From assembly GCF_003918875.1 (NCBI RefSeq), contig NW_025767274.1, positions 558,001 to 622,000 of the forward strand: a stretch of 64,000 nucleotides of DNA, read 5' to 3'. Origin of the DNA: Haliotis rubra. Its lineage: Eukaryota. The translations under genes and the position numbers were made by a program. Of the stretch, positions 1 to 64,000 are shown one piece after another; the stretch's first letter is position 1, and each line of letters starts with the position of its first letter. The notes beneath the pieces were generated by a model, which ran no database searches, was not told where the DNA came from, and saw only the letters and a list, made by a program, of their open reading frames with translations.

Positions 1-112
1 ATATCATGGCGGGGGACACCAGGAATGGGCTTAACACATTGTACCATGTGGGGAATCAAACCTGGATCTTTAGTGTGACAAGCCGACACTCTAACCATCA
101 GGCTACCCCACA
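1..112 (-). mobile_element. tRNA-derived SINE family 1, cut by the window edge
   Basis: Matches the head and body of the intact copy at 60133-60298. Confidence 0.85.
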
Positions 113-505
113 GTCCTGTAACTATAATGAACTTCCATAGTCATCAATTGTCAGAGTCCATGGTTAATTCTGTGTACCATGGATGTCAATATTCCATGGT
201 AAGTCCTGATCCTACTATAAGTCAGCATTACAGGGCAGATTGTTAGGATAGAGCCTCCACAATAATCACATCATCTGTCAACTACGTCTCATCTCAAGAT
301 GGATGGAAACAACACAGAGGTGCAGGTGCCCTTTCCACATCGTCATTTGACTAACAAGACTAATAACATATGACATTTGGACTACTATCAGGGATCATTG
401 CTCCAAGAACAGAACGGTTCCAGAAACATAATACTGTATGTATTCACTGGCCCAGACATACAGACTTTGCTGTGGTACATGAAATATGAAAACAGCCTTG
501 GGCCT

Positions 506-585
506 CTATTACTATATGGATCAATCCCAGTCTATTACTATATGGATCAACCCCACTCTATTACTATATGGATCAATCCCAGTCT
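506..585. repeat. 26-bp tandem repeat, 3 copies
   Basis: ctattactatatggatcaatcccagt at 506, 532 and 558. Confidence 0.85.
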
Positions 586-1993
586 TAAGGGGAAATATAT
601 TTTTGTATTAGATTTGCAAACCTTGTTTTAATAACTTACAGCAACTAAAGAAAATCAGGCTATTGTACATTCGGTCCTGGAGAAGGAAAAGGAGGATATT
701 GTTAAATATTGTGGATCAGAATACAGTGTTGTTTGTTTTTTAACACTCTTTACTGTAACATAATAAATATCAATTTGTTTACTTATTACATAATAATTAC
801 ATTACCATGAAACATAATTTTGAAGAAGTCTATAAATAGCAGTGAAAATAGAAAAATTCACATCTGACTGGTAGGGATGAAAAAATATATGTTCTTGCCA
901 TGGTAAGGTTCGTATTGTGTTATGTGTATAAAGGCCTTCTGTTTGGTCTGTTTCAGTTCGGTATATGAGATATAAAATAGCTGTAATAAAATGTTACTTG
1001 ATGACCCCAGGAGGCTGGTACTTCCTCTTATTATATCACAGTGTCAGTGATGGAGGTGTGAACGTCATCCTGTACATCTTGTGAAGGGGAGATATATCTA
1101 TCACTGTCATACTACAAACTAGCAGAGAATATTGAGAAGCAACTACTCTCAGTCATAATGCAGAGGTGATCAATCTATGACCTGGAAATAGACATAGTCC
1201 TAGTCCACATTAGTGGGGAACTGAAACATTATCTGAGTCTTGTGTGTGTGTGATGGTACAGGGACCATGGTATTATGGCCAAAAAGTAAACTAGTCATGT
1301 ATTTTGGAAGGAATTTGTATATGATTTTTAAATGTCTCTCTCTTTCTTTCCCTCTTGTCGAGATCAAGGCAGGGTATGACAAGTGACACCCTTTAATGTC
1401 TTTTGGCATGACACTTATAGAACTTCTTTTGAGTACACCACCCCCGCACACGCGCACACACGCATGCACACACATACACACACACACACTGGGTACAATG
1501 TAAACAACAAAGTAACAACACTATCCTTTCACTGATCCTCAATAAAAACCATGTTGATGGCTGGGTTAGACTGATATGGTGATAGTCAACTGTTTCCATA
1601 CTTGATGTACCCTGTGAAGTCAGTTGAGCTCAAACTGGTAAGAACACAACCCTGGATGATTTAGGTTGCTGGACGTTTACAAATGTTAAGAAACTAATGA
1701 CATTAACAACTGTAAAACATCTGACTGACATATAAAAGACAACATTGTTTTAACAACAAACCATCATCTGATTATTTCTGTGTGATGCGGAATATCACTT
1801 ATAGCATAGGTATCTGCTGCCACCCCTAAAAATATAATCCAGCGATAATATTAGCATTGTAGGAAACTACTGCCCGCCTGAACGCCTACGATGGGTTAAT
1901 TCTGTTTAGGGCTGGCAAAAAAATAAATCTTACCAGCCCAACAGTCGGGCTCATATTTTATGTGTAATCATGAGAATCTTATCTGTAAGACTG

Positions 1994-4900
1994 GTATAAC
2001 GACAGTATTAGGTAACTGAATTGGTTCCGTTCTTCTCTATGTCTGAAAACATATAGTATAACGACAGTATTAGGTAACTGAATTGGTTCCGTTCTTCTCT
2101 ATGTCTGGAAACATATAGTATAACGATAGTATTAGGTAAGTGAATTGGTTCCGTTCTTCTCTATGTCTGAAAACATATAGTATAACAATAGTATTAGGTA
2201 ACTGAATTGGTTCCATTCTTCTTTATGTCTGAAAACATATAGTATAACGATAGTATTAGGTAAGTGAATTGGTTCCGTTCTTCTCTATGTCTGAAAGCAT
2301 ATAGTATAACGATAGTATTAGGTAAGTGAATTGGTTCCGTTCTTCTCTATGTCTGAAAGCATACAGTATAACGATAGTATTAGGTAACTGTGAACTGGTT
2401 CCGTTCTTTCTATCTCTATGTCTGGAAACATATAGTATGGTTCGATAGTATTAGTATTAGGTAACTGAATTGGTTCCGTTCTTCTCTATGTCGCGTCGGG
2501 AAACATATAGTATAACGACAGTATTAGGTAACTGAATTGGTTCCGTTCTTCTCTATGTCTGAAAACATATAGTATAGCGATAGTATTAGGTAACTGAATT
2601 GGTTCCGTTCTTCTCTATGTCTGGAAACATATAGTATAACGACAGTATTAGGTAACTGAATTGGTTCCGTTCTTCTCTATGTCTGAAAACATATAGTATA
2701 ACGATAGTATTAGGTAACTGAATTGGTTCCGTTCTTCTCTATGTCTGAAAACATATAGTATAACGATGAATAGTATTAGGTAACTGAATTGGTTCCGTTC
2801 TTTCTCTATGTCTGAAAGCATATAGTATAACGATAGTATTAGGTAACTGAATTGGTTCCGTTCTTCTCTATGTCTGAAAGCATATATTATAACGATAGTA
2901 TTAGGTAAGTGAATTGGTTCCGTTCTTCTCTATGTCTGAAAACATATAGTATAACGATAGTATTAGGTAACTGATTTGGTTCCGTACTTCTCTATGTCTG
3001 AAAACATATAGTATAACGACAGTATTAGGTAACTGATTTGGTTCCGTTATTTTCTATGTCTGAAAGCATATAGTATAACCATAGTATTAGGTAAGTGAAT
3101 TGGTTTCGTTCTTCTTTATGTCTGGAAACATACAGTATAACGATAGTATTAGGTAAGTGAACTGGTTCCGTTCTTCTCTATGTCGGGAAACATATAGTAT
3201 AACAATAGTATTAGGTAACTGAATTGGTTCCGTTCTTCTCTATGTCGGGAAACATATAGTATAACAATAGTATTAGGTAAGTGAATTGGTTCCGTTCTTC
3301 TCTATGTCAGGAAACATATAGTATAACGACCGTTCTTCTCTATGTAGTATTAGGTAACTGAATTGGTTCCGTTCTTCTCTATGTCTGGAAACATATAGTA
3401 TAACGATAGTATTAGGTAAGTGAATTGGTTCCGTTCTTCTCTATGTCTGGAAACATATAGTATAACGATAGTATTAGGTAAGTGAATTGGTTCCGTTCTT
3501 CTCTATGTCTGAAAACATATAGTATAACGACAGTATTAGGTAACTGAATTGGTTCCGTTCTTCTCTATGTCTGGAAACATATAGTATAACGATAGTATTA
3601 GGTAAGTGAATTGGTTCCGTTCTTCTCTATGTCTGGAAACATATAGTATAACGATAGTATTAGGTAAGTGAATTGGTTCCGTTCTTCTCTATGTCTGAAA
3701 ACATATAGTATAACGATAGTATTAGGTAACTGAATTGGTTCCGCTGAATTGGTTTTCTTCTCTATGTCTGAAAACATATAGTATAACGATAGTATTAGGT
3801 AAGTGAATTGGTTCCGTTCTTCTTCTCTATGTCTGAAAGCATATAGTATAACGATAGTATTAGGTAACTGAATTGGTTCCGTTCTTCTCTATGTCGGGAA
3901 ACATATAGTATAACGATAGTATTAGGTAAGTGAATTGGTTCCGTTCTTCTCTATGTCATATAGTATAACGATAGTATTAGGTAACTGTGTCTGGAAACAT
4001 ATAGTATAACGATAGTATTAGGTAACTGAATTGGTTCCGTTCTTCTCTATGTCTGGAAACATATAGTATAACGATAGTATTAGGTAACTGAATTGGTTCC
4101 GTTCTTATGTCTATGTCTGAAAACATATAGTATAACGACAGTATTAGGTAACTGATTTGGTTCCTGTTGGTTTCTATGTCTGAAAGCATATAGTATAACG
4201 ATAGTATTAGGTAAGTGAATTGGTTCCGTTCTTCTTCTATGTCTGGAAACATATAGTATAACGATAGTATTAGGTAACTGAATTGGTTCCGCTCTTCTCT
4301 CTATGTCTGGAAACATATAGTATAACGATAGTATTAGGTAAGTGAATTGGTTCCGTTCTTCTCTATGTCTGAAACATATAGTATAACGATAGTATTAGGT
4401 AAGTGAATTGGTTCCGCTTCTTCTCTATGTCTATGTCTGAAACATATAGTATAACGATAGTATTAGGTAAGTGAATTGGTTTTCTTCTTTCTTCTCTATG
4501 TCTGGAAACATATAGTATAACGATAGTATTAGGTAAGTGAATTGGTTCCGTTCTTCTCTATGTCTGGAAACATATAGTATAACGATAGTATTAGGTAAGT
4601 GAATTGGTTCCGTTCTTCTCTATGTCTGAAACATATAGTATAACGATAGTATTAGGTAAGTGAATTGGTTCCGTTCTTCTCTATGTCTGGAAACATATAG
4701 TATAACGATAGTATTAGGTAAGTGAATTGGTTCCGTTCTTCTCTATGTCTGAAAACATATAGTATAACGACAGTATTAGGTAACTGAATTGGTTCCGTTC
4801 TTCTCTATGTCTGAAAACATATAGTATAACGATAGTATTAGGTAAGTGAATTGGTTCCGTTCTTCTTTATGTCTATGTCTGGAAACATATTAGTATGGTT

Positions 4901-7503
4901 CCGTTCTTCTCTATGTCTGGAAACATATAGTATAAGTATTAGGTAAGTGAACTGGTTCCGTTCTTCTCTATGTCTGGAAAACATATAGTATAACGATAGT
5001 ATTAGGTAACTGAATTGGTTCCGTTCTTCTCTATGTCTGGAAACATATAGTATAACGATAGTATTAGGTAAGTGAATTGGTTCCGTTCTTCTCTATGTCT
5101 GGAAACATATAGTATAACGATAGTATTAGGTAACTGAATTGGTTCCGTTCTTCTCTATGTCTGGAAACATATAGTATAACGACAGTATTAGGTAAGTGAA
5201 TTGGTTGAATTGGTTCCGTTCTTCTCTATGTCTGGAAACATATAGTATAACGATAGTATTAGGTAAGTGAATTGGTTCCGTTCTTCTCTATGTCTGAAAA
5301 CGATAGTATTATAATATAGTATAACGACAGTATTAGGTAACTGAATTGGTTCCGTTCTTCTCTATGTCGGGAAACATATAGTATAACGATAGTATTAGGT
5401 AAGTGAATTGGTTCCGTTCTTCTCTATGTCTGAAAACATATAGTATAACGACAGTATTAGGTAACTGAATTGGTTCCGTTCTTCTCTATGTCTGGAAACA
5501 TATAGTATAACGATAGTATTAGGTAAGTGAATTGGTTCCGTTCTTCTCTATGTCTGAGAAGCATATAGTATAACGATAGTATTAGGTTAAGTGAATTGGT
5601 TCCGTTCTTCTCTATGTCTGAAAACATATAGTATAACGACAGTATTAGGTAACTGAATTGGTTCCGTTCTTCTCTATGTCTGGAAACATATAGTATAACG
5701 ATAGTATTAGGTAAGTGAATTGGTTCCGTTCTTCTCTATGTCTGAAAGCATATAGTATAACGATAGTATTAGGTAAGTGAATTGGTTCCGTTCTTCTCTA
5801 TGTCTGAAAGCATATAGTATAACGATAGTATTAGGTAAGTGAATTGGTTCCGTTCTTCTCTATGTCTGGAAACATATAGTATAACGATAGTATTAGGTAA
5901 CTGAATTGGTTCCGTTCTTCTCTATGTCTGAAAGCATATAGTATAACGATAGTATTAGGTAAGTGAATTGGTTCCGTTCTTCTCTATGTCTGGAAACATA
6001 TAGTATAACGATAGTATTAGGTAAGTGAATTGGTTCCGTTCTTCTCTATGTCTGGAAACATATAGTATAACGATAGTATTAGGTAACTGAATTGGTTCCG
6101 TTCTTCTCTATGTCTGAAAACATATAGTATAACGATAGTATTAGGTAACTGAATTGGTTCCGTTCTTCTCTATGTCTGAAAACATATAGTATAACGATAG
6201 TATTAGGTAAGTGAATTGGTTCCGTTCTTCTCTATGTCTGAAAACATATAGTATAACGACAGTATTAGGTAACTGAATTGGTTCCGTTCTTCTCTATGTC
6301 TGGAAACATATAGTATAACGATAGTATTAGGTAAGTGAATTGGTTCCGTTCTTCTCTATGTCTGAAAACATATAGTATAACGACAGTATTAGGTAACTGA
6401 ATTGGTTCCGTTTCTCTCTCGGGAAACATATAGTATAACGATAGTATTAGGTAACTGAATTGGTTCCGTTCTTCTCTCTAAAAACATATAGTATAACGAT
6501 AGTATTAGGTAAGTGAATTGGTTCCGCTCTTCTCTATGTCTGAAAGCATATAGTATAACGATAGTATTAGGTAACTGAATTGGTTCCGTTCTTCTCTATG
6601 TCTGGAAAACATATAGTATAACGATAGTATTAGGTAACTGAATTGGTTCCGTTCTTCTCTATGTCTGGAAACATATAGTATAACGATAGTATTAGGTAAG
6701 TGAATTGGTTCCGTTCTTCTCTATGTCTGAAAACATATAGTATAACGATAGTATTAGGTAAGTGAATTGGTTCCGTTCTTCTCTATGTCTGAAAGCATAT
6801 AGTATAACGATAGTATTAGGTAAGTGAATTGGTTCCGTTCTTCTCTATGTCTGAAAACATATAGTATAACGATAGTATTAGGTAACTGAATTGGTTCCGT
6901 TCTTCTCTATGTCTGGAAACATATAACGATAGTATAACTGAATTGGATAGTATTAGGTATAGGAATTGGTTCCGTTCTTCTCTATGTCTGGAAACATATA
7001 GTATAACGATAGTATTAGGTAACTGAATTGGTTCCGTTCTTCTCTATGTCTGAAAGCATATAGTATAACGATAGTATTAGGTAAGTGAATTGGTTCCGTT
7101 CTTCTCTATGTCTGGAAACATATAGTATAACGATAGTATTAGGTAACTGAATTGGTTCCGTTCTTCTCTATGTCTGAAAGCATATAGTATATAACGATAG
7201 TATTAGGTAAGTGAATTGGTTCCGTTCTTCTCTATGTCTGAAAGCATATAGTATAACGATAGTATTAGGTAACTGAATTGGTTCCGTTCTTCTCTATGTC
7301 TGAAAGCATATAGTATAACGATAGTATTAGGTAACTGAATTGGTTCCGTTCTTCTCTATGTCTGAAAACATATAGTATAACGATAGTATTAGGTAACTGA
7401 ATTGGTTCCGTTCTTCTCTATGTCTGAAAACATATAGTATAACGATAGTATTAGGTAAGTGAATTGGTTCCGTTCTTCTCCATGTCTGAAAACATATAGT
7501 ATA
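1994..7503. repeat. 62-bp satellite array, about 88 units
   Basis: Unit gtataacga(t/c)agtattaggtaa(c/g)tgaattggttccgttcttctctatgtctg(a/g)aa(a/g)catata. Period 62 (1994 to 2056). Some units are scrambled or carry indels. Confidence 0.98.
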
Positions 7504-8139
7504 TATACTATAACACTACATACAGATTCTTATTGAGATCAGGTTGTAGCACTCGTCCTTGGATATAATCAAAGTACTGTATTCAAAGCAATTATCAAAC
7601 AATAGTTACCACTGTGTACGGTTCTGAGGTTACTTCACAGAATTCAATTCCAGGGACCCACATCAAGTGACAGCATATTTTGGGGAAAAGATTATTTACA
7701 GATTTATTTATTGATATTCTCCCTTTGTATGTTTAAAGGTTTGAGAAGAGAAACCCTCATCCTGAGCAATACATTGCCCCATTAGACGAGCTATGAATAA
7801 TGTTCCTTCAATCTTACTACAGATCTATGTTCAAAGAAAGAAGTGGATCAATCTTCATCAGCCTTTGATGTGGTTTTGTGTATGCAGAAAGGTATCTTGG
7901 TGAAAGTATATACTCTGTCTGATCCAACAAAGTCCAGCTTGAGAGAGTATGAGAGATGAATTTGTGATTAAATTTTCTAGAATTTGTTTGCTGATTGATT
8001 GAACGATTGAGAGATTGATTGATTGATTGATTGAGAGATTCAGTGAGTGAGTGAATGAGTAAGTTGTGTTTTGTATTGCACTAAAAATCTTCAGTAATCT
8101 CACCCCATATTGGCTTAATGAGAGAAGATTTGATTATCT

Positions 8140-8330
8140 GGCTGGGCCATACCAAAAGATTTTAAAATATGGTATTTGTTGTTGTCCAGCCTGGTGCCTG
8201 CCATTTAGTGGATGAAACAAGGACTGGCTTGTATAGTGAGTCAGTACACTGTGTCTGAGTGGTGACTTCATCTTTACACTGTGGCACCTGATTTAGGTGT
8301 CCAGCACTATAAATCCAGCAAACACTCATG
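8140..8330 (+). mobile_element. Degenerate V-SINE-like element
   Basis: ggccataccaaaagattttaaaatatggtatttgttgttg...aaggactggct...cagcactataaa resembles the molluscan V-domain SINE body as I recall it. Related copies at 24180-24310 (-) and 27403-27610 (+). Confidence 0.6.
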
Positions 8331-8591
8331 CACATTGCTTTTTGAATTAAATAAACTTGAACACAGTTGAAACCTCATCTTATGTGTCAAGAAAACCCAA
8401 ACTGCAAAAGGTAACAGACCTACACTTATTTTTGGGAAACACAGTACTGACAGACCAACATGTGAGACTGTAATTTAAATCAATAAACACAAAATCCTGA
8501 AACGACTAAGGTATGTAACTCCACTCTCCAACTCATGCCCCCTTTTGGCTACTGTTATTCTTACCTACAGTTTGGCCAATAATTTTCTTAA

Positions 8592-9060
8592 TAATATCAT
8601 AATAGACTATTTGTATAGCGCATATATCCATGTCCGTGACATGCTCAAAGCGCACAAACTGAAGAGTTCCAGAATCACTATATACAAGTAAGTAAAAAAA
8701 AGAGAGATTATTGGGGGTCACTGATGAAAAGCTAATTTGTAGAGGTATGTCTTGAGTGGGCTCTTGAACGAGGAGAGATCAGTACAGAGGCGGAGATGCT
8801 CAGGAAGGTTGTTCCATTCTACAGCAGCAGAGTAGGAGAAGGTTCGGCGTCCATGTACGGTTGATCAGTACTTTGGGGACTTTGAGGAGGTTTTTACTCT
8901 GAGACTGCAGAGATCGAGAAGGCAAATATGGAGTGAGAATATGGGGGAGGTAGACCGGAGCAGAGCCAGAGAGACAATGGAACATAATGCATAGGACTTT
9001 GAAGAGAATTTGTTGTTCAACTGGTAGCCAATGGAGTGATTGGAGGACAGGACTGATATG
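8592..9060 (-). mobile_element. 5'-truncated L2/CR1-group LINE: ORF2 C-terminus plus 3' UTR
   Basis: Minus strand translates HISPVLQSLHWLPVEQQILFKVLCIMFHCLSGSAPVYL...PSRSLQS, then after a frameshift GRRTFSYSAAVEWNNLPEHLR...FKSPLKTYLY...stop. 3' stem-loop GCGCTTTGAGCATG...GCGCTATACAAAT with an ATT-rich tail. Possible TSD ttcttaa (8585/9061). Confidence 0.9.
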
Positions 9061-9079
9061 TTCTTAACCCTTTTGGATG

Positions 9080-9134
9080 AGTGAGTTTTGTTTCTTGCTG
9101 CACTCAGCAATATTCCAGCTACATACTGGCGGTC
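9080..9134 (-). mobile_element. Heavily 5'-truncated SINE family 2 tail with a 15-bp TSD
   Basis: Tail GCTGGAATATTGCTGAGTGCAGC...CTCACT flanked by taacccttttggatg at 9065-9079 and 9135-9149. Confidence 0.85.
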
Positions 9135-9325
9135 TAACCCTTTTGGATGGTATTAAGAATAATTACAATATTTTCTTGTTGCATCGCCTGCTGGACAAAG
9201 GCCAAATACTTTATCCAGGGGACAGGAAACCTTTCTTGTCCCCTTCAACTCAGTATATGTTTGGGCAATGTCTTTTATGAACAATATCCTACTCGATAAA
9301 ATAGACCATGCAAACTGTGTGTCCT

Positions 9326-9832
9326 TACCTCTTACATGAACAATGGACAGGCAATATGGTCAGGCAACCTCATTGTTCTAACCTCTTACATGAACAATGG
9401 ACAGCCAATATGGTCAGGCAACCTCATTGTTCTAACCTCTTACATGAACAATGGACAGGCAATATGGTCAGGCAGCCTCACTGTTCTAACCTCTTACATG
9501 AACAATGGACAGCCAATATGGTCAGGCAACCTCATTGTTCTAACCTCTTACATGAACAATGGACAGGCAATATGGTCAGGCAGCCTCATTGTTCTAACCT
9601 CTTACATGAACAATGGACAGGCAATATGGTCAGGCAGCCTCATTATTCTAACCTCTTACATGAACAATGGACAGGCAATATGGTCAGGCAGCCTCATTGT
9701 TCTAACCTCTTACATGAACAATGGACAGGAAATATGGTCAGGCAGCCTCACTGTTCTAACCTCTTACATGATGAATGTAGAGGTAATATGGTCAGGCAGC
9801 CTCATTGTTCTAACCATGTGTGTGAACAATGG
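9326..9832. repeat. 54-bp minisatellite, about 9.5 copies
   Basis: Unit acctcttacatgaacaatggacaggcaatatggtcaggcagcctcattgttcta. Explains the 18-aa periodic ORFs 9308-9916 and 9336-9884. Confidence 0.95.
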
Positions 9833-12655
9833 ATTAGCCACATGCTCAGTTTACCAAACAGTCATGCAGACCTGTTTGTCCTAATCAGCCGTATCAAGAT
9901 TCCAGTGCCCCAATGATCACTAAAATCAAAAGGAAAGACACCAAGGGCACAAGTGGTATTGGATTACATTTTCCTTCAACTAATGATCTTGTGAATAATT
10001 GATGTGGGTATACGAGTGACGGAAGGTGATTGATCAGGTGATGTGCCTGGCACCTGGAATGATGGACACATATTGATCAAACTGTCTGTCTGTTTCCTGA
10101 AACACACACACCAGCACTAATGGAGGTACATTTTTGTCCATTAGTACCATGGACAGAGTGGATACTTGGGATGAAATGGAAGACAAAAACAAACTGTGTG
10201 AAGTGAAGATGATAGGATGGGAAAAAGATCATCCTCCTACCATTGGAACTAATGAAAGTGTCAGGAATCGGACGGAAAATTGTGAACTAGAAATTTTACC
10301 GGGATATGTTCATCTCAAAAAGAGTCTTCCGAAGTTATTGGATTAATCTTAAGCAGTTTCAGCAATTGAACAGGACTGAGGATTTTATTCTGTATTTGAG
10401 CAGTTTTAACCATCCTCAGAAGAGTGAGTGAGTGAGTGAGTGAGTAGGTTAGGTGAAGTGCTGCTTTGAACCGTATACCATTATTATCCCAGCATGTCCG
10501 CATATTGTGGGAGGAAAGATCCAAGTGACCCCACTGTGATGAAACCCACAAGCACGTATGGAGTGCTGACAAATCTAGAAACACAAATGGGGCAAAACAG
10601 GATTTGAATCCATACAGAAATCTAATCACGGTGAACTGGGATTCAAGCCCAGAAATAGAGGCTCCATGCCGAAGGGATGCAACTCTGTACAAGAAAACTT
10701 TGAGAGCAGGTCCACCTGTGCCCTCTTCTGCCACCTGTGCCCTCATAATAGATCCACTGTACATGTGCTTGCGGTGACGATGGTGGTCAGGTGACTGATT
10801 TATTCAAAGCCAAATGGCGTGGAATGTTGCTTATGCTATCAAGCACAGGCTGAATAGTGTCTGTTGTGGCACAAAAAAACATTCACTCACAAATTCACAC
10901 TGTCATTGAATCATTGATTTTCTAATAGTGATTCATTTAACATTTGTAAACAATTTGCTGACAGGTAAAATGCAACAAACTTTTGGTTTCATGTCAAAAC
11001 CCATTTCATTTCACTAGGTGAAGTGTAATAGCTCGGCTAAATATTGACAAATTACACTTCATTCATGACTTAATTCACTTAATCTGTATCAGTATAATTA
11101 ATTAGCTGGAGTCAAGAGTATCAGGTAGCGTAACATGTTTACTGAAATGTATCGGTTTATGCATGAACTTCCTTGTATTTTAACTGTATTGCCGAACACA
11201 ACGAACATGACAGCATCACGGAAATGAATCTTGTTGTTAAGTGCTTTCATTGTAGCAAGCCATTGCAGCTTACAAGAAACCTCTCTTCTACAATACCCAG
11301 TGGAGTTTTGCAATGAGCAAGTTATTGATTACCATGCAATAATCAATTGGGGCTTCGCCACCTGATTGATCTCTGATCGTACCTGTAGCCTCTCTAGCTC
11401 ATACAATGTGTCATTAATATCACATGAAATGTTTGGTGGCGCTGAAGACCAATTAAACAACTTGTATACCACAAAGGAAGCTTGGTTATGTAATGAATGA
11501 CAAGTTACACCGGATGAGCGGTTGGCGATGAAAGATGTCGACCTACCATCATTAGTCACACTATTTGGCCATGAAGAAATCATACTAGACAAGGGTGGAT
11601 CAAGCCCTCTTTGTGAGGAACGTGCAGAGAGTGTCATAGGGCTTATGTATTGATTGGGCGGACTATCAGAATACTTTCTCAAGACAATGATACCCAGTGG
11701 CTCTATGTATTCAACAAATATGAAACAATTACTAGTACATAGGTATCTTGTTTTCTGAAAGCTTCAGATATATTTATCAATACTTGTAACTGGCCACTTG
11801 AGGCTAAATCTATTCAGTAATCTTGAAAAATATTGAACATTTACTCGTTCAAGAGTATCTTGTGACCTCATACTTATTGGCTATACTTATTACGAAAAAC
11901 ACTGAAAAAATGTTGGGGCTATACAAATGTATGTGTGTGCATGTGTGCGTGCATGCATGTTGTAGGTCATTAGATAACCTAAAAGACTAAAAGATGTAAA
12001 ATGTTATTATTCTAACAAAATATGTATATGCTGCTGGTCTTGACAGTTTTTCAAATTACTTCTTTGACATATACATCAACAGAAATCTGACTGTAGCACT
12101 TAATCCAACGATATTCATGACAGTTTTGAGACGAAGAAGGAAGCTAAATCATTCTGAATGTAGAAACCACCACTTGCTGTTTGGCATCATGATCCATTCA
12201 AGTTACCACCTTTTTGTGTGATGCATGCTGGGTGGGCTTTCATATAGACGACACTTTCTAAAGATGGCCATTCATCATCTATGGTGCAATAAATGGTGCC
12301 CCCTCCCCTCGCCATACAATCGATACAGCAAAATTACACAGCGTCAGTATGTAGGAATCTATCATCCCAGTGCCAATTTACACAGGCAACCCACAGACTA
12401 CAAACTAAATGAGAAAACCTCGTTTCCCCATGCGGGGTGTTTCTCCATGTTTTAACGAAAGGTTTTAATGCTGCTTTCACACAAGAGCTTTTCTGGCAGA
12501 TTTCTAAAGTTTCACACTGTTGAAAAGTGGACAATTCTGAAAGTTTTAATCTGAACTGCAATTTTCAACGTCAGATGGAAAGTGTCTGCTTCAAAACAGT
12601 ATGGTAGTAGACTATGATCTAGCCATATTGCAGGGGTGGATACAGCTTTTGTAGA

Positions 12656-12656
<1 letters not shown>

Positions 12657-12692
<36 letters not shown>
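12657..12692. repeat. (TG)n microsatellite
   Basis: Direct reading. A degenerate (GGCAT/GGTGT)n tract follows at about 12800-12930. Confidence 0.95.
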
Positions 12693-12693
<1 letters not shown>

Positions 12694-13963
12694 ACACTTC
12701 ATTTTCACAAGAGTTTCTATGGTCATGTAATAAACTTTCAGGACAAAAGGGGACACCCCTGCATATCCCCTTTGGATCCGCCTATATATTGTGTGGCAAG
12801 GCATGGCGTGGCGTATAGCACATAATACGTTGTGGCATGGAGTGGCATGGTGTGACATGGCATGGTGTGGCATGACATAGTGTGGCATAGAATGTGTGGA
12901 GCGTGGTGTATGGTGTATGGAGTGTGGAATGTGGATAGTGCTTTTACTATAAAGGACTTATACCATACTATATATTGTATAAAAACTCAAATATCAAGAA
13001 GTTTTATCTCAATGTTTAGCTGTCAACAGCCCCCACTAATAATATTAAGACACCACACAGTTTATAAATTCACTGACAATCCTGTACAACCCAACTATTC
13101 AGCTGACAACAGCTACCAATCTCATGAACAAATAGCTTTATGGTAAGTTGGCTCTATGAACTATCATAATGACAGGAGACCAAATTGTTCAGACATGGCG
13201 CCATTGTCGATGGGCCTCAAAGACAATGCCAACATGTCCGCCATGATTACACTGTCAGCTTTGTGCAGCTATATTCTTACACAATATCAAACCTGTCACT
13301 TCTGCCCAGGATTTAGACAACCAATCATGTGGTTAATAACCCATTTTTTTCCCTAGTTTACCGCTTGTAGTTCCTGATTTATTTCTTGCAAGAAATAACA
13401 TGATTATAGTGGGAACATTTACAAGGAGAGAGACGATGTTATAATTGTCTTGAGCGGGCTTTATCACATCAGAGCGGGCTTGAGACAACAGGAATGTCAG
13501 GCTCGTGTTGAGATAATGTCACTTCAGAACTTCATCACATTCGTGGAAGCTTGTCTGCCACAAGATATTCCTTACAAAATATGTTCAATCATCTTGTTCA
13601 GCTGTGATCAAAGTTTACTCTGTGAAACAAGCACCTGGTGTATAACAGTTTTTTTATCTACTCAAGCATGTTGTCAGATTAACAGAAAAGAGGCAGATCT
13701 ATATGTTGACAGGGGTGTGTGTGTTTGCGAGCGTGCATGTGTGCATGTGTACATGCTCTTATAATGCTGGACAGTCACCAAGCCACATTTTAACATGGAT
13801 ATTTCACTTACAGTAAACTAACTGTCCCTTTAATGCTGATCAAGGCAGGGTAACAATAAGTACCATCCTTTAATATTTCAACACTTTAAAAGTAGGTTAA
13901 TTCTCAACTTCAGCATTATGTGTTTCAACTTGTACATCTGCACAAGGCTACTGACAATGATGA

Positions 13964-14140
13964 GTGAGTGTGTGAGTGAGTTAGTGAGTATGGTTTTATG
14001 GTGCTTTTAGCATTATTCCAACAATATCCCAGGGGCTGACACCTTCAGTAGGCTTCACACATTGCCTCCATGTAGGGAATCAAACCTGGGTCTTTGGCGA
14101 GATGAGCGAACACTTCAACCACTTGGCTATCCCACCATCC
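13964..14140 (-). mobile_element. tRNA-derived SINE family 1
   Basis: Full length but diverged, with an (ACTC)n tail. TSD ctga(c/t)aatgatga at 13951/14141. Confidence 0.9.
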
Positions 14141-14239
14141 CTGATAATGATGAATTCATAAGTAGTCATATAACTCGTGTGGCAGGGTTCACATGTCCCC
14201 AACCCTCATCCATCACTGTAGAACACAATTGAGTATCAG

Positions 14240-14341
14240 GGCCTAGATTTTCGAAGCTCTCTTAGAGCTAAGATAGTCGTAAGGTAACGTTAATGCACTT
14301 ACAACCATCTTAGCGTTAAGAGAGCTTTGAAAATCTAGGCC
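14240..14341. mobile_element. Palindromic MITE with GGCC termini and CAG TSD (PIF/Harbinger-like)
   Basis: CAG|GGCCTAGATTTTCGAAGCTCTCTTA...TAAGAGAGCTTTGAAAATCTAGGCC|CAG. Confidence 0.85.
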
Positions 14342-14539
14342 CAGAACTGACATTCTAAAATGGCATTGTGTATTTCATAGGCCCAGAACCACAGGATTCA
14401 CAAAACAACAGCAACGATTAGTCTGAGCGTCAGAGTTCAAGAATGAAAGTAGCGACCATGTTAGTGTTACGACAAGCGTAAGTCAATGTTCAGGTAAGTG
14501 ATGTGATCATCTCAGCACTACAATGGTCATAAATAAGTA

Positions 14540-14723
14540 CTGTAAACGTATTATATATCGCGCAGGTTTTATTTTCTGGTTGTTTTCATTGCTATTAGTG
14601 GCGGCCTAAGAGACAGCTGGCAGTTCCGGCAATTACTGATTGCGCGAATACTTGACCACACAATGTTGTCTAAACTGTCAATTCCGCGAAATTTGCACCA
14701 AGCAAAAAAAAGTATGTTTATAG
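14540..14723. mobile_element. Degenerate TA-flanked MITE (Tc1/mariner-like)
   Basis: TA|CTGTAAACGTATT...AGTATGTTTATAG|TA with a CpG-rich interior. Confidence 0.55.
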
Positions 14724-15460
14724 TAAGTGTAGAAATATGGATGTTACAATCATTTTCTCAGTGCTATGATGACTGTAAGACAATGTCAAAAGTATCACAC
14801 TTCTGATCATCTTCATGTTACGACTGTCGTAAGTCATCTTAACAGTGGTTGTAAGTTAATGTTACAAGAAGGGAGCTGCAATTATTGCTGCAATCTATTT
14901 GTGCAAGTTGGCTCTGACAAGTAGTTCTTCTGAACACATCAGCAACCTGAAGCCATCTGTAGGTTCTGGTTATAGGGTTTCTCAGATCAGTGTTTACATG
15001 CAACTTACAGATGACATTCTTTCCATGTTAACGGATATTTAACTCAGTAGGCCACACTACAAGTGCATCATTATATAAATACTACTGGTCTGACAACTAA
15101 GGATTGCTTCAAGCCACCATCAACTGGGCTGCTGCATTGTGAGTAAGTGCAATCTGGTGATCAGTTCACAAACAACTTCACATTTATTGATAACAGAAAA
15201 CATTAGATAAGAAATATCTAGCCAGAAACACACTGAAAATGTCTAAATTTAGATTTAATGACGCACTATTTACGTGTTATGAGCAGTGATGTTTTTGCTG
15301 TTGGAAAAGAATGCTTGTATAATACACCCACTCCTTTACACAGCTGCATTGTTGGTAAAAGCATGCATTGTACCGTAGTAAATACCACATGCAGCTTAGG
15401 ACATGGGAGTACTCACAATATTCATTACATCAAACAAGGGATGAAAGTTTGTTGGACATG

Positions 15461-15688
15461 AGTGAGTGAGTTTGGTTTTACGCCGCACTCAGCAATGTTC
15501 CAGCTATATGGTGGCAGTCTGTGAATAATCAAGTCTGGACGAGATCAATCCAGTGATCAACAGCATGAGCATCGATCTGTGCAATTGGGAACTGATGACA
15601 TGTGTCAACCTAGTCAGCGAGCCTGACCACCTGATCCCGTTAGTCGCCTATTACAACAAGCATGGATTACATGAAGACCTTCACGGGT
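15461..15688 (-). mobile_element. SINE-like family 2: same 3' tail as family 1, non-tRNA head
   Basis: Tail GCTGGAACATTGCTGAGTGCGGCGTAAAACCAAACTCACTCACT. TSD ttggacatg at 15452/15693. Degenerate relatives at about 17690-17960 (-), 40640-40685 (+), 41340-41430 (+) and 44300-44420 (+). Confidence 0.85.
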
Positions 15689-15958
15689 GTTTTTGGACAT
15701 GGAATCAGACACAATTTGTTCATAAAATCAGTTGCACTACCTGTCATATTGCTTTAATATTAATAATAATAAGGCCTAGGACAAATTTCCCCCCTAGACT
15801 TAATCTTCCCCTTGAATCAACTTTAAAGGCTACGTCTTTCCCACACTTGTTCTTATATCAAAAGGGGTGATTCTGGGCTAGCTAGGCTATTTCTTCCTCA
15901 ACCTTGTTTTCACGCTTATGTTCGCCTTGAAAAAGTCAGAAACCAAACAAGACATAGC

Positions 15959-16060
15959 TATTCATGTGAACACATTGACAAGATATTCATGTGAACACAT
16001 TGACAAGATATTCATGTGAACACATTGACAAGATATTCATGTGAACACATTGACAAGATA
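15959..16060. repeat. 25-bp tandem repeat, 4 copies
   Basis: Perfect copies of tattcatgtgaacacattgacaaga. Confidence 0.95.
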
Positions 16061-16179
16061 TATGCAGTTCAAACATGAATGCATTCAAATCATTACACCC
16101 AAGTCAGAGGCAAGAATGGACCATTTGGTAAAAATGTGTACCAAAATTTAAGTCAAACTACTACTGTTGGTTTAATGTT

Positions 16180-16430
16180 TCTCCCCTTTAGTAATAACTG
16201 GGGAAGAAGTTCAGAATCTCCCCTTTAGATATAAGAGCAATGGTGGGGAAGAAGTAGCCTAGCTAGGCCAGAATCTCCCCTTTTTATATATAGCAATGGT
16301 GGGGAAGAAAGCCTAGCTAGGCCAGAATCTTCCCCCTTTTGATATTTAAGAGCAAGGGTGGGGAAGAAGTGGCCTAGCTAGCCCAGAACTTGTATTTCGT
16401 CATGGGGACAAGCCTAGCTAGCCCAGAACT
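16180..16430. repeat. About 60-bp degenerate tandem repeat, with an inverted copy at 15835-15905
   Basis: ggggaagaagtagcctagctaggccagaatctccccttt repeated; the reverse complement lies upstream. A SINE head fragment follows at about 16432-16484. Confidence 0.75.
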
Positions 16431-17780
16431 GTGTCTTCGTCATAACAAGCGAACACTTTAACCACTAGGCTACCCTACCGCCCCTGCCTAAGGTGAGGCC
16501 ACATGTATCACATATATAACATATAATATATTAGGTGACATATGTTAACGATGGTGCTCCAATATCACATGACATATATCAAACATTGTAATTTCCCATA
16601 CGCCAGTAGAGACTATGATTACACCATACATCTATAGCAGGAGAACAAGGTTAGAGAAGACTGTCCCATTGACCAACTGACATCATGACTGATGCTCCAG
16701 GGCATCAACGGCAGCCTGACGTTCTACACATCATCATTAAACATCAAACACACGGAACCAGTTCTCCTAGACAAACAGATAATTACCTGTCAAGGGATAA
16801 TACCATATATGGTGAGAAGTCAGTGCAAAGATGCTAATGGTATGCTAGTGCAACACTTTATCTTAACCAGAAATTGCAAAAAGTGAAAACAGTATATCAT
16901 CTCATGAAACCCATTATATCTACAGATATTTCTACATGCTTTTGAATGTTTGTCTTTTTTCCTTATCTTCAAGTTACCTGAACAGATAAACCTACTATGT
17001 TTTCAATTTAGAAAGTCAAACACAGACGTTTTACCCATAACTATAAAGGTATCAAACTGTTTTTGAAACCTAATAAACTGAAATAAAATCTGAAAAATTT
17101 ATAGGTATTGAATTGGATTTCAAGCCTCTAATTTGAAATGACAGTCATTATATATTCTTTCTATCCTGAATAACTGACAAAATTCATGTACTCTGGGGAT
17201 AGGGTTGAGTGATGTGGCTTTGCTTATCTTATGAGTACATTGAAATAAATTTGTGAAAATGTGTGAAACTTGCAGTTAATCTTCATATAATTGCTAGCAT
17301 ACAATCAAACCATTATTCACAAGATGATCCTTAAACCACTTCATGCATCAAGCACAGACATCCTGTTCACGTTATTCAGTCTCCCTAAAGATAATAAAGT
17401 GATTCTTCAACTTTTAGTTTGAAACTACAGAGTGCTTTATGGAAAATATGAAAGGGATTCAATCATTGTGACGTGAATGACATAACATCAACATGTGTGG
17501 TAGATTAGATTTTCAAATGTCAAAATGATCAAGTTTTCCTTGTCAATTATATGGAACAACATCTCAAAAAGTCAAAGTTATTTGGCAACATTTTTTTAAC
17601 GTAAGATCATTGTTTGAATTTTTATCTTGATTAGTGTCACAATACAGTGTCCCAGCAATATGACAAAGACTTGAAAATAATGACTTTGGCCTGACAATCC
17701 AGTGATCAATATTAAGAGCAGTGATCCATGTCATCATGGTAGGATGACACACATTCAACCAAGGCATACGGTCTGACCAT

Positions 17781-17890
17781 GACAAAGCTCTCGGTAGCCC
17801 TTCAACGTTTCAAGCAGTCGCACCTCCACTTTAACATAGGAGGTACAATAATGCTAATGGAGAAAAGTTACGAGACCTGAGAGCTTTGTC
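17781..17890. mobile_element. MITE remnant inserted in an old family-2 SINE
   Basis: Inverted ends gacaaagctctc...gagagctttgtc, similar to the 25668 MITE. Confidence 0.6.
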
Positions 17891-17970
17891 CTGGGCCCTG
17901 ATCCATTATATCACCTCTCATAACCAGCACAGGCTGCTGGGGACCGGTTTAACCGGGAATCCAAACAGGG

Positions 17971-18111
17971 TACACTTTTAGCAATATTCCAGCAATACCA
18001 CTACAGGGGACACCAGAAATGGGCTTAACACATTGTATCCCTGTGGGGAATCAAACCTGGGCCTTCTGCGTGATGAACAAATGCTTTAATCACTAGACTA
18101 CTCCACTGCCC
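17971..18111 (-). mobile_element. tRNA-derived SINE family 1
   Basis: Head and body match the consensus; the tail is lost. Confidence 0.85.
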
Positions 18112-20378
18112 AAACTAAAAGCAGCAAAAAGTCACTAAATCACCCCCTAGCAATATTTCTCAGCTGCATTAGCAACATGTTTCAACCAACCACTGATAAA
18201 ACAAAGGAGAAAACATGACTTCGTGAACAAAGCATCTTCCATTCTTTTTATCCGCAGAAAAAAGTATAATGCTCAAAATATTGTTTAATGATTGCCTGCT
18301 GTATGTGGATGAACAAACTTGTTGTATATTTCACCCTGCCGTGAGGACATGGCGATGTTGCAACAACTAAACACTGATGTGTACTCACTGGCATGTCTAT
18401 AATTTTCTGTCAAAATATAACCTGAGGCTCAAATTAGAAAAAGAGATAATTGTCATCATCTAAAGAACTTCAAAGGAATCATTCTTGGAAAGAGGCAGCA
18501 TCTATTTTTGGCAATTAAACATCTTCAATAAATAACAAGAATTTAATTCTGACATTGCATATGAAACATATTGAGATATGAAAAACTGGTTCACTGTGAT
18601 CCTTGCAAGCCAAAAAAGATCAACCACAGTCTGAAATTACGAAAATATTTTTGCTTTTGATCCTCTGTAATCATCATGTTGGATATCTCCTCCCTGCAGC
18701 CAAACACTGTGTTCCATGACAGTCTGAATGCTGCCATCTTGCATGGTAAACGACATGCTGTTGGCATTGCTGTGTTGCCCAGCTGAAAAGCACACTATTA
18801 CACCGACTGATGTTGTTGAATTGACTTTTCTGCTATTGTGCCTTGCATACAAATAAACATTTCCTGAAATAACCAAACACAAGTTTCTTAAACAATCTCA
18901 AAAATGAAATTAATTTATGGAATTTTCATGTTGATATTATGTTGATATTGATTCATCCTGACATTGTCAAGTAACTTGGTGGTTTTCATGTTCACAGTGA
19001 CTTCAGAATACCATGAACCTTCTTCCCTTTCTACGTAGAATTTCATTGTCAGGAATTTCTCAAGATGTTCAATTACAATTTTTGTTCCCTTATAATTGTG
19101 ACATTAAAAAGTGAACAAAACCAAAAACACTATTCAATACATTCTGCCATTGTTATACATATATGTTTAATTTCTGGGAATACAAACAAGAAATAATTGT
19201 GTCATAGTGTTTTATGCAACTGTGAAACCTCATATTAAAAGTCCCTTCAAATATACATGTAATCCAGGACTGTACACCACAGGACCCTGTTTGGACCTTC
19301 ACCCAGAGTTGCTATATCAGAGGAACTATATTTTCAACTCTTGTATCATATGCCTATCATGCATCCCTGTTTAACACACACTCATATTCCAGCCCAAAGG
19401 ATGATTACCAATTTCGTACATTTTTAAAGAAAACAGCCATACCACATCCTCAACTCCCGATAAAAAATGTGATATTACAGTTTGTCCTCAAACCATCACT
19501 GACATGACATATGTGCAGAAAGCAACATTGTAATTTTTTAAACTTTGTTATTTCATCACGCAAGTTGCACAATAATCCCCTAGGGTGGAACCGAAGCCCG
19601 GCCAAGTTTGTTCTCATCTGCAGTATTGTCAACACGCGATGATTCCACAAGCTCCAGACACTGGCCCTGGTACCTAGTCAACACAAAACCTTGCTTGGAG
19701 GCAGTGATTATGTGAGGGTATTTTGGACTGGTAAATGCTCGGGGAGAGATGGGTAATTGTGTGCTAACTACCTGCTTTGGTCGTCACATAGCCATCTCTC
19801 CAGGGATTCATTATGTGATTATTGGCTACATTAGTTCATCCACGGAGATCACACGATATTGATCTCTCGTTTCTGCAGTGATGACAGCATCCTGCTAGTA
19901 TCGCTTCCCTTCTCTCTGTGTCTCTGCCCTCATTGCCTGATTCACCAGTCATGTTCCCCTTGTGGAAGATGGAGGACAACTGTGCACTAACTTAACCTGC
20001 TTGTGCACGACTATAAATCATCAATATATACAAACTTTAACTTGTATGAAAGCATCCGTTTGGCAGTTCATATGGGTTTATTTGCAATTTAATCCACCAT
20101 GCACACAATTTAAGCAAAAGATTTCAAATCTAGTTTCCTTTCTCAAGGTTTCAGTCAGTCCTTTGATATCAGAATTTTTGTTCCATTTTTCAGGATTTAT
20201 GCCAAAAACATTCTGTTATCTTCTGAAGTTCATGCATGTAAAGATTTTTTTCAGCCTATTAGTTATTGGTTGATATTTAGTTTAAAAAATGCATTTAATA
20301 AAGTAATCACACACAGAGGTAACAAAGTTAAAGCCTGACTTTATGACAAAAGGTGGATATTGATATGTCCTTTGTATG

Positions 20379-21610
20379 GTACACCTGCTGTTCGAATGCT
20401 TTCATGTGAAAAAGATATGGAAGGAAGTATAAAAATGGCTTAGAACTGTTTCAGAGGGTGAAATGAATTTTTCTCTAGAGAATATTATATTTGGATTTAA
20501 AGGCAAACACAATAATCCATTGAATGCTGTAATCTTGGTGGTTAAAGAAGCTATCTATAGAAGAAGCAGAAAAAAGCAAACTCTGAATATTAGATATATT
20601 AAAGCAGAAGTCATCAAATATTATGAAGCAACAAAAATGATAGCTTTTTCAAATTGTAATTATGCCAATTTTTTAGCTTCTGGTCCTCCTTCCATACATT
20701 ATTTGCCAATAATTAAACTTTTATCAACAGAATTGTGTAACATGTAAACACTTTATATACATGCTTAGTTTGACCATTTCACATATCTGTGAACAGCATG
20801 AGATTCGACAATGTGATCAAGGAAACACTACTTGTGTACTATGGGGCTACCTGTACTGTACTGTACTACTGAGGTAAAGTCCGTAAACATGTAACACTTC
20901 ATATACATGCTTAGTTTGACCATTTTACATATTTGGGAATAGCATGATATTTGACAATGAGATCAAGGAAACACTGTACTTGTGTACTAGGAGGCTACCT
21001 GTACTGTACTATACTGTACTGTACTGAACTGTACTACCAAGGTAAAATCTGTAAACATGTAACACTCATATACATGCTTAGTTTGACCATTTTACATATT
21101 TGGGAATAGCATGATATGGGACAATATGATCAAGGAAACACTGTACTTGTGTACTAGGAGGCTACCTGTACTGTACTGTACTGTACTACTGAGGTAAAAT
21201 CTGTAAACAAGTAACACTTCATATACATGCTTAGTTTGACCATTTTACATATTTATGTACTATGAGGCTACCTGTACTGTACTGTACTACTGAGGTAGAA
21301 TCTGTAAACATGTAACACTTCATATACATGCTTAGTTTGACCATTTTACATATTTATGTACTATGAGGCTACCTGTACTGTACTGTACTACTGAGATAAA
21401 GTCTGTAAACATGTAATACTTCACGTACGTACTTAGTTAGACCATTTTGCATATTTGTGAACAGCATGATGTTAGAGCAAGTGACAAAGGAAACACTGTA
21501 CTTGTGTACAATGAAACTATTTGTACTGTACTGTGTACTACCGAGGTAAAATCTGTAAACATAATTCTGGGAATAAAAACATGAAAAAAAGAAAAAGAAA
21601 TAAATAAATA
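20379..21610 (+). mobile_element. 3' fragment of an L1/Tx1-group LINE: ORF2 C-terminus, repeat-expanded 3' UTR and A-rich tail
   Basis: Frame of ORF 20463 extended upstream reads VHLLFECFHVKKIWKEV*KWL...FSLENIIFG...LNAVILVVKEAIYR, the typical end of the L1-clade zinc-knuckle region (HLxxxC..V..IW). AATAAA at 21572, then an A-rich tail to 21610. Confidence 0.75.
20740..21562. repeat. Variable-length (about 100-170 bp) tandem repeat, about 6 copies, with internal (TACTG)n
   Basis: gtaaacatgtaacacttcatatacatgcttagtttgaccatttt recurs near 20743, 20883, 21050, 21203, 21303 and 21404. Confidence 0.9.
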
Positions 21611-21639
21611 TTGTTTGAATTGCCATGAACTAACATAGA

Positions 21640-21799
21640 GTGTGTATTTAGTTTTACGCCGCTTTTAGCAATATACCAGCAGTATCACAGAGGGGGACAC
21701 CAGAAATGGACTTTAAACATAGTACCCATGTGGGGAATCGAACCCAGGTCTCTAGCGTGATGAACCAATGCTTCAACCACTTGGCTATCCCACCGCCCC
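21640..21799 (-). mobile_element. tRNA-derived SINE family 1
   Basis: Exact 14-bp TSD tgaactaacataga at 21626/21800. Confidence 0.93.
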
Positions 21800-23758
21800 T
21801 GAACTAACATAGACTTATAATGATCTAAATGAAATTAGTCAGAAACTAATATAGAATTGTAAAGAACTAATAATTCTTACCGTGAAAAAACACAGGCCTA
21901 CTCTAATCTGAAATAGACTGACCATGAACTGATATAGTCTAATCATTAACAATATATATAGGCATCATCAACTTTTGTTGACTTATCATGAATAAATGCT
22001 TATCATGAATCAATTTAGATGTATCATGATCTACAACAGATTTCATATAAACTAATATAGGCTAACAAAAACGATATAGGTTTAATATGACTTAATTTAT
22101 GGCTTACAATGAACTAATGCAGATTCTAAGTGTTGTAATACAGGCTATAAGCTGAAAAAAACCCACTAATACACTCTTGATATGAACTAATATAAGCTTA
22201 AAATGAACAAATATAAACCAACTAAAACTGATACAGGCTTACAATTGCTTACTACAGGCATTGCAGGAACAAACATAGGCTTAACATGAACGAATATATT
22301 GCATGAGCCCACACACAAGCGGTCTAAGTAACTCTTGAATTAAAATGAGAAAAACAAAATATATTCTTATATCACCTATGTTACTCAGTTTTAAACAGGA
22401 CTTATCTTAATACATTTTTTTTTAAACAGTTCCTTATGAAATTCATGTTCATCAGAATTTAACCCCCAAATCTGTAAACACTCCATGATATCTAACCCTG
22501 TAATATTAGTGTACATGTGCTTGTTCTCCCAAGAATAATGAACTATTCACCGTGTAGAGTACAAGCATTCCTGAGGCAGGCTTCATCAAGAATTTGCAGC
22601 TTTCAAATCTTAAGAATTTATATCATGAAGTTGTAAAACAATTTAGGTTCTTTTAAACAAAAAAGTTAAACACATTTTAATTATTTGTTTTAATTTCCAG
22701 TGTAAAACTGCATCGAAGATACAAATCAGTCTAATTAGCTTTGCCTCTGAGATTCTTGACACAAACACTCAATTATTTACAGGGAAAGGTATGAATAACA
22801 AATGATGATTTGTCCGCTTCGTCATGTTTTCAGCCTCTGCTCCAATCAAGGTATCAATATCTAAACATAGGCTAAACTGCTGGAGTACTGATAGATTATT
22901 CACCTTAGCCCCTAAGTGAACTGTTCAACATGCTCAGACAGTGGGAATTTTTTCACAACCAACACCACAAGCCTAGTATTGTTAGTGTGACCGTCTGCTT
23001 CCCCTTCTGTCCAGGGACCATCCACACAGCTATCTATATAGCCCGAGGCAGTAGACAATAAATTATTTAACAAACGGAAATAGACAAAATCTAACCTGGA
23101 GACAAAACTAATTGTAACCTGTCACGTATCTGAATTGGCTTGACTGCATGCTGCCTGACTTGCAGAGCGGATCCGATTAAAGTGCCATGTATTAGATGTT
23201 CAAGGGACCCAGAAAAAACATCTCCTGATAAACTGATGTGTTTCCCAATCAGGAGACTGATTTCTGTGGCAGAATCTGGGGTAATTACTGGCTTTCCCAG
23301 CACTATAATCACCACACTTTATGAGAGAATGTAGTTAGTACTGACTTCTGAAATATTTATCTAAAGGACTTCAAAGGGTTATTTATTATCTTTTTTCTAT
23401 GACTAATTGATATTTCTTATATTGTTCCTATGAAATATTTCTTTACATACAGAATAATATTATTTCTGGACCCTTTATTGTTCTGAATGTATGATTACTT
23501 GCAGGAAAGGTAACTCTGACCATGTTCATAATTATATATTGTACATTTAGAGAGGCAATAAATCCCAATATACACTAGCATGATAAGATCCCTTGGTCAG
23601 TACTGGCCAGTGGTTTGTTGTGCATGAAAACTCATGATTGTGTAACATATTCTAATCCTTTTGATGAGGCATTATTCATTTTAGTGTAAGGTGGAAAGGT
23701 GTTTAATGTTGCATTCAAGATTATTGCACTTACACAGATATGTGTGTGAGAATGAATG

Positions 23759-23913
23759 AGTGAGTGAGTTGGGTTTTACGCTGCTTTTAGCAATATGCTA
23801 GTAATATCACAGTGGTGAACACCAGAAATGGGCTTCACACATTGTACCAATGTGGGGAATTGAACCCAGGCCTTTGGCGTGATGAGCAAACACTTTAACC
23901 ACTGGGCTACCCC
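23759..23913 (-). mobile_element. tRNA-derived SINE family 1
   Basis: TSD tgtgtgaga(a/g)tgaatg at 23743/23914. Confidence 0.9.
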
Positions 23914-24179
23914 TGTGTGAGAGTGAATGCATGTGGCTTCTTGCACTAGTGGGGGTTAGTCAGTATACCAAAGGAAGATGAATGTGCACCTCATTTCCAC
24001 TTCATTCAGATGTTGGCAGTGAAGCCTTGATATGGATGGTACCATTCTGAGTGAGGTCGTTTAGATCCACACATCATGGATACTTGGTGAAATTGGCTTT
24101 GATGCCACGTTCAAGACTATGGCACCTTTATTGTGACGTTCCATTGTGTTAGGCCACTGCAATTCTATTTTGCATTTTT

Positions 24180-24310
24180 ACATGGAAACCTTACCCAGAC
24201 ACAGTATACTAGTCCGAGCCCATCACTACTTGTCTTATAACCTAAATGTTGATTACCAGGAAGGTTACAATAGGTACCATCTTTAACTTTCTGTATGTAT
24301 GATGCAGCCA
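24180..24310 (-). mobile_element. Degenerate V-SINE-like fragment
   Basis: Reverse complement resembles 8140-8330 and 27460-27570. Confidence 0.5.
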
Positions 24311-25465
24311 AACCCTTGCTTCACATAACCAGACAATTATACCAGGAACAATAGTGTCTGGATAAACAGGGTTCATTGTACTTAATTACACTTTTACGTC
24401 AACAGACTATTTTGGGAACTTGTTTGATAGTTTAACGTGGGTGTTTGAGGAGACGCACCTATTCATGATAATATCATCCTCAAAGTACCCAAATTGATCA
24501 CGACAATCCCCATGAGAGGAAGTTATATCAATTTTGTGAAAAGTACAAGATAAAAAATTATCTCCTATTGGATTTTTGCAAAGAGACATCTAATAAATCC
24601 CTGTTGTAAATCTACCAAGGTTGTTGATTGGCTGGTTGGTAAAGCAACCATGAATTTCATTGGTGCATGTGGAAAGCTGTTGATCTTGAGCAGAGAGCTG
24701 TACATCTTACAGCCTGGCAAGTCATTAGATATGATATGTGAGGGGGAAATCATCATAAATAGTTTGTCAATCAATACAGATAGGAGCATGGACTTGACTG
24801 AATTGAAGGCCTGATCAATGGAGGGGAAAACTGGGCCATGAATGCATCCAAATGTTTGATCTTCCCTCTCTGTCTTTGCTGGTGAACAGATGAATTTCTC
24901 TGATGAATCTCAGAGTTGCTCACTCACCAGAAATTGACAGTGCAAATTAGCATGGGCTTCGTCATGTTGGCGTAAATTGATAAAATTTGTGTTGCGTGCC
25001 TTGTGATTTGTACATTCAGACACATCCATCAGGGCCTGCACCGCTGTGCAGCCAGGCCCTGGAGTATTTCATGCCCAACAAATCATGAAAAGTTGCATAT
25101 TTAAGACATTGTATTCAGTAAATGGCATAACATTCGATTTTTAATATGGGATGGTGTTATTTCAATACATTTTGTTAAAAAAGAAAGAAAGGGATATTTG
25201 GGTGGAAGAAATGCTGAGATGATGGGTAATTATTTTGGTATGACATGCTGATGACAAGCAAGCTGAATCTGGTGGAAGGTATACATGAAAGAGGTGTGGA
25301 TCTCTGGTCATTACACATCAACCCACCACTTAGATGATTATCCTTGTGACTAGCTTGACAGACACTCTTGTAACAAGTGTGTCCTTGTCAAGACACTTCC
25401 ACAGTTCCTCAGCACTAACTCGACAGCCTACCAGTGATGATATTCCTCAGTCTTTGAGCTAGCAA

Positions 25466-25531
25466 GTGAGTGAGTGAGTGAGTGAGTGAGTGAGTGAGTG
25501 AGTGAGTGAGTGAGTGAGTGAGTGAGTGAGG
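25466..25531. repeat. (GAGT)n microsatellite
   Basis: About 16 perfect units; same motif and strand as the SINE tails. Confidence 0.95.
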
Positions 25532-25667
25532 TTCTCATATTTATAGTTCATTCAGGTCTTGTCTATGCTTTTGTTTACCAAGGCGTTGGATGTATAGTTG
25601 TATTCACGTTTCAAACCACACTGAAATATATGTACAGCCAAGAATGGACAAATATATTAGCCTCCAG

Positions 25668-25815
25668 GGCCCCGTTTCACAAAGCTCTCGTAAGCCTAAG
25701 ATCTAGTAACTTTTCTCATAGCATTCGTACCTCCTATACTGAAACACACGGAGTATGAATGCTACGAGAAATGTTACGAGATCTTAGGCTTACGAGAGTT
25801 TTGTGAAACGGGGCC
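25668..25815. mobile_element. Palindromic MITE with CAG TSD (PIF/Harbinger-like)
   Basis: CAG|GGCCCCGTTTCACAAAGCTCTCGTAAGCCTAAGAT...ATCTTAGGCTTACGAGAGTTTTGTGAAACGGGGCC|CAG. Confidence 0.92.
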
Positions 25816-26065
25816 CAGCACTATGCTATGTAAGTTTTAATATTAGCCTTGAAGCAGAGAAATATTTAATAGTTTCGACTTTGTGTGCATTTGCATCTGA
25901 CTTTGCTCATGCTCAAGTTGGATGTACAAGGGAAAATGTTGATACCTGCAGACATAATAGAACTGCAAAACCTGAAGGAGTGTGTACATATTGTAACTTG
26001 ATATCGAAGATCTGTAACATTTCACCCTTTTCATATAAGATATCAAAAAGCAACACATACCAAAT

Positions 26066-26116
26066 TGAATGAATGAATGAATGAATATGAATGAATGAAT
26101 GAATGAATGAATGAAT
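26066..26116. repeat. (GAAT)n microsatellite
   Basis: Direct reading. Confidence 0.9.
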
Positions 26117-27258
26117 AAAAACTCCAGTAAAGCCATTCATTCGCCTTATGACAACCACAAATTATCAACATTTAAAATCTGTTAGGTTATATTTCAAATA
26201 TGCCTTCAAGAGCAGAAATGTACAGAAATGACTCGTGAGTTGTTGTTGAAATGAACCTGTACTGTGTTGTATGCACTGTAAGTATATATGGGCCTATGGC
26301 CTTTCATACAATAAACACTTGATTTGAATATCCATCTAATGAGATATTTACCAAAAAGAAAATTGTTTTGGAAACATAAATAAACTGAAAGGACAATTGA
26401 GTATCATTTCTTGTTTCGGTCCCAGTACAAACTCACTACAGAAGAAATAAACTTAACATTTGTCCAATAACAAATATCTACCAAATGTCAATTTCCAAGC
26501 TTTGCAAAACATACAAATTAAATGCCCCAAATGTGGTAGATGTGAATGGAGGTAGCCGAGGGAGTATTTTCCAGTCCCCCGTGACTACCATCATCCAGGC
26601 AATCAGCAGTCATACGGCATCATGCAAGACCGACTCATTCACCATACACAGCTGTGTGGCTCTCACACTGCCTTTCTCCGTGCTCCCGACACGTTTATTG
26701 AACCAACTGGTAGACGAGGCACGCAATAGGATCTTCTCCTCCATCCCTGTTAATTTTGGGGACTGTAAGAAGCTCTCTTCTTCAAACTCACCGATACTGA
26801 GCATATCCGCTGTAATTTTTGAGAGTTTGTCAGAGGCACAACTGACAAATGTTTGATATCTGTCGGACGAGGCTCGAGCTGAGAGAAGCAGATCCCAGGG
26901 CGATAATCAGATCTGGCAAACAAGTGCCGGCTCAACACAAGTTTTGTCGCTGGGTGATGCCATGAAAGCTGCTAAATTAGATTTCGGCATTTCTTTACAG
27001 GCTCACTCGTTGAGATAGAGTGACACACTCTTGACTCAGTGTGTTTTTACCTCTGCCTTTAACGAAACATTTCATTGCACGTTAGAGTTTAATCAGCTCA
27101 AACTAGACTTTGTCTTGCACTGGTGAGGGAAAGAAACATATCTATTCTATACTACACAGGATGTACTTAAGGTACTTATATTAACCGCACTACTCACTTA
27201 CATGGTGGTAAAATATGGAGTAGACTGTCATCTAATTAACAACTAAAAGTCTAATACT

Positions 27259-27401
27259 GTGAGTGAGTGAGTTGGGCTTTATATCACTTTCAGCAATATT
27301 CCCTTCAGCATCATGATGGGGAACACTGAATATGGAAAACCAAACCTGGGCCTTTGGTGTTAGGAGCAAACACTTTAACCACTAGGCTACCCTACTGCCT
27401 C
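27259..27401 (-). mobile_element. Degenerate SINE family 1 with an internal deletion
   Basis: (GAGT) tail, cagcaatattcc and the head ctttaaccactaggctaccctactgcc. Confidence 0.75.
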
Positions 27402-27402
27402 T

Positions 27403-27610
27403 GTGGTGCAGTGGATACAGCATCTGTCAGCAGAGCGACAATTTGTAGTTTAATCCCCTTGAGTGTCATACCACAAGATGTTATATGGTACCTGTTGTCA
27501 CCCTGCCTCAGGATGACACATAGATTGGTTGGCTTTGTGTTAGCATATCATGTCTGAGAGGGAAATCCAGTTTAGAACATGGCATGGTATCTCAGTTGGC
27601 TAGCAAGATA
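27403..27610 (+). mobile_element. Degenerate V-SINE-like element
   Basis: tRNA-like head gtggtgcagtggata, then gtcataccacaagatgttatatggtacctgttg...gattggttggct...tctcagttggctagca. Confidence 0.55.
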
Positions 27611-30056
27611 TCGAAAGATATATCTATAATTTTACAGCCTCCTACAGTAAACATCCCGTTTCTTGGTTTGCAGTTGCTTCACTCACCTAACATCACTGGT
27701 GGAAACATTACGTTTATGTTTTTCTGACTTGTTAAATGTCTCAATTCTGACCGCAAGTTTTCAGCGACACGGTAACGTTCGCCCATTCAGGTATTCCTTA
27801 TGTTTCCAAGTATTTCTTAAATATATCTATAATTTTCAGCCATTCAGGTATTCCTTATGTTTCCAAGTATTTTTTATGTTATTTGTTATGAACCTGAATA
27901 AAACAAATTTTCCACTTACAGTTCTTAAACTTCATCATTTCCCATACCCATAGATCTTGCACTTGTTAAAAGGCATTCATCATAGGTACATATACACAAC
28001 AAATTGTTCGAGAATATCTTTGCTTCTTTGATCACAAAAAACAGTAATTTAATCCAGAATGTCAAAATTTCAATTTGACTTGTTAATTTAAACTATGGCA
28101 AAAAGATGAAAATATTTATGATCTTTTCAGTGCAGTATACCAGTTGTTTCCAAACATATTGTGATACATATTCATTCATATTTCATGCCATGGTATACCA
28201 AAGTACAGGTTATGCCACACATCTGTAGTACAAGGTATAAAGCTTCCAGTCTACACTGAACACATTAGTCCCTGCTCCCAACAGCTAGCAGCAATACACA
28301 CAATGTCTAAAACAAGCATATTTCAGCCCAACGACCTTGTATTCCATCGCAGATATGTAGCCCAAAACCATAGAGTGTAAAGCTTCCTGGAGAGCTGCAG
28401 TTCAGTCTGGGCTAAGTCAACACTCTGCTGGCACTCCATTAATTTCCCATACTTTTATTGCTCGTAAATTGTAAAGTTTGACGAAGCACTCACACAAAAC
28501 AAAGCACCCAGCAGAGCAGGATAAGATCTGTATTGGTGCCATGTCGTCTTCCAAGAGACCATCGGGATCTGATATGGCCTGCCAACATGATGGCAGCCAT
28601 AAACGCTGTACCACTTGCCTCAGACATGCCATCATCTAATTTACAACAATAATCAAATTTGACAAACTAACTCTTGACTTTTAGTCAGTCTGATCAAGTG
28701 AGGGAGACTTGCGGCAGATTGGGCAAATGGTAGCCAAACAAGCTATTAGAAGGACATCATGGAGGTTTGTAAGAGTCCACGTGGTCACATTGGCTGTGGA
28801 CCTGTGGGCGCAGCACTCAAACAGGCCACACTCAGATAACACAAAAAGAAGGCTGTTATTCATGTTTCTGAAATAGAATTATTTCTATCCTGATTCAATT
28901 ACTATGCTATTTAAGGGATTAGATGATGTTCAATAGAGAGAGCTGGATGAAGTTGACAGCACTGGCAAGATTGAATTCAATTTTAAATTAAATTACCTTT
29001 TCGAACCTTTGAGATTTCTGATAGACAGGCTGAATAGACCTTTCTCATAACGGAGAGGAATCTAATAGGTTCTGATAGTTAGTATCCTAAATGGCTGGAT
29101 TATTTTCTGGTTTCTTTTTTATAAAAAAGGATGTTCCAGGACAAAATTGTTTTTATGACAATAATCATTTCAAAAGAACCATTCCACAACAGACAACTTT
29201 GATGTGGTCAGTTAAAACATGAAACTATGAACTAATACAAATTTGTTTCAGTTTGGAACACACAGTAGTCACATGTTCTTCCAGTCTGGATGAACAAGGC
29301 AACATTTGGAAGTCAATGTAGCGTTGAGTGTAATTTCTTAGCAACAAATAAATGCTTTTTCAATAATATTGTATAAAAATATCCAAAGAATGATATCTCC
29401 CTGATGCTTTTTTAAGTAGGAGTCTGTCCAGCAAGATATGAATTCTCTATGTAAACATCCATTGACAATATGCAAAGTATTCTTGCAGGGTTCCTAAGTT
29501 CAACATTGGTCTGCTGATAATTCTGATGTCTCATTTGCTTGTTGGAAGCAGGAGTTATTTGCATTAGACTGAAGAAAAGACTATCATGTCTCAACGCCAG
29601 CCCCATACAAACACTGTATGAAAGATCAACAGTCTATGAAATTATAGGATAACACTTGAAATGAGTGTATTGATTGTTGAACATAGACACTGTTCGGTCA
29701 CCTTGACCTGCGAGTGGAAAACTCTCCAGCCATTTGGGCCTCCTTTAGTACAGGATATGAAGACGTAAAGAGGTGAGGGTTCAGTGTGGGTACGACAGCA
29801 ACACAATTACACAGCAAAACAGTTAGCTATTTTCAGAAGACCATGCCAAATGATGATGATCTGAATGTTAGGAGTCTTTGATGCAGTTCTGAGTAAATAG
29901 GGCAGGCAAGGCGTGATGGCTTAATGCAGGGCTTATGCATGACCGGGGCAGACTGTGCTATTAACCAGCTGAGTGGAATATTTGGCTTGATACAAGTTAT
30001 GGTATTCAAAGCTGGCTACACTTACTTGCTAGTTATATTCACTGATGTCCATCACC

Positions 30057-30410
30057 GTTGGCTAGTCATGTATTACTGTGGCTATACTGACTGGCTAGTC
30101 ATATACTACTGTGGCTATACTGACTGGCTAGTCATGTTCTATTATGGCTATACTGACTGGCTAGTCATGTACTATTGTGGCTATACTGACTGGCTAGTCA
30201 TGTATCATGGCTATACTGACTGGCTAGTCATGTTCTATTGTGGCTATACTGACTGGCTAGTCATGTACTATTGTGGATATACTGACTGGCTAGTCATGTA
30301 CTACTGTGGATATACTGACTGGCTAGTCATGTTCTATTATGGCTATACTGACTGGCTAGTCATGTTCTATTATGGCTATACTGACTGGCTAGTGAAAGTT
30401 ATACTGACTC
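30057..30410. repeat. 33-bp minisatellite, about 10.5 copies
   Basis: Unit tggctatactgactggctagtcatgt(a/t)cta(c/t)t(g/a). Explains the ORF 29924-30415. Confidence 0.95.
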
Positions 30411-31079
30411 AGTAATCCTTCTTACTGATCAACTGATGCAATGCATCAAAGGGGCTGGTGCAGATTCCTTTACACAAAATCAAACTGACAAAACCTTGCA
30501 ACCTTTTTAATGGTGTTGAGTATATCTCCCCTCCAGCACCCATGTGTTTTCAGCATAATGACTACATCCAGTCACTTCCATCCCAGCTTTATTTCATACA
30601 AATACAATGACATATACATTTCATTTGTTTAAAATCCTGACATTTAAACACCACGGGCTACCATATCAAAGGCTTCCTATGACATTGTCCCTGTTTGATG
30701 TGAGTACTGCTATTACCAGGAATCGCTTGTGTCTATATGAGAGTGCTTTCGAGCTAAAATTACATAAGATATTGTGCTCATGTCTTCAAAAGCTCCAACC
30801 TGTAAGTTCATTAAGGCAAGCCTTTATAATGATGGAATATTTACTTTACTTGAACTTTGCATGAAAGGCTGGCCTTTGATAACATATAATGAGATCTGTA
30901 ATTAGGGTCTTGAGTTTAAGGTACGAGCACTCTTCAGGCAGTATTGGAGTTGGAACTGCTTAGTCAGGTGTACTGAAGGAAACAGGAACAGCTACCACAC
31001 TATGGACTACATACACACGCGTCAAACTTTTATCATAAAACTGACAAAAAGGGGAACTAATGGAATTATAGGTGAAGGA

Positions 31080-31232
31080 GTGAGTGAGTATTGTTTTATG
31101 CCACTTTTGGCAATATTCCACCAAAATCACAGAGGGAGACACCAGAAATGTGCTTCACACATTGTACCCATATGGGGAATCAAACCCGTGTCTTTGGCAT
31201 GACGCTTTAACCACAAGGCTATCCCACCACCC
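31080..31232 (-). mobile_element. tRNA-derived SINE family 1, diverged
   Basis: Tail, body and head are all recognisable. Confidence 0.85.
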
Positions 31233-32469
31233 ATACGGTCAAGAAGAAATGGCATCAATGTCTGTAAAATGAATTTAGGATGAGTAGATCAGTATGTGGT
31301 GTGTTGAACATGTGTGCACACACATTTTGTCTTCGGTATGCATGTGCCTCACATACTGTTCATGCATCATGTGAAACTTCATTGTGATTGGAGACCAGAT
31401 GCAATACAACAGTATAGTAAATGCACAGATCATAACAAACTAGCTAAATTAAAATAATCAACTCCTTAATAGGTTGTCTGTATCAATGCTCCAGATACTT
31501 TTTAACCCCCCGAGGCATGTACTCTTGGAACTGGCTGAAGAGGAGTACAGGGCAGAATTTTGTCTTTGTTGGAGTGTGATGTGTTGCAAGGGGGAATTAC
31601 TTCAACCACTGCAAAGTTTACGATGATTACAGAACGGATGACTGTAAAATGTGCGGGCAAGTACTGTCCATATCTGAAATAGAGGAGTACAGGCCTTTCT
31701 ACTCTGTACATATGGTATTCATTTTAAATTTAAATGTATGTTCATATTGTTGAGCCATACATACAGCGATATGACCCTTATCTGGAACCCTGCTGTTGTA
31801 TATAGTAGGGCTGGATATTGCCCTCATTCTCATATCGCGACATATTGCAATAATTTAAGAGATATTGCAATACATATTGTGATATATTGACTGGAATGTT
31901 TCTGACATCATAAATTCATAATAGCTCTCTGTTTGCGACATCATCTTCTTAATTGCTGTTACGCCATACTTTCAGGTGACCTGTCCTCATTGTGCATGGC
32001 TTTATGTCAATGGTTTACAGATAAATAAAGTAATATAGAGCCTTAGTGTAGCATGTTTAACTGAAGTACTGTATTGCAACAAAGTTTTGTGAACATAATG
32101 ATAAAGGTAATAGTATAACATGATTTTCATGGTCAGTGTGCACTTCCATGCAGTATGTAATTATTATTACTGTATGTCAGTGATTCATTCAGATTCAACT
32201 CCAACATAAACGTGTTAAGATGTACTATTGCAAAATGAAACAAAAACATGATTTAGGTGAACTACTTAAGCTTAAAATCTCATGTGACCTCCAGTAACAA
32301 AGATCCTTGACTAGAATGTCATTATACAGTCCTACAAAGTGTATAAGACTTTGGCCTGATGACATATGTCCCATTATGAAACAAACAAAAATAACAAAGT
32401 AATGTGAAATGGTCTCTCAGAGCCAGAGGCTCTACTAATAGGTCCAAATAAAAGATTTGTCAAACCTTA

Positions 32470-32600
32470 GAAGGGCATTTAGAAGTGGAATGCATAAGAA
32501 AATCAAGATTTATGGATGTCAACTTCTTTATTATGAATAACACAACGTTTCGAGTGTATGCTTGATCCTTTACAACAAGAAGTTGCCATTTTTAACTCAT
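32470..32600 (-). mobile_element. Penelope-like element remnant with the 3' half of a hammerhead motif
   Basis: Colinear similarity to 50433-50520 (ggcattt..agaagt..ggaa..tttatgga..caacttcttt..att..acgtttcga). Short inverted aagaagttg downstream. Confidence 0.6.
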
Positions 32601-32638
32601 GCTTCTCACAAAATACTGGTGCATTTGAGGTCACTTAA

Positions 32639-34777
32639 AGGGCAAGTGTACACGAAAATTAACCTTTTGTCTTGCACTTTTTCCTCATAAAAGTGTTTAT
32701 CAAGTAGTTTTATATCCAAACCTGTACATATTTCAGAAGTAACTAATTTATTTTTTTGCGTTATATCAATTCATATTTTCAACATTTACCGAGAGTTCTA
32801 TGTCCACAATAAACACACCATGGCTTACCTTGGAAATGACGTCATTGGTGCCCGAACGATAAACAAATGGCGTCGTTAGACCTTATTAGACCCATTTCAC
32901 GTGGGTGCAGGTATAGGTGTGGTTCTTGTGTCTCGATCGCGCAGGCTACTGTTTTAATTCACCTGTTGCCTAGCCGTCAGCTGGCTATGTGGTCAGTTGT
33001 ACACTGTAATGACGTTGCTGTTTTGAAAGCGTATACATTGTACTAAATGTGTTACCACGTAAACAAATTGTATAACATTCAACCTGAGTCGGTCGCCTTT
33101 TCAACAGTATCATTTTTCACAAACATTAAAATGTGCACTACATCTAGCTTGCCATCTGTGAATGTCCCGGCATTCTCGTTTGTTACTAAAATCCTACTTA
33201 GTCGGTACAATATGGCCCTCCTCTTCCACCTTCACTTTGATATCGATACCATATCCAAATACATCACGAAGATAAATGCGATTTGCAGTTTTGAACTCTG
33301 TTTGAAATTCGTTTTTCTATGATAGATCTATCATCCGCTCATTGTAGATCAAATATACTGAAAATTACATGCATCGTAAATCTCGCCAGTTTTGACACAT
33401 TACTAAATCACCATTAACTGCCTTTTTTGCGTAATTTATTGTATGTCTTAATTCAAATGTCAAATTTTACTGGGAGAATTGAATTTAAAAGAAAAAGACG
33501 TATCATTGTGATCAGCGGTAGTTTTGTTGTATGATCAAATCACCAATGCTCGTTCTGAAACATTGTCAATGAACCGAGAATCGCTGAGAATGTTTTGGAA
33601 AATACATAAAACCCAAAGCAATATTACAGAGTGTTTATAAAATCACGTCACATGTATGTTGGTTATGTTTCACCCATAAAATCCCTAAAATTGTATAGTT
33701 CAACACCATCTTCCTGACACGAATCCCTGAATTCCTCATATAGTTCAAAATAAACTGGCAAGTGGACTTTGTCACCAATTGAAGTGTTTCAGTGAAATCG
33801 AACGAGCGATATATCTGATACCGCGCTGGGAAGGACCACATGTTTGAAATGTAAACAAAGCCAATAAGATTTTACACTGTGTATCCGTTCGCCTACTTGT
33901 TGCATAGACCAGGGGCCCGTTTCACAAAGCCCTCTTATCGGTACGACCTCCTAAATTTAGGAGGCTTTTGTGAAACGCGGGCCTGCTCATTAGTTTTAGA
34001 ACATGTATGGGAAAGGTATCTTAGCAAGCGATAGTTAAATAAAATAGGTGTATTCTTGTGATTTTCTAGATTCATCACAACATATTACAGTTTCTGAAAG
34101 CGTGGCGCCATGATTGGACGCCAACTCAAGTACAACGATGATGGTACCTCTCTTAATTTCTGACTATTTACCTTGGTCACAATGAAAACAAAAGAAAATA
34201 ACAACCAGCAGACTGACAGAATTTTTGGACTACTTACATGTCACATTTATGCATATACGTTGCTTGAAACAACGAAAATGTCTTCGAAAACTCCGGTACT
34301 TTCGTGTCAGTGAACACGCCATTTTGAAAAAGTCGCTTCCGATAGTGATGTCATAACGGACGTCAACATTGTTATACACATTTGTTATTTTCACTGAGAT
34401 GAGGTTATGAATGAAAATACACCGCGATCAATCTGTCCTGCTGCTTACATTTTCTGTTCTTATGCTTCTTTCGAATTTTCACAAACTTTTCTCACGTGAT
34501 TAATTTCATTATCTTTTGATTTGGGACTAGACAGGAGACCAGTTTAAAATCAAGTGGCACCAATTACGTCATAATCAAAGGCGGTAACTCTGGCCTGTTT
34601 TAGCTCTGCAAACAAAGGCCTCATATTGGCGTAACATATCAGCACTTATTTTGAAGGTTATACTTACATTGTAAGAAAAATGAGTGTATATTTTCAAACA
34701 TTGGTATTAACTAATTAAAACAGTTCACTTTGATTCACATAAGAATAAATGTGATTTATTAGGTGTACACTTCCCCT
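32639..34777. mobile_element. Non-autonomous Kolobok-like DNA transposon
   Basis: TTAA|AGGGCAAGTGTACAC...GTGTACACTTCCCCT|TTAA: 14/15 terminal inverted repeat (TIR) match, TTAA TSD, RR terminus. CpG-richer interior with no long ORF. Confidence 0.85.
33912..33983. mobile_element. Short Harbinger-like MITE, same family as 25668
   Basis: gggcccgtttcacaaagcc...ggcttttgtgaaacgcgggcc flanked by CAG/CTG. Confidence 0.8.
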
Positions 34778-36763
34778 TTAATTCCTCCAAAGCGTCACAT
34801 ATTAAATCATTCAAACCCACAAAACTTAAAGCATTTGGTAGAATATCTGGCACTTTTGGAGCAACTTATAAAGACACTTCCACTTGGAAAATGTTACATG
34901 AAACCAACTGAAATAAAAGTATATTTGGCACTTTTATAGCACATTTTGTTGCCGTGAAGGGCAAGGGCAGAATTCAAAGGGAGCTAACTCTGGATGACCC
35001 AATATATTGCAGAATCTGAACCATATCGCGATAATCGTATCACAAGATACTGTACCGGTATATAGGTAATATTGCACAGCCTTAGTATATAGCAATATCC
35101 ACACAAATTACAATGCTTCAATCCCTATAGAGTTTGCATCATAACGATCAGAACCCAACATATTTCCAGCAGCACCAAACACAGTAAATCACACAGCCCA
35201 CGACTCATGGTCACACACTGGGTGATATACTGGGCTGGCTCGATTCAAAATATGCTACAATCTCATCATTAGGATGCAAACTATATGGTAATTTTGTCTT
35301 TGTTTGCAATTTGTGTGGCTCTTTCTATTTAAAGTGTTTTAAACTGTGTACACAATGCATAATTTAGTAGTTTTCTGCAAGTTTTCTTTGCTAGGCCTGC
35401 CAGTCAAGGATTTTACACAGATGAATATTTCATATATGAAGGGCGATCTGAACTCTGGCAGTCACAGCAGTTTGAAAAAAAGTTTCTAACTCCACTTTGT
35501 TTGCCAACTCCAATTTCATGATTTAAACTCATAGAATATGTGTTCATAACAGTAGGTGATGTTGTCAACCAAGGAACTATGAACCAAGGAACTATGCTTT
35601 TAGCAACAATCCAGAAATGGGGACAAGCATGTGGGGATTCCTCAGTACTTTAACCATTGCTACCCCTCCATCAACTCAAGGAACTATGAACCAATAGGAA
35701 AGCAGTCCTCAGTACAAGGTGTGACCTCCATCTCCTTGTCAGTAAACTCCTGCTGTTCTCTAACACCTGATGGGCTGGTACTTCAGCAGTGTTTCTATGA
35801 GTCAACAGGTCTGAATGCCACAGCGTTCTGAACACAATTCCTGAAGGTCAACACATAAAAGTACCAACATTCTAACTGACGACACACTTTTTCTCACAGG
35901 TGTACATCACTTCATATGAACCCAAATGTTGACAGCTCGGTGAAGCTGATGTAAAACCCCTTTTTATTACACAACCAATCATGATAAATATGGCTGACTG
36001 AACACAGAGTATGCTAAGGTTCGTATAGACAAGGTCACTACTTAAAATGTTTAGACCCAGACTGGACATGAGCATTTCCACTTGTTATTTGCTAGGGACT
36101 AGTTGGCAAAGATCCAACGATAATGGATTTATATCCTTGGTTCATGCTGAATATATCTTTGGTTTCTTATCGCTGTGTTTGATATCAGTGTTAGTTGTAA
36201 ACATCTAATATCTGCTCAAGTTTGGATTTGGATAAAGGCCCTTTCATAATTATGAAATGAGCACACCTTCTTGCAATTGATACAGAAGTTATCAGACATG
36301 CTTATATAAATAAGAACATGGCTTTGTTCTCTACAATATTTACATTAATAAACATTGTAATATCACGAAATTTAGAATGATATGTCAAAAGAGCAGACTT
36401 CAGTGGCTTTCAGGAAGCATGTTTGTAATATTTGAATATCAGCAGGTACTTGACCCAAGCTAATGTTCCGCAGAGATGTTGACTAACATGTAAAAGAATC
36501 ATTGTGAGACTGGCTCATAGTTATGGTTGAGTCAGCCATTTCACCCTATTGTTGTAAAAGTGACCATAGAGCAAGAAGTTGTTTACAAACTGAAAGCATC
36601 AGAAACAAGAAAAGTTAGATGTAAGTCACCTGAACCCATAATTTTTACATTCAAAAATTGTAAACTTATGCTTAACTTGATAACTTGATATTAATAGTCT
36701 TAGGCATTTATCCCAACGTGTCCTTTGACCGTCACAAAAACTGTTTAGTAAAAAAGATGGTAA

Positions 36764-37067
36764 GGCCAGACCAATTTTATTTCTTGTTTTATGGATCCGC
36801 CGGTCGTATTTTGTCAAGAATAAGAATTTTCCTCGCTCAAAAAATATAATTTTAATATTTTTATTGGCCAAAAATGTAAATGTGCAAGAAATCTTTTTTA
36901 GTTTTTTTCCCCATATACACTTCATAAATTGCCAAAAGTAAAATACTTTTAGTATTTAAAAGGAATATTACTTTGACTGGTGATTTTTATTTTTTTATTT
37001 TTTCCCTCCTGCCTTTAGGTTTCTGAGGAAAAAAATCTGTAAAACAAGAAATAAAATTGGTCTGGCC
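36764..37067. mobile_element. MITE with 28-bp perfect TIRs and TAA TSD (PIF/Harbinger-like)
   Basis: TAA|GGCCAGACCAATTTTATTTCTTGTTTTA...TAAAACAAGAAATAAAATTGGTCTGGCC|TAA. Confidence 0.93.
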
Positions 37068-37476
37068 TAATCCTACAATTGTCTGTAGGTCAACATAAAT
37101 TACATGTCCCTATCCAAGATTTCACAAGATTGTGTGCAAGGATCTGTCACCTTCAAGCCTACAGTCCTGTGTCTGGATCATGTCAGAATATAGTTCCTAT
37201 TCTAATGTATTCATAGAGAGTCAATGTGTCACAACCAGGAGTGCTTGGGTGGTCCTGTGGTTAATGCAGCGTACAGGAATGGGCAACGTCTAGGATTGAT
37301 TCCCTACAAAGTTACAATATACAGTGATAACCACAAGATAATTAATTATGCAAATGAACAAGTACTGAGAACAAGAACAAAAAAATTCGCTTCACTTTGG
37401 GATGAAATAAATAAATTGCCAATATTTGGAAACAATCCAATATTAAACATATAAGCAAAAAAGCAATCATGGATAG

Positions 37477-37625
37477 TGAGTGAGTGAGTGAGTAGGGTTT
37501 TACACTGCTTTTAGCAATATTTCAGCAATATCACGGCGGGGAACACCAGAAATGGACTTTGTGCCCATGTGGGGGATTGAACCCAGGCCTTCGGCGTGAC
37601 GAGCGAACGCTGTAACCACCGCCCC
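37477..37625 (-). mobile_element. tRNA-derived SINE family 1 with the A-box region deleted
   Basis: TSD caatc(a/g)tggatag at 37464/37626. Confidence 0.92.
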
Positions 37626-37921
37626 CAATCGTGGATAGACTAAGAACAATATCAGATACACAGTATCACATAAACCTACATGTACATTGACTTCTATTCC
37701 ACTGCAGTAAGTGTTTGGTTCCATATTGTTCATAGTATCTTGCCTACCTTTTTATCCTACGGCATATCCATAGCACAGAACACATTTTTATTGAGAGGAC
37801 AAGGTGGCCATATTGAAATGTAATGAAAATTTGAGCAACAATCTAGGATTGAATGTAATAGATTTTTGGTGTTTTTCATAATGATTTCCATATTGTGCTG
37901 TTATAGACATCCTGCATCTTA

Positions 37922-38026
37922 CGATTCCCCACATGGGCACAATGTGTTAAGCCCATTTCTGGTGTCCCCCTGTGATATTGCTGGAATATTGCTAAAAGCA
38001 GCGTAAAACTAAACTCAGTCAGTCAG
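37922..38026 (+). mobile_element. 5'-truncated SINE family 1, the only clear plus-strand copy
   Basis: Starts inside the B box and has a (TCAG)n tail. TSD t(c/t)ctgcatctta at 37910/38027. Confidence 0.92.
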
Positions 38027-40098
38027 TTCTGCATCTTAAGTTTTAGCCGACATGCAGCTGTAACTAATAAAGGCACAATTTCTGTCGTATTTACAAAAGT
38101 ACATTTTGAAGATATAACTCACCACTGATCACAAATATCCAGCACTCTTGTGAGAGCTTATATTTCAAAACGTTTACTATTTCTTCTCTTGAGAAGATAT
38201 ACTACTGTTTGAAAACCTGAAAGATTATCACATTTGAATACATTTTGGTCATGCAAGATAGAAAATGTTTACAAGCTCCGAAAAGACAGATACATACTTT
38301 CAAACAGATAAGCAGACACCTTTAAGTGTACTGACAATTCTTTAGCGAGTGATCCTACAACATTTCTTGACAAAAACTGTATTGTCGGTGAAAGGAACAT
38401 TGCAAAAGCTCTTTTCATTTATTTGCTACATTAGAGCTAAAATCCTAATTAATTTTCAACAAATCATTTCTGGGCTCACTATTTCAGCAAAAGTGGAAGA
38501 CATCACATTCTCAATGCTAAAAGCACAGCCATCTTCCTGTCTATGGGCTGAGTTCCACCAGACATAATGTAATACGGCCATCAACCAACTTCCTTTAATA
38601 GAGAAGCTCTTTAGGTTCTTGTCAGGGGAATGTATGACAAGCACTGTTACATACACAAGACTACAGTAGTGGTCTATTAAGTACAAAGCATTGCATCAAA
38701 GCTATCATGGATGAAGCAAAACAAGGTATGACAGAAACTCAATACAGTTTTCTGGCTGACTTCACTCCCAGACAAGGCAGGAACAAACACCCAGAATTAG
38801 ACTTTATTTATCATCCAAGCGTTGCCCCTTCTACACTGATTGCTCTCAAATCTGGAAATTCATTTTGGGGCCTAACAAGTTTCACAAATGCCTGCTAGGG
38901 AAAATTACCACAATTAATCTCCCAAGTGGACAATTCCACTAAAAGTCGGAGTTTGTGTGGCATTTGTCTGGTGAAGCAGTATAGACTTATGCCCAGGGAA
39001 CAAATAAGGAGTGTGTTTCACTAGTTAGCGGAGGTGACAGTTGCCACAAGTTCCGGATGAGGTCAGGATGATGTATTGATACAAATCCTGAAATCAGATT
39101 AAGATGTTTAGGGGTGTTTGAGAGACCATCACTTGTTACCCCTCACACTCGATCAAGCAGTTTGGGGAACTCATGAATGTCTGTTTTAATTACTACAATG
39201 CTGACAACCCTCCAGAAGGTAAGAGAGCTCCTCCACCAGCCAGAAATCAATTTCTAACCCCTTGCCAGCTCCCAGCCATAAACAGACTTTTTCAGTTCAG
39301 TGTGCAGTGATGAGAACCAGCTCAAGCTGAGGACCCAAACTCTTGATTCTGACACAAAAATCTATTCCAGTGAATGCAATTCTTGTTGTTAATAGAAGTA
39401 TGTCCTTGTTAAAACGACACATTCAATATGGCTAAGAAAGAAAAAAAATGGATTTCTGTCAATCACTTGGGTACGAGGCAGTTCAATGTTTACTGACAGG
39501 CAGATACATGTAGAAGCTATTTATTTGTTTAGATCTGTTAAACACGTATCAATGATATAACAAGAGTGAGTCTGGTTCTCAACTTCAACATTTGATTTCA
39601 AGAACACTAAAGTAACCATAGTTGGTGTATTTAGCACCCTGCCTCAATAAGTGTCCCCTGGACAAATTCTAGATCATTATATACATCTCCTACATGACAG
39701 TCCGTATTATCGCGTTGATATAACAGAAAACAGCAGTACATACCTGCCAAAATATTAACAAAATCATTTGATATTTCATCGATATTTGAACTACGTTTGT
39801 TCACTACCAATAAATCTGTGAAAACATATTTTTCTTGTGTATGGTTTTATCAAGAGGCCTTCATTGTAAATTGTCAACATGCCTGGGGTGCATATTACAA
39901 CAAATACAGTATATCATGATGTGTTAGTGTAGGAGAATACCCATACAGACGCAGGTGGTCTGATGAAAGTCACATGTCTTATCAGCACCACTGGGAGGGC
40001 TAATGTTAAGGGGTTACTTATTAGTAATCATCAGTAAAGGTTACACTGAAAGGTCATGGTGAATTGAAATACTGTTCAAAGCAGTACTGTTCAGAACT

Positions 40099-40536
40099 CA
40101 TCGTTGCAAATTCCCGCCTGCCCGACAGTCCGAGACGGTCTGTTTTGTGGCCGCATGTCAGTTTTAAAAAGTAGCACACCTCAGACTGTTATTGTGTAAT
40201 GTATTCAATACAAACAATTCTAATATACGATGTAAACTCTAACTTACTGTAAGACCAAAGGTACTTTATTCTCCTCAATGTTTCTGACATAATAATTGTG
40301 TTTCTGTCCTCATTTGATATTGGCCAAGTGATCGAAATTATCCAATCAAAGCCTGTATTAGACTTGAACTCATATTTATGTATAATAATCTGAACAGTTC
40401 CTTCCCCACATTTACCTTTCTGTTACTTTTGTTAGTCCAGAAAATTCTGGATTCGCAGCATTTTATCTGGTCTGGTAACTTTGGAGAGTTGCCGGACCAG
40501 TTGACTGGCTGTAATTTTGGGGAATTTTCAACACTG
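40099..40536. mobile_element. Possible old hAT-like non-autonomous element
   Basis: Right end gggaattttcaacactg versus left end catcgttgcaaattccc. TSD is not clean. Confidence 0.4.
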
Positions 40537-40760
40537 GTTAAAAAAAAGTCACATCTTGGCCATACAAATTCATTCAATAATTATTTAATAGTTTCCTAAT
40601 GGGTTTTAAGAACTGTGGTTGAAAATCAATAAAAGATGACCAATCTAGACTCAATTGTTTACAGGCCACCATCACATAGCTAGAACAGTCATGTATTGAT
40701 ATTCAGAATCTCAAGATAAACTACACTTATAATGTACACATATTGAATAGATGTACAATG

Positions 40761-41128
40761 AACTGATTCTATTGTCCCAACAACTGTATATATATAGAAC
40801 TGAAATGCTTATAACAAACTACAGTTATAACAAACTAAACTCAGTGGTCCCTTTGAGTTTGTTACAGCCATAGTTTGTTGTAACTGATTCTATTGTCCCA
40901 ACAACTGTATATATTTATATATCATTGAAATGCTTATAACAAACTACAGTTATAACAAACTAAACTCAGTGGTCCCTTTGAGTTCGTTACAGCCATAGTT
41001 TATTGTAACTGATGCTATTGTCCCAACAACTGTATATATATAGAACTGAAATGCTTATAACAAACTACGATTATAACAAACTGAACTCTGTGGTCCCTTT
41101 GAGTTCGTTACAGCCATAGTTTGTGGTA
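40761..41128. repeat. About 122-bp tandem repeat, 3 copies
   Basis: aactgat(t/g)ctattgtccca...gttataacaaact...ggtccctttgagtt(t/c)gttacagccatagtt at 40761, 40882 and 41007. Related single fragment near 58850-58915. Confidence 0.9.
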
Positions 41129-41585
41129 TACAAAATAATACAGACATTGAATAACAGTGTTTATAGTACATCATCCTTGTCCTTGCGACCAGACAGGTGA
41201 AGGTCATCCTATCCTGTAGGCGGTACTCAAGAGTCTGGTGTCTGTGAGACCCACATAATGTCAGACTAAACCCTCATTGACAGACTATTTGTTCTTGGTG
41301 ATGTATGTATTTATAAGAACACCAGTCACGTGGATAGTGGCTTTTCAGCAACTGGGTTTCTTGGTCAAATCTAGATTATTTACAGCATGCAGAGATATAG
41401 CAAGAATATTAATGCCTTGGCATAAACAGATTTCTGTAATCATGCAAAATCTCAGCTAAAAAAAGTTCAGACTATATCATGAACATGTGTTTACGAATCA
41501 CCCTGATCACAGGCACAGACAACATTCACTCACTCATCTACTGAACCTTACAATGGTCCTCATTCTGTCAGTTTCAGATTCATGA

Positions 41586-41740
41586 GTGAGTGAGTGAACA
41601 CGGTTTACGCCACTTTTAGCAATAATCCAGTAACATTATGACATGATGGGCTTCACACATGGTACCCATGTGGAGATTTGAACACAGGCCTTCAGCATGA
41701 TGAGCGAACGCTTTAACCACTAGGCTATCCCATCGCCCCC
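41586..41740 (-). mobile_element. tRNA-derived SINE family 1
   Basis: Exact 13-bp TSD ttcagattcatga at 41573/41741. Confidence 0.92.
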
Positions 41741-42858
41741 TTCAGATTCATGAAAGTATTAAGTGTATGTTTAAGTAATGTACACTGTAAAATTGTTGAA
41801 TAAAGGTAAAAATCAACAGACATACAAAAATACACCCCATATATAAATCACAAGTTCATAGTACACAAAACGAATTTTCATTTCTAAACAGTTTGTAGGC
41901 CAATGGTCACCTTTGAAAGCAACAGAGCAAAACCTCTTGAACCCCTGTTGGTGTAGTCATTGATGGGCACTTTCAGCTTCATGAAACTGTAGATAAGGGC
42001 TAAGATAGTATGTATTATATATCCATTTTGGTGTAGTGTTACGGTTAATAAATTTGCCGTGACAAAAGGTTTAAGAATCCCCTTTGAACCAGCAAAATAG
42101 AACACAGACAAGTCTAAAATATTCAATAATATATTCAACAAACAATGAGCAAGCTACAATGAATGACAATACAGATATCTAGTTCAATCCAATTGAGTCA
42201 CAATTCTAATATATTAGGTCACAAAAATCAAATATTAACTCACCAGAGTCTTGAATTTACAGTGAGAGCAGATATACTGATTGAAGGTTGTTTACAATGA
42301 CAGCAGTTGAATAGGCAAGCATGGTCAGTATTGAAATGTTGATTAACTCGACGATGGCAGACAGACGTGTATAAATCCAGTGATGTGATAAGTCCCGCAC
42401 ACAACTCAACAATCAGCCTTTATATAGCTCTTACACAGTTCTTGAGCATTCTAGCAAAGCTAGGCTCCATCATTATTCTCTCAGAACGCCATGGAACCAC
42501 GTGGAAAACACATGACGTGACAAGACCCAGAAGTCAAAACAATATAAAGCCAGCCAAGGGAGGCAACTCTGAAGCGCTATCAAAAAGGCGTGCCGTTACA
42601 AATACTATTCCCATTCATCATGTATGATGCGAGCCAAAACCCACACTCAAAACTTTCAACATTGTGACCAATAATAACTATCACTTAATCAATGTGATAT
42701 TACAAATTACAAAAAAACCCACACTTTCATAACAATAGTGAGGTGAAATGGTATAATGACACATTCAAGATTACTGCACTTCTACATACAATAAGCATGG
42801 GGTGCATGAATACAGCTGCATGTATTAGCCTGAGACTTACCCAGTGCTTGCCCAATTA

Positions 42859-43022
42859 GAGTGAGTGAGTAAGGTTGTATGCCACTTTTAAATATATTCC
42901 AGCAATATCACAGTAGAGTGCAACAGAAATTGGCTTCACTCATTGTACACACGTGGGGAACTCAATCCAAATCTGTGGCGTGACAAGTGAACGCTTTAAC
43001 CACTAGGCTACCCAACTACCCC
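42859..43022 (-). mobile_element. tRNA-derived SINE family 1, diverged
   Basis: Tail, body and head are recognisable. Confidence 0.85.
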
Positions 43023-43083
43023 AGCTACCACCAAAAATGACCACCAGCGACTGTTGAAAATTACTAGTAGCAGCAACTTCTGA

Positions 43084-43246
43084 CTGACTGAGTTTGGTTT
43101 TACACCGCTTTTAGCAATATTCCAGCAACATCACGGCAGGGGACACCAGAAATGGGCTTCACACATTGTACCCATGTGGGGATTCGAACCCGGGTCTTCG
43201 GGCGTGATGAGCCAACGCTTTAACCATTAGGCTACCCCACCAGCCC
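43084..43246 (-). mobile_element. tRNA-derived SINE family 1, young copy
   Basis: B box GGTTCGAATCC intact, (TCAG)n tail, TSD agcaacttctga at 43072/43247. Confidence 0.95.
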
Positions 43247-43614
43247 AGCAACTTCTGAAAATGGCCAACAAGTAGCCACAGTTGATGGCATGACAAGAGA
43301 CCCATGGAGAGGGTCTACAGTTTGTTATAGATACTCTGAATACAAAAGTTTCATTTTGAGCCTGATTCAAAAGACCAATGACCATCCAAACAAATCAATC
43401 TTCTGAGTAAGAAACATTTTATAGAGATAAGACAAATGGAGACGGGGACATCACTTCCAAAACCAATCAAGGGGCAAACTGGTCCAACAGAATTGCTACA
43501 TGGAAAAGAATGATCTCGAATGAAAGATGCCAGACAAGCAGGCCATGAAATATCAGACTCACTTAACCTTGGGTCAAAGTCAGCAATAAATAACATCTAT
43601 TTTGACAATCTTAC

Positions 43615-43789
43615 CTGTCATAGTAAATATTCCGACTAGTACACCTATATTCCGCCCCGCTAACATCACATCCTCGCTGTCGGCTGTGGCACCCGACTGT
43701 TTGGACTTGCCGGCGGCCCATAATCCTACCCCAAGGATAAGCGCATAGAAGAGGATAATAGCGATGAGGCCAGGTATGTGGATCGTCAT
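43615..43789 (-). CDS. SLC5A7: First coding exon of high-affinity choline transporter 1 (SLC5A7/CHT1-like, sodium:solute symporter family); partial gene
   Basis: Translates [58 protein letters not shown], closely matching the CHT1 N-terminus (human [27 protein letters not shown]...GRDIGLLVGGFTMT). 175 nt = 58 codons + 1 nt, ending at ACAG|GTAAGA, a phase-1 donor just before the conserved ATWVGGGY motif. Confidence 0.93.
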
Positions 43790-43845
43790 GATGACGATGC
43801 CTCACTTTCTCCGTCTATACCCTCACCCAATCAGCATTCAGTAAA
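43790..43845 (-). other. SLC5A7: 5'-UTR part of the SLC5A7 first coding exon, preceded by a 3' splice site
   Basis: Minus strand reads ATGTTTTGTATTTTCCAG|TTTACTG (AG at 43847-43846), a strong polypyrimidine acceptor. This implies an upstream non-coding exon. Confidence 0.7.
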
Positions 43846-46800
43846 CTGGAAAATACAAAACATATTTAGTTTTCAGATTTTAACTGTGTTAGGGGTGTAA
43901 ATATTTCTGTAGTTTGTTGTAGTCACTCTGCAAACAAGAACTACAGCAGTTTTCTGAAAGACAAAATATGATGATGAAGACATGTTAGCTTCAAATAATT
44001 TGTAAGGGATGTTATTCCATATTCTTGCATTCTGTACACAGTAGTTGGAGGCTGAAACATAGACAGTAGACAGACAGACATACCCTTGTATACACTACAC
44101 AAGTACGGTCACCAGTAGACAGATATACCTCCTTGCAGAGTAGACTATATAAGGAAACATTTCCCCTGAAGGTGAGCTATTGGGATTATGTGGCAAAGCA
44201 CTAAGGCTGTCGTTAGTTTATGATCCATGAACTCTGAGGTTGATCCTTCAAACTCTTAGGGAACATCAGTGAAGTATCCATCTCCTTTGTTGGCAGATGC
44301 GTTCAAAGAGGATCAGTTGGTCAGAATCTATGAGAATATGTATATGATTGTTCCTGCTGTTGTCACTGGATCGTCTGGTTCAAACTTCTTTACAGGCAGC
44401 AGTGATAGCTAGAATACCGACAACACTCTCTGACTGACACCAGACAGAAGTCATGGTAACAGTTTCCAACTCCCTCCCACAATAAACAGGTCACAAAGAC
44501 AAGATGGGTTCCTCCGACAGTATTTCAGTCTCACTATCCGTTGATCAACTACCAGTCATCTTTCATACTCACAATCTGATTAATCTTGTTGGCACATTTG
44601 TTATCCGTGACAGACACTACAAGAAGATGGTATTCCAATGAATGCCTAAAATAGACTGAAAGACAATAGTCCTCTAAACACTGTCCCTTCTCCTCTTCTG
44701 GAAGATGTCTGGCTGCAGGATGACAGGTTCTACAAACAATCGCCATGTACCCCAGGGAAGCGTGTTAGCTTCATCAACAAAGCGTAGGTCTGCTTTCATG
44801 TATGGGAACACAGTCCTTGTATCTTTCTAGTCGTGGCATGTATTGTTTATGCAGTTTGAAATCAAAGCTCACAGAATATTGGACTAATTGCTTGTTGACT
44901 TGAGTTAACACGTGTACTTTGTCTTCATTATCGCAATTTGACTTCACCATTTCGGACTTCGGATTTAACATGAAGATGTCATGATGCTCTATTGCTCTTA
45001 ACTAATTTGAATTTCAAACACTGTGGTACCTGAAGCATTAATTTATTTGATTTTACCTGCCAAGTTTTCCATTCTCACCCTTGCGAATATCAAAGAGTAT
45101 TAAATATCTTGAATAGGGAAACATTATGTTTGTGTGAAAGGAATCTATTATATTGAATAATCAAGACAGGCAGTGATGTTATATAATATAATTTATACCC
45201 TAAGAAGGTATATATAACTTTTTGCAATATAAGAAACTGCTTATTAAAAAATATAGACTTGCAACAAAATAATGTCACTCAATCCCTGTACATGGAGCAG
45301 ATTATCCATTTTCTTACATAAATGTAATTTTATAAACCTTACTCATTCAAATATAAATTAAGTTTAATGCACATGTAAGAAAACCCACAAAAAACAGGCT
45401 GTCAGGGAAAGGGAACTGTGCTGAATATTAAATTCTCTCAAATAAGATAGATCTTGTGATGAGTGACAAATCCTGGGCCACATCCTTCTGTACAGAGAGC
45501 ACCAGTAAATAATATGGCATTAAAACTGCGTGCATTACTCCATCAGTTCCATATGCATGGCAGCGTGATTGAGGAATTTATCTTTCAAATTTGAAATCAA
45601 TACCTTCTGCATACTCCTGTTCAGGGCCTACTTCATACAGGGGAATATGATTGCCCTGCCCAAACCAATGCAACACGGAATGCTTTTGATGGATGTTGTT
45701 ATAATGCAAATGTAACGTCTCTTCCATGAAGGCCTCAAATTATGAGGAAATTGCACTTTTCCTGTCTTTGATTATGATGTATTTACTGAATAAATGCCAC
45801 TCGAAGACAGCGGGTGCATTTCTAAAGAAAGCGTGTTGCCTATTATGAAAATCATTCCATGGAAAATAACAAACTCTGTCAAAACAGTTGTGTGAATCTC
45901 ATCATGTGCTGAACAATATGCTCAAAACAAAGTTCTGATGTTTAAATCTTAAATATGTGTAAACAAAAGTTGACAATTATAGAATTCAAGCCTAACAGAA
46001 CTAGATTTATATTGAGACTCAAAAAGTAATTCTTACCCTGTGTGAATATGAAATAGCAATTATTTTCTAGAAGCCCCTCAATCACAAAGGCTGAGAACTT
46101 GTTGAATCCCGACAACTCTCTGCAGTTTCTATCGATTCTGCAGCTCTTTGATGACTATACAGGCCATAATATCTATCAGTTGATGCTGCAACATACGATT
46201 ACTTCATCTCTCCTGTGGCAGTTCCTCTTCTTGGGGGCCTTATTTCGAAATCAATTACTTCTAACAATCAAAAAACCTAGCCAAAATATCATTTGTAAAA
46301 CTGCAAATATGACAGAATAATCATTCCCATAAAAATGCCAAAGGCATGTTAACTAACCTGGGTCTTCAGCAAACCAGCTGATAAATGAAGGAATTGATGA
46401 AACAACAACAAATATGGTTGCAATACTGGCTTTCCGAATTTGACTTGTGAAAGACTTGTCAAGTTTTGTTGCTTGGTATTGAAGACAAGATGTCATCCAT
46501 TTGTTACTGTTTTTCTCATTTTTCTTTTCTGCATTCATCACATATATTTTGAAGAAAAACACATCAGTATGCTACATTTTGCTGTAGAATGCATATGGTG
46601 AGTTATACATATTTCTGGAAATCTACCTGCGTTGCAAATGGTGAGACTGCACAGAATCTAAACCCAGAATTTTAATTGATGGAATCATCAAGGTGGCTAT
46701 GTATACAACTCAAAACAAGTTAAGGAGCACCCTAAATACAAATACCCATCATAAATGACATAATATGGTGATCTTTCTCTTCTTTCCAGTAGCATAGAAT

Positions 46801-46888
46801 AAGCTAGGGTAAATAGGCAGTCATGGTGAACTTGATTCAGATTATTCACTAACTCAGTTTGTGTGCAGCTCACAGTATATCATATATA

Positions 46889-47945
46889 CCGTATATGACC
46901 GACTATAAGTCGGATCTGACTATAAGTCGGGCCCCTTTCTCAACCCTCTAAATTCTTGCCAAAACCATGTAACTCAAATATAAGTCGACCCCTTTCCCCG
47001 TATGTATTGGTATTGGGTAGATCAACGTCGTGACTGTTCAACACTGTAATATGACGAACGTAAACACGTGTTTGTTATCTTTTGTAAAAGCATGTTCAAG
47101 CATGTTCAATACCTGAAACTTGTTTATTTTGAGAGCAGATTTCTAACTGGCTAATGATAAAATGAAAGGCCAATCAACAGAAGCCTTACATAACCAAGAA
47201 AGGTTGTGTTTGTGTGAAATGTTTTTCGACTTTGTTTAAAAAGTGAGCGTATGTGTAAAGACCAACTATCATTGAAAACACATCATATAAACGTTACGAG
47301 ATTCAAATTTGTTTGATGTGGAAATTATGATGTGTAAATATTTCTGTAAATGTGCTTCAAAACTGTTCAGTTGGGAACACGCATTGTGTGGGATGCATTG
47401 AGTGAACGCTACTGTACAACCGAGACTGATCATGTGACACAGATATTTGACTTCGATGTAATTTCTTGATTAATATCATCTCTAGTATTTATTAAATTAT
47501 TAACAGTATTTTTCAAAACCATCACACAAAACTCCCACAGAATACAAAGAAGTTTACTTTACGTGAAACTTTCTTTCAAGTCGTGTCACGTGGCCCAAAT
47601 TTATCGATCGATAACAAAGTAAGTAAATAGTTGTGATCAAAATATCTGATTAAATTTAATTTAACGTTAATATTATGAAATATATTTTATTAAAGACAAA
47701 CAACAAAATTTTATATTTTATGTTTTATTTGTCCCATGATGTCATTTACCTTGGGAAACATCAGTACGTATATGCTTCCTGCTTCAGGTGTAAACATTGC
47801 CAGTTGAGTTCGCTGGGCTGGCAGATTCACTCACCTGACCTCTGGAATTTTGGGGTAGATTAATGAACTCAATTATAAGTCGGGTCTGATTTTTTAGGTC
47901 CTTTTTCAGGTATCAAATTTCCGACTTATAGTCAGTCATATACGG
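46889..47945. mobile_element. Non-autonomous Tc1/mariner-superfamily (pogo/Tc2-like) element
   Basis: TA|CCGTATATGACCGACTATAAGTCGG...CCGACTTATAGTCAGTCATATACGG|TA with internal TATAAGTCG repeats near both ends. Confidence 0.92.
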
Positions 47946-48172
47946 TAGACAAAGTCTTAGACTGACATAAGTCACTACTTAAAACATCAAAATCAAAACC
48001 CTTTCTGTAGTCACAAGAAATATCTGCTAAAAGCAGATTGTATGATTCAGACTGTATCCAAGTTAGTGCTTAAGAATCATTATTAAAAAGTGATGGTACC
48101 AGATGTTCACAAAAAAGTAAGGGTATCCTGGCCCAAACACATGCAAAGGAAAGACAGCATTTCTTCTGACAA

Positions 48173-48269
48173 CTGACTGACTGAGTTTGGTTTTACGCCG
48201 CTTTTAGCAATATTCCAGCAACATCACGGCGGGGGACACCAGAAATGGGTTTCACACATTGTACCCATG
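48173..48269 (-). mobile_element. 5'-truncated SINE family 1, young copy
   Basis: Lacks the tRNA head. Exact 13-bp TSD tttcttctgacaa at 48160/48270. Confidence 0.95.
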
Positions 48270-50423
48270 TTTCTTCTGACAAAATACACGAACATCTATA
48301 GTACATGTAAGTTTCCTGAAGATATAATATATACAAAACAAACGTACCAGTGGTGCTTGTCACTGAAAGCCATCTGAAAATTTCTGAAGATATACACATA
48401 CATTAAAGAGAGAAGATTCTCATTTCCTACATAGGTCAAGGTTTTGTAAATAGTGCCTTGTGTGAAACATTTTCTTGATGGGATTTACAAACTGTTCAAT
48501 ACATATAAACCTTATAGTTTGAGACAGGGATGGTGTCTGATTTTGACAGTTAAATTGGTTCCCCAACTTTAGCAAATACTATGGTTCATATTCATGAGGG
48601 ATCATTATGTTAAAAGGGAAGAAAATGATTTTGCCTGACACATATGTAATAAGCTTTTTACAAAACATCTTTAACAGGTTATTTCATACTATTTTTAGAC
48701 AAAAAATTATACCATCCTTCAAACTATATCACTGGTATACTAACATTTATATGAAGCAAACATTGTTACATCAATCTTTTATAAATTTACAGTAGAGATT
48801 CCAGGGATCCCAGAGTACACTTAATTTTCTCTTGCCTTCCCTATATCAGTTGTATCTCATATCACTGACATACAAATTTAAATTATGCAAAGCGTTTTTG
48901 CTGATGGTTATTTTGGTGCTTTCAATTTCATTTCATAGCTATTGATTTCAATTGAATCCAGAGTTCATACAGAATGTTAAATTAAACATTATCTCTGTGT
49001 GAAGGAGTTGAAAAAGTTGGGACCTATGTTGAGCCCTCAACTTTGCCAATTACCTTACATTCAAAGACAAGCCTTAACGAGTAGGTTGACTGTAATTATT
49101 TCTAGAAATCAATGAATTGCCTCATAAATGCTAAGCACTGACACATGAGATCGCCCACAATACCTCAACACGATGGGAATACCAAGGTGGTAGAAACAGA
49201 TCCCAGGGGGTTGAAGAAATTCCAGCCACGCATCACCCGTTACACATGCGTATTGGCAGTACAAGACCGATCAGTGGCTTGCATGACGAAAGAGATTCAT
49301 GGTCATAGGTTTGTAAATACACGCACAACCGTATTAGACCAGAAACCAGTTATTGACTTCATTACTGCGGTATCAAGCCCTAGTCTTAACTGATAACTTA
49401 ATGAGTCCAAATTTAGACCACATGACAGATAGCTGCTGCAATCAAAAAGGCAGGGAAAAAACAGTTTAGAGTTTTTTGTCAAAGGAGACAGAGATTTGGT
49501 TCTTTGGCCAAATCCAATTAAAGAGAGATTTATTATTGAAGATAGTTTATAAAGACCTAAAACCCCAGCAGGCACAAAATGCCATAACAGAATTTAAGGA
49601 ACCAGTTGGCCACCAACAAAGTATACCCCTGACTTGAACAATAATTATAGTTTAATACACAACATAGTAGAGGCAATGTGAGAGTTTAACATAGAAACAA
49701 CAGAAGGTTTGTGCCTTCAAAGTGTGTCCACAAGAACAGACCAGGTTAACCTCTCATTCCTGGCCGCAATCAAATATGTAAATTGATTGGCTAGGGCCAC
49801 AGTGGAGAATTTACCAGTAGTGGAGAACGGTAAATCAATGTCTCCGCAATGATGGATCTGGTTTATTCTGTACTTCAGTTGCCATGAAAACAGAAGAAAT
49901 CAGAAATTGAAGATGAAAAGGAATAAACACAATCCATATTTGTACTAATTAATCAAATGTGGTCAATGTGCTGATTAAGTCACACTTTTTACAAAATAAT
50001 TTATGAAGCCTTCATGGATTTTCTATCATGTTCCAGTTACTAGCTATGGATGAAACTACACGCTTCAGAGGATATTAAGTGTTTTTGATTTCTTTACTCT
50101 CTGAAAAATAGAAGTTCAATTACAATGAAATATAACCCTAATGGCTGGGATGTGTACAATTTACCACCTGGGTACCTGACCCTATCATTCAACCCTACCT
50201 TGTTGCCTGCTGAGGGTCTCAATAGTAGGGTGCAAAATGTCTGATTTTCTGAAGACCCTGTGAAAAGTATTTACATGTATATAATGATGTTATCATGCAT
50301 ACTCTGAATTCTTTTTTACCATATAGACTGTTAAGAGTCCACAGAAATAGAGAAATGGGAACATTTACGACTTGAAGTGTATTGTTACTGTAACTGAACA
50401 ATATGTCACATGACTAACAAGGA

Positions 50424-50732
50424 ACTTCTTTGAGTGGCATTTTAGAAGTTTGGAAGTACAATATAGAACAAACTTTATGGAAAACAACTTCTTTTTATTC
50501 GTGAGTGCGACGTTTCGATACAGATTCTTGTACCGTTGTCAAGCATGAAGTCAGAGTCGTTTCGATACAGATTCTTGTACCGTTGTCAAGCATGAAGTCA
50601 GAGTCGTTTCGATACAGATTCTTGTACCGTTGTCAAGCATGACTTCATGCTTGACAATGGTACAAGAATCTGTATCCAAACGTCGCACTCATGAATAAAA
50701 AGAAGTTGTTATCCATAAAGTTTGTTCTATAT
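50424..50732. mobile_element. Penelope-like fold-back insertion: inverted pseudo-LTR fragments with a 47-bp tandem triplication
   Basis: Exact 13-bp TSD tgactaacaagga (50411/50733). Inverted arms 50459-50552 and 50641-50734. 47-bp units at 50511, 50558 and 50605. Confidence 0.8.
50506..50545 (-). ncRNA. Minimal type I hammerhead ribozyme motif (U3-A8 variant, palindromic helix III)
   Basis: Minus strand reads UGC-UUGACAA-C-GGUACA-AGAAUC-UGUAUC-GAAA-CG-UC^GCA. Helix I UGC/GCA, 6-bp helix II, GAAA core, GUC cleavage triplet. AAUAAA lies just downstream. Confidence 0.7.
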
Positions 50733-51189
50733 TGACTAACAAGGAGGCTGGGTAGTCCCACGGCCAACTCAAGATCCATCAGGACCAAGTGTTCATGTTA
50801 CCCGTCCTAGCCCTACCTCACATATAGTCCACATACTGAAAGATAGCTAAGTAAATTTCTTCGCTAATGACATCAACCCAATATGTAGGAGTCCACATGT
50901 TGGGAAGATATAAGGTTATTTCATCTGGAACTATACAGTCACAAATGAAATCAATATAGTAATGTAAAGATTTGGGCATACATGTACAAGGAAAAGAGTA
51001 GGAGCATTGATCTTTTGATTTTGCAGAATTTCTGCTGAAAGGGACACTAGACACAAACCAATAGTCAGGTCAAGTATGTTTGCTTCAACTCTCTGTGTCT
51101 GCGTCCTAGATCAGTGTAAATGATTGAGATTAACAGTTAATGAATACAAATTTTCTCAGCTTCACACTAGCCCTAATTACACCATCTAC

Positions 51190-51484
51190 GAGAGGTGTGA
51201 TGATACAGAAATTTCACCATACGATACGTATCTCGATATCTTGGAACAATACGATTCGATACGATGTGTATCACGATATGCTATCTTTAGTTATTTTCTT
51301 TAAAAAAGTGGATTTTTGTAACAAGTAACAGTGTAAATTTTGACATAACCGTCAATTTTTAGTGAAAATTCACAATTTTTAGGTCAATGATACATATCAC
51401 GATACGAAAGAAAGTATCGATTTATATTTATTGTCAGAAAAGATATCAAAATTTTCGATACTACGATATATCGTCAAAGCTCTA
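51190..51484. mobile_element. Non-autonomous hAT-like element
   Basis: Exact 8-bp TSD ccatctac (51182/51485), imperfect TIRs and many CGATA subterminal repeats. Confidence 0.85.
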
Positions 51485-51637
51485 CCATCTACATCTGGGT
51501 CCTGTACCCAATCTACAAAGTCTTTGTATCACTAAGTCATTCAAAAACCTATGTTAACGTGGAAGTTACGATCACCTTAGCACAACCATATAGACTGCAC
51601 ATGATGGTCATGGTGGTATGATTGCTTCAAGGAACTG

Positions 51638-51734
51638 GGCCCCTTTCCACAGAGCGATCTTAGTGCGACGATGATCCTAAGAGCATGTTACAGTATAGGG
51701 GTTCTGCATAAAGATCGCTCTGTGGAAAGGGGCC
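51638..51734. mobile_element. Palindromic Harbinger-like MITE
   Basis: GGCCCCTTTCCACAGAGCGATCTT...AAGATCGCTCTGTGGAAAGGGGCC, a 24-bp perfect TIR. Confidence 0.88.
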
Positions 51735-52359
51735 CATTCGAGGATGAAACTGAGCCAAAAGGCTTTTAGTCAGATCTTTGACAATGTGTCTCCCAAATAA
51801 CCCAAAGATAAAATAATACACTTTGCCCTCTTCTTCACCTTCCTTATGATTCTGATCAGTGTCAGTATTGTCGACAGTGGCCTAGCTGTATGACTAATGA
51901 CAATTGAAGACTTGTACAGTTTCCATTACACAATTAAACACTGTCACCATGTTTTTTGTGGGTAGCTGTTCTACGTCGTCCCTTGTAATTGGAAAGGAAA
52001 CACTTCCTTGAACTGTCATGGCCATCATTACAGCAGTCAAGGATGTATCTAGGAGTCTAATCTTAGAGTCATTGGCATGCAAGATGGGGAAAATAATGTC
52101 TGCTCAAAATTAGGAGTTGTTTAAAAAATTCTTACATTGTGAGGTAATTTAGTATTGCACTGCATGCAACAATGTAAGACTTGAGAATTAAAGACTTTTC
52201 CTCTTTATTTGTCCTACTACCAGTGACATTTAATCACATGTAAAGAGCTACAACATTAGTCATAACTATTCTAGAATGAACTGGGCAATGTTGGATTTCA
52301 ATTTGGGAATGTTTGCTGACATTTGCTGCAGACCTTTGTTGGAATACTGCCTTCTTAGT

Positions 52360-53150
52360 AGGTCAAGATAAACCCTTGGAGGTCATCTGACATAATGGAA
52401 ATATAAACACTTTCAGGTCATCTGACATGAACAGGTCGAGATAAATCTATGGGGGTCATCTGACATAATGGAAATATAAAAACTTTCAGGTTATCTGACA
52501 TGAACAGGTCAAGATAAATCTCTGAGGATCATCTGACATAATGGAAATATAAAAACTTTCAGGTCATCTGACATGAACAGGTCAGGATAAATCTCTGGGG
52601 GTCATCTGACATAATGGAAATATAAAAACTTTCAGGTTATCTGACATGAACAGGTAGAGATAAATCTATGGGGGTCATCTGGCATAATGGATATATAAAA
52701 ACTTTCAGGTTATCTGACATAAACAGGTAGAGATTAATCTCTGGGGGTCATCTGGCATAATGGAAATATAAAAACTTTCAGGTTATCTGACATAAACAGG
52801 TAGAGATAAATCTCATGGGGGTCATCTGGCATAATGGAAATATAAAAACTTTCAGGTTATCTGACATAAACAGGTCGAGATAAATCTCTGGGGGTCATCT
52901 GACATAACCAGATATAGATAAACACTTTCAGATCATCTGACACAAGAAGGTAATGATAAACCATTGAAGGTCATCTGACATTGGAAATATTGATAAACTT
53001 TGAGATTATCTGACAAAGCAGGTCAAGATAAATCTCTGGATGTCATCTGACATCAGCAGGTCGAGATAAATATCTGGAGGTCATCTGAGCCAAAGGAGGT
53101 TGAGATAAATATCTGGAGGTCATCTGAGCCAAAGGAGGTTGAGATAAACT
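52360..53150. repeat. 73-bp higher-order minisatellite built from 36-39-bp monomers
   Basis: ggtcatctgacataatggaaatata recurs every 73 bp. Each unit contains two ggt(c/t)atctgacat sub-repeats, and monomeric copies lie at the right end. Confidence 0.92.
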
Positions 53151-56100
53151 CTTGCAAGTCATTATGAAATTAACACAGGTAGATCTGCCAAACCTCCGGG
53201 TTGTAGTTTGATATCTTCAAAACAAGCCATAGTGAGTTTTATTTCCTCATTCACTGCAGTCAGAGGCAACATATTTATATTTATCATTTTACAATTAACT
53301 AATCCCAAAGGTTAAAAGCAGAGAAAGATCTATAAGAAATAGTATTTCCACTAACGCTGCATGTCTTTTTTTCTTTACATCAAACTCTTTGGTAGTTTTA
53401 GATCCTGACAACATTTTGTCAAATTAACATCGTTCACAGAAAAATCTGACAGTTGAGAATATTAAATCTTTAAAATGAGAATTTAATGCAAGAAATGTGT
53501 CTGCATTCCAAGAAGTAACAGATTTGATTCCTGACATGCCTTGCTGGGAGTCTTGTTTATTTCCTTATCATTATAAATTATATTCAACAACAAACAGTTG
53601 ATGACCCTCATCATGTTGCTAGCACCTGCTATTCTTGGCTCTACTTTATTTTATGTACAGAGCAGGACATGCTTACCTTCTTGTGAACACCTGGTATCAT
53701 CACTGTTTTTTTAGTGATACATTCATACTAGCTTCATAATTATTTTAGCTTTTATGTCCAATAGAATCTGGTTTTCAAGGTAATTCTCTCACATTAACCT
53801 CTGTCCTATATCAACATATATCTTCTGGATACCAACAGGAGGATGCAGTGGCTGTTAAAAAACCCACATTCTCGACAACTGCAATGTATATATTCATTAT
53901 TTTTTTTTATAAAAAAAGGATACAGAATATTTCTGAGGAAGCAAATAAGCCTATATGCAGGGCTAAATAAATTAAGATCCCCTTACAAAACTGACTTGCT
54001 AAATGTCAGCTTCAAGTTCTGTACCTTAGTACCACAGCTTCTATCATTCATTCTCTTAACACAAGGAGACAACCAGTTGTTACATTCATCTAGTGGTTGA
54101 ACCCAGTTATAAATCACCCATCTTCACCAATGTTATGTGCTGTTTATCTACTAGCCCTAATATAATTTTGATATTACTCTTTCATACATCTACATACTGA
54201 CACACTTTGAAAGAATTGGCTGATCTTACATGGTTCTTTTAAACGTAATGTGAAGATATCCACAATAAATATCTACACTATCTTAGTTACATTCTTAATT
54301 ATCTTTCAAATGATTCCTGTACATATTGTATGAGGACTAGAATTGATTGAACTGTTTAAAATTGTAGTTCCTCTGCCAAAATACAAAATAAAGTTGTTGG
54401 TTTTTAAAAGTATAATATAAGGAACATTTTAACAAAATACCAAAATGTATACTCCTTAATCAACAAATGTCCAAACCTTATAAAGAGACTGTGTTTGTAT
54501 GACATTCCTCTCCTGTAGCAGAACAATGTCTTACAATTCCTTGACAAGTCTTTAACATATTGATCAGGGTCACATGAAGTGTCACAGCAAATCATTACAT
54601 TGATTTTCAAACATATATTGATCACACACACAAAAACATGTCAGTTCACACAAGAAATTTGTGAGGTGAATATCATTAATCAATCAGGGAAAAATGATTA
54701 AATACCAAACAGGAACTAACCTGAAATGTGAAAACATTTTGCATAAACTGTTTGTTGCAAATGATAAAATATAAATCTAAATGAAAAATACTTTATCTTT
54801 ATCTTCAAAATGCATATACAATATATTTCCAACAAGTATGACTTAGTCAAAATACCTCTTTTGCTCATTGAATACGAACATATTCTGGATGAAGAAGCCA
54901 AAATGATAAAACATGACAAAACTATTTCTCACGACTTCTGTTTAATAAATATTTCACTGATAACTGAAACAAAATGTAAAGACAAATGTGTATCTGACAT
55001 ACTAGGAATACATTTGAAATAAACAAAGATTGAAATATAACCATTCATTCATAAAAACATATTTGAAAACATAATGAAATAGCTTGGTCTTATCCTGAGA
55101 GACTTCACTCGCTTTGTACTACAACTACTGAACTTTAACATCCATCAATACACTGCCTTAAGGCAATAATCTGCCAGGTCACAACGGACAGCCAACATTT
55201 TCAAGTATGAGAACATTACTGTTCAGGATTTCCAGTAACGATCAACAATCAAAACTAGACACAAATACCTTCGTATATCCTGGAAAGTCTGGTAATGACT
55301 GAAAGTATAACCAATGCGAAGCTCTGACTCGGGAAACTGATCAGAAAATATCTACCCCCACGGAGAGAATTTCCTCTTCAGTCACCAACACTAAACCAGG
55401 TTCCGGTAGCACTAATCAGCTAGCAGAATCACTACCACAGCATCGCCACAACACATGCTACCAACATCAGACACCAACACTGCCCAGACAACCAACTTTG
55501 CCAAGGAAACCATTCTGATACCCCCAATTATGTAATGCGAACAAAAATTGGACAGATTAAAAGATCTGTTTTCCTTTTCCAGTATTGAACATGGGATATT
55601 GTCAATAGCAACATAGCCTTGCTTTGACAGCTATAGTCAGGCTGTATTGGCGGCGATATTTGCTTGGGCCTACACGTGGCATTTTCTCACACTAATCAGG
55701 CATGGAGTGTATGAATGCACCAAATCATGTTGTGCTTTCCGGATAGATTCTCCTGCTTCAAGCCCTCAGCAATGATGAGCAGACGTACAATGAATGTTGC
55801 TTGCAGGTGCTAACGACCCAGGACTAATTAGACCTCCAACAACAATCTGCACAAGCTATTTGAAATCTCTGATTCAATGACTACAGGCCAAAAACCTCAG
55901 ATACCACAGAAAAAAATGGCCATACCTTGTATCCTTTCATGTGTTATGCATTTTAACAAGATCCGGTTCAATTATTCAAGTACCATCCAATCCATACACA
56001 TTTTAAGTTAAGCAATGAACTTTGCATATCTAACAAGTATACTCTTTGACAGAGACTAACAGCTTTGTGAGGATAGATTAAGATTTTTTCTAACCAAAAT

Positions 56101-58160
56101 GAAGACTCACCATTTCTATTTTTCATTAATAACTTGTTGCAGTAGATCTTACGATTTTTGAAGGAGCATGCTTGTTATGGGTGTAACTTGGTACTTTTCA
56201 ATAATATGGCGGAACTTCTATACTATCATCCTGTAGGGTAACAATACACAACCATTGAGAATGAGAGCGGTGCAGTATAGCTTTATTCATTACATTCTTG
56301 GTCGATACTATTTAGCCCTGACAGTTCTGGCGCCTAAATGACAATTACCAAGAAATGCAGTGCAGTCATTGAATTACACACATTTCACACAACCAACATA
56401 ATATTCCAGCCAAAAGGACTCACACTGATGACTCAAGTTGCAAGTGTGATAGCATGTTTTCAGTTTTCAGGTCAATAGTGTCTGGACATATTGTGCCCGT
56501 ATTGACAGGAACTAAATTTGAACTCTTCCCAGAAAGGGTCAAGGAAGTATACAAAAAACACTTTAAACCTCTTGAAATGCCTCATTAGATTGGCTTGTTG
56601 GGTTGAGGAAATGTTGGTTGAAGGATGTTCTTGAAGAAGTGGTTTCAATGCTATAAATGGTAACCAAAAATGGGTACCAAACAACTTTTAGCAGCAGTTA
56701 TATCAATCTGAATCAGAATCAGTCTGCCATGTAATATTCATACTGAGAGAAATACAATGAAACACTGTCTTATTCATAAGTTTCAAATCAGAACAGCAAG
56801 TTAAGTTCTATGATTCCAAACATCAAAAGGATTACTGAGACATGAAAAAGGAAGTATTTCTTCACATGTAAATCTCAAAATATCTTTGGATCATATGCCT
56901 GGTAGTTTGACATGTTTCTGATAATGACATTAAACCAGTCTTCAAGCTGCATACCTATCTAAAAACTGTCACAAAAGCATCTCTAATGTCTTCCTAATTC
57001 TATTAGTTCTATAAGAATGAGACTGAGAGAGGATATATCTTTGATGCCAAAGTTCCTTTTCACTTCAAAATATCATTATCTCTAACCTTTAGACTAAATG
57101 TCACTTGTTCCTTTAGTATGCTTGGATCATGGATAGCAGACGCAAGAAGTGGTGAGCAGACACAAGGAGCGAAAAGCAGACATATAGAACATACACACAG
57201 AGCAGACGTGAGTAAAGACCAGCTGGCCTGTCCCTATACCTTTAGACTCTCTGTATAAATCATTGTGATTGACATACCAGCAAACAAACATGAAAGTCAA
57301 CTGACAGGCAATTGATTTCTTTAAAGAAGTCATTCATGAAACAAAAGACCAGAGCAAGAAGATTCATAATTGAGTTACATTCTCAGTGCTCAGCGAGTCA
57401 TGTTTGTCCTTTTAAAATTTCCTTTCACAGAAAAATTGCACCCATTAATTTCATGTTTCCTAAACCAATTTTTCCTGGAACCATATATATCAAAGTTTAT
57501 TAAAAATCTTCTGAAATAATTAAAAACACAAGTTCTGTGCACATTATGAATTTCTAAGGCTCGTGAAATATGTAAGTATTCACTTGATGGCACATACAAT
57601 GATCCAAAATCTATGAAAGTTTATCCCTATTGTGCTTGAATAGATTTTGAACATACTATCATCATCAGTTGATAGGACTTAATTACATACCTTGCAGCCG
57701 AGCAATGGAATCCCTATGAAGATTGATAACAATATCAGTTCGCCTGCAGGCTGGCAAAAGTATCTGATCCTATCCAAAGTGCAGCCCCACATATTGCATG
57801 TCAGGAGGCCATTTTGTCACGATCTCTAAGCCTTTATGATGGGACATCTTCCTCCAGAGGAAATTGACTCTGGTAAAAAATTGATTTTGACTACAAAAAC
57901 TACACAGTCAAACCGATAGGTTGGTGTTTTCCCAGTTACGCTTGTCAGGTAAAAAGAGATGACACAAGACGAGGGAATGTTTGATACAATACAGAAGGGA
58001 GATGATTCCACTGGTTGAGTCAAGTCAGTTTGGTATCTGAGAAAGACCAGTGTCATGGTGTAATTAGGCAGGATGCCTTCACTAGCTTGTCACATTGCAC
58101 TTTAAATGAGGGTCATGATTGACACAACTTTTTCTTAACACTATCAAATAAAGAACAAAA

Positions 58161-58193
<33 letters not shown>
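58161..58193. repeat. (CAT)n microsatellite
   Basis: 11 units. Confidence 0.95.
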
Positions 58194-60132
58194 AAACAAC
58201 AATATGTCAGCCTGCTCATAGACAATTTTCAAGAAGTTCTGAGTCAGAATATATATTATTTGTTTAAACTGGAGTTATAAATTTCAGTAATTGTACAATC
58301 ATATATCAATTCTGTGTTCTCAAAGAGCCACACATTCAAACTAAGCAATCCCAGTTTTCTTTTTGATATATGTGAAGATCTGCTGATTGTACAAAAACAA
58401 AAGTGAAAAATAAAATATATCAGCACTATACATTATGTAAATTCCACCTAAATGCAAATTGTGTTGACCCTGCAATATAGTGGATTTAATACATTAAATT
58501 ACAAAATAGTGGTTTTCATACATTAAATTACAAAATGGATTTAAACAAACTTGGCTTAATGGGCATGTGCACACTTAAATACTTTCAGTGGAAACAATTC
58601 AAGAACAGTGATTTTCTAAAATGGATTTCTTACCTACCTAAATTAATGTCAACAATTGAACAAACTTGGCTTAATGGGCACTAAAATACCAGGAAAAACA
58701 AGAACAAGAAAATCTTACTTTAATTATTTTGACCATACAAAACACTAAGCTTACAATGAACATACTTACACTAGTTGAACTGACAGATATAATAGGTAAT
58801 GTGTGGGTCCCTGTCACTTACAGTACATGTAAGTGGAAATGTGTATAAAGGGTTACGTTTATTACAAACTAACATTAGTGGTCCCTTTCAGTTTGTTATA
58901 CTTATAATTTACCGTATCGTAATCTGTGAGTTGCCTGCTAACCTATGGTAAATAAAAAGCATTAACTTTGATCATTTGCAGAACAGAGTCCATTGGTCAA
59001 AAATAGTTGCTAAAATGATATGAAAATTACAACCACTAAACTCGCTGCGAATAGCTGCAACATTGCTGATGCCGCGTTAAGCAATATTCACTCACTCACT
59101 CACTACCATTAAACTATATTATATAACGTCATATATCACACAGACACGAACCATTTATCAAACAGGCGATACGTATACAAATTCTTGAAACATAGTTTCT
59201 CATCATGATCTTTTAGGTGGTCTTTAGCAGAAATTGACTGCAGTAAACATATTAAGTGATTATCAAGGTATATGTCTCTGCCACATGTGATAACACATGA
59301 CAACAGATGATGGAACGGACACTTCGCTATTGCTTGGCTCTCAATTCATATTCTTCAAGAAGCTCCTCTCCATCATGCTCTCTGACCTGTCTCCAAGTGT
59401 AACCGAGGAGCTCAACAAAACAGCATTATCAATCTCCCTCCAACACTCACAATGCAAAAATCCAAGGTGTAATTGACTTGCAAAGCATCATCACTTCAAA
59501 ACAGCTTTCCTGTCGCCAATTCAAAGATTAATTATATTCTGAGACTATTACACTGCAAAAATGAACCATGATATTGAATTCTGATATTCAAGAATTCTAA
59601 ATGAGATCCAATTTATTCTACGATTTTTTTCCAAGTTGGATCTGGTTGGTTTTTGTACCAAGAAAGAATGAGAAAGGTGAACTCATCTGATATCCTGAGG
59701 CAAAATAAGTTAAAAACAATTTACATCCCATTTTCGAATACCAATTCCATAAATCCAATATTCAAATGAAGTTATCAAAATTAACAAGTAACTTCTATTT
59801 CAAGAATCTACTGTCATAGAAATTCTATACATAGAATAGAACCAAGCTTAAGTTTCCTTACAAAGTACCAGAAATCAATTATTAGAAATGTCTCCATTTT
59901 GTATCAATCTTACATATAACTTTAATCTTTTCAGAACAGACGCAGCCATAGTGTAGCCAACATTGATTGTAAACTTAAATACCTTACCTATCCTATAATT
60001 TGACCTACAGAAATATAATTATTTTACTCCATAACATGTCAATCTAATCCTTGATAATCTTTCATCAAAATAAGTAAAATATTATTCGTTGGCTCTGTTG
60101 ATATGATTGAAAGGGTATGTGGCTCAGTGAGA

Positions 60133-60298
60133 CTGACTGACTGAGTTTGGTTTTACGCCGCTTTTAGCAATATTCCAGCAATATCACGGCGGGGGACACC
60201 AGAAATGGGCTTCACACATTGTGTCCATGTGGGGATTCGAACCCGGGTCTTCGGCGTGACAAGCCAACGCTTTAACCACTAGGCTACCCCACCGCCCC
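60133..60298 (-). mobile_element. tRNA-derived SINE family 1, intact young copy
   Basis: GGGGCGGTGGGG-TAGCCTAGTGG (A box)...GGTTCGAATCC (B box), an anticodon-like loop TTGTCAC (Asp-like), a (TCAG)n tail and an exact 12-bp TSD ggctcagtgaga at 60121/60299. Confidence 0.97.
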
Positions 60299-61881
60299 GG
60301 CTCAGTGAGAAAGTGAGTGAGTAAATCAGTGAGTGAGTGAGTGAGTTGGTGAGTGAGTGAATCAGTGAGTAAGTGAGTCAACCAATCAGTGAATTAATCA
60401 GTCAGTCTGCCTATGTCAGTCAGTGAGTCAGTTCGTGACTCAGTTAGTGACAATTATTGCCATTCATTAAAACTCGTCATTCCAAACTGGAACAGTTATC
60501 ATTAAACATACATTATGTTTTCAAAGATGGACAGTGTCCTTCCTGCCAAATACTGCAATACTACAGGATACATCTGTCGGGACTCTTGAGATGAAATCAT
60601 TAGCACAACGCAACATTCCTTCCATTTCAGGTCAGAACATGAAACAGACTATAAGCAAAGCTGGATTACTACATGACTTCCCCTCTGGAGTAGGCATCAA
60701 TACAAAACGTTAACACTGAAAGAAGACTTTAAACACACATTTCCCACATGCAATCTTGCAATGTTTCTTTCTAATTCCTCCATCATTTGAACCTGAGTGC
60801 AGGCTTATTGATGAGCCAGTGAAGCTCCATTAAATGACTATAAATGATACGTGGATGCACATGAGCCAGAATCAGGAACAGTTAATGCAGTTTCAATCAT
60901 GAATTTTTTATGATTCATATTTGAAGCAATATTTTAGTATCAGTCCGTAGTTTCTACAAAAACTATCAAAAGACCATAACATCACTGTTTATGTTGAAAT
61001 TGCTTTGGCAATATTTGTTTATTCCAATATGAAACCATGCATAACTCTATAAATTATTCTCACGACTTCCCAATAAGATATGCTCAGTGATAACAATTCC
61101 AAGTTTTCGTGAGCTAGGTGAAACTCTAGTGGTAAGTGGCATATCACTGTATTTTGATATGATATTCTCTAAATGAGTATATTATCAGATTGTACACCAG
61201 CATTGGTCAGTACAGATTACTTACATCATACACAATTTTGTACAATAACAGGAATGTAGCACGTCAGTTCATCATGGTGGTGATGGTACTGGGCCCTTGA
61301 GCATCTCAGTAAAGCAACTGTGATAACATAATTAATAATGCTGCCATTTCCCGTGAGCATATAATTCAAGAAACATTTCACCTTTAATAGACATACAGTG
61401 TACTCATCTGTGCTACAGATAGCTGCATAATAATTGCACTTTCTATATTAAATAAAAATGAAGTAAAACAAAACCTGTCCTGCAATGTCGGTGATCTTTA
61501 CACAATGAAGTTATGGGGAAGAGTTATATTCTGGGCAATAATTACACCTTACAATTCAAACAATGACTATCAACTAACTTGAAGTTTTAAAATGGGAAAT
61601 CAAGAGACACTAAATGCATTCATTGTACCAGTTTAACTATAATTAATCTGAAAAAAATATAACATGTCCATCTTAGAGAAGACAGTGTGTTTTATGTTTA
61701 CCGCAGGCTACTTAACTGTTTGGCAAGACTGATATCTTGACACTAGGATATTTTTCACCCAGACATAGGTCCATTTCTCAACTTTGGACAATGAATAGAT
61801 AGGCCCCTTGAGTCTGTCTGTGAAGGTACAATAGTTATTTATAGAAAGATCTTGTAGTACCGCTTCTTGCATACTTATGTC

Positions 61882-62329
61882 TAGGGATGTGTATTGGCAA
61901 ATAAATTGTATTGGCAATATATTGCGATTCAGGTACCCGTATTGTTATACGTATTGCGATATATTGGAAACTTAAATGTTTGACAGTGAGTGACACTAAC
62001 TGTACATGTCAATCCTATTTTTTACATCATAAGTCACTAAACATATACGTTATGGTTCTGATAACAGAAAGCTCAAACTTAGGTTGTATAGTCATGGAGT
62101 CTAGTTTCTCTTTTATACAATTTATAGTATTACAGTATGCCGTTCTGTCATTGAATAATGAAGGAAAACATTTGTTGTGAATGAAAGTGTGTACATAATT
62201 TAAACCATAAAGATAATCACAAAAACTTCATATTTGTTCTTTACCCAATATACCGGTTCTCAGAAAAAATATTCACACATATCATTTGAAAAGCGTATTG
62301 CGATAAACCGGTAACACTGTGCAGTCCTA
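61882..62329. mobile_element. Non-autonomous hAT-like element, related to 31806-35084
   Basis: TAGGGATGTG...GTGCAGTCCTA termini with an exact 8-bp TSD cttatgtc (61874/62330). Confidence 0.88.
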
Positions 62330-63111
62330 CTTATGTCTATAAGAAGGATATACATGCAGTATTACAATGTTCCTCTCAGTAACACAGCGTGAGGAGCACC
62401 AGTCAGGAGACACTGACACCAGGACTTTCACCACCAACTGCAGAATTCCTCAGAAAATCATGTCTAGCTACTAGACATTGACCCCAACCAATTTCCTTAC
62501 TTTAATCTGTTTAGCCTTACAGGAAATCAAGGCAGAATGAGCTCTTGTAGACAAACAAGTTGTAATCTTAACTAGTATCATTCTAATTTCAGATCAGATA
62601 GACAGGATACTTTAATTATCAAGATATTTGCTATTTGCACACTGTTACTGACGCACAGAATTACAAACTAAATCTAGTCAAATCAAGTAAAAAATGTATC
62701 TGATTACAATTTTCTGGGCAGCAAGTAAAAAATAAATCTCTCTAGACTTCTTCCCAATTCTGAGCAGCAAAAAGTGTAATCAACATTCTAACTCACAGTG
62801 GCGGACAATGTACATCTAACATGTGGAAACCATATACTGACAGTCAAACTTCTGTATACACGTTAAGCTGATGACCAGTCATATTTCAGGTGCTTAGATT
62901 CCTGAAAATCAGTGATAACAGTGAAAATAAGGTGTATACAAAAAGAGTACTGTTCCCAAATTGCACATTATGCACAACCTTGAATTACAATAAAAGTATT
63001 TAGAAGTAATTACCTAATAAATGAATACATTACACTATGGTTATGATAACTTTAGATTGTTATAACTGGACCTCATTACATACATTTTGACTAAAGCATA
63101 AAGCAAGTGTC

Positions 63112-63710
63112 CAGGGCCTCCTTTCAAGAAGCACTAAGATAAGGTAACCTTAGTGCAGCAGAGGATAAGCTGCGTATCCGGGTAAAATACGCATATAAAA
63201 TTTCCAATTACGCATTGAAAAATAATTGTTGCGTACCAGTTACGCATTTAAAATGTTAGTTACGCAAAAGTTTAAAACAAATGCGTACGGAATATATTTA
63301 TACAAATCATTTGCGTAATGAAAAGACATCGATGGCTATCAAGTTGTACTGTTAGTATAGGACAAGTGTTGTACTGTCAGTATAGGATGAGTGATTTTTT
63401 ATGAAATCATTTCCATTATATTTAAGTTGGTTTTGATTAGGTATGACATAAGGCAGAACATACCTGCTTAGTAAACTTACTCTGTCACATAATACTTAGG
63501 TGAGTAAAATGACTGAAATACGCACATATTTGAAAGCAGTGGGTAACGGAAAATGAAATACCCACTCAACATTCATAATACCCTCTCCAAAAAAATACAC
63601 TGGGTACAGTACCCACATGAGCTAAATCTTATCTGGAGCTCTGGTGCAATGTTAAAGAATGGGAGTTAAGGTTCACTTTAGTAAAGGTTGCTTTGTGAAA
63701 GGAGCCCCTG
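63112..63710. mobile_element. Harbinger-like MITE interrupted by a second element (63159-63643)
   Basis: Outer TIR cagggcctcctttcaagaagca / tgctttgtgaaaggagcccctg. Inner element CAGAG..GATAAG...CTTATCTGGAGCTCTG with TACGCA/TGCGTA repeats. Confidence 0.7.
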
Positions 63711-64000
63711 GACAAAATTCCCAGCCCATTGGTTCATAATAATCATGTTCATTATAAAAATAATTTACTGTAAGTACATAGATGCACCTCAAACTACTGT
63801 CACTAACCCAAAATTATAGAAGCATTATGAAACTTTAATTCCGTCTGCATATCATAAATTAACTTATTCTGTCAAATATCCTTCCTCCAGTACTTGTCTA
63901 ACCTGACCGTCTGTAAAAGTCACACAAATTGAATTGAGAAAGATAAATTTTACAAACATTTAAATCCTACCTCCATATTTACTATAAATATCATTTTTGC

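What the first reader, a model, noticed from the sequence alone, without database searches (positions are those of the whole stretch)
50411..50745. Penelope-like fold-back cassette: minimal hammerhead ribozyme, tandem half-ribozymes and a built-in antisense arm
Seen: a 309-bp insert with an exact 13-bp TSD. The minus strand (same sense as SLC5A7, about 6.7 kb upstream of the first coding exon) has a full hammerhead motif in which CUGANGA is replaced by UUGACAA, a compensatory C3-G8 to U3-A8 swap. Helix III is the loop-less palindrome ACGU and the predicted cut is between 50509 and 50508. Two 47-bp tandem copies 5' of it keep helix I 5' strand, core, helix II and GAAACG, but lack the GUC site. 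The inverted plus-strand copy has GAAA changed to CAAA and should be inactive. Known: Penelope-like elements carry minimal type I hammerheads that generally need to dimerise through palindromic helix III. Inference: the duplication could let copy 2's core act in cis on copy 1's GUC (helix III ACG/CGU, helix I UGC/GCA). The antisense arm could pair either with adjacent copy 3 (ribozyme free) or with the whole 50459-50552 arm (site masked), giving a potential folding-dependent cleavage switch.
Basis: partly seen in the sequence, partly recalled or inferred. Interest (0 to 1): 0.8.

Follow-up and report, generated by a model that had tools for sequence, protein, structure and literature searches.

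The report
Truncated Penelope-like insertion with minimal hammerhead
This 309-bp stretch upstream of an abalone choline-transporter gene is a truncated, hairpin-shaped insertion of a Penelope-like jumping element that carries a published kind of minimal hammerhead ribozyme motif. Its repeated half-ribozymes and antisense arm look like insertion scars, not a built-in RNA switch.

Summary
A 309-bp insert (50424-50732) sits between exact 13-bp duplications. It has one complete minimal hammerhead motif on the minus strand (predicted cut 50509|50508), two upstream 47-bp half-copies without the GUC site, and an inverted arm whose copy has G12 changed to C.

It is one of thousands of copies of a Penelope-like element (PLE) family in this 1.38-Gb genome, which looks like Haliotis rubra. 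Longer copies carry a reverse transcriptase plus a GIY-(CxC)-YIG ORF that ends about 190 nt before the same hammerhead. The fold-back, the one-sided 37-nt tail and the 10-14-bp duplications are the published PLE insertion signature.

The ribozyme matches the published PLE min-HHR:
- U3-A8 core
- an extra nucleotide between A9 and G10.1
- a G10.1-C11.1 pair
- no helix III loop

Helix II covaries across subfamilies of this genome.

The proposed cis-cleavage switch is not supported. The tandem junction occurs only at this locus, and other insertions carry different micro-tandems. The whole RNA is predicted to fold into a 95-bp hairpin, and the proposed cis fold is strongly disfavoured.

Verdict: a new member of a known kind, of low interest.

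The parts
50411..50423 (.). Left target-site duplication, TGACTAACAAGGA
   Evidence: Exact 13-nt direct repeat of 50733-50745. Sampled family copies have their own 10-14-bp duplications.
50424..50460 (-). One-sided 37-nt 3' tail of the PLE (sense on the minus strand). It is absent from the inverted arm.
   Evidence: The same tail ends 29 of 32 sampled family copies, with one C-to-A difference here. It matches the published 30-40-bp PLE tail (PMC8557442, PMC11167929).
50461..50505 (-). 3' non-coding region of the parent PLE, lying between the hammerhead and the tail (direct arm)
   Evidence: The first 123 bases of the insert (50424-50546), which include this stretch, are 98% identical to dozens of family copies.
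50506..50546 (-). Complete minimal type I hammerhead motif (copy 1). Helix I is UGC/GCA, the core is U3-UGAC-A8-A9, and an extra C sits at 50535. Helix II is GGUAC/GUAUC with loop AAGAAUCU, followed by G12AAA, the C15.2-G16.2 palindrome and U16.1-C17. The predicted cut is 50509|50508.
   Evidence: Sequence read directly. Descriptor counts are 8470 against 295 for the control. Helix II covaries. It matches the published min-HHR features (PMC4209133).
50547..50557 (-). 11-nt filler (ACUCUGACUUC) between unit 2 and copy 1. It is not parent sequence.
   Evidence: The parent reads ...CAUGUUCCAUU before AUGC. The junction is unique in the genome.
50558..50593 (-). Half-hammerhead unit 2 (AUGC, core, helix II, GAAACG). 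It has no GUC site.
50594..50604 (-). Second copy of the 11-nt filler
50605..50640 (-). Half-hammerhead unit 3. It has no GUC site and abuts the fold-back centre.
50641..50646 (+). Fold-back centre. The plus strand reads GACTTC, which equals the 3' part of the filler, so the inverted arm was copied from a unit that already carried the filler.
   Evidence: Inverted repeat I2 (43 nt) reaches into the filler. Also read directly from the sequence.
50647..50732 (+). Inverted 5'-truncated arm (sense on the plus strand), without a tail. It carries a hammerhead copy at 50647-50687 that is disabled by G12-to-C at 50677 and has two CpG-to-TpG changes.
   Evidence: All three differences from the family majority are private to this arm.
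50733..50745 (.). Right target-site duplication
43613..43789 (-). Context: first coding exon of a high-affinity choline transporter (SLC5A7/CHT1) orthologue, 6.6 kb downstream of the insert on the same strand
   Evidence: phmmer E 2.6e-14 to residues 1-59 of PDB 9bfi/8j74.

Best explanation
The insert is a small, non-coding, 5'-truncated fold-back insertion of an abundant Penelope-like retroelement (PLE) family of this abalone genome.

**How it formed (inferred).** The PLE endonuclease cut the target with a 13-bp stagger. Reverse transcription started on element RNA at two alternative sites: one at the end of the 37-nt tail (direct arm) and one 37 nt further in (inverted arm). Both cDNAs broke off just after copying the hammerhead. 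Template switches then added an 11-nt filler and two extra partial hammerhead units, and joined the arms head to head.

**The hammerhead.** The motif comes from the parent's 3' terminal region. It is a genuine member of the published metazoan PLE minimal hammerhead class (U3-A8 variant), which has no helix III of its own and is thought to need a second copy to cleave.

**This locus.** The extra units and the antisense arm are insertion scars. Any transcript that spans the insert is predicted to fold into a long hairpin, not an active ribozyme.

**Shown:** the anatomy, family membership, the parent ORF, helix II covariation and the uniqueness of the junction.
**Inferred:** the order of events during insertion.
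**Untested:** cleavage and transcription.
For: - **Family size.** There are at least 2148 first-look candidates and dozens of copies 98% identical over the first 123 bases of the insert (50424-50546).
- **Parent element.** Longer copies (L044-L046) have an ORF with an RVT_1 hit (E 4.9e-8). [quoted passage not shown] The stop codon lies about 190 nt before the same hammerhead.
- **Homologues.** They are Haliotis and other invertebrate proteins with RVT_1 + HTH_animal, and GIY-YIG in some.
- **Fold-back copies.** Copies of 213-1461 bp each have the tail at one end only and their own 10-14-bp duplication, as published for PLEs (PMC8557442, PMC11167929).
- **Hammerhead class.** All published min-HHR features are present (PMC4209133).
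- **Helix II covariation.** In 47 distinct sequences taken in genomic order, helix II is 91% paired and all 5 pairs show changes on both sides. The covariation score is 0.415 against 0.225 in shuffles (0 of 500 reach it) and 0.03-0.22 in slid registers.
- **Unique junction.** The junction of this locus occurs nowhere else.
- **Variable micro-tandems.** There are 83 same-strand micro-tandem pairs at about 25 loci, all with different junctions, and 111 tiny fold-backs.
- **Age.** Only 5 derived changes occur in about 275 nt relative to the family majority. Identical tandem units are therefore compatible with formation at insertion.
Against:
- No empty orthologous or paralogous site was found, because the flank is single-copy.
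- Pfam's GIY-YIG model does not hit the parent's C-terminal domain. The endonuclease call rests on the motif, the Atlas neighbours and the Pfam marks on homologues.
- Nearest-neighbour energies ignore hammerhead tertiary contacts, so the low predicted occupancy of the cis fold does not prove inactivity.
Confidence: 0.85

Rival explanations
1. The cassette is a functional, folding-dependent self-cleavage switch: the core of unit 2 acts in cis on the GUC of copy 1, and the antisense arm either frees or masks the site. It might act on the choline-transporter pre-mRNA.
For: The topology is possible. Unit 2's ACG can pair with copy 1's CGU, and its UGC with GCA. This gives a type I hammerhead whose helix III is closed by copy 1 (checked). 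Published min-HHRs cleave, weakly, only as dimers or trimers (PMC4209133). The insert has the same sense as the downstream gene.
Against: - The junction is unique to this locus.
- Other insertions carry unrelated micro-tandems.
- The cis fold scores -4.9 against an MFE of -20.1 kcal/mol, an ensemble fraction of about 5e-6. In the MFE the core GAC pairs with the GUC site.
- The full RNA folds into a 95-bp hairpin that masks the site.
- G12-to-C in the antisense arm is a private mutation.
- HHR cleavage was not needed for PLE insertion in vitro, and no reads ended at the HHR site in Anolis (PMC11167929).
- Transcription of this locus is unknown.
Confidence: 0.05
2. The 47-bp triplication arose after insertion, by replication slippage or unequal exchange, or it is an assembly artefact. 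On this reading it was not made by template switching during insertion.
For: The three units are identical over their shared length, whereas the two long arms differ at 4 of 95 positions. Short-period arrays of the same motif that look like DNA-level satellites exist elsewhere.
Against: - The inverted arm includes 6-7 nt of the filler. At least one filler-plus-unit junction therefore existed when the arm was made.
- With about 1.8% derived change overall, zero changes in the extra units is unremarkable (P about 0.27, computed from the counts).
- Many independent insertions show micro-tandems in both arms, for example L002 with three units in each arm. That points to formation during insertion.
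- Three 47-bp units are far shorter than a read, which makes an assembly artefact unlikely. This could not be checked.
Confidence: 0.07
3. It is a cut-and-paste MITE or foldback DNA transposon with terminal inverted repeats, and the hammerhead-like motif is coincidental.
For: It has long, near-perfect inverted arms flanked by a direct duplication.
Against: - The ends are asymmetric, with a 37-nt tail on one side only.
- Duplication length varies from 10 to 14 bp between copies.
- Arm length and internal content vary from copy to copy (213-1461 bp).
- Both arms are the 3' end of an element that encodes an RT.
- The motif is 29-fold enriched over its control and shows covariation.
Confidence: 0.02

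Closest known systems
Minimal hammerhead ribozymes (min-HHR) of metazoan Penelope-like elements, including the U3-A8 variant of Schistosoma Cercyon (Cervera & de la Pena 2014, PMC4209133)
   Same: - The core boxes match, with the U3-A8 swap.
- There is no helix III or loop 3, and positions 15.2-16.2 are palindromic.
- An unpaired nucleotide sits between A9 and G10.1, and the G10.1-C11.1 pair is present.
- Helix I is short.
- Thousands of heterogeneous copies fall into consensus families with compensatory changes.
- Copies often occur as pairs on opposite strands, 100-700 bp apart.
- The motif lies in the terminal repeat of an RT plus GIY-YIG element.
   Different: - Helix II is 5 bp here, against 6-8 bp in the published families.
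- Helix I is only 3 bp.
- The host is a gastropod (abalone) family that I did not find described in the papers searched.
- Cleavage was not assayed here.
PLE insertion architecture: pLTRs, an inverted 5'-truncated copy, a one-sided 30-40-bp tail and a variable TSD (Craig et al. 2021, PMC8557442; Frangieh et al. 2024, PMC11167929)
   Same: The insert has an inverted 5'-truncated copy next to a direct copy, a 37-nt tail at one end only and a 13-bp duplication. Its two outer ends correspond to two alternative reverse-transcription start sites 37 nt apart.
   Different: This copy is extremely truncated (about 120 nt per arm) and has no ORF. It carries extra 47-bp micro-tandems instead of the kilobase-scale partial tandems that form pLTRs.
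Metazoan non-LTR retrozymes (Cervera & de la Pena 2020, PMC7229834; Li et al. 2026 preprint, 10.64898/2026.07.22.740005)
   Same: These are non-coding tandem repeats that carry type I hammerheads, are related to PLE terminal regions and have TSDs longer than 4 bp.
   Different: Retrozyme units are about 170-400 nt. Each has a complete, cleavable canonical hammerhead and gives rise to circular RNA. Here the units are 47 nt and two of the three lack the cleavage site.
Rfam Hammerhead_1 (RF00163) and other Rfam hammerhead families
   Same: The conserved catalytic boxes and the type I strand order are shared.
   Different: Rfam gave no match, even at E<=10. The motif has no helix III hairpin of its own.

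Membership tests
Metazoan PLE minimal hammerhead (min-HHR; PMC4209133) | Catalytic boxes (C/U)3-U-G-A-N-(G/A)8-A9 and G12-A-A-A15.1, followed by N-N-U16.1-H17 | tested here: met
   UUGACAA at 50542-50536 and GAAACGUC at 50516-50509. The U3-A8 form is the published covariant. Genome count is 8470 against 295 for the control.
Metazoan PLE minimal hammerhead (min-HHR; PMC4209133) | No helix III or loop 3; positions 15.2-16.2 are palindromic so that two copies can form helix III | tested here: met
   The sequence reads A-C-G-U (50513-50510), with C15.2 and G16.2 adjacent.
Metazoan PLE minimal hammerhead (min-HHR; PMC4209133) | An extra unpaired nucleotide between A9 and G10.1, and a conserved G10.1-C11.1 pair | tested here: met
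   C at 50535. The extra position is C in 39 of 48 distinct motifs. The G-C pair occurs in 36 of 47.
Metazoan PLE minimal hammerhead (min-HHR; PMC4209133) | Helix II supported by compensatory changes among consensus families within one genome | tested here: met
   All 5 pairs show changes on both sides and 91% of cells are paired. The covariation score is 0.415 against 0.225 in shuffles (0 of 500 reach it). Slid registers give at most 0.22.
Metazoan PLE minimal hammerhead (min-HHR; PMC4209133) | Short helix I formed by the flanks | tested here: inconclusive
   Only 3 bp here (UGC/GCA). Across the sample 76% of cells are paired, and U-A changes to A-U at the third pair in 4 sequences.
Metazoan PLE minimal hammerhead (min-HHR; PMC4209133) | Located in the terminal repeat region of an element that encodes RT plus GIY-YIG | tested here: met
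   In L044-L046 the ORF ends about 190 nt upstream of the motif. RVT_1 E 4.9e-8. The pLTR (tandem) context itself was not examined.
Metazoan PLE minimal hammerhead (min-HHR; PMC4209133) | Self-cleavage, weak and dependent on dimers | not testable with these tools
   This needs in vitro transcription.
Penelope-like element (EN+; Penelope/Poseidon-type architecture) | A single ORF with RT followed by a C-terminal GIY-YIG endonuclease that has two Cys between GIY and YIG (CCHH) | tested here: met
   - RVT_1 hit.
- The block [22 protein letters not shown]..H is present.
- Some homologues carry PF00078 + PF01541.
- Pfam's GIY-YIG model itself does not hit this copy.
- The sampled copies are frameshifted or 5'-truncated.
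Penelope-like element insertion signature (PMC8557442, PMC11167929) | 5' truncation, an adjacent inverted 5'-truncated copy, a 30-40-bp tail at one end only, and a TSD of variable length | tested here: met
   Arms of about 86 nt, a 37-nt tail at 50424-50460 only, and a 13-bp TSD here. TSDs are 10-14 bp in 14 of 16 sampled copies.
Rfam hammerhead families (RF00163, RF00008, RF02275-7) | A match to the covariance model | tested here: not met
   No hammerhead hit at E<=10. Only hairpin-type chance matches to miRNA models were returned.
Non-LTR retrozyme | Tandem units of about 170-400 nt, each with a complete cleavable hammerhead, expressed as circular RNA | tested here: not met
   The units are 47 nt. 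Only one of the three minus-strand units has the GUC site. Expression was not tested.
MITE / foldback DNA transposon | Symmetric terminal inverted repeats and a TSD of fixed length | tested here: not met
   The tail is one-sided, TSDs range from 10 to 14 bp, and both arms are the 3' end of a retroelement.

The most novel reading that the evidence does not exclude
In this genome, the fold-back turnarounds and micro-tandem restarts of these PLE insertions, this locus included, pile up within a few nucleotides 5' of the hammerhead core.

Counts per equal-sized bin of facing-motif spacing are:

| Position of turnaround | Loci |
|---|---|
| Inside the ribozyme | 25 |
| At its 5' edge | 111 |
| Next bin out | 26 |
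| Bin after that | 18 |

If this is not just microhomology or a sampling effect, the hammerhead domain marks a preferred RNA 5' end or a stop/switch point for the PLE reverse transcriptase. That would give the enigmatic PLE hammerhead a mechanistic role in insertion. A weaker variant is that a tandem half-ribozyme can supply helix III in cis and make a min-HHR active without a second molecule.
Probability: 0.12. Interest if true: 0.55.

Novelty: new member of a known kind. Interest (0 to 1): 0.22.

Why it matters
On its own it matters little: it is one dead copy among thousands, and both the ribozyme type and the insertion architecture are published.

It does three useful things:
- It documents that abalone genomes hold large, covarying families of PLE minimal hammerheads, both U3-A8 and C3-G8 types.
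- It shows that hairpin-plus-tandem "designs" around these motifs are variable insertion scars that should not be over-read.
- It offers a natural series of template-switch junctions that could inform how PLE reverse transcriptases build their tandem and inverted structures.

A long perfect hairpin 6.6 kb upstream of a neuronal transporter gene could be a source of small RNAs if it is transcribed. That is speculation.

Tried and rejected
- **Rfam scans** of the region at E<=10 and of the whole window at gathering thresholds found no hammerhead, only hairpin chance hits to miRNA models.
- **C2277 as a full-length parent.** I took two copies 5.6 kb apart there (L029/L030) for a full-length element. 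They are a segmental duplication with no ORF.
- **Endonuclease domain.** Pfam at E<=10 and a PDB sequence search of the C-terminal domain gave no GIY-YIG hit. Membership rests on the motif, the Atlas neighbours and the homologues.
- **Choline-transporter exon.** Pfam on exon 1 alone gave nothing. The PDB search settled it. No second exon was recognised among the minus-strand ORFs.
- **Empty site.** A search for a paralogous empty site failed because the flank is single-copy.
- **Age argument.** I considered that identical tandem units against 4% arm divergence meant a later expansion. I dropped this after counting only 5 derived changes in about 275 nt.
Full report
**1. The observation**

- TGACTAACAAGGA occurs at 50411-50423 and again at 50733-50745. 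It brackets a 309-bp insert (50424-50732).
- There are three 47-bp tandem units at 50511-50651. Two are identical and the third runs into the fold-back centre.
- Two 95-nt inverted arms (50459-50553 and 50640-50734) are 96% complementary.
- On the minus strand the sequence AUGC-UUGACAA-C-GGUAC-AAGAAUCU-GUAUC-GAAA-CG-UC|GCA lies at 50546-50506. The predicted hammerhead cut is therefore between 50509 and 50508, as stated.
- The two upstream units read GAAACG-AC and so have no GUC site.
- The plus-strand copy in the inverted arm (50647-50687) reads CAAACGTC, which changes the general base G12 to C (50677).

Four refinements follow from the sequence.

1. Helix II is 5 bp, with an extra C (50535) between A9 and G10.1. 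If that C were paired with the G of GAAA, G12 would be lost.
2. Helix I is 3 bp.
3. Each 47-bp unit is 36 nt of parent sequence plus an 11-nt filler that the parent element does not contain.
4. The left end carries 37 nt (50424-50460) that the inverted arm lacks.

Rfam has no hammerhead hit here even at E<=10. That is expected, because the motif has no helix III hairpin.

**2. What it belongs to**

The window is G000:C2384:558001-622000 of a 1.38-Gb assembly in 2855 contigs. The closest named proteins are from Haliotis rubra and other abalones, which agrees with earlier notes of this scan.

The insert is a member of a large repeat family:
- at least 2148 first-look candidates;
- dozens of copies 98% identical to the first 123 bases of the insert (50424-50546), after which they continue into a longer parent.

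Walking inwards reached copies in which an ORF lies on the hammerhead strand and stops about 190 nt upstream of the motif.
- The ORF has an RVT_1 hit (E 4.9e-8).
- It shows recognisable RT motifs.
- Its C-terminal block reads [28 protein letters not shown]. This is GIY, then two cysteines, then YIG, which Craig et al. give as the mark of PLE endonucleases (PMC8557442).

Pfam's own GIY-YIG model does not reach this copy. However, the nearest Atlas clusters and several homologues carry RVT_1 + HTH_animal + GIY-YIG. The sampled copies are frameshifted or 5'-truncated. I did not look for, or build, an intact one.

**3. The insertion signature**

Published PLE insertions are strongly 5'-truncated. 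They often have an inverted 5'-truncated copy at the 5' side, and they carry a 30-40-bp tail at one end only. The tail corresponds to the stretch between two alternative reverse-transcription start sites. Their TSDs vary in length (PMC8557442; PMC11167929).

This insert shows all of these features. So do the other small copies I printed: every one begins with ATATAGAAC... on the inverted side and ends with the tail ...CAAAGAAGT on the direct side. In 14 of 16 sampled fold-back copies (213-1461 bp) I found a private 10-14-bp duplication.

A cut-and-paste MITE is excluded by three things: the one-sided tail, the variable duplication length, and the fact that both arms are the 3' end of an RT-encoding element.

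**4. The hammerhead**

Cervera and de la Pena (PMC4209133) defined the metazoan PLE min-HHR by these features:
- the catalytic boxes;
- no helix III or loop 3, with a palindromic 15.2-16.2;
- the G10.1-C11.1 pair;
- a long helix II and a short helix I.

They also described a U3-A8 core variant and pairs of motifs on opposite strands 100-700 bp apart. All of this fits here.

Descriptor counts in the whole genome:

| Descriptor | Matches | Reversed control |
|---|---|---|
| U3-A8 | 8470 | 295 |
| C3-G8 | 2107 | 125 |

To test helix II without choosing sequences by eye, I fetched the U3-A8 matches as they were listed in genomic order along contig C1, down to C1:10,597,864, in 60 fetched regions.
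- Among 48 distinct 34-mers, the five helix II pairs are 88.7% paired. Column shuffles give 78% (0 of 2000 reach the observed value) and slid registers give 18-54%.
- On an ungapped alignment of 51 sequences (A1), the pair counter gives 91% paired for helix II, with changes on both sides at all five pairs. Examples are A-U 25 against G-C 19, and U-A 24 against C-G 16.
- The covariation score is 0.415 against 0.225 in shuffles (0 of 500 reach it) and at most 0.22 in slid registers.

The independent events are few, about five or six subfamilies, so this is support and not proof. Self-cleavage itself was not testable. The published min-HHRs cleave only weakly, and only as dimers or trimers.

**5. 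The proposed switch**

Four lines of evidence argue against a designed cis-cleaving, folding-dependent cassette.

*The junction is unique.* The sequence that defines the tandem (GAAACGACTCTGACTTCATGC) occurs twice in the genome, and both occurrences are at this locus.

*The architecture varies between insertions.*
- 83 same-strand pairs of cores spaced 25-55 nt apart occur at about 25 loci, each with a different junction.
- 111 loci have cores facing each other within 30 nt.
- Individual copies show three units in both arms (L002), a junction exactly at GUC|AUGC (L004), and partial units only in the antisense arm (L003, L020).

*The differences between the arms are ordinary decay.* Relative to the majority of 24 family copies:
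- the inverted arm has two CpG-to-TpG changes and the G12-to-C change, all private to it;
- the direct arm has one change, plus one in the tail;
- the extra units have none.

With about 1.8% change overall, zero changes in the extra units is unremarkable. The inverted arm also includes the last 6-7 nt of the filler, so a filler-plus-unit junction already existed when that arm was synthesised.

*The folding predictions are unfavourable.*
- The full minus-strand RNA folds into a 95-bp hairpin at -163.7 kcal/mol (z = -19), which buries the cleavage site.
- The copies 1+2 RNA has an MFE of -20.1 kcal/mol, no better than shuffles, and in it the core GAC pairs with the GUC site.
- The proposed cis hammerhead (helices I, II and III) scores -4.9 kcal/mol. 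Enforcing it leaves about 5e-6 of the ensemble.

Energy models ignore tertiary contacts, so this weakens the idea without excluding it.

**6. Context**

Window 43789-43613 (minus strand) encodes residues 1-59 of a high-affinity choline transporter (E 2.6e-14 to PDB 9bfi/8j74).

Whether the site lies in a 5' intron or upstream of the promoter is unknown, and so is whether it is transcribed. The flank is single-copy, so no empty paralogous site could be shown.

**7. Most likely mechanism**

*Inferred from the anatomy and from Frangieh et al. 2024.* Both target strands are cut 13 bp apart. Reverse transcription of element RNA starts at the tail end on one side and 37 nt further in on the other. 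Both cDNAs stop just beyond the hammerhead. Template switches then add the filler and two partial units and join the arms.

*Shown here:* the anatomy, the family, the parent ORF, the covariation and the uniqueness of the junction.

**8. An unexplained pattern**

The junctions are not placed at random. The table gives turnaround counts per equal-sized bin.

| Position of turnaround | Loci |
|---|---|
| Inside the ribozyme | 25 |
| Within a summed 30 nt upstream of the two facing cores | 111 |
| Next bin out | 26 |
| Bin after that | 18 |

Tandem units also nearly always restart 0-7 nt 5' of the core, while the upstream unit ends at variable places. The anchors differ in CpG content, and some matches in the outer bins are composites, so the ratios are rough.

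The cause could be either:
- microhomology at the quasi-palindromes TTGNCAA, AAGCTT and GCAT/ATGC; or
- a preferred RNA end or reverse-transcriptase stop at the edge of the ribozyme.

This is the only part of the work that points beyond what is published.

**9. Verdict**

- The identification as a Penelope-like fold-back insertion with a minimal hammerhead is supported.
- The switch model is not supported.
- The locus is a new member of a known kind (a PLE min-HHR family in abalone) and is of low interest in itself.

The earlier notes of this scan on the same genome (s1-329446, s1-329449, s1-320423) reached the same family-level reading. I re-derived each point here and did not rely on them.

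Noticed in passing
G000:C2692:9012-11547; C857:128277-129055; C813:173988-174391; C147:526452-526648; C2589:988781-988917; L063 (C1:1976726-1977146); C91:2061405-2061851: There are satellite-like arrays of min-hammerhead units with very short periods (31-60 nt). One has at least 40 units. Some units keep the GUC site and others have a decayed helix II. They look like DNA-level amplification of the micro-tandems that PLE insertions create.
   Followed up: partly
Genome-wide; in the window, 50641-50646 and the unit starts at 50546, 50593 and 50640: Fold-back turnarounds and tandem restarts cluster within a few nucleotides 5' of the hammerhead core. Counts are 111 loci there, against 25 inside the ribozyme and 26 and 18 in the next bins out. 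The cause is unknown: it could be an RNA end, an RT stop or palindromic microhomology.
   Followed up: partly
Alignment A1, columns 20-27 (window 50529-50522): Loop 2 of the U3-A8 min-hammerheads is conserved across subfamilies whose helix II differs (NAGNAYCU, with five positions at 90% or more). This could reflect a contact or protein-binding site, or only shared descent.
   Followed up: no
window 43613-43789 (-): This is the first coding exon of a high-affinity choline transporter (SLC5A7/CHT1) orthologue, aligned from residue 1 (E 2.6e-14 to PDB 9bfi/8j74). No second exon was recognised among the minus-strand ORFs of the window.
   Followed up: partly
window 60229-60287 (-): Rfam reports a partial tRNA match (33.4 bits, model positions 7-64), but ARAGORN finds no tRNA. 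It is probably the head of a tRNA-derived SINE, of the kind earlier notes report as abundant in this genome.
   Followed up: partly
Proteins P0023, P0120 and P0016: PLE-type RT fragments are deposited as proteins of bacterial MAGs (Candidatus Omnitrophica, Alphaproteobacteria), which probably reflects animal DNA in those bins. A Haliotis asinina 'ligand-gated ion channel 4-like' gene model also includes a PLE HTH_animal piece.
   Followed up: no
L031 (G000:C2277:464000-473999), 3452-4036 and 9036-9622: A 5.6-kb segmental duplication carries a fold-back PLE copy together with its flank. A 30-nt-period tandem array lies between the two copies, at 7902-8860.
   Followed up: no
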